From assembly GCA_003241965.1 (NCBI GenBank), contig QBMB01000001.1, forward strand, positions 231,068 through 295,067: 64,000 nt of DNA, written 5' to 3'. The position numbers and the translations under genes were made by a program. How positions within the stretch are numbered: the stretch's first letter is position 1; the number at the start of each line of letters is the position of its first letter. Origin of the DNA: Burkholderiales bacterium. Lineage in GTDB: Bacteria > Pseudomonadota > Gammaproteobacteria > Burkholderiales > Burkholderiaceae_C. This document shows, one piece after another, positions 1 through 64,000 of the stretch. The notes beneath the pieces were generated by a model, which saw only the letters and a program-made list of their open reading frames with translations, made no database searches and was not told the origin of the DNA.

Positions 1-1
1 C

Positions 2-349
2 TTGGCATCGCAGGTTCGCATCAGCGACCTGATCGAAGCCTCGCAGAAGGAACTCGACGCTGCGGAAGAAGCTGCGAAGGCAGCCGCCCAGGCCGCCAAG
101 ACAACCGCTTCGAAGGCGCCTGCCAAGGCAACCTCGGGCGCGCGCACCGCGACGCCTGCGACGACGAAGAAGCCTCGCAACATGGCCGATGGGCTGATGG
201 ACGAGGACGACGAAGCGGACGACACCGGTTCGGGCGGACCCACCGGCAACGGTGGTGGTGCCGAAGAAGGTGCTCCGGTCAACGGTGGCGGTGCAGTGGA
301 GGACAAGACCACTGCCAGCACCGGTGAACTCAGCGCAGCGTTGTTCTGA
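2..349 (+). CDS. PRTRC system protein E, C-terminal part (5'-truncated by window edge)
   Basis: Low-complexity Ala/Lys/Thr then Asp/Gly tail ending in LF, directly upstream of PRTRC protein C. Assigned from position and composition only. Confidence 0.55.
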   Translation: MASQVRISDLIEASQKELDAAEEAAKAAAQAAKTTASKAPAKATSGARTATPATTKKPRNMADGLMDEDDEADDTGSGGPTGNGGGAEEGAPVNGGGAVEDKTTASTGELSAALF

Positions 350-363
350 ACGGGAGAGAGAGC

Positions 364-780
364 ATGCAAGTACTCAATCTCGTCCGCAAGTTCAAGTACA
401 ACTCGGTGACGCTGCCTGACCCGAACGATTCGATGGCACCCGACCAGGTGCGCGAGTTCTACGCAACCCAGTACCCCGAGCTGAACAACGCGATGCTCGA
501 AGGCCCGGTAACCGCAAACGGAGTGTCCACCTGGACGTTCATGCGGGCAGCTGGCGCCAAGGGTCGTATCAAAGCGCCTGTGCAGACTCAAACCTGCGAT
601 GCGCGTGAACTGATCATGAAGGCGGTGGCCTCCGGTGCTGCCGGCGCTTCATCTCCCTCCCTTGCACCTGTGCGCGAAAGCGCCCAGTTCACGGGGCGGT
701 TGGTGAAAGTGCTCGCGACGCGGGATACCAGCGGCCGCGCCATGAGCCTCCCCTCATCTGCCTTCGGCATGTGGGGGTAA
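364..780 (+). CDS. PRTRC system protein C, ubiquitin-like (Prok-Ub) with C-terminal extension
   Basis: RKFKYNSVTLPDP...QVREFYATQYPELNNAMLEGP...TFMRAAGAKG matches the PRTRC-C pattern; 71 extra residues follow GAKG. RBS-like GGAGAG upstream. Confidence 0.85.
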   Translation: MQVLNLVRKFKYNSVTLPDPNDSMAPDQVREFYATQYPELNNAMLEGPVTANGVSTWTFMRAAGAKGRIKAPVQTQTCDARELIMKAVASGAAGASSPSLAPVRESAQFTGRLVKVLATRDTSGRAMSLPSSAFGMWG

Positions 781-795
781 GGAACCACAAAACTG

Positions 796-829
796 AAAAG
801 GCCCACGTCGTCATGACGCGGGCCTTTTT
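796..829 (+). terminator. Intrinsic terminator (possibly bidirectional)
   Basis: AAAAGGCCC..GCGGGCCTTTTT hairpin with A and T tracts after the C gene. Confidence 0.75.
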
Positions 830-945
830 CTTTGGGCGTTCGCTTACGGAGTTTCGTACCTTACGGTCTTCCGTTGCCTACGGCGGATCGTAGGCACCAT
901 CCCTCGGCAGACGGGCGCAGCGTCGGGGGTCAATGCTTTTCACGT

Positions 946-1000
946 TGAGAATCTTGCCAAACGCGTGAGAATTTGCCAAATGATCTGAGAACAGTTGGGC
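946..1000. repeat. Three direct repeats at exact 20-bp period (TGAGAA-initiated)
   Basis: TGAGAATCTTGCCAAACGCG (946), TGAGAATTTGCCAAATGATC (966), TGAGAACAG (986). Confidence 0.65.
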
Positions 1001-1288
1001 TGTGTCTGCGACCGCAAGAAGGTGCCGTCAGGGGGCGGCGCCAGTCACGTTGATCGGGCTGGCATGGACTTTTCGGACAGGCATTCTCACTGCCTACGGC
1101 ATTTTTCTCAGTTTTCATGGCAATGGTCAGGCTGGTCCGCATCCTTTGACGCCGGCGGACGGGCAGACGAAAATCAAGGCGTTTTCGCAAATTGCGATCT
1201 CGTGCTGCGCTTAGACGCAGCGCCTCAACCAACCCTACGGGAATCAACTTCCCAGTAGGGCAAGTGGGTTCCCGCACCTGGAGAACCC

Positions 1289-2410
1289 ATGGAAACAGCA
1301 GAACTCACCCGTGGCGCCTCGGCGTCGCATGGCTTGTTCGCACTGCCGGCCATCTCGCAGGAGATTCCGGTGGTCATCGAGGAGGCCTCAGAGCGCTCCC
1401 GTGTTATCGCGCGTTTCGCGCTGGCCAGCGAAGCCCAAGGGCTGCAGCTGCCCGGTGGCAACTTCACGCGCCTTGAAGAGGTGGTGGCCCAGCAGTGGAA
1501 CCGCCACCTCGAAAACATCGCGGATCACTTTGGCGAAACTTTGCTCGGTAGCCCGAGCCTGGTGGTAACCGATGAGGATCTGACGGTCCTGATCAATGCC
1601 CGAGCCGGCATTGACACTTTCCGACTCAAGCCCGTGATCGAGGCGCTGGAGCAATCCCTTCCCGGTCTCGGCTGGTTCGTGGTGGATGTTCTCGGCAGTG
1701 CCCGGTGCGCTGGATTGTTCTTCTACGACATGACCATGGTGGCCTACCACCTGGACTATCGCTTGAGCGATCTGGACGAATTCACCGATCAGGCCTACGC
1801 GCGCGTCATCCTCGCCGAAGAGGGTGATCGTGAATACGAAGACGAAACCGAGGTGTCTCCCGAGCAGATCGAGGAGATGCGCCAGTCGTACCAGTTCTGG
1901 CCTTCGCAGATCCTCGAAGCCGTTGGCGGCCACATCCACCTCTTGGGGTTGGGTGGCATATCCATCAGCAAGAAGACGGCCGTCATTCCCCGCAAACGCA
2001 TCTCAACGGCGCGCGTGAGGAAGTGGCTCAAGGACAACGCAGAAGACGCAGGAGCCTCCTGCATTCGCGCGGCATTGGACCTGAACAAGGCGCTGGAAGC
2101 CAAAGACTCACCTGACTTCAGTTTCTACGTTCGTGAAGACGACGTTGAGTCGATTGGAGCCATGTGCTTCATTGCCTGGGATGCCCCCGATTTGGTGTGG
2201 GACGCGTGTGGCCACGCAGAAGAGATGGCCTACAACTCCAGCGAAGTCGTCGAGGCATATGCCCGCAAAACCTATCCCCTCAGTGGCGGCATCACCGATC
2301 AGCAACTCGCTGAACTGGTGAAAGACACCATGGAGTACCTCAACCGATGGCACCTGCTCGAAAAGCTCGTGTCGCACTTTCCATCAGCGAGAGATGACGA
2401 TGAAACTTGA
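1289..2410 (+). CDS. PRTRC system protein F
   Basis: 373-aa ORF immediately before and overlapping PRTRC-B; FRLKPVIEALEQSLPGLGW segment and position fit protein F. Confidence 0.75.
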   Translation: METAELTRGASASHGLFALPAISQEIPVVIEEASERSRVIARFALASEAQGLQLPGGNFTRLEEVVAQQWNRHLENIADHFGETLLGSPSLVVTDEDLTVLINARAGIDTFRLKPVIEALEQSLPGLGWFVVDVLGSARCAGLFFYDMTMVAYHLDYRLSDLDEFTDQAYARVILAEEGDREYEDETEVSPEQIEEMRQSYQFWPSQILEAVGGHIHLLGLGGISISKKTAVIPRKRISTARVRKWLKDNAEDAGASCIRAALDLNKALEAKDSPDFSFYVREDDVESIGAMCFIAWDAPDLVWDACGHAEEMAYNSSEVVEAYARKTYPLSGGITDQQLAELVKDTMEYLNRWHLLEKLVSHFPSARDDDET

Positions 2411-3158
2411 AGTAAACAGCTACGGCGAGAGCTATGCGCTCAAGCACGCTCTACTCGTGTACGAGTCGCCGGGCAACCAGGCGTCATACGCCACGAAACA
2501 TCCCGTTCAGACCATCGACGGCAAGCCGATGATCCGACCGGGTGCACCGCTGACCGAGGGCGACTACAAGGCGCTGATCGAGGGCCTCAAGCCCAAGGAT
2601 CGGCCAACCATTGAGTGGAACGACCCCACCATTCTCGCAAAGGGCATGGGCAGGCTGATTTGGTGGACCTCGGCGCGCAAGCGGCCGATGTTCTTCAGGT
2701 CCAGCTCGCACGCTGCCATGAAGGTGGATGGCAAGAACATCTGTCCCAACCCGGGGCTGGTGTTCATGGCTGGACCTCGCACGCTGCACATCTTCGCCTT
2801 CAAGGGTGAAGCCGCACCGGTCAAGACCACCAAGCTGTATCAGGCCCCGTTCTTCAACGTGTGGTCCGACGGCAAGGTGTGCTCCGGCAACGCGACCCTC
2901 CCTGAGGAGGATCAGCGCAACGACAGGGATGCATGGGAGCGGTTCTTTTTTGGATCGCACTTCACGCACCCGAACTTCGGTCAAAAGGACAGGCTGACCC
3001 TCGGGGTTGAGCCCTGCGCCTTCTGGCAGAAGCAACTCAACCGACCCACCAAGGCGTTCCCCGAGAGCGTGCTGGTGGACATCAACCTCACTGTCAACGA
3101 TCTGTTGGCACTCGACTTTTACGAGCGCCCGCATGTTCGGGCCCAAGGAGAATTCTGA
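2394..3158 (+). CDS. PRTRC system protein B (prokaryotic E2 family D)
   Basis: TKLYQAPFFNVWSDGKVCSGN with candidate catalytic Cys; WERFFFGSHFTHPN. Confidence 0.85.
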   Translation: MTMKLEVNSYGESYALKHALLVYESPGNQASYATKHPVQTIDGKPMIRPGAPLTEGDYKALIEGLKPKDRPTIEWNDPTILAKGMGRLIWWTSARKRPMFFRSSSHAAMKVDGKNICPNPGLVFMAGPRTLHIFAFKGEAAPVKTTKLYQAPFFNVWSDGKVCSGNATLPEEDQRNDRDAWERFFFGSHFTHPNFGQKDRLTLGVEPCAFWQKQLNRPTKAFPESVLVDINLTVNDLLALDFYERPHVRAQGEF

Positions 3159-3784
3159 TGAACAACATGGACAAGGCGATCCTGAATGCCTTTCCCCTTG
3201 TGGCCGTTCCGACCTCGGAGCCGCTGCCAGGACACACCCAATGTGGAACCCGCTATCTGGTCGGCAAGGCTGGCCTGATGCGCGAGATCACACTGCCCTG
3301 GATTCGTCTGGTGCACCCGGTGGCCACGTGCGATGCCGACATCACGCTGCCCTACGGGCCGATGGAGAGTTCGGTCGAAATGTGGTGCTCTGAAGTGCCG
3401 GCCGAGCTGATCCGTCAATTCACCGCCGACGCGCGCCAGGCGCTGCCCAATGAAATCGCAGCTGCCCTGATCTGGAACTCGACCATCGATGTGTGGCGGT
3501 ACGAAATCCGACGCAGCCTTCGGGCCACGCCGGGCTACGTGTCGTTCGAGGAGGTAAGGCTTGAGGATGACGAGCACCTGGTTGTGGACATCCACAGCCA
3601 CGGCTCGGCCAGGGCCTTCTTCTCCAGCACGGATGACCAAGACGACTTCGGGTCCATGAAGTTCAGCGTCGTGCTGGGCAACCTCGACAAGCCAACGCCC
3701 AGTTCAGCCATCCGGCTGTGCGTGGCGGGGCGCTACTTTCCAGCGTCGATCAACGAGCTGGGCGTGCTGGGGGTGGTCCTGTGA
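3158..3784 (+). CDS. PRTRC system protein A (JAB/MPN+ metallopeptidase)
   Basis: E (PNEIAA) plus DIHSHGSARAFFSSTDDQDD, an intact JAMM motif; TGATG coupling on both sides. Confidence 0.9.
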   Translation: MNNMDKAILNAFPLVAVPTSEPLPGHTQCGTRYLVGKAGLMREITLPWIRLVHPVATCDADITLPYGPMESSVEMWCSEVPAELIRQFTADARQALPNEIAAALIWNSTIDVWRYEIRRSLRATPGYVSFEEVRLEDDEHLVVDIHSHGSARAFFSSTDDQDDFGSMKFSVVLGNLDKPTPSSAIRLCVAGRYFPASINELGVLGVVL

Positions 3785-4653
3785 TGGATACCAAAATGCA
3801 CGTACTCGAAGCGAAGCTGCTGACCCGAACCGTCAAAGTCCTCCTTGTGGGGGCAGGCGGAACAGGCAGCCGCATGCTGGAGAAGCTGGTGGCATTGCAC
3901 CGTGCGCTCAAGGCCAAGGGTCACCCCGGCGGCCTTCATGTGATGGTGGTCGATCCGGACACGGTGTCTGCGGCGAACATCGGCCGTCAGGCCTTCTACC
4001 CGCCTGACATCGGCAGCTACAAGTGCGATGTCCTGGTGAACCGGGCCAACATGGCGCTTGAGAACGTCCAGTGGGAAGCGGAGCCGGCGATGCTGGACAC
4101 CCGCTCCCGTCTGGAGGGTTTTGACCTGGTCATCGGCGCTGTGGACAACCGTGCAGCTCGACTCGCGATCCTCAGGGGATTGGAGAACTGCTCCAGCGGA
4201 ACCCGCTACTGGCTGGACACGGGCAATCGATCGCATGACGGCCAAGTGGTGCTGGGTCAGGTCACCTCGCGCAACAAGTCCAAAGACGATCCAATGCGTT
4301 TGCCGCACATCGCAGAGTTCTACCCGGAGCTCATCGATTCGGCAGCTGAGGATCAGGACAACACGCCATCGTGCTCGTTGGCTGAGGCGCTGGACAAACA
4401 GAGCCTGTACATCAACAGCGCGGTGTCGGACTTCGCAGCGAACTTGCTGTGGATGCTGTTCACCGATGGCCGTCTGGACACGCAGGGCGCGTTCATCAAC
4501 CTGAAAAGGATGATGGTCACACCCCTCCGCGTGGACCCTGAGGTGTGGAGCCGCTTCGGCATCGTGCGCGATGGCAAGCGCCACAAGGTCGAGCGCCCGT
4601 CCGTCAAGGTGCGGCGCGCGCGAAAGCAACAGGAGACAGCCGTCGAGGCTTGA
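3784..4653 (+). CDS. PRTRC system ThiF/E1-like activating enzyme
   Basis: VLLVGAGGTGS, DPDTVSAANIGRQ, GAVDN and PSCSLAEAL (catalytic Cys). ATG at 3784 overlaps the stop of protein A. Confidence 0.9.
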   Translation: MDTKMHVLEAKLLTRTVKVLLVGAGGTGSRMLEKLVALHRALKAKGHPGGLHVMVVDPDTVSAANIGRQAFYPPDIGSYKCDVLVNRANMALENVQWEAEPAMLDTRSRLEGFDLVIGAVDNRAARLAILRGLENCSSGTRYWLDTGNRSHDGQVVLGQVTSRNKSKDDPMRLPHIAEFYPELIDSAAEDQDNTPSCSLAEALDKQSLYINSAVSDFAANLLWMLFTDGRLDTQGAFINLKRMMVTPLRVDPEVWSRFGIVRDGKRHKVERPSVKVRRARKQQETAVEA

Positions 4654-4684
4654 TCTTCACACCGCCATCGAGCGGTATCAACTG

Positions 4685-4721
4685 AAAAGGCCTGCCGCTT
4701 CACAAGCGGCGGGCCTTTTTT
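4685..4721 (+). terminator. Intrinsic terminator ending the PRTRC operon
   Basis: AAAAGGCCTGCCGCTT-CAC-AAGCGGCGGGCCTTTTTT. Confidence 0.8.
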
Positions 4722-4955
4722 CTCGAGTGCGAGTCGACTGTTGTTCTGAAGATGATCTCACCGGCTCGCTGAAGTCTCTCTTCGGGCCAACGCTTCAGAA
4801 TATAGCTATGACCATCAACGAAACCATCCCTCACACGTCGGGCGAGCGTGGACGCCCACCTGAGAACCGGCTTCAACATGCCTCATCGTCACGCGCGTTA
4901 CGGCCATTTAAGTAGGCGATCTCAAATTCATTGCGGCTAACCAAAGGGCCCACTC

Positions 4956-5663
4956 ATGGCACTGTTGAAACATTCCCATCTTTTGTTTTACCCAAACAAA
5001 GAAAGTCCCAGGGATAACTCAATCAGCGGACATTTTCTCTGCGGAATTTACAGTGCTAAGCCTGTCGAAAAGACTGCAAGGGTTAAAGGGCCCTTAATTG
5101 ACTGGTTTTTTAAGCGCACACAAGACTTACCTGTTCAATACCCTGAATTTGAATTTCTCGCGGCTGCGCAGGTACAAGATGTGGACAACGTGCTGGTGGT
5201 TAACAACATTGCAGCGCTGAAAAAACATGGACCTTTGATGTACGCCAGTCTGCTCCACTTTGCGCGCGATGAAGGCTATAAAGGAATCAGGCCAACATTA
5301 AAACCTGACGATATCTTGAAGAAGCCGAGGGAAATTTGGGAGAAGTTCTCGACCGATCCGTTTTATTCGGGAAAGGTGGTTTTGAAATCAGAAAACCAGT
5401 TGTTGGAAGATTCCGAAAAACAGTCGGGTAAGTACTCAAGTGAACAAAAGCCTATTCTTTCCAGATGGAAACATCCGGAAGATTGGCTTAACAAGATCTA
5501 TCAACTTCAACCTGGATCTCACTTGGTTGATTTGGCCCATATGCGCAAGAACGCCGAGGCCTACTGGAAACACTGGGAGTCGACTGGTAGAAGCGAGGAG
5601 TCCCTTGATGACTTCGCCCAGAAACTGGTCCGGTTAAGTATTGATGCTCACAAGAACAAATGA
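4956..5663 (+). CDS. Hypothetical protein, AT-richer than flanks, possible GNAT-like fold
   Basis: 235-aa ORF with visibly higher A/T content. VNNIAALKKHGPLMYASLLHFARDEGYKGI resembles GNAT motif A (inference). Confidence 0.6.
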   Translation: MALLKHSHLLFYPNKESPRDNSISGHFLCGIYSAKPVEKTARVKGPLIDWFFKRTQDLPVQYPEFEFLAAAQVQDVDNVLVVNNIAALKKHGPLMYASLLHFARDEGYKGIRPTLKPDDILKKPREIWEKFSTDPFYSGKVVLKSENQLLEDSEKQSGKYSSEQKPILSRWKHPEDWLNKIYQLQPGSHLVDLAHMRKNAEAYWKHWESTGRSEESLDDFAQKLVRLSIDAHKNK

Positions 5664-5695
5664 GTCAGCAACTCCACTTTTGTGGGCACCCCCAA

Positions 5696-6277
5696 TCAAC
5701 TCATCGTGATCTTGATTCTGGGCCACCAGTGATCTCCAGACTTTGCGAAGATTCGTGATCGCGCCGCGCCCTCTATGCGGGCTGCAACCACTTCAGCGCC
5801 CGTGCGAGCGGCCAGCCAGACCACCCCGGGCTTTTCAGGCTGGGGTGAGCCATCCGGACTGATCCCGCCCTCGGGGAAGATGAGCACGCTGCGGCCCGCG
5901 TTCAGGTGCCGCGCAAGCTTGCGCAGGCCTTGGGGAGTCGTCGAGTCCAGTGGCACCACCCAGCCGTAGCCCAGCCAGCACAGCAAGCTCATGCCTCGCG
6001 CGGCCCATGCGCACTTGACCGACCAGTCGGTGTCCACGCCCACGGCCAACGGTGTGGGGCTCACCAGCACGAGGAGCACGCCGTCCAGCAGACTGACATG
6101 GTTGGAGGTCAGGATCGCGCGTCCGCTCACAAGACGCTCGCGCGCCGGCGAGGCGATGTGGGCCCGCGCGCGCAGCGTAAGGGTCATTGCGGCCGAGATG
6201 AGCGTGCGCAGAGGGGCGAGGTAGCGCCAATGCGGCGGGTGCTTGCCGGCGGACGAAGAAGTAGCTTCCTGAGTCAT
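5696..6277 (-). CDS. PlsC-like (lysophospholipid) acyltransferase
   Basis: NHVSLLD (HxxxxD) and LIFPEGG motifs, KPGVVWLA block. Confidence 0.85.
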   Translation of the reverse strand: MTQEATSSSAGKHPPHWRYLAPLRTLISAAMTLTLRARAHIASPARERLVSGRAILTSNHVSLLDGVLLVLVSPTPLAVGVDTDWSVKCAWAARGMSLLCWLGYGWVVPLDSTTPQGLRKLARHLNAGRSVLIFPEGGISPDGSPQPEKPGVVWLAARTGAEVVAARIEGAARSRIFAKSGDHWWPRIKITMS

Positions 6278-6300
6278 GGGTTCAGTCTGGCAGGTGGTTT

Positions 6301-6510
6301 TCAGTTTTCAAGAGGAGAGAGGGGCTTGACCATCCAGGCGCTGTACCAACCGTTGACCGGAACTTTGCCGTCCTGGTAGACGCTCCAGCCTTTCGCCGTG
6401 GCCTTGCTGACCATCAGCTGCCATTCTTCAAGGTTGTCGGCCTCCAGGACCAGCAGGCGGTGATGGAGCCTGTCGTGGGAGATTTCACCGACTTCCTGAG
6501 TCCTGCGCAT
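6301..6510 (-). CDS. Small 69-aa protein, DUF1737-like
   Basis: ATG overlaps the uvrD stop (TGATG). RLLVLEADNLEEWQLMVSKATAKGWSVY...WMVK resembles DUF1737 (inference). Confidence 0.55.
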   Translation of the reverse strand: MRRTQEVGEISHDRLHHRLLVLEADNLEEWQLMVSKATAKGWSVYQDGKVPVNGWYSAWMVKPLSPLEN

Positions 6511-8288
6511 CAGTTGCCCTTGAGGAAGGCCTCCGAGGCTTGTGCAAACTGATTCTCGATGGGGATTCGAGCCTCGGTGATGGTGGCGTGGGGCTTGCCG
6601 CTGAACCAGACCATGAGACGGTTCTTCGGGCGCGTGAGAGCCACGTACATCAGGCGGCGCTCCGCCTCGTAGTTCACCACGCTGGAGTCGTTGTCGGTGG
6701 CACTGGCGTCGATCACGTGAACGCTCTCGAATTCCAGGCCTTTGGAGCCGTGCATGGTCATCAGCAGCAAGGGGTCCTTGTTTTCGGAACGAGACTTCGT
6801 GGTCACCAAGCGCAGCCGACTGGACAGGGTGCCGTTGAGGTTGCTCAAGATGCCCGCGCAGGTGTTGACCAGTTTCGCAGGGTTCGGCTTGCCCATCCAC
6901 ATCGCGTACAGGTCGCCCACCTCGATGATCACCTCACGCACGGAGCCGCCGGTGCCGGTTGCGTTGGGGCGAAGCTGGTTGCGCCAGTAGGCACAGCTGT
7001 TCGCGAGATCCTGCAGCTTCTTGCGCTCGGCCGCCTCCATGCCGGGTAGCTCTGGAACGGCGCCGTCAAGAAACGAGCCTGCGTGGCCGTCCATCTCGCG
7101 CAGCAGAGCTGACTTTGTGCCCTCTTCGATGCCGTGGTAGCGCAGGACGCTCAGCACGCCCACCGTGGAGTTGTCATAGAGGGACTGCAGGAACGAGAGG
7201 TATCCCGCGATGACGGGGTTTTCCCAGATGCTCTTGCCGATGCGGCGGTATTCCACCTGACGGGCGCGCAACTCCATCTCCAGCAGGTCCAGGGAGAGGT
7301 TCTGGCGCGCGAGGATGGCTGCGTCGCTGTGCTTTTCAGGGTTGGCTCCGATGAGCGTGGCCAGGGCCACGGCCTGCTGCTCGGCGCTGGCGGTGCGGTA
7401 GGCCACGATGCTGCCGCCCTTGCCGCGGCGCGCGACCAGCGTCTTGCCCAGCCGCTTCTTGTTCAGCTCGACCAGGGTGACGGCATGGAACAGGATCTCC
7501 GAGCGGCAGCGGAAGTTGTCGCCCAGCTCGATGCGTCGCGCGCTGAACGTGTCCATGAAGTCCTTCATGCCCACATACCCAAGGGCTTGCCGCCACTCAT
7601 AGATCGACTGATCGTCATCGCCCACGATGGTGACTTTGCAGCCAGCGCGCGCGTGCGCAAAGATCCAGTGCTTCTGAAGGTCGTCGGTGTCCTGCCCCTC
7701 GTCCACGAGCATGTCCGTGAAGGGCATGGGCGGAATCTGACCGGCGTGCACCTTGAGGGCGCAGTCGCGCATGATCGAGTACAAGTCAGTCTGGCCGGTG
7801 TCGCGCAGCAACTCGTTGTAGCGCTGAATCGCCCGACTCACGTCCGATGGCAGTTCGAGTTGCGTCCGGTCGACGGCGTACATGTAGCGCTCGAACATCT
7901 GCCGAGCCTCCTTCGGATCGGAGTCCCGAAGACAGGCAAACATCGCATCGTTGAGCAACAGGTTCTGGTGCGCGGGGCTCAGCACTCTCTGGCGGTTCAC
8001 GTGGCGAGACAGGTGCTTGATGGCGATGCTGTGGAACGTGGCGATGATCAGGCGATCCTCACCGAAGGGCGCGCCGCCCGCCTTCTCCTGTGCAGCGTCC
8101 AGTCGACGACGCATCTCCACGGCTCCTTCCTTCGTGAAGGTCACCATGATCAGGCTGCGCTTGGGGTCGCGCAGAATGCGCAGCGCTTTGGCAACTGAAG
8201 TGGTTGTCTTGCCCGATCCGGGCCCTGCGACGATCAGCAGGTGTCCGTCGTGGTCAATCGCCTGCTGCTGGTTGGGGGTGAATGCCAT
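6510..8288 (-). CDS. UvrD/Rep-family SF1 helicase
   Basis: AGPGSGKTT, LVDEGQDT, VGDDDQSIYEWR, NFRC, MTMHGSKGLEFESV, ERRLMYVALTR. Confidence 0.95.
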   Translation of the reverse strand: MAFTPNQQQAIDHDGHLLIVAGPGSGKTTTSVAKALRILRDPKRSLIMVTFTKEGAVEMRRRLDAAQEKAGGAPFGEDRLIIATFHSIAIKHLSRHVNRQRVLSPAHQNLLLNDAMFACLRDSDPKEARQMFERYMYAVDRTQLELPSDVSRAIQRYNELLRDTGQTDLYSIMRDCALKVHAGQIPPMPFTDMLVDEGQDTDDLQKHWIFAHARAGCKVTIVGDDDQSIYEWRQALGYVGMKDFMDTFSARRIELGDNFRCRSEILFHAVTLVELNKKRLGKTLVARRGKGGSIVAYRTASAEQQAVALATLIGANPEKHSDAAILARQNLSLDLLEMELRARQVEYRRIGKSIWENPVIAGYLSFLQSLYDNSTVGVLSVLRYHGIEEGTKSALLREMDGHAGSFLDGAVPELPGMEAAERKKLQDLANSCAYWRNQLRPNATGTGGSVREVIIEVGDLYAMWMGKPNPAKLVNTCAGILSNLNGTLSSRLRLVTTKSRSENKDPLLLMTMHGSKGLEFESVHVIDASATDNDSSVVNYEAERRLMYVALTRPKNRLMVWFSGKPHATITEARIPIENQFAQASEAFLKGN

Positions 8289-8358
8289 GCGGTGTCGTCT
8301 CGCGTTTCAGGTGCAGTGGTCGACGACATCAGGGGATGCCTTCTTGGGTTGCGGAATG

Positions 8359-8383
8359 AAAAAGGGCCGTGTCACCACGGCCC
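8359..8383 (-). terminator. Intrinsic terminator after the AcaB-like gene
   Basis: Minus strand GGGCCGTG-GTGA-CACGGCCCTTTTT. Confidence 0.7.
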
Positions 8384-8415
8384 CAAGTACGTATGCCCAC
8401 GTACACCCAAGAGAA

Positions 8416-9291
8416 TCAGGCGGCAGGGGTAGCGGCCTCAGCTGCTGCTGGCGCAGGCACCGGGGCTTTGGCCTTGGCCTTGCCCTTGTTGGTGGCCACG
8501 GATGCAGCTGCGGCGTCATCGATCAGCTTGGCGGGGTCCATGCCGCCCAGGTCCAGGCTGGCGTCAGCGTCAGAGCCGTCGTTGGCGGTGGCGGTGAACG
8601 CAGCGATTTCCTTGCCCTGCTGTTCGACGATGGCGGACATGCCTTCGTTGACCTTGCCACCGGTGCGCTGTTCCTGGATCACGCGCTGTGCTTCGCGGTA
8701 GATCTTGATCACTTCGGTCTGCATGATGGAGCGGAAGGCGCGCACGGCCTTCTTGCAGATGTACTCGGCCTGGGCGCGCTGCGTGGAGTCGATGACGCCC
8801 AGCAAGTTGGCGGTGCCGGCCAGCAGGTTCACGCGGTCCAGCGCCACCAGCAGCAGGAAGTAGGAGCGCGCGTGCGTGGCGATCACGGGGACGGTCAGCG
8901 TCACCGGGTTGGGGTAGAGGGTGCTTTCGAGCGACACGTTGTTCTGCGACAGCAACTTCTCCAGACGGGTGATGGTGTTGTCCATCAGGATGTTGATGTT
9001 GGCCAGCTTCTTCGTGATCACTTCGTTGTAGCGCGCCAGAACGTCCTGATTGAAGGAGGTCCAGCTGCGGTACTGGTATTCCAGGTACAGCTGCTTCGAC
9101 AGGTAGGCGTAGTCCTTTTTGTAGAAGCGGATCGAGGGAGGCGACTCCAGCGTCTCTTCATCCAGGAAGACGACGGGCGTCTGCAGGTTGTGGGCATAGT
9201 CATCGCCGAAGACCTGAACGAGCGCACCCTGCCGGTTGGCGAGTACTTTGTTGATGGCTTCGAGTTCTTCAAGGGACGGGGCTTGTGTCAT
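8416..9291 (-). CDS. AcaB/DUF1845-family conjugative-element protein
   Basis: RSYFLLLVALDRVNLLAGTANLLGVID..QRAQAEYICKKAVRAF resembles DUF1845. Start taken at ATG 9291 (MTQAPSLEELE). Confidence 0.65.
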   Translation of the reverse strand: MTQAPSLEELEAINKVLANRQGALVQVFGDDYAHNLQTPVVFLDEETLESPPSIRFYKKDYAYLSKQLYLEYQYRSWTSFNQDVLARYNEVITKKLANINILMDNTITRLEKLLSQNNVSLESTLYPNPVTLTVPVIATHARSYFLLLVALDRVNLLAGTANLLGVIDSTQRAQAEYICKKAVRAFRSIMQTEVIKIYREAQRVIQEQRTGGKVNEGMSAIVEQQGKEIAAFTATANDGSDADASLDLGGMDPAKLIDDAAAASVATNKGKAKAKAPVPAPAAAEAATPAA

Positions 9292-9441
9292 GCGGGGCTC
9301 TCCAGCGGGGTTGAAATGTGCTGAATTGACTTTAGGACGCGCATCTACAAACGAAGGGCGACCTAACTGCGGAGAAACCACCCGATATCAGCCGGACGAG
9401 AGCCTTGAACCCAGAAAAATGCGTGATAAGTTAGTTCCAAG

Positions 9442-10713
9442 ATGACCAAACAGCTTTCCGCGTTGATCCCCGCAGCCGCATCGTTCGAGTACGGTGGGGC
9501 CGCGCTCGCCGTGGTGGGTGCCATGGCCGGAGCGTTGATCTGGGTCGTGCTGCCCTGGGCCACGCCAATCGCTCTGGTGTTGCCCTTCGTGCTGGGGCTG
9601 CTTCACAGCCAGCGCGCGGCTTTCTGGCTGGCCGGGGGCTACTACGCGGGTGCACTGAGCTTCCTCCCAGTGCTGGCGCTCAGCCCTTCCAGCACGGTGG
9701 GTGCAGCCGTGGGCATCCTTGCCATCTGGGTGTTTGGTTCGCTCATGGCTGGGGCGCTTTGGTCGCGTGGCCTGGATCCGAAGGGGAGGCCCCTCCACAC
9801 CGGCGCACGCATGCTCGCGGTGTGGTTCGTGGCGTTGTTCACGCCGCTGGGCCTGTTTGGACTCGCGCACCCTCTCTGGGGCTGGGCGTTCTCTGGCGAC
9901 GGTTTCATGGGCGTGGCATCGCTGGTCGTTGCACCACTGCTCACCTGCTTCCTGGTGCTGGCGATGCTCCACCAGCGTCACGACGGCACCAGCCCTTGGA
10001 CTTGGCACTCGGGGCGTGTTCTCTCCATTGCCTTGTGCGCTGTGCTGATCGGCAAGGGCATGGGTGACCACACGCGTGTCAGTTCGCAAGCGGGTCAGGC
10101 AGTGGGGCTACAGAGCAAGTGGGGGCCGCTGCAGGGGGGGCAGGCGCCATCGCTTGAGGATCGTCTTGAGCGTGTGAAGAAGGCGCTGCGTGAGTTCTCT
10201 CAGGTCCAGGGGGCACAGCCGCTGGTAAGTGTTCTGCTCACTGGTCAAGGCGCCTTTGGTGCGCTGCCTGCCCAGCCGCTGCTGGCGCCCGAAGATCGCC
10301 GCGGTATCACCGTGGGGCTCGGCGGAACGGTTTCGTCGCTTCCTGCAGTGATGTTGCTCCCTGAGGGTGGCGAGCCGCGTGTCGTGTGCTCGGCCTCGTT
10401 GCCTTCGGTGCTGTACGCATGGGCAATGCCCAGCAATGCTTGCATGGGCGATTCTCGTGTCCTGGCCGTCCCAGTTGGTGGCGGAACGAGCCAGAGCCTT
10501 CGGGTGCTGATGGGCGATGAGGCTTTGTTCGGCGGCCTGCAGGTGCTCGAGCAGCTGGCGCGGTCTCGGCAGTCGTTGGCGCTGGTGACCACTGTGCAGG
10601 ATCGTGCCGGCGTCCCTGCGCACACGGTTCAGATCAAGCACTTCAAGGCGATGTCGCTGCTCACCAAGACGCCCCATCTGCTGGCCACGAACCAACTGGT
10701 CGCCATCGATTGA
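9442..10713 (+). CDS. Multi-pass membrane protein, Lnt/TraB-like, apparently degenerate nitrilase domain
   Basis: About 7 TM segments with GGYYAG and HPLWGW motifs. The expected PES and ICYE positions read TGQG and MGDE. Confidence 0.55.
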   Translation: MTKQLSALIPAAASFEYGGAALAVVGAMAGALIWVVLPWATPIALVLPFVLGLLHSQRAAFWLAGGYYAGALSFLPVLALSPSSTVGAAVGILAIWVFGSLMAGALWSRGLDPKGRPLHTGARMLAVWFVALFTPLGLFGLAHPLWGWAFSGDGFMGVASLVVAPLLTCFLVLAMLHQRHDGTSPWTWHSGRVLSIALCAVLIGKGMGDHTRVSSQAGQAVGLQSKWGPLQGGQAPSLEDRLERVKKALREFSQVQGAQPLVSVLLTGQGAFGALPAQPLLAPEDRRGITVGLGGTVSSLPAVMLLPEGGEPRVVCSASLPSVLYAWAMPSNACMGDSRVLAVPVGGGTSQSLRVLMGDEALFGGLQVLEQLARSRQSLALVTTVQDRAGVPAHTVQIKHFKAMSLLTKTPHLLATNQLVAID

Positions 10714-11141
10714 CCCTGATCGCAAGCTCTCCAATAATGGGCCTGTCATCTGGTTTCCAGAGGCGGTGCAGATGGGACACTTGAACCTTCCGATCAATAA
10801 CTGCCCTTTGCGACGGCGACGGGCTACCTGAAAAGGTAACTGCAAGATGAAAGGGGTTCTTTGAACTCCTCATGGCGGGGGGCCTCGGCTCCCTGCCCAT
10901 GAAATTGCTGGATAGAATTCGCCAACGGGCAAGACGTGACGGCTTGGTAAACGAGCTGTGAGGTCTTCCTCGACGTAGTCGAAAAGAACGAAGCTGCAAA
11001 GCTCCGTTGCGTGTCCTGTACACGCCATTAACTGGTCTTGCGCACGAAAGTGCTCCTGATCGCCACCAACCTCCCTCGTGGGCACCTGTTGCCCATTGGG
11101 GTGATGGCGTGCCATGAGGTCTTCCTTCCAAGGTAAATCTC

Positions 11142-11279
11142 ATGAAAGCACTCGCCATCTCCGCCATCATCGCCATCGCAACCGTCAGCCTGGGCTCCAC
11201 TGTCCTGGCCAAAGGCACTTCGTTGGTGACCGAGCGAAACGCACAGATTCAATCCATCCTGGATGAAGCTGGCAAGTAA
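11142..11279 (+). CDS. 45-aa hydrophobic/secreted peptide, copy 1 (MKALAISAIIAIATVSLGSTVLAKGTSLVTERNAQIQSILDEAGK)
   Basis: AAGG RBS-like motif, N-terminal hydrophobic helix, paralog at 12008. Below the ORF-track cutoff. Confidence 0.8.
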   Translation: MKALAISAIIAIATVSLGSTVLAKGTSLVTERNAQIQSILDEAGK

Positions 11280-11575
11280 CAGCCGCAAGGCAGACACCGG
11301 GAGTCCTTCGGGACTCTCGGGCGTCGTTACTCATCCCACACCCTAGATACAACCGCCTTTCGGGCAAGACGTGACCGCTCTGTGCAGAGCCGTGAGGTCT
11401 TCCTCGACGTAGTCGAAAAGAACGAAGCTGCAAAGCTCCGTTGCGTGTCCTGTACACGCCATTAACTGGTCTTGCGCACGAAAGTGCTCCTGATCGCCAC
11501 CAACCTCCCTCGTGGGCACCTGTTGCCCATTGGGGTGATGGCGTGCCATGAGGTCTTCCTTCCAAGGTAAATCTC

Positions 11576-11713
11576 ATGAAAGCACTCGCCATCTCCGCCA
11601 TCATCGCCATCGCAACCGTCAGCCTGGGCTCCACTGTCCTGGCCAAAGGCACTTCGTTGGTGACCGAGCGAAACGCACAGATTCAATCCATCCTGGATGA
11701 AGCTGGCAAGTAA
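11576..11713 (+). CDS. 45-aa hydrophobic/secreted peptide, copy 2 (identical)
   Basis: Same sequence as copy 1, offset by 434 bp. Confidence 0.8.
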   Translation: MKALAISAIIAIATVSLGSTVLAKGTSLVTERNAQIQSILDEAGK

Positions 11714-12007
11714 CAGCCGCAAGGCAGACACCGGGAGTCCTTCGGGACTCTCGGGCGTCGTTACTCATCCCACACCCTAGATACAACCGCCTTTCGGGCA
11801 AGACGTGACCGCTCTGTGCAGAGCCGTGAGGTCTTCCTCGACGTAGTCGAAAAGAACGAAGCTGCAAAGCTCCGTTGCGTGCCACCTGCACGCCATCAAC
11901 TGATGAGTCCACTCCGGTGTTCTTGTCGTACATCAAACTCCCGCGCGGGCAAATCCTTTGCCCCTTGGGGAGCGGATTGCTTGGCGGGTTTCCATCTGGA
12001 GACCTTC

Positions 12008-12142
12008 ATGAAAGCAATTCTGCTGATCGTTGCAACGCTGCTCGTTGGTTACTTCGCCATCGGCACCGGCGTTTCCGCCACCGACCAGGTGGAGAAACGC
12101 ACCTCTCACATTGAGAAGGTGCTGGAGGATGCAACCAAGTAA
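12008..12142 (+). CDS. 44-aa paralogous peptide (MKAILLIVATLLVGYFAIGTGVSATDQVEKRTSHIEKVLEDATK)
   Basis: GGAG RBS. Same architecture as copies 1-2 (MKA start, hydrophobic helix, R..I..(I/V)L..A.K end). Confidence 0.8.
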   Translation: MKAILLIVATLLVGYFAIGTGVSATDQVEKRTSHIEKVLEDATK

Positions 12143-12163
12143 ACAGTTGCGTTGACTGAGAAC

Positions 12164-12193
12164 AGGGGATGGGCTTCGGCCCTCCCCTTTTTT
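12164..12193 (+). terminator. Intrinsic terminator ending the peptide array
   Basis: AGGGGATGGGC-TTCG-GCCTCCCCTTTTTT. Confidence 0.8.
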
Positions 12194-12425
12194 CAACTAC
12201 CCATTCCTGAGCGTGAGCAGTGCTGACTGCCCTGGCAATTGCCAGAGCCGTGAACACTTCTCGATGCATATCGGGCAGAGCTGGTCTTCGTGCCAGCAAA
12301 CACCACGCGGTTCACCCCGCAAACATCAACCCCGGCCGGGAACGCTTCCCGGTAAGGGGGGCATCTCGGCTATCCAGCTGGAGGCCAGATGGAACCAGTC
12401 ATCGCCGGCATCAGGGAGCAACCCC

Positions 12426-13133
12426 ATGAACGCCGCAGCGAGTGAATCCACCCCGCAATACCGACAGCTTCACCTGCCGATGTTCCTCCGCCATGAAATC
12501 GAGGCGGTGGAACAAGCCCAGCGACAGTCAGACCTGCGCAGAGACAAGGCCCTCAAAAAGTCCGGTGCACCCAAGACCTTCAAGGTAAGGGTCGCGTCCG
12601 CGGCTGAGGACTTGTTCGATGCAATTGATGACCGCTTGCTGGACATGCCGCTTGGAGGCGCCGAAGAGGGCAACGAACTGAACTGCGAAATTGACCCCCT
12701 GCGGGTCGAGATCGTGGAGATGTTTGACGCCGCTGATGCGCAGGAATCCGAGTGGTCCGATGCCGCCGTCGAGGAGTTACACGAAGCAGTCTTGCACTAC
12801 TCGTTGAAGCTCCTCCAGGCACGAGGCAACGGAGCAGAGAAGAAGGAGGTCCTGCAGTGGATCTTCGCCCCACCCACCATGGTTGCATTGGTCCACGACC
12901 AACAGATGCAGCCCGTCGAGGTATTCCTACCTCAAAACGCGACACCTTTCTCTTTCGAACAGTGCTGCCGCATCTGCGGCTACAGCTCTGAACGGCTCAT
13001 GGATGGCTTAGTCCCCATCCTCAAAGAGATCGGCCTTGGAAATGTCTTTAAGGAACTTTTCGATGGAAACAAAACTGACCGCCCAACAGCGGTACAACGT
13101 GCGATCGACCTTCGGGTTGATGGAAGCACCTGA
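12426..13133 (+). CDS. Hypothetical protein preceding the CobS-like AAA
   Basis: ATG at 12426 after GGGAG; contains VLQWIF...PFSFEQCCRICG; overlaps the next gene. Confidence 0.7.
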   Translation: MNAAASESTPQYRQLHLPMFLRHEIEAVEQAQRQSDLRRDKALKKSGAPKTFKVRVASAAEDLFDAIDDRLLDMPLGGAEEGNELNCEIDPLRVEIVEMFDAADAQESEWSDAAVEELHEAVLHYSLKLLQARGNGAEKKEVLQWIFAPPTMVALVHDQQMQPVEVFLPQNATPFSFEQCCRICGYSSERLMDGLVPILKEIGLGNVFKELFDGNKTDRPTAVQRAIDLRVDGST

Positions 13134-14037
13134 AACTGCAGAGATCCCCGGCCTCGCGCCTGGTCTCACCGGCGTCCCACCTTGCGACAACACCTACGTG
13201 TTCGATGCTGAGCGCATGCGCCAGCTGACGATGTTCTGGGTGGGGGGCTTCAAAGCCCTCTTGATCGAAGGTGACCCGGCAGCGGGCAAAACCTCGCTGA
13301 TCGAACAGTGGCATGCGCGTCTGAACGTGCCGCTCTACAAGGTGCCTTGCTCACCGACCACCGAAAGCTTCCGCCTGATCGGTCAGCTCCTGCCGACCGA
13401 AGATGGCAAGCTGGCGTGGAAGGATGGCCCGGTGCTCAAAGCTTGTCGTGAGGGCACCTCGGTGCTGCTCGATGAGTACAACACGCTCGACCCGGGCGAA
13501 GCCACCGCGCTGAACATGCTGCTGGAGGGCTACTCGTGGACGATCCCCGAAACGGGTGAAACCATTCTGCCCGCGAAGACCACGCGGTTCTTCGCAACGC
13601 AGAACGCCGTTGACAGCAAGGCTGCAGTGGCGGGCCGCAACATCCAGGACGTGGCCAACGACGATCGTTTCTCCTACATGGAGGTCGATTACCTCAAGCC
13701 CGAGCTGGAAGAGGCGCTGGTGCTGCGGCACCTGCTTGCCGGCAAGGTGGACAAGGCGGTGGCCGAGCAGATTTCCAGGATCTGCGTGAAGGTCGCCAAC
13801 AACGTGCGCGTGGCGTTCCGACAGGACGCGCCAGGTGTGGACAAGCCCTTGTCCACGCGAGTCGTGTTGCGTTGGGCCAAGTACACCGTCATGTACCAAA
13901 GCGTCATGAAGGCACAGAACCGAAGCGGGTTGCATTACGCGATTCGTCAGGCGGTGCGCATGAGTGCAGCCATGGCCGGAGCGGTCAACGAGCAGATCAC
14001 GGCCGTCGCAGGCTATGACGAAGACATGAACAGCTGA
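13063..14037 (+). CDS. CobS/CbbQ/MoxR-type AAA+ ATPase
   Basis: GDPAAGKTS Walker A, LLDEYN Walker B, WKDGPVL, FATQN and DRF. ATG at 13063 follows AAGGA. Confidence 0.9.
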   Translation: METKLTAQQRYNVRSTFGLMEAPETAEIPGLAPGLTGVPPCDNTYVFDAERMRQLTMFWVGGFKALLIEGDPAAGKTSLIEQWHARLNVPLYKVPCSPTTESFRLIGQLLPTEDGKLAWKDGPVLKACREGTSVLLDEYNTLDPGEATALNMLLEGYSWTIPETGETILPAKTTRFFATQNAVDSKAAVAGRNIQDVANDDRFSYMEVDYLKPELEEALVLRHLLAGKVDKAVAEQISRICVKVANNVRVAFRQDAPGVDKPLSTRVVLRWAKYTVMYQSVMKAQNRSGLHYAIRQAVRMSAAMAGAVNEQITAVAGYDEDMNS

Positions 14038-14046
14038 GGCCTGGAA

Positions 14047-14772
14047 ATGAATCAGGTCTTTGATGTTTACAGCCACAGCAGCAAGGGGCAGTGGGGCTTT
14101 AGCGCCTCAGGCTCCGAGGTCTGGACCGCCGAGATCAAACCCGGTGGCGCCCTCAAGCTGGAGCGAATCGAGTCCATCAAGCTGGGAGCGCAGTTGACCA
14201 AACGAGTCCGCATGGGCTTCACGAGGATGACGCGCTCGAAGTACCTGCACCAGGACATGACTCCGCAAGGGGAAGTGGTTGGTGAGTTCAGTGAGGTCCA
14301 TCCGGACGTTCACTCGGCTCAGGGGTACAGCTTGGTGCTGATGGTGACAAAGCCGTTTGCGAAACCTGAGCAGTCGCAGATCGAGGAGTGGGAAACCACC
14401 CTTCAGTCTGTGGGCGGCATCAGCGAACGCGCAACGGCCTGGCTAAAGCGTCAGGAAGCTGCCCAGCAGTACTTCACGGCGTTCGATGAGCACCCCGCGT
14501 TCGCGCTGGTGCTCTCTGAGTGGGCACTGCGCAACAAGCAGATCCTGCTGTGCAACAAGGGGACCGTTCCGATGGTCCCGCCGATCAGGGACCCGATGGG
14601 CTGGAAGCAATTCCTGTCCGGGTGGTTCACAGAGGCAGACGTGCAGAAGGCTCTGGAGCAGTTGGGGTGGTCGCTACGCGACGCCCTGCTGCAGCCCGCT
14701 GCAACCGACAACAACAACCTCGCCGACGAAGCCGACAGCTGGATAGCTGAGGCGGGTCAGGCGGCCTTTTAA
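14047..14772 (+). CDS. Hypothetical protein
   Basis: 241-aa ORF, GAGG RBS, tightly packed in the operon. Confidence 0.75.
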   Translation: MNQVFDVYSHSSKGQWGFSASGSEVWTAEIKPGGALKLERIESIKLGAQLTKRVRMGFTRMTRSKYLHQDMTPQGEVVGEFSEVHPDVHSAQGYSLVLMVTKPFAKPEQSQIEEWETTLQSVGGISERATAWLKRQEAAQQYFTAFDEHPAFALVLSEWALRNKQILLCNKGTVPMVPPIRDPMGWKQFLSGWFTEADVQKALEQLGWSLRDALLQPAATDNNNLADEADSWIAEAGQAAF

Positions 14773-14784
14773 CAGGTACAAAAA

Positions 14785-15792
14785 ATGAGAGAGATTGTTT
14801 TCCTCCTCGGCTTCATCTTCAAGGGCCCTCTGGTCCTTGTGATTGCAGCCGCAAAGATGATGCGCAGAACCCAGCTGGTGGCAGCTGCTCCGCTGAAGAA
14901 CGCCGTGGCTACGCGAAAGCTGGCCAAGGCAACTGCCAAGTTGGCCGCGAGTTCCGCAACCAGCGCATCTGCAGCCTCGGCTGCTGTGCGTGAGGTGGCG
15001 CTTGAACGACCGACTGGGATGGCTCAGACAGCTGACTTTGAAGTCGCTGACAGGATCATCTCGATTCGTCTGGTCCCCCCGGTGGGCGTGCTCAACATGC
15101 GCGTCTATCAGGAATCCAAGGTGATCAAACGTGACTTGATCATTCATGAGCCTCGCTTGCGAGCCATCATGCGTGGTCGACGCTTCACCTTCCCCGATGC
15201 GCCGTTCGACCCCAAGGCGGACCTCGAAGGAATCAAAGACGAGACGGTGCAGCTGGCCGAGAAGCTCATCAACGATGTTGGCAACGCGCGCGTCAAAGCG
15301 CACAAGCCACCAAAGGATGAGTTCAAGGTCAAGCCCGAAGCGGCCAAGCCGGTCGACACGGCCGCGAAGGCTGTCAAGGCGCCCGTGGTGCAGGCCCCGC
15401 CTGTGTCGAAGGTCCAAGCCACGCCCCCGGCGCCCGCAACGGCACCGAGAGCGCCCAGGCAGGAACAGAAACCAGTGGCGAACCGAGTGTTTGCGCCGCA
15501 ACCCACCGTGGGCATCACCTACGTTGGCAAGCTGACGCAGGCAGGAGCACACAAGGTCACACCGAGAGGTCGTGACCCCTACGAGGTGTTCCAGGCAACC
15601 ATTGAAATGGACAACGGCGCGGTGCTCCCTCTGCGCGGTGCCGAACTCGAGCGAGAGCTTGAGTCGGCTGGATGTCGCATTGGAGAGCGCGTCGCGATCA
15701 CCCCCATGGGTAAGGTTCCGGTGGCGCTGTCCAGCGGCGGCGAGGGAAGCAAGAACCTCTACAAAGTTGACAACCTCGCGGAGACCGCATGA
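14785..15792 (+). CDS. Hypothetical protein (N-terminal membrane anchor, Pro/Ala linker, C-terminal beta domain)
   Basis: 335-aa ORF; ATGA overlap with ssb. Confidence 0.75.
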   Translation: MREIVFLLGFIFKGPLVLVIAAAKMMRRTQLVAAAPLKNAVATRKLAKATAKLAASSATSASAASAAVREVALERPTGMAQTADFEVADRIISIRLVPPVGVLNMRVYQESKVIKRDLIIHEPRLRAIMRGRRFTFPDAPFDPKADLEGIKDETVQLAEKLINDVGNARVKAHKPPKDEFKVKPEAAKPVDTAAKAVKAPVVQAPPVSKVQATPPAPATAPRAPRQEQKPVANRVFAPQPTVGITYVGKLTQAGAHKVTPRGRDPYEVFQATIEMDNGAVLPLRGAELERELESAGCRIGERVAITPMGKVPVALSSGGEGSKNLYKVDNLAETA

Positions 15793-16373
15793 TCGTTATT
15801 ACTGCACACGGCCGACTGGGCCACCAACCTGAGCTGAAAATGCTTCCGGGCGGTGGATCGGTTTGCGAGTTCCGGCTGCTGAGCTCTCGTTTCGCAAAGG
15901 GCGAGGAAGTCACCGAAGCGGTGACCTTCTTCTGCTTCGATGAAGAAGCCGAGAAGTTCTGCGAGTCCACGGAGAAGGGGCAACTCATCTCCGCGACCGG
16001 TACGCAGGAAACGTCGAGCTACAACGATGCACAGGGGGCTCGCAAGTCGTTCACCAAGTACCGGATGACCTGGTACAGCAAAGGTGCTCGGCCTCGCAGC
16101 TCCCAGCAGGGTAGCCAGCAAGGTGACAACACTGGTGGTCAACGCCCAGGCGGGGACCGACAGGGTGGTGGGTATCAAGCCAACCGAAACCAAAGCAACC
16201 AGCGCCCCTCAAACGGCGGCTACAGCCGAGCGGCCAGTCCGCAGAGCAATCAACCTGAGCAGCGCCCGCAACGGCCCGCCCAGGCGCCTTCACAGGCTCA
16301 AGCTGACTACGGTGACAGTGGCTTCGATTCGAACCTTGACGGGTTCGATGACGTGAGCACCTTCATGATCTAG
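15789..16373 (+). CDS. ssb: Single-stranded DNA-binding protein
   Basis: GRLGHQPELK OB-fold start, Q/G/N-rich linker, acidic-aromatic tail (GFDDVSTFMI). Confidence 0.9.
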   Translation: MIVITAHGRLGHQPELKMLPGGGSVCEFRLLSSRFAKGEEVTEAVTFFCFDEEAEKFCESTEKGQLISATGTQETSSYNDAQGARKSFTKYRMTWYSKGARPRSSQQGSQQGDNTGGQRPGGDRQGGGYQANRNQSNQRPSNGGYSRAASPQSNQPEQRPQRPAQAPSQAQADYGDSGFDSNLDGFDDVSTFMI

Positions 16374-16448
16374 TCCCACAACCATCCCGACCGGGGGCAC
16401 CCCCTCCGGTTCGGGGTGGGGTGTTTTCGGTCAACACCGGAGACACAC

Positions 16449-16676
16449 ATGTGTATCGCTGAAGCCCTGCAATCGCAGGTTCAGAAGTTTCAACAGTCGA
16501 CCGGTGAAGAAACCATGGTCGTCGTGATCGAAAAACGCGACGAGTCCATGGCGATTCACCGAATCGGCTTCAGTCCCTTCGTGGGGCTGATGGTCGACGG
16601 CAAGCCTCCATCTCACAAGTGGTGGCAGGACGCCGACCGATTTCATGCACTTCAGTGGCCCCCCACTGTGCACTGA
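16449..16676 (+). CDS. Small hypothetical protein (75 aa)
   Basis: GGAGA RBS before ATG 16449. Confidence 0.55.
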   Translation: MCIAEALQSQVQKFQQSTGEETMVVVIEKRDESMAIHRIGFSPFVGLMVDGKPPSHKWWQDADRFHALQWPPTVH

Positions 16677-17047
16677 GACAAACGCACGGCCAGTCGAAAG
16701 ACTGGTCGTGATCGTTTGCCATTCGAACTCAAGGTTGGGACAATTCAGCCAATGGAGAGTTTTCCAATGCGCCCGCTTGAGGGTGTCTTCGAAAGATCTT
16801 CTGCTCCCCGGAGCGAAACACGGCGCTGGGATACCGTGAAGTCACTTCTTGAAGTGACACCCCCAGTCTTCCAACAAAGAAGCGACCCAAGTCATTGGTT
16901 CGCCTTCAGGCAGCTCACGTCGTTCAGTTCTTGGACGGCATCTTCCCCACGGGATCAGCCAATGCGCATCTTCCCGTGTGGGGGGTGTGCATTGGCGGGT
17001 CTCGTAGATCCACTTTTGCATTCAACCCCCCAATGGAGAGTTCCAAC

Positions 17048-19972
17048 ATGAACAAAGATTTCAACGTGATGCCCAGCCTGCCCGCGCAGGAACTGTGTGC
17101 TCACATCTTCAAAGAAAAGTACGCAGCGCCGGGGGAAACCTCGATTCTTGACGTGCAGCAACGTGTGGCCAAAGCATTGGCCAACACCACCGAGATGGAA
17201 AAGTCGTTCCTGCAGACGCAGCTCGACGGTTTCATTCCTGCGGGACGCATCAACAGTGCAGCCGGAATGGACCGCGTGGCCACCATGATCAACTGCTTCG
17301 TGCAGCCCGTGGCGGACACGATGACGGGTCAAAAAGACGGCTTGCCAGGCATCATGGAGTCGTTGGCGCAAGCCACCGAAACCATGCGCCGCGGTGGCGG
17401 AGTCGGATACGACTTCTCGCTGATCCGTCCCATGGGTGCGCACGTGAAGGGCACCGACTCGACGGCCTCCGGGCCAGTGAGTTACATGCGTGTCTTTGAC
17501 CGTGCCTGCCAGACGGTTGAGTCGGCTGGTTCGCGCCGTGGTGCCCAGATGGGCGTGCTGCGGATTGACCACCCCGACATCGAGTTGTTCATCGACTCGA
17601 AGAAGGCTCCAGACTTCAAAACCCTGGGCCTCGACGAAGCTGAGGAGCAGCAGTTCCTTCGCATGATGCGCAACAAGATGGGCTTCGGTTGGGCCGTTCG
17701 CGGTGCCTTCGCGCAGCTTTCTCAATTCAACATATCTGTGGGAGTAACGACCTCCTTCATGGAAGCTGTTGAACAAGATCTCGACTTCGATCTCGTGCAT
17801 GAAGCGCCACCGCGCGAACCTGCACGCAAGGTGGTTGGCGAAGACGGCATCGAGCGTCACGTGTATCGCACGGTCAAAGCCCGCTACCTGTGGGAAAAGA
17901 TCATGAAGAACACGTATGAGTCGGCGGACCCGGGAATTCTGTTCATCGACACTATCAATGAAACCAACAACCTGCGGTATTGCGAAGTGATTCGCGCGAC
18001 CAACCCATGCGGGGAACAAAATTTGCCCGACTACGGTTGTTGCTGTTTGGGTGCCATGAACTTGTACCGTTACGTGAAGAATCCCTTCACGGACTAAGCC
18101 GAGTTCGACTACGAGGCCTTCCGCCGCGTGGTGCCTGGTGCAGTGCGCATGTTGGACCGCACGCTGGATGTCACCATCTGGCCGTTGGAACAGCAAAAAG
18201 CAGAAGCGCAAGCGAAGCGCCGTGTGGGTTTGGGCTATCTAGGCCTGGCCAATGCGATGGCAATGCTGGGTTTGCGTTACGGTAGCGAGGCCTCGGCCGA
18301 GTTCGCCGCGAACGTGACCCGTGAACTGCGTGATGCCGCCTACATGGCGTCGGTCGAACTGGCAAAAGAACTGGGCCCGTTCCCGAAGCTCGATGTCGAG
18401 AAATACCTGCAAGAGGGTACCTTTGCATCGAAGCTGCCTGAGCACATCAAGGATGCCATTCGCAAGCACGGCATTCGCAACTCGCATCTGTTGTCGATCG
18501 CGCCCACTGGGACGATTTCGCTGGGCTTTGCGGATAACGCAAGCTCTGGCATTGAGCCGACCTTCGACCTGAAACAGTACCGCAACGTGCGCACTGGCAA
18601 GGGCGAGGAACGCAAGATGTGGACAGCAGATGACCACGCGTACCGCGTGCTAAAGATGGTCAAAGGTGAAGACGCGGACGCTTCGGTGATCGCGACTGCA
18701 CTGAACCTGTCGGTCGAGGAACACCTGCGCATCATGAAGGCGGTGATCCCATACATCGACAGCGCGATCAGCAAGACAGTGAACGTGCCTGCGGACTATT
18801 CCTTCGAGGACTTTTCACGCATCTACCTGGATGCTTGGAAGGGTGGCCTCAAGGGCATTACGACTTACCGACCTAACGACATCACTGGAGCGGTGCTCGT
18901 GTCTGAAGCGGAAGCGAAGGCAGCAGGAAACGGAACCCGTGACTTGCGTACCGATGACCCAGACCGCCGCGTCGAAATCAAGGACGTGCCGAACGTGGTC
19001 GAGAACTTGCGCTGGCCCAGCCGCCCCGATGTGGTGGCCGAAGGTGTGACGTACACCGTGCGTCATCCTCACGGCAACTTCGCTGTGGTGGTGAACCATT
19101 GGGAAAACGGCAGGAAGCACCCGCTGGAGGTGTATATCGCCGGTAACGAAGCGCCGCGGGGCCTGGGCGCTATCGCCAAGGCCTTGAGCGTGGACATGCG
19201 TACCGATGACGGTGCGTTCTTGGAAATGAAGCTGGCGTCGCTCATCAACACGGTGGCCGATGACGGCTTCGAGATGAACGACCCGGCGACGGGCAAGCGG
19301 GTGCTGATGCCGTCTCTGACGGCTGGCTTCGCGGTCCTCGTCAAGCATCGTCTGACTCAGATCGGTGCGCTCGGTGAGCAAGAGCATTCGCCCATGGTGG
19401 ATGCCCTGTTCAGTCGCAAGGAGCCCAAGACGGGTCCTGCAGGCGCCATCGGTTGGCAAGTGGATGTCTCCAACCCCGCAACGGGTGACGACTTCCTGTT
19501 GACCACGAAAGAGCTGAAGCTGCCCAACGGGCAGGTCCGGCCTTACTCGGTCTGGTTGTCGGGTCGCTACCCAGCGGCTCTCAACGGCCTGATGAAGGTG
19601 CTGTCCATCGACATGCGCGTGAGCGATCCGAAGTGGGTGGCCATGAAACTGCAGAAGCTGGCGAACTTTGGTGAGGTGCGTGGTGACTTCCTGGCGCAAG
19701 TGCCGGGCGAAGCCAAGCAGATGAACTATCCCAGCACGGTTGCCTACGTGGCGACGCTATTGCTGGCCCGCATGAAGGCGCTTGGTCTGCTGGAAGGCGC
19801 ACCACTGGCTCGCTCCGGTGATGCGCAACCGGTGGTCGAAGTGACTGAAGCCGCGAATCGTCCGGTTCGCGGTGGCGGTAAGCAGTGCCCTGAGTGCGGC
19901 TCGATGTCGCTGCACAAGGTGGACGGTTGTGAGCGTTGCGACGCTTGTGGCCACATCGGTTCCTGCGGGTAA
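17048..19972 (+). pseudogene. nrdJ: Class II (B12-dependent) ribonucleotide reductase interrupted by an in-frame TAA at 18095-18097
   Basis: PAGRI, NCFV, RRGAQM, NPCGEQ in the 5' part; LGYLGLA, SIAPTGTIS, KGITTYR, TSCPD-like region and CPECG...CERCDACG in the 3' part. Both parts are in the same frame: KNPFTD*AEFDYEAFRRVVP. Confidence 0.9.
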
Positions 19973-20318
19973 CCGAAACGAAGAATCTGGGGACAACCGT
20001 TCGACACCATAAGCTGCAAGTTCAGTTTGTGGCTCGCGCGGCCCCCGGTTTCCCAGCACCCTCGCATGAGCGAGGGGGCTGTCTAAAGGCTCGATGCAAT
20101 CGGGCTTTCAGACAGTCGAACTTGAGCGGTTGGCACACGCCCGTCGCAAGGGTTCATTCTCCAAGGCGTGGTTCAACCGCGCCACAGAGCGAAGCGACCA
20201 GTGAGCAGTTCAAGTCACAAGTGAAGGTGTCGATAAGACGATGAGGCCGGGCCTTGACATTCACCGCTCCTCCTTCATTCTGAAGATTCACCCCTGAACA
20301 CAAACTTCATCCGAATCT

Positions 20319-21242
20319 ATGACCAAGCTCATTCTCACCCTGCTAATCGCGACCCTCACGCCCATCTCTTCCTTCGCCTGGAAGGCGATGAGCACATCGT
20401 TCTATCCGATCCACAACGTCTACATCAGCGACGAGCATGGGGATGAGGCGAGTGCACTGGAGCAGGCTATGGCGAGGTGCAAAGCCTTGGCTGTAAATGG
20501 AGGCAGCTGTAAACCACTTGCACGCCCATTCAGTGCCGAGGTCGCAGTGGTCATGCACGGTGAAGCTGGATTGAGCGTTGGATACGGCAGAGATTCTCAG
20601 AGAGCGATGAATGCGGCTCTTGGTGAGTGCAGTCGTCTGTCCAAATCGTGCATCCCCCTCACCGCAGACGCTTCCAAAGAGGTGCGTTATGCCGCGATTG
20701 CATTCTCACCAACTGCAGGGTACTTTGCACACACAGGTGCTTCGTCGCAAGAAGATGCAAACAAGAAAGTGCTGTCATTCTGTGTGGGACGAACACAAGG
20801 TCAGTGCAAGCTATCGAACCTAAAAAACATGGCTGCGCTCGGCACCTATGCGGTTGCCGTCACTGCCGACGGCAAGCACGAGTACATCGTGCGAAACGGG
20901 AACAGCGAGATTGCACAGAACGATGCGATCAGGAAATGCGAACTCGAGCTCAAACAGGCGTGCGCGGCGTCAGAAAAGTTTCGACCGGTGTTCAACGGTT
21001 GGAATGATCCGTTCACGAAGGCGCAGTGGGCTGACATCGACGCTATCCGTGATGCAGGCACCCGCAACTGGGAAGCGCTGCTCGAAAAATTCAAGCAGGC
21101 CAATCAATCTAGGGTGGGCTCTCCTGCGCAGTCCGAACAAGGGACTCGGGAAGCATCAAAACCAGACATGGGCCCCTGCATGGTCACGCGCGTCTATCGT
21201 GGGCACGAGGCCGATGAGATCCGATCGCCAGGGTGCTTTTGA
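20319..21242 (+). CDS. Secreted DUF4189-repeat protein
   Basis: Signal peptide and four repeats of the pattern YAAIA...A...A...C...C. Confidence 0.75.
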   Translation: MTKLILTLLIATLTPISSFAWKAMSTSFYPIHNVYISDEHGDEASALEQAMARCKALAVNGGSCKPLARPFSAEVAVVMHGEAGLSVGYGRDSQRAMNAALGECSRLSKSCIPLTADASKEVRYAAIAFSPTAGYFAHTGASSQEDANKKVLSFCVGRTQGQCKLSNLKNMAALGTYAVAVTADGKHEYIVRNGNSEIAQNDAIRKCELELKQACAASEKFRPVFNGWNDPFTKAQWADIDAIRDAGTRNWEALLEKFKQANQSRVGSPAQSEQGTREASKPDMGPCMVTRVYRGHEADEIRSPGCF

Positions 21243-21311
21243 TCTCTGATCTTGGGTACTGAACCCCCAGTGGAAGGCGCAGACCCTTCCGACTGGCGCA
21301 TCTCCTGCAGG

Positions 21312-21737
21312 ATGAGGTGGGTGCTTCAAGAAGACCCTCAGGGCTGCGGAGTCGCTTGTCTGGCCATGGTCGCCGGTGTCCCCTACGCGAAGGTCCGCGC
21401 GCTTTTCATGCGCCACGGTCTCGGCGAGAAGCGCGGCCGCAAGCTTCCCTTCGCCACGAACTTTCGCGAGCTGCTCACGATGTCCGAGCTGCTCGGTCTC
21501 AAGGGCACCATGAAGCGCTGGACGGGGTGGAGTGCCGTGAACTGCGCCGGCATCATCAAGGTGCCGACAAATGCCCAGGATTGGCACTGGGTGGCAGTGG
21601 AGCGGACGGAGGCCTTCGGCGCAGTGGCGCACGACCCAGCGCTCGATTGGCCCGCATTTGACCGCGCTCCGCTGGATGTGATGTACCGCAGCCCGGACTC
21701 CCTGCGGCCTTCAGGGAACTGGATTTCGTTCGAGTAA
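21312..21737 (+). CDS. Stand-alone C39-like (papain-fold) peptidase
   Basis: QEDPQGCGVACLAM, HWVAV and HDPA give a Q/C/H/D set. Confidence 0.75.
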   Translation: MRWVLQEDPQGCGVACLAMVAGVPYAKVRALFMRHGLGEKRGRKLPFATNFRELLTMSELLGLKGTMKRWTGWSAVNCAGIIKVPTNAQDWHWVAVERTEAFGAVAHDPALDWPAFDRAPLDVMYRSPDSLRPSGNWISFE

Positions 21738-21772
21738 ATCCCGGCTGGGGTGCGACTGGGCTGGCTCTCGGA

Positions 21773-22087
21773 TCAGGACGCTTCAAGTAGTTTGAAGTCC
21801 GCGATCAGGCCGACAAGGTGTTTGGCGATCTCGTCCGCGCGCTCGTGCAGCACTCCCACCGGGATGCTGCCGCTCGACAAGCCACCGTAGTGCACGTCGA
21901 CGAAATAGCACAACCCATCTGGCATGTCTTCAGCTTCCCCTCGGATTGCGTTCGCAATCGTGTCGTAGACACCGAGCGCGCCCTTGCGCGTGATGGTGCC
22001 CCCGCCCAATTCGGCCTGATAGTGCCCCTTGGCCAGGCGATCGATGTGCAGGGTGAGGCTCAATACGTGTGCTTTGGGAGTGGTCAT
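21773..22087 (-). CDS. Hypothetical protein
   Basis: 104-aa ORF with upstream AAGG-like RBS; convergent with the peptidase. Confidence 0.65.
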   Translation of the reverse strand: MTTPKAHVLSLTLHIDRLAKGHYQAELGGGTITRKGALGVYDTIANAIRGEAEDMPDGLCYFVDVHYGGLSSGSIPVGVLHERADEIAKHLVGLIADFKLLEAS

Positions 22088-22124
22088 TTCAGCCTTTCAA
22101 TCTTGAGTAGGTGCGTGCGTAGGC

Positions 22125-22961
22125 TCATATTCGCTCAAGAGTGCGCTCCACAGCGTCTTCCTTGCGGTAGCCGTCAACGAAACTCCACCCCGCAAGGATC
22201 GTCCAAAGAAATTGGCAGACGTATTTCACTTGGTCGTTGGTGAATGTGTCGTCATTGCGCAATCGGTAGACATGTTCGCTGAGCCTCTTGAACAAACCGT
22301 GCACCTGCGCATCCTGTACGGATAGGTTGTTCAACACGTACTGCATCTCCTGTGAGAGCAGCTCGAGTTCGAGCAGGATGGCTTTCAGTCGGTCCGGCTC
22401 GCCCTGGAGTGCGCTGGCCACGTCATCCCAGCGACCATCAAACTCTTTTTGAAACTGCTGCTGGTTGCGCAGAGCGTCGATCTCGTCGGTGGCAAGGGAC
22501 ATGCCACAGCACCACACGATCTGTTGGATGGTGTTGTGTTTGAAGTCACGGTATCGGCTTGTGAGACTGGCGCGCAGAAGCCGGCGGCGTTGGACATCCG
22601 GGCGGTACACCACGAGCCACCAGAAGAAAACGCTGGTGAGGAACCCGATGCACAGGTTGAAGCCAATCGTGTTTGGCACAGCCAGGGAATGCAGTAGGGG
22701 TTCGAACCGAGTCCCCTGAAGGGGCCTGAGCACCTCTTCGCCGCTGAAGGCGACCATGCCCACAGCAGCCGTTGCGGAAAGCACGCCTAGCGTGATCTCC
22801 ACATGATGCTTTCGCACTCGTTCCAGGAACTTCCCCACTGTGACTCCCCGTGATTGGGAGCGATGGTAGCCGAGGGCACCCCTGCTGCCCACGCCGCGGG
22901 CTGGTCCGCTTCGATTGCTGCGCCTGACCCCTTCCCCTAAGATCGGCTCGTTCGGTTTCAC
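22125..22961 (-). CDS. Hypothetical membrane protein (2 TM, helical C-terminal domain); true start probably downstream
   Basis: ITLGVLSATAAVGMVAF and IGFNLCIGFLTSVFFWWLVV TM segments. Confidence 0.6.
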   Translation of the reverse strand: MKPNEPILGEGVRRSNRSGPARGVGSRGALGYHRSQSRGVTVGKFLERVRKHHVEITLGVLSATAAVGMVAFSGEEVLRPLQGTRFEPLLHSLAVPNTIGFNLCIGFLTSVFFWWLVVYRPDVQRRRLLRASLTSRYRDFKHNTIQQIVWCCGMSLATDEIDALRNQQQFQKEFDGRWDDVASALQGEPDRLKAILLELELLSQEMQYVLNNLSVQDAQVHGLFKRLSEHVYRLRNDDTFTNDQVKYVCQFLWTILAGWSFVDGYRKEDAVERTLERI

Positions 22962-23061
22962 CGTCCGCAGGTCTTAGCGCTTGCATTTAACTGTCAACCC
23001 CAGCGGGAATTCACATTCCCGCGAGGGGTAGTGGGTTCCCGCTCCTCTTTGGAGTACCCAC

Positions 23062-24168
23062 ATGAACGCACCCGCCGTTCTCAACATCAAACAGACGCAA
23101 GCCAACGGCATCGTCTGTGTCTCTCTGGACATCCACCTCTGGTCTGGCCGCAAACGTCTCCGCAAGGAAAACCTGCTGGCCAAGAACCCGGAGCTGGCCG
23201 ACCTCCCCCCGGAGTCGTTGGCCACCTTGGGCTCGATCAAGATCGCAGACCCGGATGACCTGGCTCCGTTCCTCAAGTACAAGCGCGAGGCGGAAAAGCT
23301 TCTCAAGCTCAACGGCCTGCCTTTGCTGGGCACTGTCGGCATCCCGGAAGGGAAGGTCGACGGCGTCTACAAGGGCCTGCTGGAGATCAAGCAGAAGTTC
23401 GATGACCATGCCCAACGCCTCTACCGCGACTTCGACGTGCGGATCAAGGATTGGCGCCAGCGCATCGACAACGCGCAGTGGGATCACCTGATCACGGACA
23501 TTCCGACCCCGGAATACGTGGCGGGGCGGCTCGCCTTCGGTTTTCATCTCTGCCGGGTCAGCGCACCCAGCGGCGATGAGTTCAGCCAGGCCAACAAGCA
23601 CTACAGCAAGCAAGTCACCGGCCTCAAGGGTGAGTTGTTCGACGAGGCCGCCGAAGAAGCCAAAACCCTGATGGAGAAATACCTGATGGGCAAGGATGCT
23701 CACGGCGCTGTGCGTCGGCGCGAGAAGATCACGCAGAAGACCCTCGGGCCTTTGAAGCGGATCGGCGAAAAGTTCAGGAGCTTCAGCTTCCTGGACCACA
23801 CCGTCGAGCCGCTGGCGCAGATCGTGGAACACGTGCTCGGCATCCTGCCGCAGGACGGTCCCATCGAAGGCGTGCACCTGATGCACGTCTGGACACTCGC
23901 CAAGGCCCTCTCCAACAGCGCAACCGCGCTGGAGGCGGCCCAGCTCGTGATGGACTCGGGTGCTGCCAACCTTGCCTTCGAAACGCTGCTCAGCAGTGCG
24001 CCGGAGGTGGTCAACAGCCCTGCAGAAGAAGTCCGTGGCCCCGCGGCCGCGCCGACGTATGCCGAGGACATCCTGTCCGGGGCTACGCCCACCGCAGACG
24101 AGCAACCAGTCGTCGAAGCGGAAACCTTGACCGACAGCTTCCAGCCGGAATACGTCGGTCTGTTCTGA
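23062..24168 (+). CDS. DUF3150-family protein
   Basis: VSLDIHLWSGRKRL...LATLGSIKI signature; adjacent to the VWA gene, as in SXT/IncC backbones. Confidence 0.85.
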   Translation: MNAPAVLNIKQTQANGIVCVSLDIHLWSGRKRLRKENLLAKNPELADLPPESLATLGSIKIADPDDLAPFLKYKREAEKLLKLNGLPLLGTVGIPEGKVDGVYKGLLEIKQKFDDHAQRLYRDFDVRIKDWRQRIDNAQWDHLITDIPTPEYVAGRLAFGFHLCRVSAPSGDEFSQANKHYSKQVTGLKGELFDEAAEEAKTLMEKYLMGKDAHGAVRRREKITQKTLGPLKRIGEKFRSFSFLDHTVEPLAQIVEHVLGILPQDGPIEGVHLMHVWTLAKALSNSATALEAAQLVMDSGAANLAFETLLSSAPEVVNSPAEEVRGPAAAPTYAEDILSGATPTADEQPVVEAETLTDSFQPEYVGLF

Positions 24169-24216
24169 CCAACCCAGTGACGTCTCGGCCTTCGGGCCGG
24201 GGCGTTGGGAGTACAC

Positions 24217-26499
24217 ATGACAAACAAGCCTGAAATCGCGATGGTCAAGAAGATCATCGCCGGCTTCGTCTCGCTCCTTCTCGGCCGCAAGGTCGGGTTG
24301 GTGTGGGGCGAGCACGCAGGGATGCTGCCCAACGGCAACATCATGCTGCCGCCGCCCACCACGGGCGATGCAGCGCAGATCGCCGCGCTCACGCGCATGG
24401 CGGTCCACGAGGCTGGCCACAGCATGCACACCGACCCCGGATGCATGCAGCGCCTGGACGCTAACGAGTTGCTCGTTTTCAACTTGCTGGAAGACCCCCG
24501 CATGGAGATGGAGCAACGCAAGCAATTCGCAGGCGCCGGCCTGATCCTGAGCAGGGGTCTGGATGAGGCGCTTGACACCATCCTCGGCAAGTTGGAGGTG
24601 GAGACCGAGGAAGGCCGCTCACGCGCTCTGCAGTTGGACATCCTTCTGGGAGGCTTCCAGGCGGCCGCACCCCAGGCAGCGATTGCCCAGCGTGCCCAGG
24701 CGTTCTACGACCTGAGCGCCAAGGTGGTTTCCGAGCATCAACGCAAGGTGATCGATGCGGCCTTGGCCGAGTTGCCGAGCCTCTGCACCAGTCTGCAGAC
24801 CGAGGAGCTTGCGATTCGCCTGAACCGAGAGTTGCGCGAGCAGCCCGAAGAACAGGCGCATGACCAGTCGTCTGAGGATTCGGCAGACCAGTCGAGCGAC
24901 CCGCTGCCACAAGAGCAGGAAGCGGAGCAAGAGCCATCGCCCACGGGTGACGCCGACGCCGAGCAGCAAGACGAGGAGCCAGCCGCCGACCAGGGTCAGG
25001 GCACGCAGCCCGAGCAGGACCAGCAACCGCAGGACCAGCAGCAGGGCGAGGGCGACTCAAATGAAAAAACGCAACCTGAACCGGGTGAAAGCCAGGAAGA
25101 AGGTGGCGACAACTCAACCGGGAATGAAGATTCATCGGGTGAAGGTGAGAGCGGCACGGACCTGGGCGAAGATGGCAGCAATGGGGGGGGAACCTCTCAG
25201 CCATCCGAACAGGAACCGAGCAGCCATGATGCAGGCGATCCGAAACAGGGCGACAGCCAGTCGACTGGCCAAGCTTCATCTGAAGAGGACGCGCAAGCGG
25301 ATTCCCAAGGTGATCAAGGCCAAGCTGGGAACGACGCCGCCGATGGCGCGCAATCCCAGTCGGGCGAGTCCGCAGACGGCGAGGGCAACGGCACCGGGGA
25401 CCAAGCCTCATCGCAAGGTGGGCAAGGCGCGCAGGGTGACGGAGGCCCCGACGGAGAACCACAGGCCATGGATGGTGCGCAACCCGCACCGCCAACGATG
25501 CCGAGTTCGAAGTTCGACCTGGGCGACATGCTCCGCGAGGCTTACGAGGCTCAATACGGCAAGCCACAGCAGGCAGACATGGACGAGCAGCTGAGCGAAG
25601 CTGACCAGGGTCTGATGGAGGTGATCGAGCAGGCCATGGAGCAAGGCGAGGGCGGTGATGCCGACCTCGATGCACTCGTTGAGGCTGCTCTGGCCATGCT
25701 TGTCGAAGCCGATCAGGCCCAACAAGCAAATCGGCATGGATCGCTCTCGGGTGCGCCAGTGCTGGCCGCCGTGCCCTGCACGACGACGCCTCTGGACATC
25801 CGTCTCGATGGCGTGCAATCCAGGCTGGTGCGGGTTCTGTTGCGAGAGCTGCAGGACAGGCGCCGCAGGCCTGCCAAGTACGCCCAGGCGGGCGGGCAGG
25901 TGGCTGTGAACCGCTTCTGGCGATTGGGCAAGCTCGGCGACACGAAGGTGTTTCGGGTCCGCAAGTCCACCAACGGCGTCGACGCCGCGGTGAAGTTGCT
26001 TCTGGATCGCTCAGGCAGCATGGAAGACCAGATCGAGACGGCCGCAAAGGTCACCCTCGCGTTCAGTCTGGCCATGCAACGGATCGGCAACGTGACCACC
26101 TCGGTTGCGATGTTTCCGGGCACGGACGCGGTGACGGAGAGCCTGCAAAGTTTCGGGCAGCCGGCTCAGCAGGCCGTACGTCGCAGCGAGGAGATCAAGG
26201 CCACTGGCAGCACCCCAACGGGTCAGGCCGTGGTCGCAGAACTTCCTTCCTTGCTTGCGCAGCGAAAGGAGAAGCATGTTCTGGTTGTCATCACCGATGA
26301 CGGCCCGGACGATCCGCAGATTCTGGCGCTTGCGCTGGCCGAAGCGGAAAAGAACGGCGTCGATGTCATTGGCGTTGGGATCGGGTGCGACATTCGCGCT
26401 CACATCTCCAACTCAGTGACCGTCAGCAGCGTGGATCAGCTGCCCGACGCTCTGGAAGCGCTGTTTCGCTCGAAGGTCGCTCTGCGACTTGCGGCGTGA
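24217..26499 (+). CDS. CobT-like VWA-domain protein with HExxH N-domain and long acidic linker
   Basis: VHEAGH; LLEDPRME; Q/E/D/G/S-rich linker; LLDRSGSM (MIDAS), GSTPT, ITDDG. Confidence 0.88.
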   Translation: MTNKPEIAMVKKIIAGFVSLLLGRKVGLVWGEHAGMLPNGNIMLPPPTTGDAAQIAALTRMAVHEAGHSMHTDPGCMQRLDANELLVFNLLEDPRMEMEQRKQFAGAGLILSRGLDEALDTILGKLEVETEEGRSRALQLDILLGGFQAAAPQAAIAQRAQAFYDLSAKVVSEHQRKVIDAALAELPSLCTSLQTEELAIRLNRELREQPEEQAHDQSSEDSADQSSDPLPQEQEAEQEPSPTGDADAEQQDEEPAADQGQGTQPEQDQQPQDQQQGEGDSNEKTQPEPGESQEEGGDNSTGNEDSSGEGESGTDLGEDGSNGGGTSQPSEQEPSSHDAGDPKQGDSQSTGQASSEEDAQADSQGDQGQAGNDAADGAQSQSGESADGEGNGTGDQASSQGGQGAQGDGGPDGEPQAMDGAQPAPPTMPSSKFDLGDMLREAYEAQYGKPQQADMDEQLSEADQGLMEVIEQAMEQGEGGDADLDALVEAALAMLVEADQAQQANRHGSLSGAPVLAAVPCTTTPLDIRLDGVQSRLVRVLLRELQDRRRRPAKYAQAGGQVAVNRFWRLGKLGDTKVFRVRKSTNGVDAAVKLLLDRSGSMEDQIETAAKVTLAFSLAMQRIGNVTTSVAMFPGTDAVTESLQSFGQPAQQAVRRSEEIKATGSTPTGQAVVAELPSLLAQRKEKHVLVVITDDGPDDPQILALALAEAEKNGVDVIGVGIGCDIRAHISNSVTVSSVDQLPDALEALFRSKVALRLAA

Positions 26500-26515
26500 C
26501 ACTGCATTCAACCTC

Positions 26516-26544
26516 AAGCCACCCGCTCACGCGGGGGCTTTTTT
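26516..26544 (+). terminator. Intrinsic terminator
   Basis: AAGCCACCCGC-TCAC-GCGGGGGCTTTTTT. Confidence 0.7.
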
Positions 26545-26750
26545 CAGCGTTCGACATCGAGCCCTGAAAAAAGCCGGTGCACCTCTCCGTGGGGTGGTCC
26601 GCATCGATGGACGCAATGAACAAGGGCCTGGAAAATAGCCATGACTTCGCATACGCGACGATCGCAGCCAACTGGCTGCATTCAACCACCCGTTGGGGCC
26701 CTCGTGTCCCGATGGGGCATGGCGGCCCCATCTGAAAAGGAGATAGGGAC

Positions 26751-27815
26751 GTGAACATCAAAGCAGAGGACCTTGTTTTTGGTCGCTGGCCGGAGATTCT
26801 GTCGGCCGCGGGCATGGACAGCCGGTTCTTCAACCTGAAAAACGGTCCCTGCCCCTTCTGTGGAGGCTCGGACAGGTTTCGATGGGCGAAGAAGAACGGC
26901 GGCTGCTGGGTCTGCAACCAGTGCACCGAAGGGCGTTACGCCAGCGGCTTTCGCATGCTGATGGACCACATGGGGTACCGCAGCTTCCGCGAGGCGGCTG
27001 ACCATGTGCGCAGCTACTTCGGGGCTGGCGAGCACATCCAGGCCATCGTTCGCGAGGCACGTGAGGCCCGTGGGAACGAGATGTCGCCTGACCAGGCGCA
27101 GCGCAATCTGCAGCGCATCATGCGGTTCTGGGACGAAGGGCGTTCGATCACCCGTGACGATCCGGTTGACCGCTACCTGCGCCGCCGTGTGCCAGGGCTC
27201 GACGTGGAGCCCTGCATGCTGCGCTACCACCCGGCATTGGAGTACTGGGCACCCCCGGAGCAAGAGGGCGGTAAGCCGGTGTCACTGGGTAAACACCCCG
27301 CGATGCTGGCGCTGGCCCTCGATGTCCATGGAGATCCTGTGCAGCTGCACAAGACCTTCCTGACACCCGCTGGGGAGAAGGCCGCAGTGCCGCTGACCAA
27401 GAAGACGGACTACGGGCTCGGGATCACCTCGTTTGCCATTCGGATGATGGAGCCCTTGGGCGACACGCTGGGGGTGAGCGAGGGGATCGAGACGGGCTTG
27501 GCCGCGGTGATGTTGCGCAGGATTCCTGTGTGGCCTTGCCTGAATGGTCCAGCCATGGCGCAGTTCCAGTTGCCGGAGGAGCTCAAGGGCCAGATCCGGC
27601 GGCTGGTGATCTTTGCGGATCACGACGAACGCAAGCGGGCGGGGGTTGTTGACGGGGTGCAGAAGTTTCGGCGCCCAGGCAGCTTCTACGCTGAACAGCT
27701 GGCACAGCGCGTCCGCAAGGAAGGCGTGAAGGTCTTGGTCATCAAGGCCGCCAGCGAGGGCCAGGACATGGCCAACCAGTGGGTCGCTCAGTGCGAGCGG
27801 AGCCACAACCACTGA
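26751..27815 (+). CDS. Zn-ribbon/Toprim primase-like protein
   Basis: GPCPFCGGSDRF...CNQC zinc finger; VSEGIETGLA and IFADHD Toprim motifs; AAGGAG RBS. Confidence 0.88.
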   Translation: MNIKAEDLVFGRWPEILSAAGMDSRFFNLKNGPCPFCGGSDRFRWAKKNGGCWVCNQCTEGRYASGFRMLMDHMGYRSFREAADHVRSYFGAGEHIQAIVREAREARGNEMSPDQAQRNLQRIMRFWDEGRSITRDDPVDRYLRRRVPGLDVEPCMLRYHPALEYWAPPEQEGGKPVSLGKHPAMLALALDVHGDPVQLHKTFLTPAGEKAAVPLTKKTDYGLGITSFAIRMMEPLGDTLGVSEGIETGLAAVMLRRIPVWPCLNGPAMAQFQLPEELKGQIRRLVIFADHDERKRAGVVDGVQKFRRPGSFYAEQLAQRVRKEGVKVLVIKAASEGQDMANQWVAQCERSHNH

Positions 27816-27822
27816 AATTGAG

Positions 27823-27856
27823 AAAGCCACCAGTCGCAAGACTCGGTGGCTTTTTT
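27823..27856 (+). terminator. Intrinsic terminator
   Basis: AAAGCCACC-AGTC-GCAA-GACT-CGGTGGCTTTTTT. Confidence 0.8.
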
Positions 27857-28138
27857 CATTGGGCGACGCATTTTCTCTTCCGGCATCCCACTCCGCCAAT
27901 CTTTGCTGCCATCTGGCAAACCCTTCCTCGCAACAGGACAGCTAGGCTTGGGCACGCTCTTGCCCGTGACGCGCTAGCTTGGGGCGCCAATTCGTCACTT
28001 CATGGCATGAGAGGTGCTACTGGTTCCCCGTCTGACAGCATGCCCACCGACCCCGCGAAGATCGAAGCAGAACCCATGATGCCCAACCATCGCCGATCGT
28101 GCACCGCGCACACAGTGCCAACCTCACAGCGGCGCTTC

Positions 28139-28873
28139 TCAGGAAATGATGAGGAACGCCTCGCCGTCCTGCGGGACGTTCTTGGGTGCCTTGAGAACCG
28201 TGACGAGTTGGGAGAAATGGTGCATCCCGTCGCCCAGGTTGCCGGTCTGAAAGTCCGAGTCGCGGTTTTCGGCTTCCGCGATGGTGGGTTTCAAGGTGGT
28301 TGTCGCCTTGCCGTCGAAGCTCTGAAAGGTCGCTCGAAGCGGGCTTTGGGCCACGCACCGACGAAGCTCAAACCCGGCCTTGTTTCCCAGCAGGTAGATC
28401 TGTTCCTTGCGCACTTCCATGGGCATGAAGGGGACCTCCATCACGATCAAGTAGTCCCCGCCCCGGATGCCGAAACCCATTTCCCCTCGCGAACGGAAGT
28501 AGAGCAGCTGGTCATCCATTCCGACCGAACCGCCTGCGATGTCTTCCGGTAGCGCGAGCGCCAGGTCCTCACCTGGTCCGATTGAGTGGACGACTTTTGT
28601 CGATGCGGGGAAACTTGCCTCATTGACTTCAAGGAACCAGGTCAGCGGCTTCTGGAGATGCGAACTTATGGCTGCCAGCAGCTTGAGGTCGGGGATGGCG
28701 TCCCCGTTCAGCAGGGCAAAGGCCTCGCTCTCGTGGATGCCGATTTGTGCTGCGAAGGTGCGACTTCTGTCACGCAAGAGCGGGGAATAGCCCAGGCTGT
28801 CGAGTGAAATGCGCAGCCGAGCCCTAAATCGCCGAGCAAGTGCGTCGATAGGGCTTACTTGAAGGCTTGACAT
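28139..28873 (-). CDS. CI/SetR-like repressor (XRE HTH plus degenerate S24-like C-domain)
   Basis: HTH: FAAQIGIHESEAFALLNGDAIPDLKLLAAISSHLQKPLTWF; C-domain RGEMGFGIRGGDYLIV. Divergent from the FlhDC-like genes. Confidence 0.7.
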   Translation of the reverse strand: MSSLQVSPIDALARRFRARLRISLDSLGYSPLLRDRSRTFAAQIGIHESEAFALLNGDAIPDLKLLAAISSHLQKPLTWFLEVNEASFPASTKVVHSIGPGEDLALALPEDIAGGSVGMDDQLLYFRSRGEMGFGIRGGDYLIVMEVPFMPMEVRKEQIYLLGNKAGFELRRCVAQSPLRATFQSFDGKATTTLKPTIAEAENRDSDFQTGNLGDGMHHFSQLVTVLKAPKNVPQDGEAFLIIS

Positions 28874-28983
28874 GCGTTCGCGCCGTGGTTTGATAGGTGA
28901 ATGAAATCCCCACAAGGGGTTTCGATTCTTGGGTGACAAGCAGGAAGTTTCGAAGTGTTCCTGTTTGCATGTAACGACCGATC

Positions 28984-29667
28984 TTGATGATCGTCAAGGG
29001 AATAGTGAAAACAATGTTGATGACGCATATCGAATCTCAAGTTCTCGCCAACGCCGGGCAGACCAACTGGGCCCGGGCTCTCCAGACTCAGCAAGCTCAG
29101 ATCCATCAACTCCCCAACTACGTGCGTTCCATCCGCACGGAAAACCTCAAGGCACTCTCACGCCGCTGGAACCTCGCTCGTAGCACGGAGTTGATCGACT
29201 CCCGTGTGCTCTCCCGGTGGTTTCCGGGGCAGCGCGGCCTCCTTGAAATGCTGGCCGTCATGAGCGATGAGGAGGTCGCAAGGGTCGCCTCCTGCAATTC
29301 GCCCATTTTCAGCCTCAGTCTTCACGACGGCATCAACCCTGCAGCCTCTGCATCGCTGAGTCAGCCAGGCGAGTTCGAGGCAGCCAACCGCCATGAAGCG
29401 TTCATGGCGTTGATGACCCGCCGAGAAAACGTGATCGAATGCACAGATCAGGCAACCGTGCAGTATGACTTATCGTCCGCCGACGTGAAGGTCCTCTCCA
29501 AGTGCGAATCTCACGAGTTGTGGGACCTGTCGGCAAACCCTTCCCTGGTGCTGCAGCCGGTGGCCAGTGACCAATGGCTCATGGTAGCTGCTGTCCGAGA
29601 TTTGACCGTGGCGCAGCGCACGCTCTATCTGGGCATGTCCAAGCGCTCCAAAGCCAGCATCCACTAA
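28984..29667 (+). CDS. FlhD-like activator subunit (AcaD/SetD-like), apparently two FlhD-like repeats
   Basis: ENLKAL...MSDEEVARVASCNSPIF and QATVQYDLS...LWDLSANPSLV; directly upstream of the FlhC-like gene. Confidence 0.6.
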   Translation: MMIVKGIVKTMLMTHIESQVLANAGQTNWARALQTQQAQIHQLPNYVRSIRTENLKALSRRWNLARSTELIDSRVLSRWFPGQRGLLEMLAVMSDEEVARVASCNSPIFSLSLHDGINPAASASLSQPGEFEAANRHEAFMALMTRRENVIECTDQATVQYDLSSADVKVLSKCESHELWDLSANPSLVLQPVASDQWLMVAAVRDLTVAQRTLYLGMSKRSKASIH

Positions 29668-29690
29668 AAATTCGATCCAGGGATTCCTCC

Positions 29691-30356
29691 ATGACCACCT
29701 TCCTCTCTCCAGCTATCGGCACCACCGGCAACCGCAGGGCGCTCTTTGATGACCCCTTGTGGGATGAGCGCTTCGAGGTGCTGATCACGTTGACGACGCG
29801 CACCCGCCTTATTAGGGAGCTGATGGGAACTGATGTCAGCGAGCAACGCATCAAAGAAGAAATGGACCGTCGCCTTCTCGGGCGCGAAGGCGGCAAGGTG
29901 ATGCGACCACGCGGAGCTGGCCAGTCCCCAGCCTCCAAGGCGTTCCTCGAAAGCGGTGCCGAGCGATTCGATGCCGCCTACCTGGTGGGCCTTCACTTCG
30001 GCGTGCGCGGCAACGGTGAGTACAGCGAGGCTGAGACCAACTACGCGCGCAACGTCGACAAGCTGATCCACGTGTACTCCAAGTACCGCGCCGACGCCCC
30101 TCCCAGTGGTGACACCCACCGCATCTCGTTCGAGGTCTATCACCTGCTGATCAACGGGATCAAATCTGGTGACATCGACATGAAGACCTGCAGCGTCTGC
30201 AACACCAAGCACCCGGTGCCTCGCCGTCATGAGGGTCTGGCTCAGTGTCCCGCGTGCGCCACCCAGGATCTGGGTGTGAGTCAGGTCAAGCGCGAGATGG
30301 ACGCACGACTGGCTGCGTACCGCGCATCTCGCAATCAATTGGCCAAGTTCGGTTGA
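29691..30356 (+). CDS. FlhC-like activator subunit (AcaC/SetC-like)
   Basis: RPRG...ISFEVYHLLINGIKSGDIDMKTCSVC...CPAC zinc finger. Confidence 0.8.
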   Translation: MTTFLSPAIGTTGNRRALFDDPLWDERFEVLITLTTRTRLIRELMGTDVSEQRIKEEMDRRLLGREGGKVMRPRGAGQSPASKAFLESGAERFDAAYLVGLHFGVRGNGEYSEAETNYARNVDKLIHVYSKYRADAPPSGDTHRISFEVYHLLINGIKSGDIDMKTCSVCNTKHPVPRRHEGLAQCPACATQDLGVSQVKREMDARLAAYRASRNQLAKFG

Positions 30357-30429
30357 GAGGGGCCGTATCGGGGTGAAACCCCCAAGTTGGCCGGGGTAGG
30401 CCAGCGAGCATCGGTGGAAAACTACCCCA

Positions 30430-32325
30430 ATGCTCCAAAAATGGCTCTCTCTTCTGCGCCGTCCCCAACCCGGGGCCACCGGCCCGACCACCCCCCAGTC
30501 AAACGCGGCTCCCCGCGCGACGCAGGGAGTGGCCGCCTCAGCAGCTCAACCCCCCGCGTATCCTCCCGTCGATCAGGGCCTGCCCGTCAGCACCCCTGAG
30601 GGGCTCCTGGCCGCCAACGCGGAGCTGATCGACCGCCTGCGTCTGCATGCCGCAACAGACGTGGACACGTTCCGAGAGCGCTTTGAAGTGCCTCTCCTCA
30701 ATCTTGCCGAGCAGATCAATGCGTTGCCTGCCACCTCAAGCGGCTTGTTTGCAGGGGAGGGAGGCTTGTTCCGCGCTTCGCTGGAGATGGCCTTCTTCAG
30801 TTTTCAGGCGGCAGACGGGCGCATTTTCACTGGAACCGAAACCGTTGAGCGACGCCACGCCCTGGAAGGCCGGTGGCGCTACGTCTGTTTCCTCGCGGGG
30901 ATGTTCTACCCATTGGGCACAAGCCTGGACACGATCATCTTGACAAGCAGCGCCGGCGGCGTCTGGCGTCGGCACTTTGGCAGTCTTACCTCTTGGGCAC
31001 AGCAGAACGAAGTCACCCGCCTTTTCGCGGCATGGCCCAACGTGGACGAGAACCTGCAGCAGATCGGCCCGAGCAGCCACATCGCGTCACTCATCGCCAC
31101 GGTCGTCGGCGCGAAGAACCTGCAGTGGCTGGAAGACGGCTCCTCCGAACTGGTGAAGGCTGTGTACGAAATCAGTTCTGGGCATACGACCACCGCCCGG
31201 AACTGCAAAGACGTTGTGGTCAGCATGTGGGAGCGCATCGCGCGCCGAGAAGAAGCCCGGCGTCCCCAGGCGTTTGGACGCCAGGTGGTAGGCACGCATC
31301 TCGGGCCCTACCTCGTTGGCGCCATTCGCAGCTTGCTCGGCACGCCCGCTTGGAAGCTCAACGGGGACCGCGTGAAGGCAGACAGCAGCGGCCTCTACTT
31401 GCTGTGGCCTCAGGCGATTGAGGATCTGGCAGCGTTTGGCGTTAAGCAGGGCTACCAGGGGTGGCCAGCCACCGCTGGAACGATTGCAGAACTGTTGCGG
31501 GCCTCTCAGGTGGTCATCAACTCAGGTGAAGACCTCGGCATGGTCGAGGTGGTCGGCGACGAGGGAGAGATCGTCAAAGCGCTCAAGGTGAAGAATCCGC
31601 TGTCTGTCCTTGAGGACTTCGATCCAGAGACCTTCGCCAGCCAGAGCCCGAAGACGCTCGAGGCCGTGATTGCGGCAGATCCGCTGGCCGCCGCAGAAGC
31701 GAAGGCCGAGGCTACTCAGGCCGCAGGTCGCAAGCGAGCAAAGGAAGCGCCGGCAGCGGCTGCAAAGGAAGCGGTCGAGCCAGCGCCTTCCGTCCCGGAG
31801 CAGACCACTGAAGCCCTGTTCGTGCAGGAAGAACAGCCGCAGTTGCCACCCGAGGCGGTGCAGTCGCCGGTTGTCGAGCGCGCGCGCGCGGAAGTTACTT
31901 CTGAGGTCGCAAACAAGACCGAAGCTGCAGCCGTGACTGAGGCGAGCCAACCCGACACCTCGGCGATCCGTGAGGCCGCTGAGGTTCGCTTCAGTGATTT
32001 GGTGCCTCAGGAAGTCCAGAAGGACATCAAGAAGCGCTTGCACGTCGAGTTGCTGGGAAAGGTCATCAAGGCGTGGCGTGACCGAGGCGAGAACAGCAAG
32101 TCCATGCGCATGACGGACAACGGGGCCGCGATCACCGTGGTCTTCCTCGGCACCATCGTGCGCGACGTGGCCAGCTGGGTTGGAGAGATGGCAGCGGCTG
32201 GGCTCATCTACAGCCCGCCCTCAACGCCGGGTTTGAAGATCAACAAGGTGTCCATCCCTGAGGGCGCTCCGCCCAAAGAGGCGGTCATCCTCTCACGCTT
32301 CGCCGTGAAAAAGCTGGGGCTCTGA
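30430..32325 (+). CDS. MobH/TraI_2-family relaxase-like protein with degenerate metal-binding motifs
   Basis: FEVPLLNLAEQINALPA......GEGGLFRASLEMA N-domain and position before traD. The HHH and HD positions lack His. Confidence 0.8.
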   Translation: MLQKWLSLLRRPQPGATGPTTPQSNAAPRATQGVAASAAQPPAYPPVDQGLPVSTPEGLLAANAELIDRLRLHAATDVDTFRERFEVPLLNLAEQINALPATSSGLFAGEGGLFRASLEMAFFSFQAADGRIFTGTETVERRHALEGRWRYVCFLAGMFYPLGTSLDTIILTSSAGGVWRRHFGSLTSWAQQNEVTRLFAAWPNVDENLQQIGPSSHIASLIATVVGAKNLQWLEDGSSELVKAVYEISSGHTTTARNCKDVVVSMWERIARREEARRPQAFGRQVVGTHLGPYLVGAIRSLLGTPAWKLNGDRVKADSSGLYLLWPQAIEDLAAFGVKQGYQGWPATAGTIAELLRASQVVINSGEDLGMVEVVGDEGEIVKALKVKNPLSVLEDFDPETFASQSPKTLEAVIAADPLAAAEAKAEATQAAGRKRAKEAPAAAAKEAVEPAPSVPEQTTEALFVQEEQPQLPPEAVQSPVVERARAEVTSEVANKTEAAAVTEASQPDTSAIREAAEVRFSDLVPQEVQKDIKKRLHVELLGKVIKAWRDRGENSKSMRMTDNGAAITVVFLGTIVRDVASWVGEMAAAGLIYSPPSTPGLKINKVSIPEGAPPKEAVILSRFAVKKLGL

Positions 32326-32326
32326 A

Positions 32327-34282
32327 ATGGCAGAAAAGAAACGTTTCGAACAGTTGCTGCGCCCTGTCTACGAGGCGCGCGCTGCAATCGCTTGGGCCTT
32401 CGCATGCATATGGATGGCGGGCGTGAGCATTGCGCTCGAAGCGCCGAAGCTTGCCTTGGTGGCATGTGCGCTGCTGGCCCTGAGCATGACGGGTCTGCGA
32501 TTCCTGTCGGCCAACCGCCTCTTGAAATACAAGATGTCCTTGCTCGGCTTGCCCACGGTGATCATGCCGGCCACCCGGTTGAAGAACTCCATGGACAAGC
32601 TGGGCAACAACCTGTGGCTCGGCTGGGGCTACCGCTGGGAGCCTCGCCACACCCAGCGCGCCTACGAAATCATGAAGCGCGATCTTGAAGACGTGTACCC
32701 CCCGTCCTGGTGGTTGAAGTGGCGCGGCGACAAGCGTGACCCATTGCAGTCCAAAGGCTTGCCGTGGATTCATGGTCTGGACATGGGCGAAACCGATGTG
32801 ATCCTGCCCTTCGATTCGCTCAAGGGCCATTGCGCCATCATCGCCACCACGGGCGCCATCAAAACCCGTCTCGCCGCGCTGGTGATTTTCCAGCTGGCCA
32901 TGCGCGGCGACTGCGTCATCGTCATCGATCCGAAGGGCGACAAGGACCTGCGCGAGATCTGCCGCCAAGCCGCCATCCTTTCAGGCAAGCCCGAGCGCTT
33001 CCTGATGCTGCACCCAGCGTTCGCCAGTGAATCGGTGCGGCTGGACCTGATCAAGAACTGGGACCGCGTGTCGCAGGTTGCATCGCGCATCACGATGGTG
33101 CTCGACAGCCAGGAATCGGACAACTTCAAGGAATTCTGTTGGATGGCCGTGCACAGGATCACCAACGCCATGAAGTATGTCGGTCGGCGCGTGTCGATCT
33201 ACACACTCAAGACGGCCATGGAGTCGCGGACGGCCGTCGAGGCGCTCACCACCCAAGCTCTCAAGAAGTTTTTCGAGGAAGACTGTGTGCAGCTGCACGA
33301 GGCCTTGGAGAAGCAGCTCAACGCGCAGGCCTCCGCAGGCGGCAAGCCGCAAAAGGGCGGGGTGGAAACCTCGTCGCCCGAGCTAGCCGCCATGATCAAG
33401 GTGTTCCAGGAAGCCGTGCCCGAGGATGAGGACCAGGCACGCATCACCGGCCTTCCCGTCAAGCCCGAGGAATTGCGAGGCCTGATCGCCATTCTGGAAG
33501 CCAACCGGGAGTGGTTCGGCAAGATGATCGTGTCGATCACGCCCATGCTGACGAAGCTGACCACCGATGACCTCAAAGGCCTGCTCTCGCCGGACTACGA
33601 CGACATCAACGACAAGCGTCCCATCATGGACGGCAAGCGCATCGTCGAAGGCAACCACATCCTCTACATCGGAACCGACACGTTGGCCGACGAATCGGTG
33701 GGCAGGGCAATCTCCACGATGGCGCTGGCCGAACTCTCTGCCGTGGCTGCCGAGATCTACAACCACGGTACCGCTTCGGACACCGGTGAGGAGCCCAGGC
33801 GCGTCCACGTCGTGATTGATGAATGGGGTGATGCGGTGTGCGCGCCGGTCATCCAGCAGGCGAACAAGGGCCGTGGGGCTGGCTTCTTCATCTGGGCCTT
33901 GGGCCAGACGTTCAGCGACCTCGTGGACAAGTTCCAAGGCAACACCGCACGAGCCAAGCGCTTCATCGGGAACATGAACAACATGATCGTCGGCGCGACC
34001 CAAGATCCCGACACGATGGCGCTCATAACTGAGAAATTGGGCGAAACAACCATCACTGTCCGGGGGCAATCAACGGGTATTGGGTCGAAGACCGAGGACG
34101 TTGGGCTGGAATTCTCGGCAAACTCAAGTACATCGATTTCGGAGAAGGACAAGGAGATCTTTCCTCGCTCACTGCTCCCCAGTCTGCCGGACCTGCACTA
34201 CATCGGGTTCTTCAACCGGGGCGAGCTGGTGAAGGGGCGAATCCCGGTCATTGTTGAAGACAAGAAGTACCGCAAAAAATGA
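32327..34282 (+). CDS. traD: Type IV coupling protein, SXT/PFGI TraD-like
   Basis: N-terminal TMs, LWLGWGYRW, IVIDPKGD, VIDEWGD, ANKGRGAGF, QTFSD, IGNMNN. The Walker A position reads ATTGAIKT. Confidence 0.9.
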   Translation: MAEKKRFEQLLRPVYEARAAIAWAFACIWMAGVSIALEAPKLALVACALLALSMTGLRFLSANRLLKYKMSLLGLPTVIMPATRLKNSMDKLGNNLWLGWGYRWEPRHTQRAYEIMKRDLEDVYPPSWWLKWRGDKRDPLQSKGLPWIHGLDMGETDVILPFDSLKGHCAIIATTGAIKTRLAALVIFQLAMRGDCVIVIDPKGDKDLREICRQAAILSGKPERFLMLHPAFASESVRLDLIKNWDRVSQVASRITMVLDSQESDNFKEFCWMAVHRITNAMKYVGRRVSIYTLKTAMESRTAVEALTTQALKKFFEEDCVQLHEALEKQLNAQASAGGKPQKGGVETSSPELAAMIKVFQEAVPEDEDQARITGLPVKPEELRGLIAILEANREWFGKMIVSITPMLTKLTTDDLKGLLSPDYDDINDKRPIMDGKRIVEGNHILYIGTDTLADESVGRAISTMALAELSAVAAEIYNHGTASDTGEEPRRVHVVIDEWGDAVCAPVIQQANKGRGAGFFIWALGQTFSDLVDKFQGNTARAKRFIGNMNNMIVGATQDPDTMALITEKLGETTITVRGQSTGIGSKTEDVGLEFSANSSTSISEKDKEIFPRSLLPSLPDLHYIGFFNRGELVKGRIPVIVEDKKYRKK

Positions 34283-34896
34283 CCACTATCGTCACGCTGA
34301 ACTCCGCCCGCGCCCGACTCGCCAAGCAAGACTTTGGCAGCGAGGGCACTGCGTATTGGCCCATCAGCGATCTGCACCAGTCCAATGAGGACGAGTGGAT
34401 CAACGACGCCATTCGTGAGATGCCCCATGAGGGTTTCGCACGCTCCATCTGGGCGCACCACCCGAACTTGAAAGAGGCGACCCAGAAGCTCGCTGCATAC
34501 ATCGGCCCGCGGTGGCCCGCGCGGGACGGCGGTGCGTTGCTCTCGCTTTGCATCCAGGAAGCCTGCATCCGCTGGCAGACCTCTGTCCAGAACGGTGAGG
34601 CGTTCCTTGGTCGCGTTGTGGGCGTGTACCTCTACGGTCTGACCGAACACGCAGCTGACGTGGCTCGCCTGACCATCACCGGGGTGGACGAGGCGGGCGC
34701 AACCCATCGCTGGACGCACTTCTCGGAGCCGCTTAAAGGTTGGGCCACTCGGCTTCGCATCGACACGGTGTGTGCCGAATTCGCCTCTCCTGCGCCCAGC
34801 GAAGTCGTGATCGCCGGTATCCGCACACACATGATCACGCACCTATCCAGCCCGGTCGACACAGGCTACCTCATCAAACACGCAGCCAACGGCTGA
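34279..34896 (+). CDS. Hypothetical protein
   Basis: ATGA-coupled to traD. Confidence 0.7.
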   Translation: MTTIVTLNSARARLAKQDFGSEGTAYWPISDLHQSNEDEWINDAIREMPHEGFARSIWAHHPNLKEATQKLAAYIGPRWPARDGGALLSLCIQEACIRWQTSVQNGEAFLGRVVGVYLYGLTEHAADVARLTITGVDEAGATHRWTHFSEPLKGWATRLRIDTVCAEFASPAPSEVVIAGIRTHMITHLSSPVDTGYLIKHAANG

Positions 34897-34911
34897 TCCG
34901 GGCCAGACGCA

Positions 34912-35550
34912 ATGAAGAACTCCCAGCACCTCGGCTTCTGGTTCCTGTTGGCATTCCTGGGCTTCATGCTTTCGCCCTTGCTTCGCAGTGGGGAAAGCAT
35001 GGAGCGCTTTGTCGTCGGAGAGATCGAGCAGACCAGAGCGGCCATGGGCGACAGTGCCGCAGACCTGGTGGTCGGATTCGCCAACGGGATATTCGAGAAC
35101 ACCCCCCTCACGGCAGTGGCCATCGCTGCCAAGACAGCCAAGCTCACCGATGACGAAAGGCGCCTGAGCAGCAAGGTGGCTGGCGTGGGTGGGGCTGTGA
35201 TGGGAAACATGTTCAACAGCTACATGCAGGGGCTGGTGTTGCAGTCATTCATCGTGGCCATGCGCCTGGCCATCGTGCTCATCTGGCTCGCGTTCCTCGC
35301 ACCCCTCTTCATCGCGTCGGTTTACGACGGACTGATGCAGCGCAACGTCAAAATGTCCGAGTTCGGTTCCTTGCGACCAGCCACGTTCACGCTCGCCGGC
35401 ATGGTGGTGATCCCAGTCATTGCTCTTCCAGTGATCTATCTCGTTTTGCCCTTCACGCTGTCGCCGCTGCTCGCGCCTGCGTGGGCTGCTTTGGTGGCGT
35501 TGCCACTTTCGATCCTTGTGTCGAATTCGCAGCCAATCTTCGGTAGATAA
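34912..35550 (+). CDS. DUF4400-family conjugative membrane protein
   Basis: FIASVYDGLMQRNVKMSEFGSLRP pattern, multiple TMs, follows traD. Confidence 0.85.
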   Translation: MKNSQHLGFWFLLAFLGFMLSPLLRSGESMERFVVGEIEQTRAAMGDSAADLVVGFANGIFENTPLTAVAIAAKTAKLTDDERRLSSKVAGVGGAVMGNMFNSYMQGLVLQSFIVAMRLAIVLIWLAFLAPLFIASVYDGLMQRNVKMSEFGSLRPATFTLAGMVVIPVIALPVIYLVLPFTLSPLLAPAWAALVALPLSILVSNSQPIFGR

Positions 35551-35559
35551 GTTGCCGTT

Positions 35560-35577
35560 TCCCCCGATATCGGGGGA
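35560..35577. promoter_or_regulatory. Perfect 18-bp palindrome upstream of the virB11 operon (candidate operator)
   Basis: TCCCCCGATATCGGGGGA. Confidence 0.5.
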
Positions 35578-35632
35578 TGTTTGCAGCGTTGAGTAGGGGA
35601 GGTGATGGGGCTTGCGGCCCAAGAATCCTTGT

Positions 35633-36625
35633 ATGCAAACAGGAATCTCCGCAGGCCCCGAATCTCGCGTTGTACGCGGTGGCTACAGCCAAAGCGTTCT
35701 CAACCAGATCAAGGACACGCTCCATGTTCTCCGTCCCTACTTCGATGACGAAGAGGTCAACGAGATCATGGTCAATGGTCCCGACGATGTCTTCATTTCG
35801 AAGCGCGGCCAAGAAAAGCGTGTCCCCATCTCGCTGAGCGCCGGGACCATCCGCACCGCCATCACTCTCATCGCCTCCACGGTTGCAAAAGAGGTGGGCG
35901 AGAAGTCCAACAACCGCATCCTGTCGGCTCCACTTCCGGGCTTTCGAATCGAGGCCATCCTTCCTCCAGTCGCCGTCAAGGGCCCCTCCATGTGTATCCG
36001 CCGCCATGCCGCGCGGGTTTTCACGATCGAGGAGTACATCGCCTCTGGGACGATCTCTGAGCGCTACGCCCAGCTGCTCGCGGACGCCATCGCAGCCCGC
36101 CAGACGTTCCTGGTGGTGGGTGGCACGGCCTCCGGCAAGACAACGCTGCTCAACACGGCGCTGTCCATGATGCCCAAGGACGAGCGCTTGTTCGTGATCG
36201 AGAACGTCCACGAGCTGCAGATCGCATCCGACAACCATGTTCTCATCGAATGCGACGAGGACCAAGGTGTCACGCCGCGCAAGGCCGTCAAAACCGCAAT
36301 GCGCTACGCACCCAAGCGGGTAGTGCTCGGCGAACTTCGTGGTCCCGAGGCCTATGACTGGCTGGATGCAGCCAACACGGGTCACCCCGGCTCGGCCGCA
36401 ACCATCCATGCCAACAGCGCCCCCAAGGCCCTCCCGCGCCTTGAGAACTTGCTTCTGATGGCAAACATGGGCGTCCCTTACGACCCTCTGCGCGCCGCCA
36501 TCGGAGAGACCGTCGACTGGATGTTCTTCATCTACCGCGACGGCTCAAAACGCACTGTCTCGCAGGTCAGCCGCCTTCACGGCTTCGACCGTGTCAAGGG
36601 CGACTACGACATCGAGAACTTCTGA
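35633..36625 (+). CDS. virB11: VirB11/TrbB secretion ATPase
   Basis: VNEIMVNGPD, GGTASGKTT, IENVHEL, GELRG, NTGHPG, TIHA. Confidence 0.92.
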   Translation: MQTGISAGPESRVVRGGYSQSVLNQIKDTLHVLRPYFDDEEVNEIMVNGPDDVFISKRGQEKRVPISLSAGTIRTAITLIASTVAKEVGEKSNNRILSAPLPGFRIEAILPPVAVKGPSMCIRRHAARVFTIEEYIASGTISERYAQLLADAIAARQTFLVVGGTASGKTTLLNTALSMMPKDERLFVIENVHELQIASDNHVLIECDEDQGVTPRKAVKTAMRYAPKRVVLGELRGPEAYDWLDAANTGHPGSAATIHANSAPKALPRLENLLLMANMGVPYDPLRAAIGETVDWMFFIYRDGSKRTVSQVSRLHGFDRVKGDYDIENF

Positions 36626-36674
36626 ATCCCAAACCCCCGCCCTCAACCTTTTTTTCAACCAGGAGAGTCAAACC

Positions 36675-37058
36675 ATGAACTTTGCAAAGTCCCCTTTCGC
36701 CGCTGCTTCGCAGTTTGCCGCCACCCCGGCCAATCCCGCCCACCTGCCCATTCTGGTCGCCGTGGTCATGCTCATGCTCGCGCTGTTTACGCCCACCGCC
36801 GCATTTGCCCAGATCTCGGTCCCCTTCATTCAAGACTTCGGCTGCAGCGTTGTTCAGTGGCTCAAGGGTCCACTGGCCATCGTGGTCTTCGTCATCGTCG
36901 TGGTGGTCACCCTGGTGTTCGGAATGATCACCAAGATGGACTGGGGAAAGATCATCACCGTCTGCATCTTGTTCGGCGTGCTGCTCGGTATGGGCTCGAT
37001 CCTGTCCAACAGCGGCTACATCAACAACATCGCCGGCATGGGCGCCTGTCTGCAGTAA
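36675..37058 (+). CDS. virB2: VirB2/TrbC pilin
   Basis: Long signal (AAFA|Q) then WLKGPLA and two hydrophobic helices; AGGAG RBS. Confidence 0.85.
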   Translation: MNFAKSPFAAASQFAATPANPAHLPILVAVVMLMLALFTPTAAFAQISVPFIQDFGCSVVQWLKGPLAIVVFVIVVVVTLVFGMITKMDWGKIITVCILFGVLLGMGSILSNSGYINNIAGMGACLQ

Positions 37059-37061
37059 GCC

Positions 37062-37367
37062 GTGGCATCACGTACCAGCCCGTTCCACATTTCTCTCCAC
37101 CGGCCCAAGTTGATCATGGGCGTGGAGAAGGGGAGTTTCGCGTTCATCACCTTCATCGGGGTGTTCGCGCTGGTGGCAAAGGCCTATTGGTCGTTCCCCA
37201 TCCTTGTTCTCGCCTACCTCATCGCGCGGTGGGTGACCAAGAAGGACGACCAGTACGTGGGCATCTTGTTGAAGTACCTCAACGAAGACCACGTGTACGA
37301 CGCAACGCCCAGGCCAGAGGACTTCAACCGGCGCCCGCGCGGTTGGGGCAAGGGCTTGCCACGTTGA
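37062..37367 (+). CDS. virB3: VirB3/TrbD
   Basis: HRPKLIMGVE, two TMs, KKDDQ; between pilin and virB4. Confidence 0.85.
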   Translation: MASRTSPFHISLHRPKLIMGVEKGSFAFITFIGVFALVAKAYWSFPILVLAYLIARWVTKKDDQYVGILLKYLNEDHVYDATPRPEDFNRRPRGWGKGLPR

Positions 37368-37428
37368 TCCGAACAGAGGCGCGGCATGTCCGCGCTTCCC
37401 GTTTTTCACCCAACACCTGATCGATCCC

Positions 37429-39969
37429 ATGCTGTCATTCGAAGACCTTTTCACCAAACCGCGCAAGGCAGCCAAGAGCTTTGCTGAATTGCTCCCATGG
37501 TTTGGTCAAGTCACCCCGGGGCTCGTGCTGTGCCAGGACGGGTCGTTGCTCGCTGGCTTCACGTTCGCTGGCGAAGACGTCGAGGGGAAGGAAGATTTTG
37601 AGGTCGATCAGCGCATCAACCAGCTGCAGACAGCCCTGCGGTCCCTCAACGACCGCGTGACGCTCTGGAGTGTCCAAGAGCGCCGCTTCACCGACGGCTA
37701 TCCCTACGGTGAGTTCAGCAATCCAATCTCGCAGCTGATCGACCAGCAGTGGGGTGCTGCCTGCAAGGTGCGTCGAAACGCCATCATCACCCAGCGCCTG
37801 TTTCTGTCCTACAACTTCCCGAACAAGTCCGAGCGGTTCTTCGAAGCTCTCACGGCCGAGATTCAGGAGCACGAAGGGAACATCTTCAAGGCTGCCAGCG
37901 GTCTTATTCGTCGGCGTCTGTCCGAGAAGGGCGCCATCGCCCAGGTGCGCGGCCAGCTGGCTGAGATGGCATCAGAGTTCGAGAAGGTCATCGCCTCGTT
38001 CGCCGGCGTGGTGGAGACAAACCTCGGCTTCCGCAGGCTGGAAGGCGACGAGTTCTTGGGCGAGCTGTATGCCCGCGCGAACCTCGCTTCGCCGCGTGGC
38101 CCGGTGGCCGTGCCCGAAGGCATGCCCTACCTCAACACCACGCTGGCCACAGACAGCATCGAGCGCCAGCACGACCTCCTGAAGTTCAAGGGGGTCACCA
38201 AGACCAGCTACGTCGCAGCCTTGTCCACGACGGGCACCCCGCGCGAAGCCTACAGCCTGCACATGGACAAGCTGATGGGTGCTGATTGCGAGTACGTCCT
38301 GGTGCAATGTTTCCGCTTCCTCGACCGCATGGTTGCGGAGCAGGCCATCCAGAAGGCCGAGATGTTCTACCGTTCCGAGGTGAAGTCGGTCGTCACACGT
38401 GTCTTCGAGCGTCTGTTCGACACCGAGAGCGAGAAGGTCAACACGGGTAACCTGCACTTGGCGCAGGACGCACAGGATGCTCTGGTTGAGCTCACGACCG
38501 AAGACCTCACCTATGGCTACTACAACATGACCATTCTGGCGTTGGGCGAAACCCCACGCCAAGCTGAAGCAGCTGCGGACGTTCTCGCCGGCAATCTGCG
38601 TAGCAACGGGTTCACCATCGTCCGCGAGCGCCACGGTCTGATGGCTGCCCTCCTGACCACCTTCCCCGGAAGCGGCAACGCCACACTGCGCTGGAAGCTT
38701 GCATCGACGGCCAACATCGCCGACCTGGCGCCCATTCGCACCATCACACGCGGGGAAGACACCCACCCGTTGTTCTCGCGCGTGCTTGGGCACCCAGTGC
38801 CGCCGCTGTGCCGCTTCCTCACCCCCTATGGCGTGACGTACGACTTCAACACCCACGAAGGAGACCTTGGCCACACCGCCATCATCGGCGGCTCGGGATC
38901 GGGCAAGACTTCGCTGATGACCTTGTTCGTCGCGCAGTTCCAGAAGTACAACCCCGGCCAGACCTTCATCTTCGACAAGGACTACAGCCTGATGATGGGC
39001 TCGGTTCTCATGGGTGGCAAACACATCGACTCCGGCCCGAAGGGCAAGGACCGTGGCATGAACCCGGTCAAGGTCATGATGCAGAACAACGACGACATGC
39101 GGCTGCGCCAGTGGGTCGAAGTGCTCATCACTGCGGGAGGCAGCGAGGTCAGCCCGAACGAAAGCTCGACCATCTTCACGGCTATCCAAGGGCTGCGTCG
39201 CTCGCCCGAAGCGGCGTGGAGGCTGTCCGGCATCTACGCCCTGATCTCTGGTGAGAACCGAGACCTCGCCTCCAAGCTGGCCCCATATGTCGACCGCTCC
39301 GATGCCGACGACGACTACGGGTCTGGCCCCTATGCCTCGTACTTCGACAACGACGAAGACAACTTCAAGCTGACGCGAATGGTCTGCATGGAATGCGGCG
39401 GCATCCTGGAAACGCCACAGCTGGCCAGCCCATTCATGGACTATGCGTTCTATTGCATCGAACGCGCGCTCAACGGCACCACCCCCACGATGATCTATGT
39501 CGAGGAGGCTTGGTACATGCTGTCCAACCCCACGTTCGCACAGAAGATGGAAGACTGGCTGCGCACCTTCCGTAAGAAGCGCGCCTTCGTGATGTTCGCA
39601 ACCCAAGCGCTGGACGAGATCGCGCGCCTGCCCAACATCGGCAGCTTCGTCACCAACATCCCCTGCCAGATCTTCTTGCCCGCGGTGAAGTCCTCGGTTC
39701 ACGAGCAGGCAGCCTTGTTCCGCTCTGTCTTCGGCACCACAGACGCGCAGATGCAGCTTCTCGCAACTGCAATCCCCAAACGCGACTACCTGCTGGTTCG
39801 CCCGAAAGTCACGCGCCTGGTCAACACGCAGATGCCTGAGGCACTGCTGGCCATCAACGAGGGAACGACGCAGGAAGCGAAGCGCGACGCCCTGATGCAG
39901 TACGCCACGTCGGGTGAGCCCAACTGGGAAATGAAATTCATGAAGGAGGTTCTCAATGTCAAGTGCTAA
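37429..39969 (+). CDS. virB4: VirB4/TrbE ATPase
   Basis: QDGSLL, GHTAIIGGSGSGKTS, FDKDYS, EEAW, LRTFRKK, FATQ. Confidence 0.95.
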   Translation: MLSFEDLFTKPRKAAKSFAELLPWFGQVTPGLVLCQDGSLLAGFTFAGEDVEGKEDFEVDQRINQLQTALRSLNDRVTLWSVQERRFTDGYPYGEFSNPISQLIDQQWGAACKVRRNAIITQRLFLSYNFPNKSERFFEALTAEIQEHEGNIFKAASGLIRRRLSEKGAIAQVRGQLAEMASEFEKVIASFAGVVETNLGFRRLEGDEFLGELYARANLASPRGPVAVPEGMPYLNTTLATDSIERQHDLLKFKGVTKTSYVAALSTTGTPREAYSLHMDKLMGADCEYVLVQCFRFLDRMVAEQAIQKAEMFYRSEVKSVVTRVFERLFDTESEKVNTGNLHLAQDAQDALVELTTEDLTYGYYNMTILALGETPRQAEAAADVLAGNLRSNGFTIVRERHGLMAALLTTFPGSGNATLRWKLASTANIADLAPIRTITRGEDTHPLFSRVLGHPVPPLCRFLTPYGVTYDFNTHEGDLGHTAIIGGSGSGKTSLMTLFVAQFQKYNPGQTFIFDKDYSLMMGSVLMGGKHIDSGPKGKDRGMNPVKVMMQNNDDMRLRQWVEVLITAGGSEVSPNESSTIFTAIQGLRRSPEAAWRLSGIYALISGENRDLASKLAPYVDRSDADDDYGSGPYASYFDNDEDNFKLTRMVCMECGGILETPQLASPFMDYAFYCIERALNGTTPTMIYVEEAWYMLSNPTFAQKMEDWLRTFRKKRAFVMFATQALDEIARLPNIGSFVTNIPCQIFLPAVKSSVHEQAALFRSVFGTTDAQMQLLATAIPKRDYLLVRPKVTRLVNTQMPEALLAINEGTTQEAKRDALMQYATSGEPNWEMKFMKEVLNVKC

Positions 39970-40723
39970 GCGCTCTCTCATCGCCGTCTACGCTTCGATA
40001 CTCGTCACCATCGTTCCTGCCGCCCATGCTGGCGCGGTGGCTGGAGGCGCGTCGGAATGGACGCAGATCATGAACAACGTTCAGCTGGTCAGCTCCGGGA
40101 TGGATGCGGCTCAAACGGCCAAAACGACCATCGACAAGTACATCCTCCAGTACAAGCAATACGAGAACGAGCTTTCCAACCTCCAGAAGTTTTCGCAGCT
40201 GCCACAGAACATTCAGCATGGGGTCCGTTCACTGGAAGACCTCAGAGCCTACAAGTCTCGTTTGGACCGTCTGCACGGCTCGTTGGCTGAGCAGCAAAGG
40301 GTCTTCGAGAAGCGATTCACCGAGGCCCGACTCACCGGTGGGACGTGGGAGGACTACGTCGAGATGGTCAACAAGGACGCGAGCAACAAGAACCAGCGCG
40401 CAATCAGCCGCCTCGAGTACGAGCAGAGCGTCATGAACCAGGTGGAGTCGGACTACGCCGCAGCGCGTGCTCTGGAGCCGAAGATCCAGGAGTCGGTGGG
40501 CGCGCAGCAGTCACTCCAGCTGATGAACACGCAAATGAACCGGTTGGTGCTTCAGAACGCAAAGCTCACCGAGGTCATGGTGGCTTCCATGGGCGAGCAA
40601 ACCATGGAAAACGCCCGCGCAGCCGAGAAGGACAACGCCGACCTGCGGGCCAAGGAAACGATTCGTGCCCGCCAAAAGGCGATCAACGAAAACCTCGAAC
40701 GAAACTCAAAGTCACTTCGCTGA
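39956..40723 (+). CDS. VirB5/TrbJ-like protein
   Basis: AGGASEWTQIMNN and GAQQSLQLMN, typical of TrbJ. Confidence 0.85.
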   Translation: MSSAKRSLIAVYASILVTIVPAAHAGAVAGGASEWTQIMNNVQLVSSGMDAAQTAKTTIDKYILQYKQYENELSNLQKFSQLPQNIQHGVRSLEDLRAYKSRLDRLHGSLAEQQRVFEKRFTEARLTGGTWEDYVEMVNKDASNKNQRAISRLEYEQSVMNQVESDYAAARALEPKIQESVGAQQSLQLMNTQMNRLVLQNAKLTEVMVASMGEQTMENARAAEKDNADLRAKETIRARQKAINENLERNSKSLR

Positions 40724-40753
40724 TCACCTGACCGCAACGACATTGGAAATGCT

Positions 40754-42076
40754 ATGACCGCCTCAGGTAATCAAATCTTCGCGTTCTGGACGGGCTACGT
40801 TGTGGAGCAAGCCATCAACTGGTTGCTCGGGGCGAAGCAAAAGCTCGCCCGACCCAGAAACGTGCTGATGCTCCTACTGGTGGCGTCGGCTTTCGCATCC
40901 TCTTTTGTCGACGCCCAACCGGCAGCGGCACCTGGACTTGATGCGGGGAGCATCGTACCCAGGATCTCGGAAGCGGTGGACACTGCCTTGAATCGTCTGG
41001 GTGAGGGAACACTGAATGGCATGGGGGCGACGATCTCCGCGTTCTTCCTGGTTGCATTGATGGTCTGGACTTCGCTCAAGACCATGGCAGGGGGCAAGGG
41101 CCTTGGTGACCTGATTGGCGAGTGGGTGCCGATTTGGGTGTCGTTTGCCTTCGTCTACGCATTCTTGAACCAAGCCGGCGCAGCAGCGATCACGGGGACG
41201 ATGGATGCCATTGCTACCGCAATCGGGGGAGCGAACATGAGCACCTTGAGTTCAGCTATCGACGTGGTAGCTCGGCCTGTACTCGGCGCAATTATTGAAG
41301 TGGCCAAGATGCCACTGGTGTCCGATGCGGACATGTTCAGCCCGAGCACGTGGGTTCCTGCTCTGGCTGCCAACCTCGGAACTCTGATCACCAAGCTGAT
41401 CACGGTGGTTTTCCTCTTGATCTCGGCCGTCGCTGGGATGGCTACGGTGATCATGTCGTTCATCTCACTGAAACTCGTTTTGTTCTTGGCCCCGGTAATG
41501 GTCCCGTTCGTGATGTTCAAGCCGATGACCTGGCTGTTCGATTCATGGCTCAAGTTTCTCCTCGGTGCTTGCATGATGAAGATCGTTTTGGCGTTCATGC
41601 TCTTGGCTGCACAGGCAATCCTTGGAGCTATGGCGCTGGTCCAGGCGGAGATGGCGGAGGCAGCTAGGAACGTTGAGCCTTCCGCGGCAATGATTGCTGA
41701 TCTGTTTGTACACGCCATGATGATGATTTTTGCCTTGCTGAGCACGCTGCTTCTTATGCAGGTTCCGTCGATCGCCACAGGATTGCTCTCCGGAAGTGCG
41801 GGTGGCGGTGGGTTCTCTGGAATCAAGGGGCTAACGCGGTCGCCCTCAGCCGTCACATCACACGAAGCGGGCGGGAAAGCAGCTTCTGGTGCATCTAAGG
41901 CTGTGGCGGGAACGGTGAAGGGAGGTGAGGGGGCGTGGTCTGGGTACTCGGCTGGTCGTGGCCTTCAGCAGAGCGATCCCGGGGATCGCAAAGGCATTCA
42001 AGGTAAAGCCTACCAAGCGATGTACAACCGCGCGCGCGCAGGAACCCATGGACCTATGGTTCCCAAGGGGCGGTAA
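40754..42076 (+). CDS. VirB6/TrbL-like polytopic membrane protein
   Basis: Many TMs, LAPVMVPFVMFKPMTWLFDSWL, QVPSIATGLLSG, Gly-rich tail. Confidence 0.88.
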   Translation: MTASGNQIFAFWTGYVVEQAINWLLGAKQKLARPRNVLMLLLVASAFASSFVDAQPAAAPGLDAGSIVPRISEAVDTALNRLGEGTLNGMGATISAFFLVALMVWTSLKTMAGGKGLGDLIGEWVPIWVSFAFVYAFLNQAGAAAITGTMDAIATAIGGANMSTLSSAIDVVARPVLGAIIEVAKMPLVSDADMFSPSTWVPALAANLGTLITKLITVVFLLISAVAGMATVIMSFISLKLVLFLAPVMVPFVMFKPMTWLFDSWLKFLLGACMMKIVLAFMLLAAQAILGAMALVQAEMAEAARNVEPSAAMIADLFVHAMMMIFALLSTLLLMQVPSIATGLLSGSAGGGGFSGIKGLTRSPSAVTSHEAGGKAASGASKAVAGTVKGGEGAWSGYSAGRGLQQSDPGDRKGIQGKAYQAMYNRARAGTHGPMVPKGR

Positions 42077-42144
42077 AAAAAGATGCGGCTTGCCTCTTGA
42101 TAACCTCTCGACCGCTGATAGTCTGATAGTCAGAGAGGTTTCAA

Positions 42145-44103
42145 ATGCACATGAGTAGATTTATCACTGTCCCACTAGCCGTACTTTGGTTTGCTATCGC
42201 TGGCAAGGCCTTGCTTGCCTGGCTCTTCGGCGTTTCGATGGAGTTCCCCATCATTGGCGATCCTCCCATGGAGACCGCATTTGGAGCCGCTGCAGCTGCG
42301 ATAACGATCGGGGTTTCGATGTTGCACATCGTCACGGTATGGCTCCTGCGTCGCAACTGGCTTGGGGAGACACTATTTGTATCTTCCTACATCGGCATCA
42401 TTGGCGCCGGACTTGGCTACGGGTTCTGGTGGATGAGTGAGTCGACTGGAGTCATCGGGCATGCCTTCTTCATCGGCATGCTCTTGGTTTGTGGCCTGGT
42501 CATGGCTGGTTTCAAGTCTGGTCTGCTTTTTGCGACCGAGAGAACACGCATGCGCTCAATGGGTGCAAACCAGACTGGATCTGACGTTCAAGCTGACGTC
42601 GCGAGGGCAACCCATCCCAAAACCTCCTTCAAGGACATCTTCGGAAACTCTGATATCAAGGTTCGCCTGAAGGATGCTGCGGAGGCCATCGTCGCTCCCC
42701 GCACGGAAGGGAAGCAGATTCGCAACGGTATTCTTCTCAGTGGTGAGCCAGGAAACGGCAAGACCGTTTTTGCTGAGGCGTTGGCGGGCGAGTTGAAGCT
42801 CCCGTTCCTTCAGCTTTCGTACTCGGACGTGGCCAGCCAGTGGGTTGGCGAGAAGACCTCGCGCATCAACGCGGCGTTCGCACAGGCGCGCCGTCAACAG
42901 CCTTGTGTGCTGTTCATTGATGAGGTGGACAGCTTCTTGGAGTCACGTGACAGCGGCCGCAATGATGGAACGAAGGAAGACCGTGATGTGGTAAATGCGT
43001 TGCTCACGTTGATGGTGGACATCCGCAAGGAAAAGGTCATCCTGATTGCTGCAACCAACCACATCGATCGTTTGGACGGCGCTGGCATCCGTGAAGGTCG
43101 CTTTGACTTCAAGGTGGAGATCACGCCACCCGACCGCGAAGCACGGGTCGGGCTGCTGACACACGGCCTCAAGACTCAACTACCCACGTTCAACGTTGAT
43201 GCCGCCGTTGTAGAGGCTGTGGCGCGGCGCTGGAATGGCTTCTCGGTCAAGCGCATTCTGGCTGTAACAGAAGAACTTCCTTCCTATCTCGCCCGCGAAA
43301 CCAAGACCACGATCGCGTACGAGGACTTCATGGGCGCGCTGCGGATGCTGCAAGGTCGCAAGGGCTCAACGCCCGAGAACGTCAAGCCGATCGCTGAACT
43401 GGTGCTGTCACCCGCCACTCGCGAAATGTTGGACCTGATCGTCGGACGGATGGCTGATCCCGAGCACACAGAGAGCCACGGTGGCACGTTGCCCACAGGC
43501 GTCCTGTTCTTTGGCCCACCAGGCACTGGTAAGACCGCGACCGCCAAGGCGCTCGCCAAGGAGATCGACTGGGCATTCCTGCCTGCCACTGGCGCGGATC
43601 TGGCCCGCGACCCCAAAGCGCTGGAGAAGCTGTACGCAAAGGCGAAGGAACTCCGGCCCTGCGTCATCTTTGTGGATGAGGCCGACGAGTTGCTCAAGAG
43701 CCGCGACTATTCTCCCAACACCGAGTCGACGAACAAGCTCCTGACGCTCATGGATGGTGTCAACGACCGTGTCAAAGATGTGGTGTGGGTAGCCGCGACC
43801 AACAACCCGGAGCAGATCGACGCTGCACTCTTGCGTGGCGGGCGCTTCACCGAAAAGGTGCTGTTCGAAAGGCCATCGGCAGAAGGGTTGGCCGCTTATC
43901 TTGAGGGTTGGTTCACGTCGCGGAAAGTGGCGCTCGAATCAGGCCTCACCTCAGCATCGGTTGCAGAAATGGTGGGTAGCGAGAGCATTGCCAACGCTGA
44001 GGCGTTGGTGCAGGCCGCTCTCAACCGGGCAATCTCACGACGCTCGGCACCAGTGGTGGTGACGCGGGCCGATGTGGAGCAGGCCATGAGGATGGTTCTC
44101 TGA
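42145..44103 (+). CDS. Membrane-anchored double-ring AAA+ ATPase (Cdc48/SpoVK-like)
   Basis: About 4 N-terminal TMs; D1 GEPGNGKT/FIDEVD/REGRFD; D2 GPPGTGKT/FVDEAD/RGGRF. Confidence 0.9.
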   Translation: MHMSRFITVPLAVLWFAIAGKALLAWLFGVSMEFPIIGDPPMETAFGAAAAAITIGVSMLHIVTVWLLRRNWLGETLFVSSYIGIIGAGLGYGFWWMSESTGVIGHAFFIGMLLVCGLVMAGFKSGLLFATERTRMRSMGANQTGSDVQADVARATHPKTSFKDIFGNSDIKVRLKDAAEAIVAPRTEGKQIRNGILLSGEPGNGKTVFAEALAGELKLPFLQLSYSDVASQWVGEKTSRINAAFAQARRQQPCVLFIDEVDSFLESRDSGRNDGTKEDRDVVNALLTLMVDIRKEKVILIAATNHIDRLDGAGIREGRFDFKVEITPPDREARVGLLTHGLKTQLPTFNVDAAVVEAVARRWNGFSVKRILAVTEELPSYLARETKTTIAYEDFMGALRMLQGRKGSTPENVKPIAELVLSPATREMLDLIVGRMADPEHTESHGGTLPTGVLFFGPPGTGKTATAKALAKEIDWAFLPATGADLARDPKALEKLYAKAKELRPCVIFVDEADELLKSRDYSPNTESTNKLLTLMDGVNDRVKDVVWVAATNNPEQIDAALLRGGRFTEKVLFERPSAEGLAAYLEGWFTSRKVALESGLTSASVAEMVGSESIANAEALVQAALNRAISRRSAPVVVTRADVEQAMRMVL

Positions 44104-44702
44104 TGCTGCTTCGGGCGTGCGCTTTTGTAGTCGGCTTCCTTTGCGCATCGGCGCCGGTTTTTGGCCAGCAGGCCTCCACCTCGGCTGGGTCGTTGGGGTC
44201 GATGCCGCTGACGAACGCCACACGGTGTGTGGTCAAGGCTGCAGAGCGGCATTCGGTGAACCCGTGGGTGCTGAAGGCGATCCTCAAGGTGGAAAGCAAC
44301 TTCAAGCCAGGTGCCGTTACCCGCAACACCAACGGTTCGGTTGATCTCGGCATGGCTCAGATCAACTCCATCCATCTCAATGAACTCGCCAAGTACGGTG
44401 TCGGCGAGCAGGACTTGTTGGAGCCTTGCGTCTCGACTTATGTTGCAGCGTGGCACCTCGCCAAGCAACATCGCCGCCATGGCAACACTTGGTTCGCTGT
44501 GGGCGCTTACCACTCAGCTACGCCTTGTTTCAACACCCGGTATGTGGGATTGATCTGGAACACGCTTATCGACTGGAAGGTCGTGGAGGCACAGCGTGCC
44601 GTGGTGCAACCCTTGTCGGCGTGTCGTGCGCGTGGGAGGGCTTCACCGTCTGAGCGGCATGCAGAGGCCACACCAAATGGCCTCCTCGCGTTTGACCACT
44701 GA
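44103..44702 (+). CDS. Lytic transglycosylase (VirB1/IagB-like SLT)
   Basis: AILKVESNF (catalytic Glu), DLGMAQINS, AVGAYHS; signal peptide. Confidence 0.93.
   Translation: MLLRACAFVVGFLCASAPVFGQQASTSAGSLGSMPLTNATRCVVKAAERHSVNPWVLKAILKVESNFKPGAVTRNTNGSVDLGMAQINSIHLNELAKYGVGEQDLLEPCVSTYVAAWHLAKQHRRHGNTWFAVGAYHSATPCFNTRYVGLIWNTLIDWKVVEAQRAVVQPLSACRARGRASPSERHAEATPNGLLAFDH
44511..44702 (+). repeat. Copy 1 of the 192-bp SLT 3' end (in-frame, functional terminus)
   Basis: Encodes HSATPCF...LLAFDH*; immediately preceded by TTAC (44507-44510). Confidence 0.92.
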
Positions 44703-44706
44703 CCAC

Positions 44707-45972
44707 ATGAGCGCATCCGTGATAAAGCGAGCAGCCGTGCTGCGCCTGTACCCGAATCAACAGCAGGTATCGTCCCTGCGTCGATGGCAGGGTGGGCTGC
44801 GCTACGTCTGGAATGCGGTGCTGGACTGCGTGTTCACGTCGCGTGACATAAATGGCCGTTGGCCCACCAAGGCCGAGATGCAGGCCCTCATCGTCGGGAT
44901 GAAGAAGATGGAGGGGACCGAATGGATCGCCGACATCCCCGCGCACGCCCTGTTGACTCTGGCCGACGATCTTTACAAAGCCCTGGTCAACTGGTTCAAC
45001 AGTCTCTCGGGCAAGCGCAAAGGCCCAAAGATTTCCCGTCCCAGATTCCGAGGAAAGTTCGATCGGCAGTTCTCGGTCTACATGGTCAACCAGAACACCT
45101 CGTTCAGCGATGGCCTGGTAAGACTGCCTAAGCTCGGGCAGGTGAAGTTCCGGGCCGGCGACCTGCCTGCCGGACGCCTGTTGTCTAGTCGCGTCTACCG
45201 CGAAGCGAACAAGTGGTACATGGCCAGCATCTTCGAGTGCGATGCACCGGAGATGAATGCTGCACCCGTTGAGTGCATAGGCATCGACATGGGACTCAAG
45301 ACGTTGGCCACTGTCTTTGACGGGCAGGGCATCCGCGAGGTGCCCAAGCTGGGCGCCCTCCGCAGGCATGAGCAGAGGCTGAAGCGATACCAGCGTCGAA
45401 TGAGTCGCAGGGTCAAGGGAAGCAACCGCCGCACCAAGGCAAAGCTGGCTGTTGCACGCCTGCACCAGCGCATCGCCAACATCCGCAAGGACTACGCGCA
45501 CAAGGCCACCAGCGACATCGTAGCCAGTGCGCAGACGATCAAGGTCGAAACCCTCAACGTCAAGGGCTGGGCGAAGAACCGAAGCATTTCCAAGAGCACC
45601 GCCGACGCCAGCGTCGGGATGTTCCTGAACATGCTGCGCTACAAGGCCGCCTGGGCTGGGCGAAGCCTGGTTGAGGTTGGCCAATGGGAGCCGACCAGCA
45701 AGACCTGCAGCGACTGCGGCTCGCACAATGCAACGGTCGTTCTGGGCGTCAGTCGGTGGGTATGCCGCGCGTGCGGCGCGATCCACGACCGCGATCACAA
45801 CGCGGCAAAGAACATTTATGCGTACGGCGAGGAACGCCGAAACGTGACCGGCAACACGGTCGAAAGCGCGTGGACTGGTGGAGATCAGGCGGGAGAAATC
45901 CCGCCAGTGCCCCAGGTTGAAACGCGAATCTTGAAACGGACAGCGCGCAAGTCGAATTGCGCGCTTGCCTAA
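44707..45972 (+). CDS. tnpB: TnpB RNA-guided endonuclease (IS200/IS605 type), RuvC intact, no tnpA
   Basis: RLYPNQQQ HTH; IGIDMG (D), KVETLN (E), TSKTCSDCG...CRACG zinc finger, HDRDHNAAKNI (D). Confidence 0.95.
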   Translation: MSASVIKRAAVLRLYPNQQQVSSLRRWQGGLRYVWNAVLDCVFTSRDINGRWPTKAEMQALIVGMKKMEGTEWIADIPAHALLTLADDLYKALVNWFNSLSGKRKGPKISRPRFRGKFDRQFSVYMVNQNTSFSDGLVRLPKLGQVKFRAGDLPAGRLLSSRVYREANKWYMASIFECDAPEMNAAPVECIGIDMGLKTLATVFDGQGIREVPKLGALRRHEQRLKRYQRRMSRRVKGSNRRTKAKLAVARLHQRIANIRKDYAHKATSDIVASAQTIKVETLNVKGWAKNRSISKSTADASVGMFLNMLRYKAAWAGRSLVEVGQWEPTSKTCSDCGSHNATVVLGVSRWVCRACGAIHDRDHNAAKNIYAYGEERRNVTGNTVESAWTGGDQAGEIPPVPQVETRILKRTARKSNCALA

Positions 45973-46007
45973 AGTAAATAATTCCGCCACTCCGCCACGC
46001 CATGCTT
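45845..46007 (+). ncRNA. Putative TnpB omegaRNA scaffold plus guide (boundaries approximate)
   Basis: Hairpins GGCGGGA-GAAA-TCCCGCC (45888-45905) and AGCGCGCAA-GTCGAA-TTGCGCGCT (45942-45965) overlap the tnpB 3' end, where omegaRNAs are known to lie. Confidence 0.6.
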
Positions 46008-46179
46008 CAACACCCGGTATGTTGGGCTGGTCTGGAACACCCTCATCGACTGGAACGTGGTGCAGGCAGAGCGGGCCGTGGTGCGGCCCTTGTCGGCCTG
46101 CCGTGCGCCTGGGAAAGCCACCTCAACCGCGCGCCAAGCAACAGCCGAATCACCCAACCTCCTCGCGTTTGACCATTGA
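45988..46179 (+). pseudogene. Copy 2 of the SLT 3' end (orphan 63 codons plus stop, no start)
   Basis: Same 192-bp length and frame as copy 1; 46 of 63 aa identical by manual alignment. Confidence 0.92.
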
Positions 46180-46181
46180 AC

Positions 46182-46661
46182 ATGAACAACGACATGCAAA
46201 CCACGGGCGCGCAGCCCAGCGCCATCGGCCCGTTGCTGGCCCTGTTCGAAGCCCTTTCTGAGCAGGATCAGCGCCGCATGTATGCCGTCCTGGGTGCTAT
46301 GGTCGGCGCGGGACCCTCGCCCGCTACAGCAACGGCAGAGCCCGTCACGGCCGAAGAGGGATTGGAGGAACCCAGTGAATTGGTGGCAGTGCAGGAGTGG
46401 TACGCAGGGCTCGGGGATGTGACCGACTATGAGCGCGTATCGCTGCTCAATGAAGCCATCGACAGTGTGCAGGCAGAAGACGCAAGGGCTTTCCTTGTGG
46501 CCCGTCGCCGCGATGTCCTCGACGACAAGCCCTCTGTCTCGGTCCGTGTCGCCGTAACGCGTATCGCAGCTGAGCAGCCTATGCTCATCCTCGGAGCTGC
46601 GGTGGGTGTCTTGCTTGCTGTGGTCAGCTTCGGATCTGGGCTATTCCGCGCCTGGTTCTAG
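46182..46661 (+). CDS. Hypothetical protein with C-terminal TM helix
   Basis: ATG 2 nt after the stop of SLT copy 2. Confidence 0.75.
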   Translation: MNNDMQTTGAQPSAIGPLLALFEALSEQDQRRMYAVLGAMVGAGPSPATATAEPVTAEEGLEEPSELVAVQEWYAGLGDVTDYERVSLLNEAIDSVQAEDARAFLVARRRDVLDDKPSVSVRVAVTRIAAEQPMLILGAAVGVLLAVVSFGSGLFRAWF

Positions 46662-46680
46662 ACCTCAAACACGCTCAACC

Positions 46681-46705
46681 AAGCCAGCATCCGCTGGCTT
46701 TTTTT
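46681..46705 (+). terminator. Intrinsic terminator
   Basis: AAGCCAGC-ATCC-GCTGGCTTTTTTT. Confidence 0.8.
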
Positions 46706-46871
46706 CGCCTGTGCGTGCCGCATTCGCTGAATGAAGGCGCAAAACACGAGGCCGGCTCGCTGCACGTTCGTGTTGAGGGGTCGAGTCCGGTGTCAACGCG
46801 GGGAAGTGGCCTAGTTGACCGGGATCGATCAACGCCCTTTCTACCTAGCATTGGTTCGGAAAGGTAGCGTC

Positions 46872-47654
46872 ATGTCACTGTTCAATCGCAAAAAGCCCGC
46901 CAAGGGCGAATCAATCTTGTCCGCAGATGATGGAGAGTCGGGCTCCCCGCGTCGCGGCAAGTCCAACCCACTTGTCGAGCTGGGTCAGCAACCCAATACG
47001 CCCCCGGCGGTTTTTGGGAAAGCAGACGCCAAGTTTGGCGAGATCTACGGCTCCGCAAAAGTGGAGGCCGCCCGCTGGTTCATCGGCGCGATGTTGGCAC
47101 TACTCCTGGCCATCGTCGCTGTGAGTTCCGTGGCGATGATTCTCCCCTTGAAGGAAGTCCGTCCATGGGTTGTCGAGATCAACCCTGCCACCGGCATCGT
47201 GAACAGACCCGTCCAGGTGGAACGGATCGACCCCAATCTCTCGGTGGTGAAAGCCGAACTCGCTCGCTGGGTGGAAGCCGTTTACACCATCGATCCGCTG
47301 CGTTCTTCCGAATTGCTGCGCTGGGCGAACAGTCGATCTGCTGACAAGGCGGTGGGCCAGTTCACTGAGTTCCGCGGGCGCGAGCGCATCTTTGAGCGGA
47401 TTCGCAACGAGCCAGAAATGGTCCGTGAGGTGAAGGTCACAGCTGTCGATGCCACGCAACGCGGCACGGCATTCATCTTCCTGACCGTCACCGAGCGCGT
47501 CGGCTCCCAAGTACCCAGCGCCGACAAGATCAAGCGGTACCGGGTGACCCTGAACTACCGCCTTACCCCCGCCACCCAGGAAGCCGAGTTGCTGGCCAAC
47601 CCGCTCGGCATCTTGGTCACCTTCTTCAGCGATGCCGAGGAGCGCGCACTGTGA
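46872..47654 (+). CDS. virB8: VirB8/TrbF
   Basis: Single TM, then LPLKEVRPWVVEINPATG; C-terminal ANPLGILVTFF. Confidence 0.9.
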   Translation: MSLFNRKKPAKGESILSADDGESGSPRRGKSNPLVELGQQPNTPPAVFGKADAKFGEIYGSAKVEAARWFIGAMLALLLAIVAVSSVAMILPLKEVRPWVVEINPATGIVNRPVQVERIDPNLSVVKAELARWVEAVYTIDPLRSSELLRWANSRSADKAVGQFTEFRGRERIFERIRNEPEMVREVKVTAVDATQRGTAFIFLTVTERVGSQVPSADKIKRYRVTLNYRLTPATQEAELLANPLGILVTFFSDAEERAL

Positions 47655-48514
47655 TCAACAACCTTTCCAAACCAATCATGCGCCTCCGCGCTATCTCGGT
47701 CGCCGCCCTGGTGGCGTCCAGCTTGTTCGCGGCATTGCCTGCAGCAGCCGAGCTGATCGCCACCCCACTGCGCGGTGACACCCGCCTTGTCGAGTTCCAG
47801 TTCGACCCGGACAACACGTTTCTCGTGTTGAGCAAGCCGCGTGCTGTGACACACCTCCAGTTCGCGCCGGATGAGCAAATCATGTCGGTGGCGGCGGGCG
47901 ACACCTCCAACTGGGAAATCACTCCCACGAAGAATCGCAAGAACCTGTTCCTCAAGCCCAAGTTCGAGGACCTTGAAACGTCGCTTACCGTCCTTACCGA
48001 CAAGCGCCCCTACCAGTTCGTTCTGAAGTCGACCACGGATGGCAAGAAGTGGTACCAGCGCGTCTCTTGGGTCTATTCGAGCCAAGTGGTGCTTGAGCTT
48101 GACCCTGCTGCCGCTTCAGATGCCGAAGAGGCCACCTCGATAGCCGCAGCTAGTCATCAAGGCCCATCAACCTCGCCGTCGGCCGCGCGACCCGAGGGCC
48201 CAGCCGGCATCAATCCAGAGGCAATGCGGTTTAGTTACCGCATTGAGGGCGACGCGAAGTTCAGACCCGAAATCGTTTTCGACGACGGCAGGTTTACCTA
48301 CTTCCGCATGCCGGCAGACCTCCAGGAACAGCCAGCCCTGTTTGCAGTGATCGAAGGCAACGACTTCAGCCTCGTCAACTACACGGTCAACGGCAACTTC
48401 ATCGTGGCTCAGCGCCTCCTCGACAACGCCGTCCTCAAGCTGGGCAAGCCTGAGGTGCGCGTCACCCGGGTTGAGCAAAAGCGCAATTGGTTCGGCCACG
48501 TAGTCAAGGACTGA
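47651..48514 (+). CDS. virB9: VirB9/TrbG
   Basis: LFLKPK, SLTVLTDKRPYQF, FRPEIVFDDGRFTYF, VNY.V.GNFIV. Confidence 0.92.
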   Translation: MINNLSKPIMRLRAISVAALVASSLFAALPAAAELIATPLRGDTRLVEFQFDPDNTFLVLSKPRAVTHLQFAPDEQIMSVAAGDTSNWEITPTKNRKNLFLKPKFEDLETSLTVLTDKRPYQFVLKSTTDGKKWYQRVSWVYSSQVVLELDPAAASDAEEATSIAAASHQGPSTSPSAARPEGPAGINPEAMRFSYRIEGDAKFRPEIVFDDGRFTYFRMPADLQEQPALFAVIEGNDFSLVNYTVNGNFIVAQRLLDNAVLKLGKPEVRVTRVEQKRNWFGHVVKD

Positions 48515-48515
48515 T

Positions 48516-49802
48516 ATGGGACTGTCCAAGGAATCTCTGATCGCCCCGGAGGAGCCCAAACCGGGTATCCCCCTCAAAAAATCGACCCTGGCAGTCCTCG
48601 GCGTTGCCGTGCTGGCTCTTGGCGTCGCTTCGTCAATCATGTTCACCAGTGGCCCGCAGCAACCTGCGGATCTCCTCCAGGCGCAGAAGGACGCGCCGGC
48701 TTCGCAAGTGATCGGCAAGCCGCAGTCCATCGATGAGGAGATCGCAAAGGTTGAGGCCTTGCCCTCGCCGATCCCAGCGTCCGTGCAGCGTCCCGACAGC
48801 AGCGCAGGACTGTATGAAAAGCCGTTGGCGAGTTTGGAAGGCACCAAGGTGACCTCAGTTGTCACTGCCAATCGCGGGCCGACTGAAGAGGCGCAGCAGG
48901 CGGTCATCGACGCTGAGCGCGAGTCGCAGGTGCGCATGGCCAAGGCAATGGTCGTTGACTTTGACGACAAGACGGAGGGTGGCCCTGTTGCCTCACTGGC
49001 GGGCGCTACGCCAGCAGGAATGATGGTCACTGGTGCGCGCGAGCTGCTCGGCGCTGACCAGCGTGGACGTGCTCCTAGCGAAACCGTTTCACCGGCCATC
49101 AACGCTGCCTTGGATCAACTGCGGGGAGCCCAGGCGGTTCCTGCAGGCGGCAAGTCGTGGATGAAGGAGTACGCCGGTGAGATCGAGCAGAAGGCCGGGG
49201 GCAAGGTGCTCAAAGGCTACCAACCTCCATCGAACCTCATCCTGCATCAGGGCAAGGTGATCCCCGCTGTACTGGGGCGCCAGATCAACTCCGATTTGCC
49301 GGGGCGCATCACGGCAATCACCACGGTGGACATCTACGACTCTCTGGGAAAGGGCCAACTCTTGATCCCGAAGGGAAGCACCTTGGATGGCCAATACGAC
49401 GCCGAGGTGAAGGTGGGTCAAAGCCGAATTCTGTTTGGGTTCGAGCGGCTCATCCTCCCCGACGGCACCAGCTTCGACCTTCCACCCGCCCCAGGCTCTG
49501 ACCTTCGCGGTGCTGCCGGCATTTCGGGCGACGTCAACAACCACTTCTTCAAGATGTTCGCGAGCAGCTTGTTCATCGCATTCCTCGCCGACAAAACGAC
49601 ACCGCCGCAGAACGTGACAAACATCGGTGGCGGTGGTGGCACGACCAAGACGGCGGCCGGTGAAGTCCTTGTCGACGTGAGCAAGTCGATTCTCGACCGC
49701 AACAAGGTTATCCCCCCAACCATCACCGTCCCGCAGGGTGAGCGCATCAACGTCGAAGTTGTCTCCGACATGGTGTTTGCCCGCAGCTACTCCAAGCGTT
49801 AA
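48516..49802 (+). CDS. virB10: VirB10/TrbI
   Basis: QGKVIPAVL..INSDLPG, LIPKGS, GQSRILFGFERL, G..GAAG.SGDVNNHF. Confidence 0.93.
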   Translation: MGLSKESLIAPEEPKPGIPLKKSTLAVLGVAVLALGVASSIMFTSGPQQPADLLQAQKDAPASQVIGKPQSIDEEIAKVEALPSPIPASVQRPDSSAGLYEKPLASLEGTKVTSVVTANRGPTEEAQQAVIDAERESQVRMAKAMVVDFDDKTEGGPVASLAGATPAGMMVTGARELLGADQRGRAPSETVSPAINAALDQLRGAQAVPAGGKSWMKEYAGEIEQKAGGKVLKGYQPPSNLILHQGKVIPAVLGRQINSDLPGRITAITTVDIYDSLGKGQLLIPKGSTLDGQYDAEVKVGQSRILFGFERLILPDGTSFDLPPAPGSDLRGAAGISGDVNNHFFKMFASSLFIAFLADKTTPPQNVTNIGGGGGTTKTAAGEVLVDVSKSILDRNKVIPPTITVPQGERINVEVVSDMVFARSYSKR

Positions 49803-49814
49803 GAGGTCTCAAAG

Positions 49815-51476
49815 ATGAAACTCAAGTTCACAAAGATGGCTGCGGCTGTTTGCATCGTTCTTCTGAATGCCAACGTCGCATCGGGCAGCAGCGGTCAGCT
49901 GGTGGGGTCCTACGACTTCTCATACATGACGACTGGCAGCTTGCGTGCCAGTCCGGTTCAGGTGTTTGACGATGGTCGCAACACCTACTTCCAGTTCCGT
50001 GCGGGCGAGGCAATCCCAGCGATCTTTACCCAGCAGAACGGCACCATGCAGCTGCTCGTGCCGTTGCACGAAGGCCCCTACGTGAAGGTCGAGCAAGTCC
50101 ACGGCCAGTTCACCCTCCAACTGGGGCGCGCTCAAGCGATGGTGGTTCATGGCGCCGGTACCCGTCTTGACGCCCCACCCATCCAGGCCGTCGCTCCCAA
50201 TGGCATGACCACGGCCTATCACGGCGGGGAAGTACGACCAGGCACGCGTGTTGTGGCCTCTCTGGCCCCAGCTGCGCCGGCTTTGGTCGACGACGCGCTC
50301 GAGCGCAACAGCTACGCCACTCCAACACGAGGTGACCGTGTGGGCTGGGTCGCTCCTGAGAAACGCGTCCAGGAACACGTCGTCTGGTTCCCTAAGGGCT
50401 CGCACACTCTGGGTCCCATGGGTCGCAAGCTCGTTCAGGGCCTTGCCCGGAGCACATCGGCCTCAGGCCGGTTCATCGTGATGGGGCGTGACGATGAGAG
50501 CTTGAAGGAAGGGCTTGAGCAAGCGCGCGCAGATGCGATGCGCGATGCGCTCGTGGCCTCTGGTGTCGGCCGCGACCGAATCACCACAAAGATTGGCATC
50601 GCAGGCAAGCGTGACAAGAACCTTTGGGAATCGAATATCCGCGTCGAGGTCGAGTCCGAAGCACTGGTGGCCTCCGCACGCCCTGCGCCCTCTCAAGCAG
50701 CCAGCGCTGATGCACGCGGCAACATCCAGTCTCTGATCCGCTCGGGCGTTTTGACGCTCGACCAAGGCAACGCGCTGCTGGCACGTGGTGGCGCGCAGGT
50801 CGCACCATCGACGCAAGTGGCACCTCAGGTGGATGTGCCTCCCGGTGGCTTCCGCATGGTTGCGGCGGACAAGACTGTGCAGACCACGATCCGTCGCTGG
50901 GCGACATCGGTCAACTACACGGTTGTTTGGGAAGTCCCGGCGGACCTGGACGCCCAAGTCTCTGGTGACGCCTTCGTCCAGGCTGGGTCAATCAAAGAAG
51001 CGATTGAGCGCCTGTTGGCAAGCCTTCGCCAAGCCGGGTACAGCCTTGATGCCACGTTCTACAGCAACCGCGTGATCCGCTTCACTGCCTCAGTTGCACA
51101 GAGCCAGGACGGTTCACCAGCGAACGCACCTGCAGCTCGTCCTGCTCGAAACGACCCGACTCCGCAAAAGGCACGCGAAAACACCCTGCAGCAGGCGGTA
51201 ACGAGTGGAGTTCCCAGCGAAGCCTCGGGGCGCAAATGGGCAATGAGGGCCGACGATAAGAGCATCGAACAGATGCTGAGTCGTTGGGGACGTGAGTCGC
51301 ACTGGTCGGTTGTTTGGAACGCGAAAGAGAGTGTGCCGATTGCGGGAGACGCAGTGGTTGAAATGCCCAGCTTCCTGACAGCCGCGGACTACGTGATCGC
51401 TCAAGCGACCAAGGCCGGATACCAGATGCGTGCGACGGCATATGCCAACAACACGCTCGTCGTCAGCAGCTACTGA
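49815..51476 (+). CDS. Multidomain PilL-like protein: VirB9-C-like + OmpA-like + two TcpQ-like domains
   Basis: PVQVFDDGRNTYFQF; ARADAMRDALVASGVGRDRI; TIRRWA..VNYTVVWEV and MLSRWGRESHWSVVWN. Confidence 0.7.
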   Translation: MKLKFTKMAAAVCIVLLNANVASGSSGQLVGSYDFSYMTTGSLRASPVQVFDDGRNTYFQFRAGEAIPAIFTQQNGTMQLLVPLHEGPYVKVEQVHGQFTLQLGRAQAMVVHGAGTRLDAPPIQAVAPNGMTTAYHGGEVRPGTRVVASLAPAAPALVDDALERNSYATPTRGDRVGWVAPEKRVQEHVVWFPKGSHTLGPMGRKLVQGLARSTSASGRFIVMGRDDESLKEGLEQARADAMRDALVASGVGRDRITTKIGIAGKRDKNLWESNIRVEVESEALVASARPAPSQAASADARGNIQSLIRSGVLTLDQGNALLARGGAQVAPSTQVAPQVDVPPGGFRMVAADKTVQTTIRRWATSVNYTVVWEVPADLDAQVSGDAFVQAGSIKEAIERLLASLRQAGYSLDATFYSNRVIRFTASVAQSQDGSPANAPAARPARNDPTPQKARENTLQQAVTSGVPSEASGRKWAMRADDKSIEQMLSRWGRESHWSVVWNAKESVPIAGDAVVEMPSFLTAADYVIAQATKAGYQMRATAYANNTLVVSSY

Positions 51477-51493
51477 GATTCAAGGAAACCAAG

Positions 51494-51895
51494 ATGAACG
51501 CCAAACTTTTCACTCTCGCCTGCATGGTTGCTGCATCGGCATCCAGCCATGCCCAGGTCATCCGCGTGGTCCCGGAGGCCTTCCCGATTCAGGCAGCGCC
51601 CGCCGCAGCCTTACCGATCCGGCCGATGGAGCGTGCTCCAGCGCCCGCCGTTGACCGCGCTCTGCGGATCAAGGCAGGCGACTTGATCTCTCCCCGCATC
51701 GTGGAGTGGGCAGGACGCAATGGCTATGTCCTTTCTTGGCATGCGGGGGAATTCCGTAGCGGCGCCGACCTGGTGCTGACCGATGACTTTGAGAAGTCCT
51801 TGGACGCCTTCCTCGGCTCCATGCGCTTCAACAAGGTTCGCCTCGAAGCCGAGATCTTCGCCAACAACGCCGTTCGAATTCTGGAGGTCAAGTGA
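51494..51895 (+). CDS. TcpQ-domain protein
   Basis: Signal peptide; IVEWAGRNGYVLSW...FANNAVRI. Confidence 0.75.
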   Translation: MNAKLFTLACMVAASASSHAQVIRVVPEAFPIQAAPAAALPIRPMERAPAPAVDRALRIKAGDLISPRIVEWAGRNGYVLSWHAGEFRSGADLVLTDDFEKSLDAFLGSMRFNKVRLEAEIFANNAVRILEVK

Positions 51896-53556
51896 ATTTC
51901 ATCAAACACACCATTGCGCTGAGCGCCGTCGCCGTCCTGGCAGGTTGCTCCACAGCGACCCTTGCTCCGATCACGCAAGGCGTGAACACGGTCCAAGCCG
52001 AGAGTGACCGAGCCACGGCCGCCCTTCGCGCCGGAGAGCCCACCCAACGCGCCAAGGAAACCTCAATCCGCCGTGTTGACCAGGTGTGGATGCCGATCAG
52101 CAAGGTTGCCCAAGGCATGAACCCAGCGGCTGTGGCCTCACTCGGTCGAGAAGTTGCCGTCAACCGCCGGTTCACTGGCTTGAGCGAAGCGGCTGCGTAT
52201 CTGACCCAGATCAGCGGCGTGCCTACCAGCGTGGCTGAAGCCGCTCGCCGCGCAGGTCTTGATGCACAGAGCTCCGCAAGCAACGAAGCCACCACCGCCT
52301 TGAACGGTGCCCCAGGTGGTGCCCCCACCATGGCGCCGCCGCCCATGCCCACGCCAATGGGCATCGGTATGCCGCCGGCGACCCCAACGGCTCAGACGAC
52401 GCCTCTGGTTTACAGCGGCAAGGTCTCCGGGATGCTCGACCTGATCGCCTCACGCTTTGGCGTGAGCTGGGAGTGGGATGGCAAGGGAATCTACTTCTTC
52501 AAGACCAAGTCGCAGACCTTCCGTTTGGCAGCGTTGCCCGGCGATACCAGTCTGGCCAGCCGAGTGGGCACTCAGTCCAACAACGCCACCGGTGGCTCGC
52601 AGGGGAGTCAGGCAAGCGGTTCATCCAGCAGCGAACTGCGCGCTGGCGTGGAGTTCTCCGGTCTGAGCATCTGGAAGGGTATCGAGGACAGCATCCGCAC
52701 GATGATGAGCCCGGACGGCAAGCTGGTCGTCACCGCGTCCACCGGCACGATCACCGTCGATGACACACCGCTGGTGCTCGACCGTGTCAGCAAGTTCGTT
52801 GAAGAGCAGAACAAGGCTTTGTCGCGCCAGGTGGTGATCAACGTCCGCGTGCTGGCCGTCGATCTGTCCAAATCCCACGAATACGGGATCAACTGGGACA
52901 TGGTCTACGAAAACATCGGCCAGAGCATCGGCGTGGGCCTGAGCAACTTGGCTGAACCCGTGACTGGAGGCACCAACCTGGCGCTGCGTGTTTTGCCCGG
53001 GGCCAGTATGTTCAGCGGCTCCAGCGCTGTGATTCAGGCCTTGTCAAAGCAGGGGCGAGTGTCCCAGGTCACCTCAGCCTCGCTCGTCACCATCAACAAC
53101 CAGCCTGCGCCAATTCAAGTGGGCCGTCAGACCGCCTACCTCGCGTCCAGCACGACCACCATCGGCACGGGCGGCGCAGGCAACACGGTGACGCTGCAGC
53201 CGGGTCAAGTCACGACGGGTTTCAGCATGAACATGCTGCCCCACATCTTGGACAGCAACCGTCTGATGCTTCAGTACTCGGGCGACATCTCCACGCTGAC
53301 GCGCCTCAACACGGTGGTGTCCGGTGACTCGTCCATCCAGACGCCTGAAATCGACACTCGAAACTTCATGCAGCGAACGTTCCTCAACAGCGGGGAAACG
53401 CTGGTGGTGACAGGTTTCGAGCAGTTCGTTCTCAACGGGGACACACAAGGCATAGGAAGCCCTGAAAACCTTGCTCTGGGCGGCCGTCTGACGGCCAAGG
53501 ACACGAAGACGGTCCTGGTCGTCCTGATTCAACCCGTCGTGTCGGGCAACCTCTGA
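51892..53556 (+). CDS. pilN: Type IVb pilus lipoprotein secretin PilN/BfpB
   Basis: Lipobox LAGC; QVVINVRVL, ALSKQGRVS, TINNQPAPIQVG, LNSGETLVVTG. Confidence 0.92.
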   Translation: MNFIKHTIALSAVAVLAGCSTATLAPITQGVNTVQAESDRATAALRAGEPTQRAKETSIRRVDQVWMPISKVAQGMNPAAVASLGREVAVNRRFTGLSEAAAYLTQISGVPTSVAEAARRAGLDAQSSASNEATTALNGAPGGAPTMAPPPMPTPMGIGMPPATPTAQTTPLVYSGKVSGMLDLIASRFGVSWEWDGKGIYFFKTKSQTFRLAALPGDTSLASRVGTQSNNATGGSQGSQASGSSSSELRAGVEFSGLSIWKGIEDSIRTMMSPDGKLVVTASTGTITVDDTPLVLDRVSKFVEEQNKALSRQVVINVRVLAVDLSKSHEYGINWDMVYENIGQSIGVGLSNLAEPVTGGTNLALRVLPGASMFSGSSAVIQALSKQGRVSQVTSASLVTINNQPAPIQVGRQTAYLASSTTTIGTGGAGNTVTLQPGQVTTGFSMNMLPHILDSNRLMLQYSGDISTLTRLNTVVSGDSSIQTPEIDTRNFMQRTFLNSGETLVVTGFEQFVLNGDTQGIGSPENLALGGRLTAKDTKTVLVVLIQPVVSGNL

Positions 53557-54854
53557 TGTCCAAGCCGGAGATCGTCGCCATCGGCGGCGCCCAGCTCGTC
53601 GTAGGGCTGATGTGGCAACCCCTCTCGGGGTCAAACACGGGCGAGCGACAAGCCGAAGTCAAGGGCTTCGGCAAGGAACTCGACCTCAACCTGCAGGTGA
53701 TGCACCGGGAGAACCTGTGCGTCGGCCTGGCTAAGGGAAACGCCGGCATCAAGGCCGGAGCGGTATCGCTTGCCGCAGCAATGTCCGACAAGCTCCACGC
53801 TTTGCACGGCGCACGGGACTTCATCCTCGTCGTCGAGCTTGAAGGCGGGCAGTGGTACTACCTCGCCCAAAAGGATGGGGTGATCTTTCCCGATGGGGAC
53901 CAGCTGTACACCTCTGAGGATCTTGCGAAAAGCAGGTTCTTCGAGGACTCAAGCCTCGCAGACTGGGGTCAGATCGTTGTCCCTTCGCATTGGGGCGTGT
54001 CGGGTTCGCTTGACGTTCCTGAGATTGAGGACGTTCTGCCATTCAAGGGCAAGGGCAAAGCAAAACTGAATGCCCCCAAACAGTGGAAGCTGACGGCCAT
54101 CAGCGTCAGCCCAGCCCAGTTTGTCCGTGAGCACGCAACCTCTTTGGTGATCATCGTTGCCGCTATCGGCACCATCGTGATCGGAATGGACCAGCTCAAG
54201 GCTTGGCAGCAACAGAAAGCAATTGCCGAGGCAGCTCGTGTGGCCGCAGAACTGGCCGCGATGCAGGAAAAGGAACTCCCTCGGCCGCGTCCTTGGGGTG
54301 AGATTCCTCACGCATCGGATCTGATGCGCGCCTGCATGCGCACGGTGGGCAGCGTGCATCTTTTCCCGGGCAACTGGGACTTGCTGGGCGTGCACTGCGG
54401 CGGTGGGGTGATGACCGTTTCGTGGAAGCCGCGCCCATACGGCTGGATCGAGCACTTGAAGCAAGTTGTTCCTGATGTGGTGATCGCCACAGATGGAAGC
54501 CTCGCTTCGACCACAAAGCCGTTGCCGCAGTTGCGTACTCCCACCGACGAAGACGTGTTCACGGCAAATGAACGCATGGTGGCCATGTACGCGGCGGCAC
54601 AGCGGTACGGCGTCAAGTTCACGGCAACCCCACCGGTGACCAACACAGTTCAGGCGCTACCCGGTCAGGGCGCTGCGCCAGGCCAAGAGCAGCTGTGGGA
54701 AGAAATGGGCTGGAAGGCTGAAGGCATCACCTTGCCCGAAGTCGTGATCCAGGCCTTGGATGGCAACGGCTTCCGTCTCAGCGCGATGAACGCGCAGTGG
54801 CGTGACGGTCAATTCGTATGGACGATGGAAGGATCTCAATATGTTCGCAAGTGA
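53556..54854 (+). CDS. pilO: Type IVb pilus accessory protein PilO
   Basis: LVVGLMWQPL N-terminus, central TM, PWGEIP; position after pilN. Confidence 0.82.
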   Translation: MSKPEIVAIGGAQLVVGLMWQPLSGSNTGERQAEVKGFGKELDLNLQVMHRENLCVGLAKGNAGIKAGAVSLAAAMSDKLHALHGARDFILVVELEGGQWYYLAQKDGVIFPDGDQLYTSEDLAKSRFFEDSSLADWGQIVVPSHWGVSGSLDVPEIEDVLPFKGKGKAKLNAPKQWKLTAISVSPAQFVREHATSLVIIVAAIGTIVIGMDQLKAWQQQKAIAEAARVAAELAAMQEKELPRPRPWGEIPHASDLMRACMRTVGSVHLFPGNWDLLGVHCGGGVMTVSWKPRPYGWIEHLKQVVPDVVIATDGSLASTTKPLPQLRTPTDEDVFTANERMVAMYAAAQRYGVKFTATPPVTNTVQALPGQGAAPGQEQLWEEMGWKAEGITLPEVVIQALDGNGFRLSAMNAQWRDGQFVWTMEGSQYVRK

Positions 54855-55476
54855 CTCTCTGCGCTCGGCTGTTGCCGTGGCTGCTCTTCTTCTGATTGGC
54901 TCGACCGCCACGGCGCAAAGCGCTGCGACTGGCGCCAACGCAGTTCCTGCCGATTTGGTCCAGGCTGCTCAGCAGCGTCTAGTTGTCCCGACTGCACCCG
55001 CTTTGGTTGTAGCAACTCCCGCACCTCCCGCACCTGCGACTCCTCCAGCCATGCGCAACAGCGTGTCTGCCAGTGAGATTGCTCTCATCAACGAGCGGAT
55101 GAGCGTCATGCAAGCCTCGCTGGCTGAACTGGAGCTGCAGGTGAAGATGGCCACGAAAAGGGACGAGTTGCGCAAGCTGAACTCCGGCCCGATCGTCGCT
55201 GACGATGGCTTCACCCCCTCCGTGGTCGAAATCGGCGGTATGGACGGCAAGCTCACTGCGAATCTGATGATGCAGGGCGGCAACGTCCAGGCCGTCCGGG
55301 TTGGCGACCGCATCGGCGGTTGGCAGATCAAGGACATCACCATCGATTCCCTCACGATGGTCAAGGGCAAAGAGAGCAAACGCCTCGCCTTCGGCACGGC
55401 CGTCGCAACGCCTCAAATGGCCACCCCGCCCATTCCAGGCGCGCCCATGCAGGCTCCGGTTCCGTTCATGCGCTAA
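54841..55476 (+). CDS. pilP: Type IVb pilus protein PilP
   Basis: Signal peptide, coiled coil, PSVVEIGG...GGWQIKDI beta domain. Confidence 0.8.
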   Translation: MFASDSLRSAVAVAALLLIGSTATAQSAATGANAVPADLVQAAQQRLVVPTAPALVVATPAPPAPATPPAMRNSVSASEIALINERMSVMQASLAELELQVKMATKRDELRKLNSGPIVADDGFTPSVVEIGGMDGKLTANLMMQGGNVQAVRVGDRIGGWQIKDITIDSLTMVKGKESKRLAFGTAVATPQMATPPIPGAPMQAPVPFMR

Positions 55477-55524
55477 GCCGAACGCAGCCATTGAAAACAG
55501 CAACAAAACCGGAGTGAACCCGAG

Positions 55525-57021
55525 ATGAAAGTGCTTACGGCCAAAGGTGGGGAGATCACGATCTCTGACGAGCTCAGGGCAATCGTGGCCCTGTTGGACG
55601 ATGGTCGTCTGATGGTGTCGAAATCCCATGTGTTCAACCCGCACGTGCGCGGCTTCATGGGGCGTCTGACCCACCTCAAGCGTGAGTACTCCGTGTGTCA
55701 GTGCGACCTCGCGGTGATCGCCGGCTTCTACGAGAACTCGGTCACCTCGGAGTCGCACTCCAACATGCAGGTGACAGCGATGCAGCTGTTCGACCGCGCA
55801 GTGGAGGCACGGGCCTCGGACATCCATATCCGTGTCAGTTCACGTACACGCACGCAGATCCTCTTCCGCATTCACAACGACCTGACGTTCATCGAAGAGC
55901 ACACCTTCGATTTCGGCGACCAGCTGTGCACCACCATCTTCCAGGCGATGGCTGATGTGTCCGATGCCACCTTCGAGAAGATGTCGCGTCAGGACGCCCG
56001 CATTTCCGAGAAAGGCAAGATCCCCGCCAATCTGGACGGCATTCGTATCGCGACTTCCCCCCAGGTGGATGGTTACATCGTCGTGCTGCGACTGCTCTAC
56101 AACGATGCTGCGAAGGACTTGGATCTTGGTCGACTGGGCTTCGATTCCATCCAGTCGGCTGCGGTCGAGAACCTGAAGAAGAAGCCGACAGGGGTGGTGT
56201 TGATCGGCGGGCCGACTGGTTCAGGCAAGTCCACCACCCTCCAACGCATCCTCAGCTCGATCATTGCGTCGTGCCATGGACGGAAGCATGTCATCACCGT
56301 CGAGGATCCACCTGAATATCCCATCGTCGGAGCAGTGCAGACCCCCGTCACCAACATGGAGTCGGAAGAGGATCGTTCCCGCGAGTATCAGAAAGCCATC
56401 AAGGCAGCGATGCGCTTGGACCCGGACATCATCATGTTGTCCGAGATTCGCGACAACCCCACCGGACGTCTTGCGATCCAGGCGGCCATGACTGGCCACC
56501 AGGTCTGGACCACGGTCCACGCCAACAACGCTCTGGCCATCATTGACCGCTTGGTGGACCTGGGCGTGAGCCAGCCGTTGATCACCGACCCGACCATCGT
56601 TGCAGGGCTGGTCTGCCAGCGCCTTGTGAAGCAGTTGTGCCCGCACTGCCGTCGTCCCCTCACCGATCACATCCACGAGTTCGAGCCGCGCACGCAGGAG
56701 CGCTTCATGCGTGTCCTCAACGTCGACACCGTGTTCGTCCGCGGCGAGGGCTGTGCCCATTGCAAGAACAGCGGAACGCTCGGAAGGACCGTGGTCGCAG
56801 AAGTCATCGTCACGGATGACCGTCTCATGAGCTACCTCCGCGCGAATGACCGGATGGCCGCCCAGGAGTACATCACCAAGGAGTTGGGTGTCATCTCCAT
56901 GCTGGAACACGCCATCCAGAAGATCAACGAAGGCCTCGTAGATCCGCTTCAAGCTGAAGAGGTTGTAGGGCCGCTCGCTGAGATCACCACTGAACCTGAA
57001 CGCCTCGCGCTGGTGGCCTGA
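55525..57021 (+). CDS. pilQ: Type IVb pilus assembly ATPase (PilQ/BfpD/TcpT-like)
   Basis: ASDIHI, GPTGSGKSTT, TVEDPPE, MRLDPD, TGHQVWTTVHA, CPHC...CAHC. Confidence 0.93.
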   Translation: MKVLTAKGGEITISDELRAIVALLDDGRLMVSKSHVFNPHVRGFMGRLTHLKREYSVCQCDLAVIAGFYENSVTSESHSNMQVTAMQLFDRAVEARASDIHIRVSSRTRTQILFRIHNDLTFIEEHTFDFGDQLCTTIFQAMADVSDATFEKMSRQDARISEKGKIPANLDGIRIATSPQVDGYIVVLRLLYNDAAKDLDLGRLGFDSIQSAAVENLKKKPTGVVLIGGPTGSGKSTTLQRILSSIIASCHGRKHVITVEDPPEYPIVGAVQTPVTNMESEEDRSREYQKAIKAAMRLDPDIIMLSEIRDNPTGRLAIQAAMTGHQVWTTVHANNALAIIDRLVDLGVSQPLITDPTIVAGLVCQRLVKQLCPHCRRPLTDHIHEFEPRTQERFMRVLNVDTVFVRGEGCAHCKNSGTLGRTVVAEVIVTDDRLMSYLRANDRMAAQEYITKELGVISMLEHAIQKINEGLVDPLQAEEVVGPLAEITTEPERLALVA

Positions 57022-57022
57022 C

Positions 57023-58102
57023 ATGAACGATTTTGAAGTCAAGTTTTCGCGATTCATGTTCAAGCGCGATTCCGCGCAGCGTCGCCGCCTCTATCAGAAG
57101 CTCGCCAAGCTGCTGGGCAACGGGGTTCAGATCATCGACGCGCTGCAAACCATGCAGGAACGTCGCGTGATTCTGAAGAGCGCCAAAGACCCGGTAGCTG
57201 TGGCACTCGCCGAGTGGATCAGGAAGCTGCGCAACGGAGCGCGCCTGTCGGTGGCCATAGATGGCTGGGTGGGGACGGATGAGCAGATGTTGATTTCGGC
57301 TGGCGAGCAGTCCGGCAACATCGACGCCGCGTTGGTCTCCACAGCCGAGATCATGGAAGCGAAGAAGAAGATTCGCAGCGCAGTGATTGGCGGTCTTGCT
57401 TACCCCGGCTTCATGATGATCATTGCGTTCGCGGTGCTGATCATGTTCAGCTACAAGATCATTCCTGAGTTCTCTCAGGTGGTGCCCTACGAGAAGTGGC
57501 GGGGCCTGGCCAAGGCCATGGTCGACTTTGCAAACTTCACGCGTACCTGGATGTTTGCCATTGCCGGGGCGCCAGTGCTGTTGATCACCGCATTCATGCT
57601 GAGCCTGCCACGGTGGAAAGACGGGCTTCGGATCACGCTCGACAGGTACATGCCTTTCAGCGTGTATCGCATGCTTCACGGCAGCACCTGGATGATCTCG
57701 TTCGCATCCCTGGTGTCCGCCGGCGTTCGACTTGAGAACGCGCTGGGCCAACTCATGGAAGGAGCGTCCCCATGGATGCAAGTCCGAATCCAAGCTTGCC
57801 TGCGCGGTATGCGCTCAGGCTTGAACCCCGGTGATGCCCTGGCGCGCTCTGGCTACGGATTTCCCGATGCAGAAATCATCGATGACCTCGGCGTCTACGC
57901 GAAGTTGTCTGGTTTTGACGTAGCTCTCGGGATCATCGGTCGCGATTGGATCACCGAGTCCGTCGAGCGAATCCAAATGATGATGAAAGTCATCTTTGGT
58001 GCCAGTGTCCTCATGGTCGGCTTGTTCATTGCCCTCATGGTGGGCGGCCTCATCGGGATGGAGCTGCAGATGACCCAGATCATGCAAGGCACCTACCGGT
58101 AA
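57023..58102 (+). CDS. pilR: Type IVb pilus platform protein PilR (T2SS F family)
   Basis: LLGNGVQI, AGEQSG, AYP..TM helices. Confidence 0.9.
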   Translation: MNDFEVKFSRFMFKRDSAQRRRLYQKLAKLLGNGVQIIDALQTMQERRVILKSAKDPVAVALAEWIRKLRNGARLSVAIDGWVGTDEQMLISAGEQSGNIDAALVSTAEIMEAKKKIRSAVIGGLAYPGFMMIIAFAVLIMFSYKIIPEFSQVVPYEKWRGLAKAMVDFANFTRTWMFAIAGAPVLLITAFMLSLPRWKDGLRITLDRYMPFSVYRMLHGSTWMISFASLVSAGVRLENALGQLMEGASPWMQVRIQACLRGMRSGLNPGDALARSGYGFPDAEIIDDLGVYAKLSGFDVALGIIGRDWITESVERIQMMMKVIFGASVLMVGLFIALMVGGLIGMELQMTQIMQGTYR

Positions 58103-58159
58103 TCACCTCAACCTTAACCACAACGATTTCGTCAACCTGACCTTCAACGGAGAACCTCA

Positions 58160-58699
58160 ATGAAAACCAACCTGAACAACAAACGCTTCAAGAAACAAGC
58201 CGGCGTCACGCTGATGGAACTGATCGCGGGTCTGTCCGTGATGGCAGTGGTGGTGGTTGGTTCGCTGTCCCTGTACAACAGCGCGACCAGCTCCCAGCAG
58301 ACCACGCAGCTGACCCAAGACATGTCGGCTGTGCGCGCCGCCGTGAAGCAGATGTGGCAAGGCCAGGGCAGCTTCGGTGCCAACGGCACGAACCTGAACA
58401 ACGTGCTGGTCACGGCCCGCAAGGTGCCGACAACTATTCGCGTCGACACCACCTCCAACCCCAACACCCTCACGCACGCAGCCAACGGCACGATGAACAT
58501 CACCTCGGCCGTGACCACCTTCGACGTGGCCGTGACCAACATCGATGAGTCTTTGTGCATCCCGTTGCTCACTGGGGCTCAAGGCTGGACCAGCGTGACC
58601 GTGGCGGGTAGCGCAGCGATTACTACCTTCCCGATTGCACCGGCAGTTGCTTCGACGGCTTGCGCGACGGGAACCGTGGTCACTTTCCGCGGCAACTAA
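58160..58699 (+). CDS. pilS: Type IVb major prepilin PilS
   Basis: Basic leader ...KKQAG|VTLMELI (Glu5); C-terminal Cys pair (LCIPL...AC). Confidence 0.9.
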   Translation: MKTNLNNKRFKKQAGVTLMELIAGLSVMAVVVVGSLSLYNSATSSQQTTQLTQDMSAVRAAVKQMWQGQGSFGANGTNLNNVLVTARKVPTTIRVDTTSNPNTLTHAANGTMNITSAVTTFDVAVTNIDESLCIPLLTGAQGWTSVTVAGSAAITTFPIAPAVASTACATGTVVTFRGN

Positions 58700-58776
58700 C
58701 CCATTGCCTTGGACCCGGGGTCGGGCTGCCGAGTGTGCGGCCCCGGGCGATTCACACGCTCCATCAGGAAAGATCA

Positions 58777-59745
58777 ATGCTTCAGAACCACAAGGTCAAA
58801 GACATCTACCTCGGCAAGGACAACGCATGGCTCTCCGGTATTCCGGGCACCAAGGATCCAGTGCTGGCACCTGCAGACTGCAAGGACGAGCTCGTCGAGC
58901 TTCGCGCTCTGTGCGAAAAGCTCCTGGAAGAGACGGGACGCGAGGAGTACACGGTGCGCTGCCGTGACGTTGCCTACAGGGCATCCGTGCTCAAGTCGAT
59001 CAACGAGGTGATCTTCGTCCTGAGGCGCATTCCAGCCAAGATTCCCACACCAGAAGACCTCAGCATTCACCCGGCCTACGTCGAGATGCTGATGCGTCCG
59101 GGAATGACCGGGCTGTTTGTTGTTGCAGGCCCTTTTGGGCAAGGCAAAACGACAAGCGTTGCTTCGCTGATGGCGGCGCGCCTCATCAAGTTCGGTGGTG
59201 TGGGTGTGACGGTTGAAGACCCACCTGAAATGCCGTTGGAAGGCCAACACGGGGAGGGTGTGTGCTACCAGACGGCCGTGGAGGATGGCAAGTTTCTCGA
59301 AGCATGCCGCAAGACCGCCCGTTTCGCGCCCACCATCATCTTCATTGGCGAGATTCGCGATGCTGACACGGCAGTTGAAGCGCTGCGTGCTTCCATCAAC
59401 GGCAGTTTGGTCATGTGCACGGTGCATGCCGACTCCGTATCGATGGCCATCGAGCGGCTGTACTCGTTGGCCAACGCCGCGATCGGAAGCCCGGATGACA
59501 CATCGAGCACGTTGGCAAACGGCCTACTGGCGGTCATGCACCAGCGCTTGGAAGGGGAGCCGCGTAAACCAAAGCTGGAGTTCCTGTGGCTGGGCGACCA
59601 GGATGCACAGGGCATTCGCAACACCATCCGTCAACGCCGTTTCGAGCAGGTCGGCAGCGAGGTCCAGCTACAGCGCAACCGCTTGATGGTCAGGCCGCGT
59701 CCGACCAGCGATGGCCAGGATCATCGTGTTCCCATGAGAGGCTGA
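58777..59745 (+). CDS. PilT/PilU-like ATPase 1
   Basis: AGPFGQGKTT, TVEDPPE, FIGEIRD, GSLVMCTVHA. Confidence 0.85.
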   Translation: MLQNHKVKDIYLGKDNAWLSGIPGTKDPVLAPADCKDELVELRALCEKLLEETGREEYTVRCRDVAYRASVLKSINEVIFVLRRIPAKIPTPEDLSIHPAYVEMLMRPGMTGLFVVAGPFGQGKTTSVASLMAARLIKFGGVGVTVEDPPEMPLEGQHGEGVCYQTAVEDGKFLEACRKTARFAPTIIFIGEIRDADTAVEALRASINGSLVMCTVHADSVSMAIERLYSLANAAIGSPDDTSSTLANGLLAVMHQRLEGEPRKPKLEFLWLGDQDAQGIRNTIRQRRFEQVGSEVQLQRNRLMVRPRPTSDGQDHRVPMRG

Positions 59746-59746
59746 G

Positions 59747-60205
59747 ATGGTCCCGCTCTGGATCAGTGCTGTCTTTCTGGCTCTTGTGACGTTCTACGTC
59801 AGCCAGGATCTGCCTCGCAAGGAAGCCGCACAGGTCGCAGCCGTCGCGGACGTGTCGGCCACCAATCTGCTCGCCTATCGCTCAGCCGTTCAGGCCTTCC
59901 TAACTGCCAATCCAGCGGTGACCGGAACGATTGACGATGCCTCTCTTGCGGCCCACTGGCTCCCCGGCTATGTGAGGCGCCCTGAGTGGACGAACCTGGT
60001 TGCAGCCGGAACAGTGTTCGTCTACTCAACCGCCGTGATGAGCAACGGCACTGTTTTTGCGCTGAGAGAGAAGTCTGGCGAGTCCTTACTCGTGGGGACC
60101 AAGAACACTTCAACTGGACGCCTTCAATCGGCTATTGGTTTCGACACTGGAATCAACCTACCTGCGGCCATCCCGAGCGGCGCCGTTGTCATGATGGGCC
60201 GATAA
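59747..60205 (+). CDS. pilM: Type IVb pilus protein PilM
   Basis: N-terminal TM, LAYRSAV..F, WLPGY..PEW.N pattern. Confidence 0.8.
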   Translation: MVPLWISAVFLALVTFYVSQDLPRKEAAQVAAVADVSATNLLAYRSAVQAFLTANPAVTGTIDDASLAAHWLPGYVRRPEWTNLVAAGTVFVYSTAVMSNGTVFALREKSGESLLVGTKNTSTGRLQSAIGFDTGINLPAAIPSGAVVMMGR

Positions 60206-60209
60206 AGCT

Positions 60210-61268
60210 ATGAAAATCAAGCAACACATTGAATCCATCCTCGCGTCCGCAGAGATGTTCACCGACATCATGATGCAGTCCGATGCGCCCATCATGCTGA
60301 AGACTCCCCGCGGCTGGATGCCAGCTAGCGTGTCGGATGTCCCGACGTATGAAGAACTCCAGTCCTTCTTGCAGTCGCTGGACGAGAACTGGGAAGCAGA
60401 GATCGTCAAGGGCGAGATCAACCGCCCGTATGTGATGGGCACAAGCCGGTTGCGCGTGAACGCCTACCTGGCATCGGCAGGAGAGCGACTGATGCTGTCC
60501 ATTCGCCGGATTCCCGAGACCACCCCCTCGCTTCAAGAGAGTGGGCTTCCGGCGTCACTGCGCGTGATCCTCGACAACCCGTCGGGCCTGTTCTTGATCT
60601 CTGGGCCCACGGGATCAGGCAAGACCACCACGATGGCCGCCATGGTCGACGCGATCAACGCCATGAAGAACGCACACGTGGTCACCATTGAGGAGCCGAT
60701 TGAATATGTCTTCGAGCGCAAGAAGGCGATCTTTTCCCAGCGGGAGGTGGGGGTCGACTGCGATTCGTTCCGTGACGGTGTGAAAGCCGCCATGCGCCAA
60801 CGCCCGGATGTGATTGTCATTGGGGAAATTCGCGACCGTGAGACTGCTGAGCAGGCTTTCATTGCGGGCGAGTCCGGCCACCTTGTGATCGGTACGCTGC
60901 ACGCCAGCTCGGCCGTGGGCACCGTCGGGAAGATCCTTTCGTTCTTCAATGACAACGAGCGGGCGGCCCGTCTCCAGTCCCTATCGGGCAGTCTGCTGGC
61001 CATCATCAACCAGACGCTTATCCCCAAGAAGGCTGGTGATGGTTACGCACTGGCCGTGGACTTCATCGCCAACCACAAGCGCGAGTATTCCAAGATCCTG
61101 GGCGAGCCGGATGCGATGCAGAACAAGCTCGACCGTGGCGATGACGGGCTCTCCATCAGCTTGGGCAACTCGGCCATGAAGTTGATTCAGGACAACATCG
61201 TCGGGAAAGCCGATGCGGTCAAGGCAGTCGCTGCAAATGCACATGCGTATGAGCGCGTGCGTGCTTGA
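60210..61268 (+). CDS. PilT/PilU-like ATPase 2
   Basis: RLRVNAY, GPTGSGKTTT, TIEEPIE, QREVG, MRQRPDVIVIGEIRD, SGHLVIGTLHA. Confidence 0.9.
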   Translation: MKIKQHIESILASAEMFTDIMMQSDAPIMLKTPRGWMPASVSDVPTYEELQSFLQSLDENWEAEIVKGEINRPYVMGTSRLRVNAYLASAGERLMLSIRRIPETTPSLQESGLPASLRVILDNPSGLFLISGPTGSGKTTTMAAMVDAINAMKNAHVVTIEEPIEYVFERKKAIFSQREVGVDCDSFRDGVKAAMRQRPDVIVIGEIRDRETAEQAFIAGESGHLVIGTLHASSAVGTVGKILSFFNDNERAARLQSLSGSLLAIINQTLIPKKAGDGYALAVDFIANHKREYSKILGEPDAMQNKLDRGDDGLSISLGNSAMKLIQDNIVGKADAVKAVAANAHAYERVRA

Positions 61269-61410
61269 GGCTTCCAGTCGGAGGTTCTGCACTCCCCCGA
61301 GGTTTGTCAGGGGTCAGAAGGCGTTGTAGCACCGGCGTTGGTGCGTCAACGGGCTATCTACCACTCGAAAGCGGGGGGTGGCAGCTGTCTAAAGCTGCCA
61401 AACTTTATCG

Positions 61411-62985
61411 ATGAGATCCAGATCTACATTCAGTCGGCAGGGAGGGGTGACCCTGTTGGAGCTTTTGCTCTCCCTGAGCATCCTTGCCGGGGTGGTGGCC
61501 GCCGTTTCACGGTTTGCCGCTGACGCAAGCGAAGAGTCCCGCACCAACCTCACGGCGCTCCATGCTCGGACGGTCGGGCAGGCGGCCAGCGCCTACATCA
61601 AGGACAACTACGCCGCGATCACCTCTGTGGCTACCGCCAGCACGCCCGTGCTGATCCGGGTGCCGGAGTTGATCTCGACTGGGTACCTGCCAGCGGGCTA
61701 CTCGGCGACGAATCCACGGCAGCAGGCCACGTGCGTCCTGGTGCTTGAACCTATCCCGAACCGCTTGTCTGGCCTTCTCGTCACTGAGGGGGGCGACGCC
61801 ATCGACGATCTCACGCTCGGCCAGGTCGCTTCGTTGATCGGGGGCGCCGGTGGGGCCATCTATTCGACAGAACCCGGCGTCGTTCGTGGTGCCATGGGAG
61901 GCTTCAACTTCGCCGTTGGGCCCTACGCAAATGCGAACCACGTCAACGGCCGTTGCGACGGGTCAGCGGGCAACATCACGCTGATGCCGGGCCATCCCGT
62001 CATGGCACTGTGGTACGCGGACGCCGCCCAAGGGTCCTCCACGCTCTACCGAGATCAGGTGCCCGGGAACCCGTCACTCAACACCATGAACACACCCATC
62101 CTGATGGGTGCTGGTTCTCATCAGGTGGTCGGGACTGCATGTTCGACCAGCGGTGCCATTGCCAGCAGCGCTTCAGGCGCAGTGCTGGCGTGTGAAAACG
62201 GTGAGTGGAAACCGGGGGGCAGCGCGTTCTGGCAGGACCCAGTGCCCACTTTCGCAAACCTACCCTCATGCAATGCGGCCTCACTTGGGCACACACGCGT
62301 TGTGCACACACCCGCTGTCGGGACTGAGCGTCGCGCGTACACATGCGATGGTGGCGGCACATGGGTCGCGCTGGGCGTGGACAACAATGGCAACTTGACC
62401 GTTCCGGCGACCGTGACAGCCTCACGGGGCCGCTTCTCGCGCGACGCCATTGCGCCTATTGCCGACAGCACCCTTGCTCTGTCTGAGAACACGGGTGTCA
62501 CCGGCCGTCGAGCTGGCATTGCGCTCCACAACGGTGGAGTGTCCGCGGGCAACATCGAATTGGCCGCAAGCGGCAGCAGAAGAACTGTTTTCAGCGACAC
62601 GGCTGGGCTCGGATTGGGCATCGAGGCGACTGGCAACATCCAGACCCACAGGTACTTCCAGGTGGACAGTGTGTCGGTCGAAGGCGCTGCCTGCCCTACG
62701 CCAGGCCTGATTGGGCGCGACGCAACCGGTGGGGTGCTTTCGTGCAAGTCTGGCTTCTGGGCAACCCCGAAGGCTGCGCTGTCATGCATCACAGTGGCCA
62801 GCGCCCAGGCGAACGCGGCGGGCGTGCAGTGCCCAGTTGGACGGACGATGACCGGTGGTGGTTGCGACGGCGGTGTGACCGACCACTACAACACCAGCGT
62901 TCCAAACGGCAACGGGTGGTACTGCGCGAACTGGAAGTACCAAGGGAAGACCGTCACCGCCTATGCCGTCTGCTGTGGATCATGA
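61411..62985 (+). CDS. pilV: PilV-type minor pilin/adhesin 1 (shufflon_N-like domain plus C-terminal Cys-rich tip domain)
   Basis: RQGG|VTLLEL; LYRDQVPGNPSLNTMNTPI; LSCKSGFW; ends YAVCC. Confidence 0.88.
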   Translation: MRSRSTFSRQGGVTLLELLLSLSILAGVVAAVSRFAADASEESRTNLTALHARTVGQAASAYIKDNYAAITSVATASTPVLIRVPELISTGYLPAGYSATNPRQQATCVLVLEPIPNRLSGLLVTEGGDAIDDLTLGQVASLIGGAGGAIYSTEPGVVRGAMGGFNFAVGPYANANHVNGRCDGSAGNITLMPGHPVMALWYADAAQGSSTLYRDQVPGNPSLNTMNTPILMGAGSHQVVGTACSTSGAIASSASGAVLACENGEWKPGGSAFWQDPVPTFANLPSCNAASLGHTRVVHTPAVGTERRAYTCDGGGTWVALGVDNNGNLTVPATVTASRGRFSRDAIAPIADSTLALSENTGVTGRRAGIALHNGGVSAGNIELAASGSRRTVFSDTAGLGLGIEATGNIQTHRYFQVDSVSVEGAACPTPGLIGRDATGGVLSCKSGFWATPKAALSCITVASAQANAAGVQCPVGRTMTGGGCDGGVTDHYNTSVPNGNGWYCANWKYQGKTVTAYAVCCGS

Positions 62986-63170
62986 TGTCGGCGGCAAAAC
63001 ACAGGCGCTTCGGGGGTTCGGGGGTTCGCGATCCTCTGAACGAGGGCTGGCCCATTAGACAACCCAAACGACGCTGCAGCACTCACAAAAAGGCGACCTA
63101 CGTCAGAGCAAAAAACGGTAGCTGCAAATGACGCACTGAGTTTTTGCGTAATGAACTAATAGGCTAGTAC

Positions 63171-64000
63171 ATGAACCAATCCCCACGCAAGCGCACTCGC
63201 CAGACGGGATTGACGCTACTCGAGCTTCTGATTTCACTCAGCATCCTGGGCGGCGTCGTCGTGGGTATCACGCAGCTGGTGGAAGACGCAGGAGACGACA
63301 CCCGCGCCGCCATCACAGCCTTGCACACTCGCACGGTCGGCAACGCGGCCAGTGCCTACATCAAGGACAACTACGCGGCGATCTCAGCCGTGGCCACGAC
63401 TGCCGCTCCCGTTCTCATCCGGGTGCCAGACCTCATCGCGACGGGCTATCTGACCGCTGGCTTTTCCGTCACGAACGCCCGTCTGCAGTCCACCTGCGTC
63501 CTCGTGCTTGAGCCAACGCCCAACCGTCTCACCGGGTTGGTGATTACCGAAGGCGGAGACACCATCGATGACCTCACCTTGGGCCAGATCGCTGCGACGA
63601 TTGGGGGCTCGGGCGGTGGAATCTATTCGACCGCTCCCACCGTGATCCAGGGCGCCATGGGTGGGTACAACTTTCCAGTGGGCGCATACGGGAACCCCAA
63701 CTCACTGGGCCAGCGGTGCGACGGCACTCCCGGAAACATCGCCGTGGCAGCGGGCCACCCAGTGATGGCGCTCCCATACGCCGATGGCGCACAAGGCGCA
63801 TCGACCTTGTACCGCGATGCCGTCCCGGGAAACCCATCGCTCAACACCATGAACACGCCCATCCTGATGGGAGTCGGGTCGCAACAAACTATTGGTGACG
63901 CCTGCGCCACCGTAGGCGCGATTGGATCCAGCGCAACGGGCGCTGTGCTCGCTTGTGAGGGTGGGGTGTGGAAGCAGGGAGGCAGTGCGTTTTGGGCGGA
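63171..64000 (+). CDS. pilV: PilV-type adhesin 2, 3'-truncated by window edge
   Basis: Manual translation MNQSPRKRTRQTG|LTLLELL... open to base 64000; closely paralogous to adhesin 1 (LYRDAVPGNPSLNTMNTPILMG, LACEGGVWKQGGSAFW). Not in the ORF track because no stop is in the window. Confidence 0.9.
   Translation, partial: MNQSPRKRTRQTGLTLLELLISLSILGGVVVGITQLVEDAGDDTRAAITALHTRTVGNAASAYIKDNYAAISAVATTAAPVLIRVPDLIATGYLTAGFSVTNARLQSTCVLVLEPTPNRLTGLVITEGGDTIDDLTLGQIAATIGGSGGGIYSTAPTVIQGAMGGYNFPVGAYGNPNSLGQRCDGTPGNIAVAAGHPVMALPYADGAQGASTLYRDAVPGNPSLNTMNTPILMGVGSQQTIGDACATVGAIGSSATGAVLACEGGVWKQGGSAFWA

Follow-up and report, generated by a model that had tools for sequence, protein, structure and literature searches.

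An intact tnpB gene between two diverged ends of one virB1-like gene: a probable recombination-repaired insertion of an IS1595-family transposon remnant

The stretch of Burkholderiales DNA analyzed here (64,000 nucleotides, referred to as the window) contains a virB1-like lytic transglycosylase (SLT) gene whose 3' end is present twice, once on either side of an intact tnpB gene. How did a transposon-borne nuclease gene come to lie between two diverged ends of the same gene, and what might it do there? A sequence-only reading of this DNA had proposed an RNA-guided homing element of the IS605 family, equipped with a recoded copy of its target gene end as a rescue. We consider that the locus is best explained as a recombination-repaired insertion of an IS1595-family DDE transposon remnant carrying a TnpB/omegaRNA module, with a probability of roughly two in three.

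Layout of the locus

The SLT gene-end copies (44510-44702 and 45987-46179) each consist of 63 codons plus a stop, and 46 of the 63 amino acids are common to both. BLASTN aligns the upstream flank of tnpB (44510-44710) with its downstream flank (45987-46185) at 77% identity over 204 columns (E = 1e-41), which confirms that two diverged SLT gene ends surround the gene. They are not a target-site duplication, as had been recognized. The same His codon comes first in both, also as claimed, but homology opens one base earlier than had been proposed. The features of the locus are as follows:

43800-44102, forward strand: 3' end of the double-AAA ATPase gene (gene 42145-44103), the left part of a divergent tract; boundary approximate
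44103-44702, forward strand: complete SLT gene (virB1-like lytic transglycosylase, 199 aa; Pfam SLT, E = 1e-17), a diverged allele made up of the N part and copy 1
44510-44702, forward strand: copy 1 (X1), homologous to copy 2 but diverged from it, and serving as the present gene end
44700-44709, forward strand: left junction, where the SLT stop TGA is joined to the final ~10 nt of the lost DDE gene, which lead into the tnpB ATG
44707-45972, forward strand: tnpB, intact, 421 aa, with Pfam domains and matches to ISDra2 TnpB structures
45742-45986, forward strand: omegaRNA-like scaffold, overlapping the tnpB 3' end, of low dS; start approximate
45964-45986, forward strand: right terminal inverted repeat (IRR), 23 nt, the element end, holding the tnpB stop codon
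45987-46006, forward strand: predicted 20-nt guide template, adjoining the element end on its 3' side; nt 1-8 presumably the target-site duplication
45987-46179, forward strand: copy 2 (X2), displaced native SLT 3' end, with no start codon; homology starts exactly at the element end
46182-46661, forward strand: downstream operon gene, 159 aa, no Pfam match; directly after SLT in uninterrupted relatives

The SLT ORF has the same 199-amino-acid length as its relatives and keeps every residue that is invariant in the allele family, so the gene does appear to have been kept whole, as the sequence-only reading held. The tnpB gene is single-copy in the genome. No transposase gene adjoins it, in agreement with the earlier observation that tnpA is absent from the locus, and the sole Y1 gene of the genome sits on another contig. 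A search of the genome with the DDE gene of L225 as query found no cognate gene. The same junctions recur in an isolate-quality genome of 99.97% completeness and 0.05% contamination, and two independent Logan assemblies have them as well: one is 100% identical to the window locus, the other shows 3 mismatches in 9.3 kb. These shared junctions rule out an assembly chimera of two strains.

The TnpB module and its parent transposon

The tnpB product carries the HTH_OrfB_IS605, OrfB_IS605 and Cas12f1-like TNB domains (PF12323, PF01385, PF07282), all above cut-offs, and its residues 6-371 align with the ISDra2 TnpB structures (8h1j, 8exa; E = 1e-65). The RuvC motifs GIDMG, VETLN and HDRDHNAAKNI are present and align with the corresponding motifs of the solved nuclease; the D-E-D triad, which had been called intact, is indeed complete by ISDra2 residue numbering. 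Identity to related tnpB genes is 82-88%. Within the family dN/dS is 0.12-0.21, indicating purifying selection, and the window tnpB has only 4 private changes, all of them conservative. In the last 76 tnpB codons dS drops to 0.10-0.33, compared with 0.57-1.13 elsewhere, and the last ~230 nt of the element are near-invariant in 12 relatives, including a remnant that lacks tnpB (L181). The terminal hairpin of the scaffold shows compensatory changes among relatives, and the window scaffold matches the family consensus; an Rfam scan of 44000-46800 at E ≤ 1 gave no match. As in other TnpB systems, a structured RNA thus lies over the gene 3' end and stops at the transposon end, with variable flanking sequence after it. 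The TnpB/omegaRNA module looks intact and may be active in TAM- and guide-dependent cleavage. Transcription of tnpB is likely, because the gene lies in a long operon of co-directional genes and starts 4 nt past the SLT stop.

Relatives of the element belong to an IS1595-family DDE transposon with 23-nt terminal inverted repeats and 8-bp target duplications. In full copies an ISXO2-like DDE gene overlaps the tnpB ATG, and the full relatives L098, L225 and L226 combine this gene with the inverted repeats and the 8-bp duplication. The right repeat of the window copy corresponds, in inverted orientation, to the left repeats of L095, L098, L100, L225 and L226. Target duplications are perfect in L098, L225 and L226 and match at 7 of 8 positions in L095. 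Each is preceded by TA, the 5' flanks of these four insertions, on which the motif is based, being ATA, ATA, GTA and TTA. Conservation ends after ...AATTCCG in 13 relatives with unrelated flanks, which places the right end of the element at 45986; the right inverted repeat is predicted to double as the omegaRNA 3' end. L095 and L100 are solo tnpB copies between the same ends. All that is left in the window copy is tnpB, the right repeat and ~10 nt from the DDE gene, which makes it a remnant rather than a functional IS1595 member. Scanning the species genomes with the TnpB protein gave only relatives of at most 39% identity, too distant to be of use in defining element ends. A 17-mer right-end scan of metagenome contigs gave 120 matches, about 10 of them true family members and the rest chance; in a 16-mer scan of viral contigs 2 of 115 matches were true, neither with both ends. 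Transfer or replication regions of mobile elements are a recurrent location for members of the tnpB family (L095, L098, L225).

The IS605-family framing did not hold. The terminal inverted repeats, the 8-bp duplications and the DDE partner differ from the IS200/IS605 pattern of a Y1 TnpA, subterminal hairpins, a TTAC-like site and neither repeats nor duplication. A left-end hairpin is absent, as had been noted, but not for the reason given: the DDE family has terminal inverted repeats instead of hairpins, and the left one is deleted here. TTAC does stand before copy 1, and many of the relatives come from metagenome assemblies; yet an ordinary IS200/IS605 insertion at a TTAC target, or a chimera of two strains, is very improbable, given the repeats, duplications and DDE partner, the GTAC of the matching naive alleles and the recurrence of the junctions in a clean genome and two independent assemblies. 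TTAC was likewise rejected as the TAM, since the boundary of the element lies one base earlier and GTAC stands in the matching naive alleles; the supposed target motif ahead of copy 1 is better taken as TA, with the guide match beginning directly after it.

TnpB/omegaRNA nucleases of transposons, and their role in homing, have been described by Meers et al. (PMC10055086). The module in the window resembles those systems in domain set, RuvC motifs and a scaffold that covers the gene 3' end and stops at the transposon end; in both, flanking DNA templates the guide and the uninterrupted allele is the predicted target. The systems of Meers et al. are paired with Y1 TnpA, whereas here the partner is a DDE gene, with inverted repeats and 8-bp duplications, and the once interrupted gene is whole again. 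With the transposase and the left end gone, TnpB cannot serve here to retain the transposon after excision. DDE-transposase-associated TnpB proteins with inverted terminal repeats form six branches in Altae-Tran et al. 2023 (PMC10691335). Features of those branches that are also found here are symmetrical ends, a distance of no more than 250 bp between the tnpB 3' end and the transposon end, and solo copies of tnpB; the main text of that paper names IS630 for one branch and does not mention IS1595. The present family is a clean case of a TnpB/omegaRNA module within a DDE transposon, in which the right repeat also serves as the RNA 3' end. The TA flank beside an 8-bp duplication raises the question of how the target choice of the transposase and the TAM of the nuclease are kept compatible.

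Origin of the duplicated gene end

By sequence comparison, the native SLT gene end is copy 2, which shows 97-98% nucleotide identity to L223 and L230 and whose translation is 100% identical to the C-termini of the natural alleles P0123 and P0126. Empty alleles with a copy-2-like end followed by the 46182 gene had been predicted to exist in relatives, and were found in L223, L224, L230, L231 and the P0123 contig. The 159-aa homologue of the 46182 gene starts 3 nt after the SLT stop in L223, L230, L232, L233 and the P0123 contig. A search of 61 related genomes and the PLSDB plasmids with the DNA of the locus gave just SLT/AAA genes of ~71% identity, with neither tnpB nor a close backbone among them.

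Copy 1 belongs to a larger block of divergence. Aligned with L223, the backbone is 95.4% identical to the left of the locus and 97.1% identical to its right, against 83.4% at the nucleotide level for the SLT gene. Identity to L223 and L230 is 92-100% up to about 43780 and 67-87% from there on, so that the whole SLT gene together with about 300 nt of the upstream gene forms a single divergent tract. This tract of ~0.9 kb extends from ~43.8 to 44.7 kb, with no counterpart on the right, in a backbone that is otherwise 95-99% identical among sister elements. Its left edge is blurred, because the only close backbones (L223, L230 and L231) have an anomaly of their own at the end of the AAA gene. The view of copy 1 as discrete cargo was thus not upheld, since divergence runs leftward through the whole SLT gene. 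The anomaly in L223, L230 and L231 lies beside a different tnpB-like insertion, where the AAA gene end shows only a duplication of ~10-25 nt; a second rescue at this gene was looked for, and neither a long copy nor clear terminal repeats were found.

The left junction points to the manner in which the tract was joined to tnpB. In the window it reads TGACCACATG, whereas L096, L098, L225, L226 and L227 read TGACCGCATG at the overlap of DDE stop and tnpB start. Homology to the transposon family stops immediately upstream of the window junction, leaving ~10 nt before the tnpB ATG, and a TGA microhomology joins the DDE remnant to the SLT stop codon. What had been taken for a built-in rescue is thus bounded on the tnpB side by an illegitimate microhomology join inside a deleted DDE gene.

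Judging from these junctions, the transposon probably landed in the virB1-like SLT gene, part of the type IV secretion operon of a conjugative element, between TA and CCACTCCG. Later the left inverted repeat, the DDE gene and the native SLT 5' part would have been replaced by the ~0.9-kb tract, presumably from a diverged allele holding a complete SLT gene. The replacement would have involved a homologous crossover in or near the end of the upstream AAA ATPase gene on one side and, on the other, an illegitimate join at the TGA microhomology 10 nt upstream of the tnpB ATG. The observed layout is what would result if a double-strand break had been repaired with a second element as template and sealed through microhomology. 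The outcome is an SLT stop 4 nt before tnpB, near the position of the DDE-stop/tnpB-start overlap of full copies, a tnpB that is intact but immobile, and a native gene end left as a 193-nt stub directly after the right inverted repeat. The rescue copy therefore looks like a selected or fortuitous product of repair and not like a designed part of a mobile unit. No donor allele (N part plus copy 1) was found in the databases searched, where the best match is 85% identical in amino acid sequence overall and 79% in the tail, nor was one found elsewhere in the genome of the window; the repair event is for this reason one that we infer rather than observe.

The arrangement does not recur. Long diverged flank duplications comparable to the rescue were found in none of 5 close relatives tested directly and at none of 72 distant tnpB loci; neither a recurrent design nor a replacement end that forms a constant part of the mobile unit is supported by these loci. 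The architecture is confined to one lineage, represented by three near-identical assemblies. Prophages e14 and 21 in E. coli icd, and islands that integrate into tRNA genes, carry a substitute 3' end of their target gene. The window locus resembles them in its order of gene 5' part, diverged 3' end in use, element and displaced native stub, and in that the gene is kept functional. Those elements have an integrase, a shared core site and a constant substitute end, whereas the locus here has no integrase, its substitute end is found in no relative and its join is an illegitimate scar.

The event appears to be recent (the stub is 97-98% identical to naive alleles), and the intact state of tnpB is therefore no proof that it has been maintained for a function. 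It is possible but doubtful that the module is unexpressed or inactive, a recently repaired insertion heading for decay. Such an inert scar agrees with a recent event, with a single-copy tnpB that has neither transposase nor left repeat, and with the failure of the L225 query to find a cognate DDE gene; the intact ORF with its few conservative private changes, the consensus scaffold and the likely transcription from the operon argue against it. If the locus is only a scar, it is a caution that ordinary recombination can produce diverged, duplicated gene ends around a nuclease gene.

Predicted guide, targets and possible roles

With the right end of the element fixed by 13 relatives, the guide is predicted to start at 45987, exactly at the start of copy 2, as the sequence-only reading had claimed. 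In known TnpB systems the guide follows the RNA scaffold; here the omegaRNA would end at the right repeat, and the opening 16-20 nt of the stub would serve as the guide. The uninterrupted SLT alleles of L223, L224, L230 and L231 have a GTA 5' flank and match the guide at 20 of 20 positions. Copy 1 differs from the guide at positions 7, 10, 16 and 19, counted from C45987; these are the four synonymous sites that had been singled out as the only differences in the first 20 nt, now renumbered. Copy 2 is flanked by CCG where the targets have TA. By sequence, then, the occupied allele does differ from the target, as claimed, with two of the four copy 1 mismatches at TAM-proximal positions, and a target is present in the empty but not in the occupied allele. 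TnpB should accordingly cut uninterrupted copy-2-type alleles, if it behaves as other TnpB nucleases do, and should spare its own locus, which would be protected by the mismatches at positions 7 and 10 in copy 1 and by the missing TA flank in copy 2. Such cutting could favor the window element over sister elements, or could convert the sisters. Provided that TnpB is active, the locus offers a natural instance where the guide can be read directly together with its targets in sister elements from related samples.

The claim that copy 1 is recoded fared less well. Its 4 mismatches in the 20-nt target compare with a mean of 4.8 over all 20-nt windows of the duplication, so there is no enrichment; targeted recoding was rejected on this distribution. 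Since 4 in 20 equals the duplication-wide average, the differences of copy 1 are ordinary allelic divergence.

A role for this TnpB in homing or in competition between elements is plausible on the match between guide and sister alleles. TnpB-driven homing and gene drive are as a concept already published (PMC10055086; bioRxiv 10.1101/2025.02.20.638934). The second of these studies, by Mears et al., addresses plasmid gene drive and competition with IS605, and identified no natural guides. The situation here is similar in that a TnpB-bearing IS lies in a conserved transfer region and is predicted to cut sister elements without the insertion; it differs in having a natural guide and its target in plain view, an IS that can no longer move and a target gene that a second end keeps whole.

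One use of such cutting would be exclusion with no homing involved: an immobilized TnpB/omegaRNA module may destroy incoming or co-resident sister elements that carry an uninterrupted copy-2-type SLT gene, akin to a one-spacer CRISPR. We regard this as unlikely, although the sister elements do hold perfect targets and the guide target falls in the most conserved stretch of the SLT protein, WFAVGAYHS.TPCFN. The recurrence of the tnpB family in transfer and replication regions is also consistent with exclusion, as are the defense and invasion advantage measured for conjugative plasmids by Mears et al. (bioRxiv 10.1101/2025.02.20.638934), who report TnpB-bearing ISs to be enriched near MOB genes. 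Against it, the event is recent, so that retention is no evidence of selection, and the allele lineages of L232 and L233 already escape, with guide mismatches at positions 1, 9 and 13. More generally, the locus indicates that loss of every means of transposition need not remove the RNA-guided nuclease of a transposon, which can survive within a gene made whole again; a tnpB that survives in this way may mark the beginning of its domestication as a competitive tool of a conjugative element.

The other use would be an evolved, transposase-free homing cassette, in which TnpB cuts naive SLT alleles and recombination copies copy 1, tnpB and omegaRNA into them. The cassette would thereby spread through related conjugative elements, with copy 1 as the guide-resistant rescue and conjugation kept. 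The perfect, TA-flanked targets in four sister contigs, the mismatched own copy and the intact SLT gene are all as such a cassette would have them. So is the divergent tract just upstream in a backbone of 95-99% identity, which resembles homing co-conversion, and homing and plasmid gene drive have been shown experimentally for TnpB of IS605-family elements (PMC10055086; bioRxiv 10.1101/2025.02.20.638934). Arrival of the locus by TnpB-stimulated recombination is thus possible, the tract being what co-conversion would also leave; however, a one-off repair would look alike. Several observations make an evolved cassette distinctly unlikely. It is seen in one lineage only, the same insert was not found at the same site in several independent backgrounds, and other family members have no rescue. 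The mismatches are not enriched in the target, copy 1 is not discrete but continues leftward in divergence, and the tnpB join is a scar inside a deleted transposase gene. In addition, copy 1, at 80% identity, would be a rival template for repair, and conversion might then occur with no transfer of tnpB. Compared with homing endonuclease genes, the locus likewise has a nuclease inside its own disrupted target, an empty allele predicted to be cleavable and an adjacent divergent tract; unlike in those genes, no intron or intein restores the host gene, and no repeated invasion was found. If the homing reading were nevertheless true, the locus would be a natural, toxin-free "cleave and rescue" drive with no cost to the transfer of its host element. 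This reading also draws on sequencing runs with neighboring accession numbers, namely SRR22387891 (naive allele, P0123), SRR22388262 (cassette) and SRR22388316 (full transposon, L226); judged by their accessions, the three forms may co-occur.

A duplicated SLT gene end around tnpB

The tnpB gene, single-copy in the window's genome, stands between two diverged ends of an SLT (virB1-like) gene.

44103-44702: SLT-domain gene, 199 aa, with a Pfam SLT match; its end is copy 1
44707-45972: tnpB, 421 aa, with the Pfam domains HTH_OrfB_IS605, OrfB_IS605 and Cas12f1-like TNB
Downstream of tnpB: second SLT gene end (copy 2), without a start codon

When the flanks upstream and downstream of tnpB were compared by BLASTN, 44510-44710 matched 45987-46185 at 77% identity (E 1e-41). 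Each copy comprises 63 codons and a stop, and 46 of the 63 residues are common to both. Two independent Logan assemblies share these junctions, which rules out an assembly artefact; one matches the window throughout, the other has 3 mismatches in 9.3 kb. The sequence-only reading had observed correctly that the opening 20 nt of the copies differ at four sites, all synonymous. It had also taken these for recoding, but of directed recoding there is no sign: four mismatches compare with a mean of 4.8 over 20-nt windows of the duplication, and 64% of these windows have four or fewer. It had proposed to look for recoded gene ends flanking other tnpB loci; no long flank duplication was present among 5 close relatives tested directly, and no long diverged one at any of 72 distant loci. 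The arrangement of SLT, copy 1, tnpB and copy 2 was seen in a single lineage only.

A DDE transposon with a TnpB passenger

Contigs of relatives were retrieved through TnpB protein matches, and extra copies by scanning for a 17-mer of the right end. Thirteen loci are near-identical through ...TAAATAATTCCG and continue directly into unrelated sequence, which places the right end of the element at window position 45986. The first flanking base, C45987, is exactly the first base of the homology between copies 1 and 2. The last 23 nt of the element match in inverted orientation the sequence 5' of tnpB in five relatives (L095, L098, L100, L225 and L226); the family therefore has terminal inverted repeats. 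Three of these contigs carry full-length composite ISs of about 1.95-2.25 kb, each with a perfect 8-bp duplication after TA.

L098:732-2678, full-length composite IS
L225:2029-4280, full-length composite IS
L226:1017-3268, full-length composite IS

Their order is left inverted repeat, ISXO2-like (IS1595-family) DDE transposase gene, tnpB from the ATGA at which the transposase stop overlaps its start codon, and right inverted repeat, which is the end of the omegaRNA region. The duplications read GACGTTGC, GCCTGAAC and TGTCCGAC; that of L095 agrees at 7 of 8 positions (flanks AAGTTTC(T/G)). With L095 included, TA precedes the duplication in all four insertions (ATA, ATA, GTA, TTA). In this family TnpB is the passenger of a DDE transposon, and with its DDE partner, 23-nt inverted repeats and 8-bp duplications the family is not of the IS200/IS605 type in which the sequence-only reading had framed it. 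DDE-associated TnpB branches with inverted terminal repeats are reported, in general terms, in PMC10691335.

Residues 6-371 of the window's TnpB align to ISDra2 TnpB structures (E 1e-65), and the RuvC motifs are present in this alignment, as had been claimed. Protein relatives at 82-88% identity occur in metagenome and Logan assemblies only. Whole-gene dN/dS is 0.12-0.21, and synonymous divergence falls from 0.57-1.13 to 0.10-0.33 within the last 76 codons. The approximately 230 nt preceding the right end are almost invariant among 12 relatives, one of them a remnant without tnpB, and the terminal hairpin of the putative omegaRNA region shows compensatory changes. This conservation looks like the pattern of a scaffold RNA overlapping the gene end; a search of Rfam gave no family matching the region. 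Characterised TnpB systems (PMC10055086, PMC10278001) suggest by analogy that the 16-20 nt after 45986 would serve as the guide.

Other copies were also observed. L095:3958-5277 lacks the DDE gene, with the left repeat followed by about 20 nt, tnpB and the right repeat, and is inserted in a secretion operon, 10 nt before virB11. Compared with the window, the backbone of this operon reaches only 66-72% identity but tnpB 85%, which shows movement of the element between distantly related lineages of conjugative elements. L096:1440-2856 is left-truncated and retains about 30 nt of the DDE gene end, next to the initial ~35 codons of an unrelated tnpB gene; its right end is degenerate and reads AACTCAA, not AATTCCG. 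At L181:755-892 the remnant keeps just the final 138 nt of the omegaRNA region plus the right repeat; it is 94% identical to the window, and tnpB is absent upstream. The sole Y1 transposase-family (PF01797) match in the genome (G000 contig C107:355-681, L351), within a 319-aa open frame, is on a different contig and is unrelated to the tnpB locus.

A foreign SLT tract and an illegitimate left junction

The window copy has neither the left repeat nor the DDE gene, and a search with the L225 transposase found no cognate gene in the window's genome. At the overlap of transposase stop and tnpB start the family reads TGACCGCATG and the window TGACCACATG. Homology to the family stops just upstream, at the SLT stop codon TGA, so the left junction is illegitimate: across 3-4 nt of microhomology, the end of a complete SLT gene was fused to the final ~10 nt of the transposase gene. 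The resulting gap of 4 nt between SLT stop and tnpB ATG is near the overlapping layout of full copies.

The backbone of four sister elements with an uninterrupted SLT gene (L223/L224 and L230/L231) matches that of the window at 95.4% identity to the left of the locus and 97.1% to the right. As the sequence-only reading had predicted for empty alleles, a 159-aa gene directly follows SLT in the uninterrupted relatives. Copy 2 is 97-98% identical to the sister SLT end, and its protein is 100% identical to the C-termini of two natural alleles (P0123, P0126), which marks it as the native end. Across its full length (N part plus copy 1), the SLT gene of the window agrees with that of the sisters at only 83%; copy 1 reaches at most 79% to any database allele and the N part at most 90% protein identity. 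Identity is 92-100% up to ~43780 and then 67-87% until the end of copy 1. Copy 1 thus does not stand alone as a module but closes a ~0.9-kb foreign tract that takes in all of the SLT gene together with the end of the AAA ATPase gene before it. The left edge of the tract is approximate, because in the sisters the AAA gene end is itself aberrant and a different tnpB-like gene lies between AAA and SLT. The donor allele is absent from the window's own genome.

The most economical history has two steps. A DDE/TnpB transposon would have inserted into the native SLT gene at TA|CCACTCCG. The left repeat, the transposase gene and the 5' part of native SLT would then have been lost through a break or gap, and repair from a second, diverged element would have restored the SLT ORF, its left side by homologous recombination and its right side by microhomology joining. 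The junctions, the identities of both copies, an intact nuclease and matching targets are observed directly; we infer this order of events. The insertion and target site lies in the most conserved SLT stretch, WFAVGAYHS.TPCFN.RY, which varies little or not at all among 12 alleles. Transfer is usually enhanced by VirB1-type transglycosylases, yet does not depend on them; selection for the repaired form is therefore plausible and need not have been strong. The e14 and phage 21 prophages bear a substitute gene end for icd, a layout similar to that of the restored SLT gene.

Several features of the operon were noted in passing. The SLT C-terminal tail (about the last 25 residues) is hypervariable and the signal-peptide region variable (44103-44702, alleles P0121-P0132). 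Window 42145-44103, between a virB6/TrbL-like gene and SLT, encodes a 652-aa protein with two AAA ATPase domains, an unusual type IV secretion operon member that all sister elements, and plasmids of Hydrogenophaga and Polaromonas, have in the same place. The different TnpB-like gene of the sisters (L223:8412-10003, L224, L230:4412-6003, L231) encodes 483-492 aa, in which Pfam recognises the TNB domain only; its ORF extends into the native AAA stop codon overlapping the SLT start, and the only duplication flanking it is ~10-25 nt of the AAA gene end. The final ~300 nt of their AAA gene are an outlier, 75-77% identical to both other lineages, and give a second example, in the same operon, of a divergent tract right upstream of a tnpB-type gene.

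Predicted targets and possible roles

Predicted target sites compared with the 20-nt guide template (45987-46006)
Uninterrupted L223, L224, L230, L231: 5' flank GTA; guide match 20/20
L232, L233 (other lineage): 5' flank TTA; mismatches at 1, 9, 13
Window copy 1: 5' flank TTA; mismatches at 7, 10, 16, 19
Window copy 2: 5' flank CCG, TA absent; perfect match

From this pattern across naive alleles, copy 1 and copy 2, the sequence prerequisites for discrimination between self and non-self by TnpB are in place, and we infer that the guide would be used to cleave the naive alleles. An evolved homing cassette would fit in that co-conversion would likewise leave a divergent tract upstream of the nuclease gene, and naive allele, cassette and full transposons were assembled from runs whose accession numbers lie close together. 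Against a designed rescue stand its occurrence in one lineage only, a junction that resembles a scar and divergence that is not targeted, and such a cassette is quite improbable. A role in competition or exclusion without homing would agree with published conjugative-plasmid experiments (bioRxiv 10.1101/2025.02.20.638934); we consider it unlikely. Because the event is recent, the arrangement left by insertion and repair may also be an inert scar.

TnpB homing, plasmid gene drive and DDE-associated TnpB have all been published. New here are a natural pair of predicted guide and target readable between sister conjugative elements, a nuclease module that persists after all transposition functions were lost, and an interrupted gene restored by a diverged allele.

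At 27888-27907 on the + strand the initial 11 nt of the predicted guide (CCACTCCGCCA) are found again, after ATC and not TA. An 11-mer is expected ~0.03 times per 128 kb of uniform sequence, and the recurrence is probably due to chance in GC-rich DNA.

What the first reader, a model, noticed from the sequence alone, without database searches (positions are those of the whole stretch)
44507..46179. Candidate RNA-guided homing element with a recoded rescue: tnpB between two diverged copies of the SLT gene end
Seen: the architecture is SLT 5' part-TTAC|copy 1 (44511-44702)-CCAC-tnpB-omegaRNA-like hairpins-|copy 2 (45988-46179). Both copies are exactly 192 bp, begin at the same His codon and share 46 of 63 aa, so this is not a target-site duplication. 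The first 20 nt differ only at synonymous third positions (CACTCAGCTACGCCTTGTTT versus CACTCCGCCACGCCATGCTT; mismatches at 6, 9, 15, 18). There is no tnpA and no room for a left-end hairpin. Established: TnpB takes its guide from the DNA just 3' of the element and cuts TAM plus guide; TTAC is a known IS605-family target motif; the RuvC D/E/D residues are intact here. Inference: the guide (copy 2) would cut uninvaded SLT alleles at TTAC|CACTCCGCC. The occupied allele is immune because copy 1 has the TAM but seed mismatches and copy 2 has the match but no TAM. The conjugation gene stays functional. This is a natural, transposase-free gene drive or plasmid-competition weapon aimed at a conserved transfer gene.
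Basis: partly seen in the sequence, partly recalled or inferred. Interest (0 to 1): 0.92.

Follow-up and report, generated by a model that had tools for sequence, protein, structure and literature searches.

The report
Stranded TnpB nuclease inside conjugation operon
A transposase-less remnant of an IS1595-type insertion sequence that carries the RNA-guided nuclease TnpB sits in a plasmid transfer operon between a recombination-patched, full-length lytic transglycosylase gene and the leftover end of the original gene, so its guide should match related plasmids whose gene is still uninterrupted. The layout is real and unusual, but the 'gene drive with a recoded rescue' reading is only partly supported.

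Summary
A 196-nt direct repeat (44510-44705 and 45987-46182, 77% identical) flanks an intact tnpB (44707-45972).

The element is not IS605-like. Relatives show a DDE insertion sequence of the IS1595 family: terminal inverted repeats, a DDE_Tnp_IS1595 transposase whose stop overlaps the tnpB start, tnpB, a conserved structured RNA ending exactly at the right repeat (window 45986), and 8-bp target duplications. Six of seven insertion sites have TA just 5' of the duplication, so the motif is xTA, not TTAC.

The window copy has lost its left repeat and its transposase. Copy 2 is the resident gene's 3' end: it differs by 1 of 189 nt from an empty allele, L027. The predicted guide matches that allele perfectly, behind GTA.

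Copy 1 is not a discrete recoded cassette. A divergent tract starts about 138 nt upstream of it, near 44373, and its divergence (dS 0.75, omega 0.22) equals that of ordinary alleles.

Best reading: an insertion into the SLT gene, then a recombinational patch from another allele. This leaves a TnpB and guide aimed at uninterrupted rival alleles, while the host's own gene carries seed mismatches. Cleavage and homing are inferred, and TnpB plasmid drives are already published.

Novelty: a new variant of a known kind. Interest 0.6.

The parts
44103..44702 (+). Full-length VirB1-like lytic transglycosylase (SLT) gene, 199 aa. It is a mosaic: 44103-44372 is resident-type and 44373-44699 is a divergent patch.
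   Evidence: Pfam SLT. Against L027, dS is 0.13 for nt 1-270, but pS is 0.76 for nt 271-408 and 0.50 for nt 409-597.
44373..44699 (+). Divergent SLT tract brought in from another, unsampled allele. It spans the non-duplicated 44373-44509 and copy 1.
   Evidence: Sliding identity falls from 93-97% to 70-84% against L024-L027. The best database match of its C-terminal 63 aa is about 80%. Omega is 0.22.
44505..44509 (+). GCTTA, an xTA motif lying 5' of the guide-like sequence of copy 1.
   Evidence: Six of seven independent insertion sites of this IS have TA immediately 5' of the 8-bp duplication.
44510..44705 (+). Copy 1 of the 196-nt direct repeat. This is the 3' end of the functional SLT ORF.
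   Evidence: the repeat finder D1. Mismatches to the guide at positions 7, 10, 16 and 19.
44700..44706 (+). TGACCAC, the last remnant of the IS upstream of tnpB. It corresponds to the end of the lost transposase gene and doubles as the SLT stop codon, so it marks the illegitimate junction.
   Evidence: Full copies read TTGACCGCATGA at the transposase-stop/tnpB-start overlap. Similarity to them begins at 44700.
44707..45972 (+). tnpB, 421 aa, with an intact RuvC triad and zinc finger.
   Evidence: Up to 88% aa identity to copies inside full IS1595-type elements.
45790..45986 (+). omegaRNA-like scaffold. It overlaps the tnpB 3' end and runs to the element's end. The right terminal inverted repeat is about 45969-45986.
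   Evidence: Nearly invariant across 13 loci; the consensus fold has 52 pairs, 14 of them with compensatory changes. Single-sequence fold z-score is -3.7. The inverted repeat pairs with the left repeat of full copies.
45987..46006 (+). Predicted guide, taken from the flank. The first 8 nt (CCACTCCG) are the right copy of the target-site duplication.
   Evidence: All related loci diverge from this base on. The sequence is 100% identical to empty alleles L027 and L024, where it follows GTA. It has no other match in the host genome at up to 3 mismatches.
45987..46182 (+). Copy 2, the untranslated 3' remnant of the resident SLT gene. It runs into the start codon of the next gene.
   Evidence: Differs from L027 by 1 of 189 nt. 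Its translation is 100% identical to the C-termini of P0123 and P0126.
46182..46661 (+). Conserved 159-aa gene of unknown function that follows SLT in every empty allele.
   Evidence: Same gene order in L024-L027 and in the two Hydrogenophaga plasmids. No Pfam hit.

Best explanation
What it is. This is a 5'-truncated copy of an IS1595-family (DDE) insertion sequence. Full copies of this family carry a TnpB nuclease and its guide-RNA scaffold at their right end.

History (inferred from the anatomy).
- The full element inserted into the resident VirB1-like SLT gene of a Hydrogenophaga conjugative megaplasmid or ICE. It landed after GTA at codon 136 and duplicated CCACTCCG.
- Its right end is still joined to the resident gene's 3' remnant, which is copy 2.
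- Later, recombination with a diverged SLT allele replaced everything from about 44373 through the left inverted repeat and the transposase gene.
- One crossover was homologous, inside SLT. The other was an illegitimate joint at the SLT stop codon, TGA, which is also the TGA of the element's TTGACC(G/A)CATG leader.
- The result is a full-length SLT ORF and a tnpB placed 4 nt behind its stop. No cognate transposase was found in the genome.

How it most likely works (inferred).
- tnpB is co-transcribed and translationally coupled with the transfer operon.
- The 3' part of the transcript gives an omegaRNA whose guide is the first 16-20 nt of copy 2.
- The complex would cut related plasmids that carry the uninterrupted resident-type SLT allele (GTA followed by CCACTCCGCCACGCC...).
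- The host locus would be spared. Copy 1 has the motif but mismatches at guide positions 7 and 10. Copy 2 matches but is preceded by the element's own end.
- The outcome would be exclusion or loss of rival plasmids. With RecA repair from this locus, the rival allele would instead be converted. This combines transposon 'non-restorative homing' with intronless homing.
For: Shown by tools.
- Element type: terminal inverted repeats, a DDE_Tnp_IS1595 plus zinc-ribbon transposase overlapping the tnpB start, and 8-bp target duplications at six sites. A full copy also sits in a complete chromosome of the same genus.
- Right end: defined to the base by 14 loci.
- Scaffold: conserved, with compensatory pairs.
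- Site motif: TA lies 5' of the duplication in six of seven sites, against a TA dinucleotide frequency of 1.25% in the window (P about 3e-11).
- Empty alleles: present with the gene order AAA, SLT, 159-aa gene, VirB8.
- Backbone: copy 2 and the 3.7 kb behind it are 97% identical to L024 and L027; copy 2 itself differs by 1 of 189 nt.
- Patch: divergence begins near 44373, upstream of the repeat. It has dS 0.75 and omega 0.22, like L025 against L027.
- Left junction: only TGACCAC ahead of the ATG is IS-derived.
- Nuclease: TnpB is intact.
- Host genome: a single tnpB, one scaffold copy, no IS1595 transposase found, and no second guide match.
- Operon: no promoter-like or terminator-like site on the + strand between SLT and the next gene.
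- Other transposase-less but intact tnpB copies exist: L018 and L023, L019, L031, L204.
- A contig about 91% identical in an independent freshwater run crosses the same SLT-stop/tnpB-start junction.

Established knowledge.
- TnpB uses the flank of the transposon end as its guide and needs a 5' motif.
- TnpB drives insertion sequences through plasmid populations and protects conjugative plasmids.
- DDE-associated TnpB branches with inverted terminal repeats are described.
Against: - No RNA data, so the omegaRNA's ends and its expression are unknown.
- The motif could be a transposase preference rather than a TAM.
- Tolerance of mismatches at positions 7 and 10 is inferred from ISDra2, not measured for this clade.
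- The architecture is seen in one strain (three near-identical assemblies) plus fragmentary contigs of one relative.
- In that relative the full SLT looks like another allele type, and the contigs are not proven to be linked.
- No perfect target was found in the 130 other species-representative genomes of the genus. Targets are known only from metagenome contigs.
- The order of events cannot be resolved. Two IS copies recombining would give the same picture as insertion followed by a patch.
Confidence: 0.6

Rival explanations
1. This is an evolved, transposase-free IS605-type homing element. Its left boundary is TTAC, and it carries a purpose-recoded rescue copy of the gene end as part of the mobile unit (44511-45987).
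For: - The guide lies at copy 2, and copy 1 has seed mismatches and an adjacent motif.
- A full-length SLT is kept.
- The concept is mechanistically coherent with published TnpB drives.
Against: - The family features of IS200/IS605 are not met. Relatives have a DDE transposase, terminal inverted repeats and 8-bp duplications.
- The site motif is xTA, one base out of register with TTAC.
- The divergent tract starts 138 nt upstream of TTAC, so there is no unit boundary there.
- The divergence is that of a natural allele.
- No flank duplication was found at the four related loci checked.
Confidence: 0.08
2. Inert relic. A dead insertion sequence lost its transposase in a rearrangement between mosaic plasmids. 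The duplication is a neutral by-product, and TnpB and its RNA are silent or without consequence.
For: - These plasmids are heavily mosaic even away from tnpB.
- 5'-truncated copies are common.
- There is one lineage only, with no cognate transposase.
- No target was found in the genomes searched.
Against: - tnpB is intact, with its catalytic triad and zinc finger, although it is only 85-90% identical in DNA to any sampled full copy.
- The scaffold and right end are perfectly conserved.
- The junction keeps both ORFs and an operon-compatible 4-nt spacing.
- A relative with about 96% identity over the tnpB fragments covered, and no gaps there, crosses the same junction in another study.
- Copy 2 shows no decay.
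Confidence: 0.27
3. A different origin with the same outcome. Two related plasmids each carried the IS at different places: one inside SLT, the other just behind a diverged SLT. Homologous recombination within the IS joined them and duplicated the segment between the two sites.
For: - This is the classic route to IS-flanked duplications.
- This IS landed repeatedly in T4SS operons of this plasmid type: L018, L188, and the +33 junction in run X8.
- tnpB's nearest relatives differ between its 5' and 3' parts.
Against: - A second insertion behind SLT should have left a left inverted repeat and a transposase, or at least a target-site motif. Only 7 nt of IS sequence precede the ATG.
- No sharp identity break is seen inside tnpB.
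Confidence: 0.05

Closest known systems
IS605 TnpB acting as a gene drive and anti-plasmid defence in plasmids (Mears et al., bioRxiv 10.1101/2025.02.20.638934)
   Same: - An RNA-guided nuclease sits on a plasmid-borne insertion sequence, and its flank-derived guide matches the uninterrupted allele of sister or rival plasmids.
- TnpB-bearing ISs are enriched next to transfer genes.
- Spread does not depend on the transposase.
   Different: - The carrier here is a truncated IS1595-type DDE element, not IS605.
- The interrupted gene has been restored by a diverged allele, so the host pays no gene-loss cost.
- Nothing here has been tested experimentally.
DDE-transposase-associated TnpB branches with inverted terminal repeats (Altae-Tran et al. 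2023, PMC10691335)
   Same: - TnpB sits inside a DDE element with symmetrical ends.
- The tnpB 3' end lies within 250 bp of the transposon end.
- Solo TnpBs are flanked by the same ends.
   Different: - The families named in the texts I could read are IS630, ISL2 and IS1031.
- No paper in the library links TnpB functionally with IS1595 or ISXO2. Whether this clade is one of their six DDE branches could not be checked, because the supplement is not held.
Intronless homing by free-standing homing endonucleases of T-even phages (SegF, SegB; as reviewed in PMC13565253)
   Same: - A nuclease gene lies beside a conserved gene.
- Self and target are told apart by sequence substitutions in that gene.
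- Repair co-converts flanking markers.
   Different: - Recognition here would be RNA-guided, and set by a leftover gene fragment rather than by protein specificity.
- Homing is not demonstrated.
Engineered cleave-and-rescue or home-and-rescue gene drives (e.g. ClvR, PMC7951863)
   Same: A nuclease aimed at a wild-type gene is tightly linked to a cleavage-resistant functional copy of that gene.
   Different: - The resistant copy here is a natural diverged allele acquired by recombination, not a designed recoding.
- The target, a VirB1-like transglycosylase, is probably not essential.
ISDra2 TnpB (PDB 8EXA, 8H1J)
   Same: - Full-length homology (E about 1e-65).
- Same catalytic triad and zinc finger.
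- An RNA scaffold overlaps the gene's 3' end.
   Different: - About 35-40% identity only.
- A different transposon type, and so a different relation between the target-site duplication, the motif and the guide. Here the first 8 nt of the guide are the duplicated target.

Membership tests
TnpB (OMEGA RNA-guided nuclease) | OrfB_IS605 (RuvC), zinc-ribbon TNB and N-terminal HTH domains, with full-length homology to characterised TnpB | tested here: met
   Pfam E-values of 1.2e-28, 5.1e-23 and 5e-07. ISDra2 TnpB matched at E 2.6e-65 over residues 7-371.
TnpB (OMEGA RNA-guided nuclease) | Intact RuvC D-E-D triad | tested here: met
   D194, E281 and D363 align with D191, E278 and D361 of ISDra2.
TnpB (OMEGA RNA-guided nuclease) | Conserved structured RNA that overlaps the gene's 3' end and stops at the transposon end, followed by a variable flank that serves as guide | tested here: met
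   Thirteen loci are nearly invariant, with 14 compensatory pairs. Flanks diverge from the base after ...TTCCG in 14 loci. The RNA itself was not observed.
TnpB (OMEGA RNA-guided nuclease) | Motif-dependent, guide-dependent DNA cleavage | not testable with these tools
   Only the sequence prerequisites were checked.
Full relatives have a DDE_Tnp_IS1595 transposase, terminal inverted repeats and 8-bp duplications.
IS1595 family insertion sequence | Transposase with an N-terminal zinc ribbon and the DDE_Tnp_IS1595 (ISXO2-like) domain | tested here: not met
   Met in relatives (L037: E 4.2e-28 and 3.9e-12). Not found in the window or elsewhere in the host genome. The window holds a truncated derivative, not a complete member.
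IS1595 family insertion sequence | Terminal inverted repeats and an 8-bp target-site duplication | tested here: inconclusive
   The window has the right repeat (about 45969-45986) and the right copy of the duplication only. Both repeats and both duplications are present in L021, L029, L030, L037 and L188.
Homing element or gene drive | The nuclease's target is the allele that lacks the element, and the occupied allele is resistant | tested here: met
   Met at sequence level only. The guide is 100% identical to L027 and L024 behind GTA. Copy 1 mismatches at positions 7, 10, 16 and 19, and copy 2 lacks the motif.
Homing element or gene drive | The same insertion is found in several distinct backbones with co-converted flanks, as evidence of spread | tested here: inconclusive
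   L106, L107 and run X4 are the same sequence. Run X8 holds a relative about 91% identical that crosses the left junction, but only as short unlinked contigs.
Cleave-and-rescue type arrangement | A discrete, recoded, cleavage-resistant copy of the target that belongs to the element | tested here: not met
   The divergent tract has no boundary at the repeat; it starts near 44373. Its dS and omega equal natural allele divergence.

The most novel reading that the evidence does not exclude
The arrangement may be a persistent, selected module rather than an accident: a transposase-less TnpB and omegaRNA that rides conjugative plasmids as a natural cleave-and-rescue or intronless-homing device. Three observations fit this reading.
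- The leftover gene fragment programmes the nuclease against wild-type alleles of a transfer gene, while a diverged allele supplies the function.
- The module can be re-aimed by shifting the right junction to the next GTA. Run X8 holds a junction 33 nt further in.
- It may leave nuclease scars in target populations. The allele P0133 has an in-frame 27-nt deletion that removes the motif plus the first 17 nt of the target.
Probability: 0.2. Interest if true: 0.85.

Novelty: new variant of a known kind. Interest (0 to 1): 0.6.

Why it matters
- TnpB was recently shown in the laboratory to drive insertion sequences through plasmid populations and to protect conjugative plasmids. Natural examples where the guide, the target allele and the resistant self-allele can all be read from sequence are rare.
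- This locus offers such a case. The guide's target exists as a real, co-occurring empty allele. The interrupted transfer gene has been restored by a mismatched allele. The nuclease has outlived its transposase.
- It also documents a TnpB carried by an IS1595-type DDE element. There the 8-bp target duplication forms the start of the guide, and a TA-ending motif precedes it. That is a different solution to the guide-and-motif problem from IS605 or IS607.
- If cleavage is confirmed, it gives a compact nuclease with a short TA-type motif and a simple natural model for plasmid-plasmid conflict.

Tried and rejected
- Rfam scan of 44000-46800 at E up to 1: no family.
- PLSDB plasmids: no TnpB above 60% identity and no scaffold match.
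- GTDB species representatives: the best TnpB match is 39% in the collection scan.
- Same-genus genomes: only one held the element, as a full IS at an unrelated site. None was found in 400 genomes of the family.
- Junction pattern GACCAYTGACCRCATGAG in IMG/VR: two hits. The one inspected (L198) is a chance match inside a phage gene; the other (L199) was not examined.
- Flank duplications at four other tnpB loci (L018, L019, L021, L023): none found.
- P0122, the closest relative of the divergent tract: an ordinary empty allele, and its DNA was not delivered.
- DNA of the deletion allele P0133: not found in the genus genomes.
- Guide-plus-TA pattern in 131 genomes of the genus: only chance-level hits at 3 mismatches.
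- Supplement of PMC10691335: not held, so I could not check whether this clade equals one of its DDE branches.
- Hypermutation or in-situ divergence of copy 1: rejected. The substitutions are biased to the third codon position, and they extend into non-duplicated sequence.
- A nuclease-dead regulator of the TldR type: rejected because the RuvC triad is intact.
Full report
**1. The observation**

The region holds a 199-aa SLT-domain gene (44103-44702), then 4 nt, then a 421-aa tnpB (44707-45972). Behind tnpB lies a second copy of the SLT 3' end.

- The repeat finder reports one direct repeat of 196 nt, 44510-44705 and 45987-46182, 77% identical.
- The encoded 63 residues are 73% identical.
- The ATG of tnpB is at 44707; a reference starting at 44708 translated out of frame, with 16 stops.
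- TnpB aligns over its whole length with ISDra2 TnpB (E about 1e-65). It has D194, E281 and D363 at the catalytic positions, and both CxxC pairs.
Only the boundary shifts, by one base.

**2. What kind of element it is**

Protein searches found TnpBs 82-88% identical in metagenomes. I fetched their loci.

- Their 3' regions are almost invariant up to ...CTAAAGTAAATAATTCCG, and diverge completely from the next base in 14 loci. In the window that last base is 45986, so the flank begins at 45987, the first base of copy 2.
- Upstream of tnpB, most relatives carry a roughly 310-aa gene with Zn_ribbon_IS1595 and DDE_Tnp_IS1595 domains. Its stop overlaps the tnpB start (TTGACCGCATGA).
- Upstream of that gene lies a left end, CGGnnCTATTTACTTTAGACAAG. 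It is the inverted complement of the right end.
- Eight-base target duplications flank the element in L021, L029, L030/L033, L037/L189 and L188, and 7 of 8 bases match in L018.
- This is an IS1595-family DDE insertion sequence with TnpB as a passenger. It is not an IS200/IS605 element.
- A full copy also lies in a complete chromosome of the same genus. The 88% cluster includes Hydrogenophaga taeniospiralis proteins.
- The 3' 200 nt fold into a conserved structure with 14 compensatory pairs. That fits an omegaRNA scaffold ending at the right inverted repeat.
- The first 8 nt of any guide would then be the duplicated target.
- Immediately 5' of the duplication, six of seven independent sites read TA (ATA, GTA, GTA, ATA, TTA, GTA; one reads GTG). 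The TA dinucleotide frequency in the window is 1.25%.
- I cannot tell whether this is the transposase's preference, a TAM, or both.

**3. The window's copy is truncated**

- Only TGACCAC (44700-44706) ahead of the ATG resembles the element. The left repeat and the transposase are gone.
- The host genome (99.97% complete, 177 contigs) has one tnpB, one scaffold copy, no hit to the cognate transposase and no hit to Pfam PF12762.
- Other transposase-less copies exist. L018 and L023 keep the left repeat. L019 and L031 keep 35-65 nt of the transposase gene. L204 is fused directly behind a phage peptidase gene.

**4. Empty alleles and the mosaic**

- Close relatives of the SLT protein (79-85% identity) lie in the same operon order without tnpB: AAA ATPase, SLT, 159-aa gene, VirB8, VirB9, VirB10. 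This holds in L025, L026 and L027, and in two Hydrogenophaga megaplasmids at about 72% DNA identity.
- From 45987 onward the window is 97% identical to L024 and L027 over 3.7 kb.
- Copy 2 differs from L027 by 1 of 189 nt, and its translation equals the C-terminus of several natural proteins.
- The predicted guide is identical to L027 and L024, where it follows GCGTA.
- Copy 2 is therefore the resident gene's own end, and the right junction is a normal transposition junction.
- On the left, the SLT gene is resident-type for its first 270 nt (dS 0.13 against L027). It then switches abruptly to a tract that diverges from every known allele: pS is 0.76 in 44373-44510 and 0.50 in copy 1.
- The switch lies 138 nt upstream of the repeat, so copy 1 has no boundary of its own.
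- Copy 1 against copy 2 gives dS 0.75, dN 0.17 and omega 0.22. The natural pair L025 and L027 gives dS 0.61 and omega 0.20 over the same codons.
- The tail of copy 1 (…SERHA…NGLLAFDH) resembles that of natural alleles such as P0122 and P0128. P0122 sits in an ordinary empty locus.
- The 'synonymous recoding' of the first 20 nt is thus what any diverged orthologue shows in this conserved peptide. L025 and L026 also differ from L027 at three positions there.

**5. Most likely history and mechanism**

Shown:
- an IS1595-type right end joined to a resident SLT remnant;
- a foreign SLT patch from about 44373 to the stop;
- an illegitimate joint at TGA.

Inferred history:
- The full element inserted after GTA at codon 136.
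- Recombination with a diverged allele then replaced the left half of the insertion. One crossover was homologous, in SLT. The other used microhomology at the stop codon.
- This restored SLT and stranded tnpB.
- An alternative is recombination between two IS copies at different sites. It is less likely, because no left-end sequence remains.

Inferred mechanism:
- tnpB is expressed with the operon. No promoter-like site, and no + strand terminator-like site, was found before the one at 46681. The 4-nt spacing suggests translational coupling.
- Its RNA carries the copy 2 guide.
- Related plasmids with an intact resident-type allele would be cut, while the host locus is spared. Copy 1 mismatches at positions 7, 10, 16 and 19. 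Copy 2 is preceded by TTCCG.
- No other match to the guide exists in the host genome.

**6. Is it more than a one-off?**

- Three assemblies from other runs are the same sequence, with 0-1 differences.
- Laying contigs of an independent freshwater run (X8) gave a 1631-nt contig about 91% identical. It is colinear from the AAA gene across the whole SLT gene and the SLT-stop/tnpB-start joint into tnpB.
- Another X8 contig joins the element's right end to the SLT remnant 33 nt further in, directly after ...CCCGGTA.
- The X8 tnpB fragments are about 96% identical to the window. That is closer than any full IS copy, which reach 85-90%.
- This suggests that the fused, transposase-less form has persisted and diversified, and that the SLT 3' region has been hit at two GTA sites.
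- The X8 contigs have different depths (6.3, 3.2 and 4.7), so their linkage is unproven.
- The SLT in X8 looks L025-like where I could read it, so I treat this as a lead only.
- One resident-type SLT protein (P0133) lacks nine residues. On the L027 sequence this corresponds to a single 27-nt deletion covering the motif and the first 17 nt of the target.

**7. Comparison with what is known**

- TnpB's use of the flank as guide, and restorative homing, are established.
- A preprint shows that TnpB drives IS605 through plasmid populations without its transposase and gives conjugative plasmids an advantage in invasion and defence. It also reports that such ISs cluster near transfer genes.
- DDE-associated TnpB branches with inverted terminal repeats, and solo copies, have been catalogued. 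The families named in the texts I could read are IS630, ISL2 and IS1031.
- I found no paper that links TnpB functionally with IS1595 or ISXO2.
- What is different here is the configuration. A stranded TnpB is programmed by a leftover gene fragment, and it sits next to a functional, mismatched allele of the same gene.
- Functionally this resembles intronless homing of phage endonucleases and engineered cleave-and-rescue drives. Here, however, the 'rescue' is a natural allele patch rather than a recoded cassette.

**8. Verdict**

The guide logic and self-immunity hold at sequence level. The family, the motif, the element boundaries and the 'recoded rescue' claim do not.
- Novelty: a new variant of a known kind.
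- Interest 0.6. About 0.2 probability that it is a selected, re-targetable natural cleave-and-rescue module, which would be of high interest.

**9. Context**

The window carries a complete transfer region, followed by type IV pilus genes:
- TraI_2 relaxase
- coupling protein
- DUF4400 protein
- VirB11
- VirB4
- VirB6
- AAA ATPase
- SLT
- VirB8, VirB9 and VirB10
- TcpQ

The nearest records are 320-340 kb Hydrogenophaga megaplasmids.

Noticed in passing
L024:1894-3487 (sister plasmid; corresponds to window 44094/44095): A second, unrelated TnpB-like gene (492 aa; only the TNB domain hits Pfam). It lies in a 1594-nt insertion with an 8-bp duplication, CGGATGAT, exactly at the AAA-stop/SLT-start junction. 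The host plasmid's AAA gene is 99-100% identical to the window's. The flanks on both sides of this insertion are unusually diverged from the window (68-76% in 100-nt windows).
   Followed up: partly
Protein P0133 (NCBI WGS LNFM01); corresponds to window-equivalent target site 45977-46003: A resident-type SLT allele with an in-frame 9-residue gap (…NTWFAG-FNTRY…). On the L027 sequence this equals one 27-nt deletion that removes the GTA motif and the first 17 nt of the predicted guide target. It may be a nuclease or excision scar. The DNA could not be fetched.
   Followed up: partly
Run X8 contigs laid on window 43892-46429: An independent freshwater metagenome holds a relative about 91% identical. 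One contig crosses the same SLT-stop/tnpB-start joint. Another joins the IS right end to the SLT remnant 33 nt further in, after ...CCCGGTA. Contig depths differ, so linkage is unproven.
   Followed up: partly
L204:2591-4280 (IMG/VR phage contig with a P22-like portal gene): A transposase-less tnpB (88% aa) is fused directly behind a complete Peptidase_M15_3 gene, whose stop overlaps the tnpB ATG. The contig ends exactly at the IS right end. A repeat there could explain the assembly break.
   Followed up: partly
L018:3958-5277 and L188:2029-4280: The same IS clade sits in other T4SS operons. In L018, a left-repeat/tnpB/right-repeat form lies between the DUF4400 and VirB11 genes of the same operon type as the window. 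In L188, a full IS lies 75 nt upstream of another SLT gene, on the opposite strand, next to VirB8.
   Followed up: partly
window 42145-44103: A 652-aa protein with two AAA ATPase domains is embedded between VirB6 and the SLT gene. It is conserved at this position in all relatives. Its N-terminal 450 nt are poorly conserved among plasmids (40-66% against L025-L027), while being 97-100% identical to L024.
   Followed up: no
window 42195-44372 compared with L024-L027: There is strong patchwork mosaicism independent of tnpB. Tracts 99-100% identical to L024 switch to 74% within 200 nt around 43800-44100, while L027 becomes the closer relative. This points to frequent recombination among these plasmids.
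   Followed up: partly
window 46182-46661: A 159-aa gene without any Pfam hit always follows SLT in this T4SS type, 2-3 nt after its stop. In the window it is preceded by the untranslated copy 2, so any translational coupling to SLT is lost.
   Followed up: no
window 51892-54854: Type IV pilus genes (a secretin and a PilO-like gene) lie directly behind the T4SS genes.
   Followed up: no
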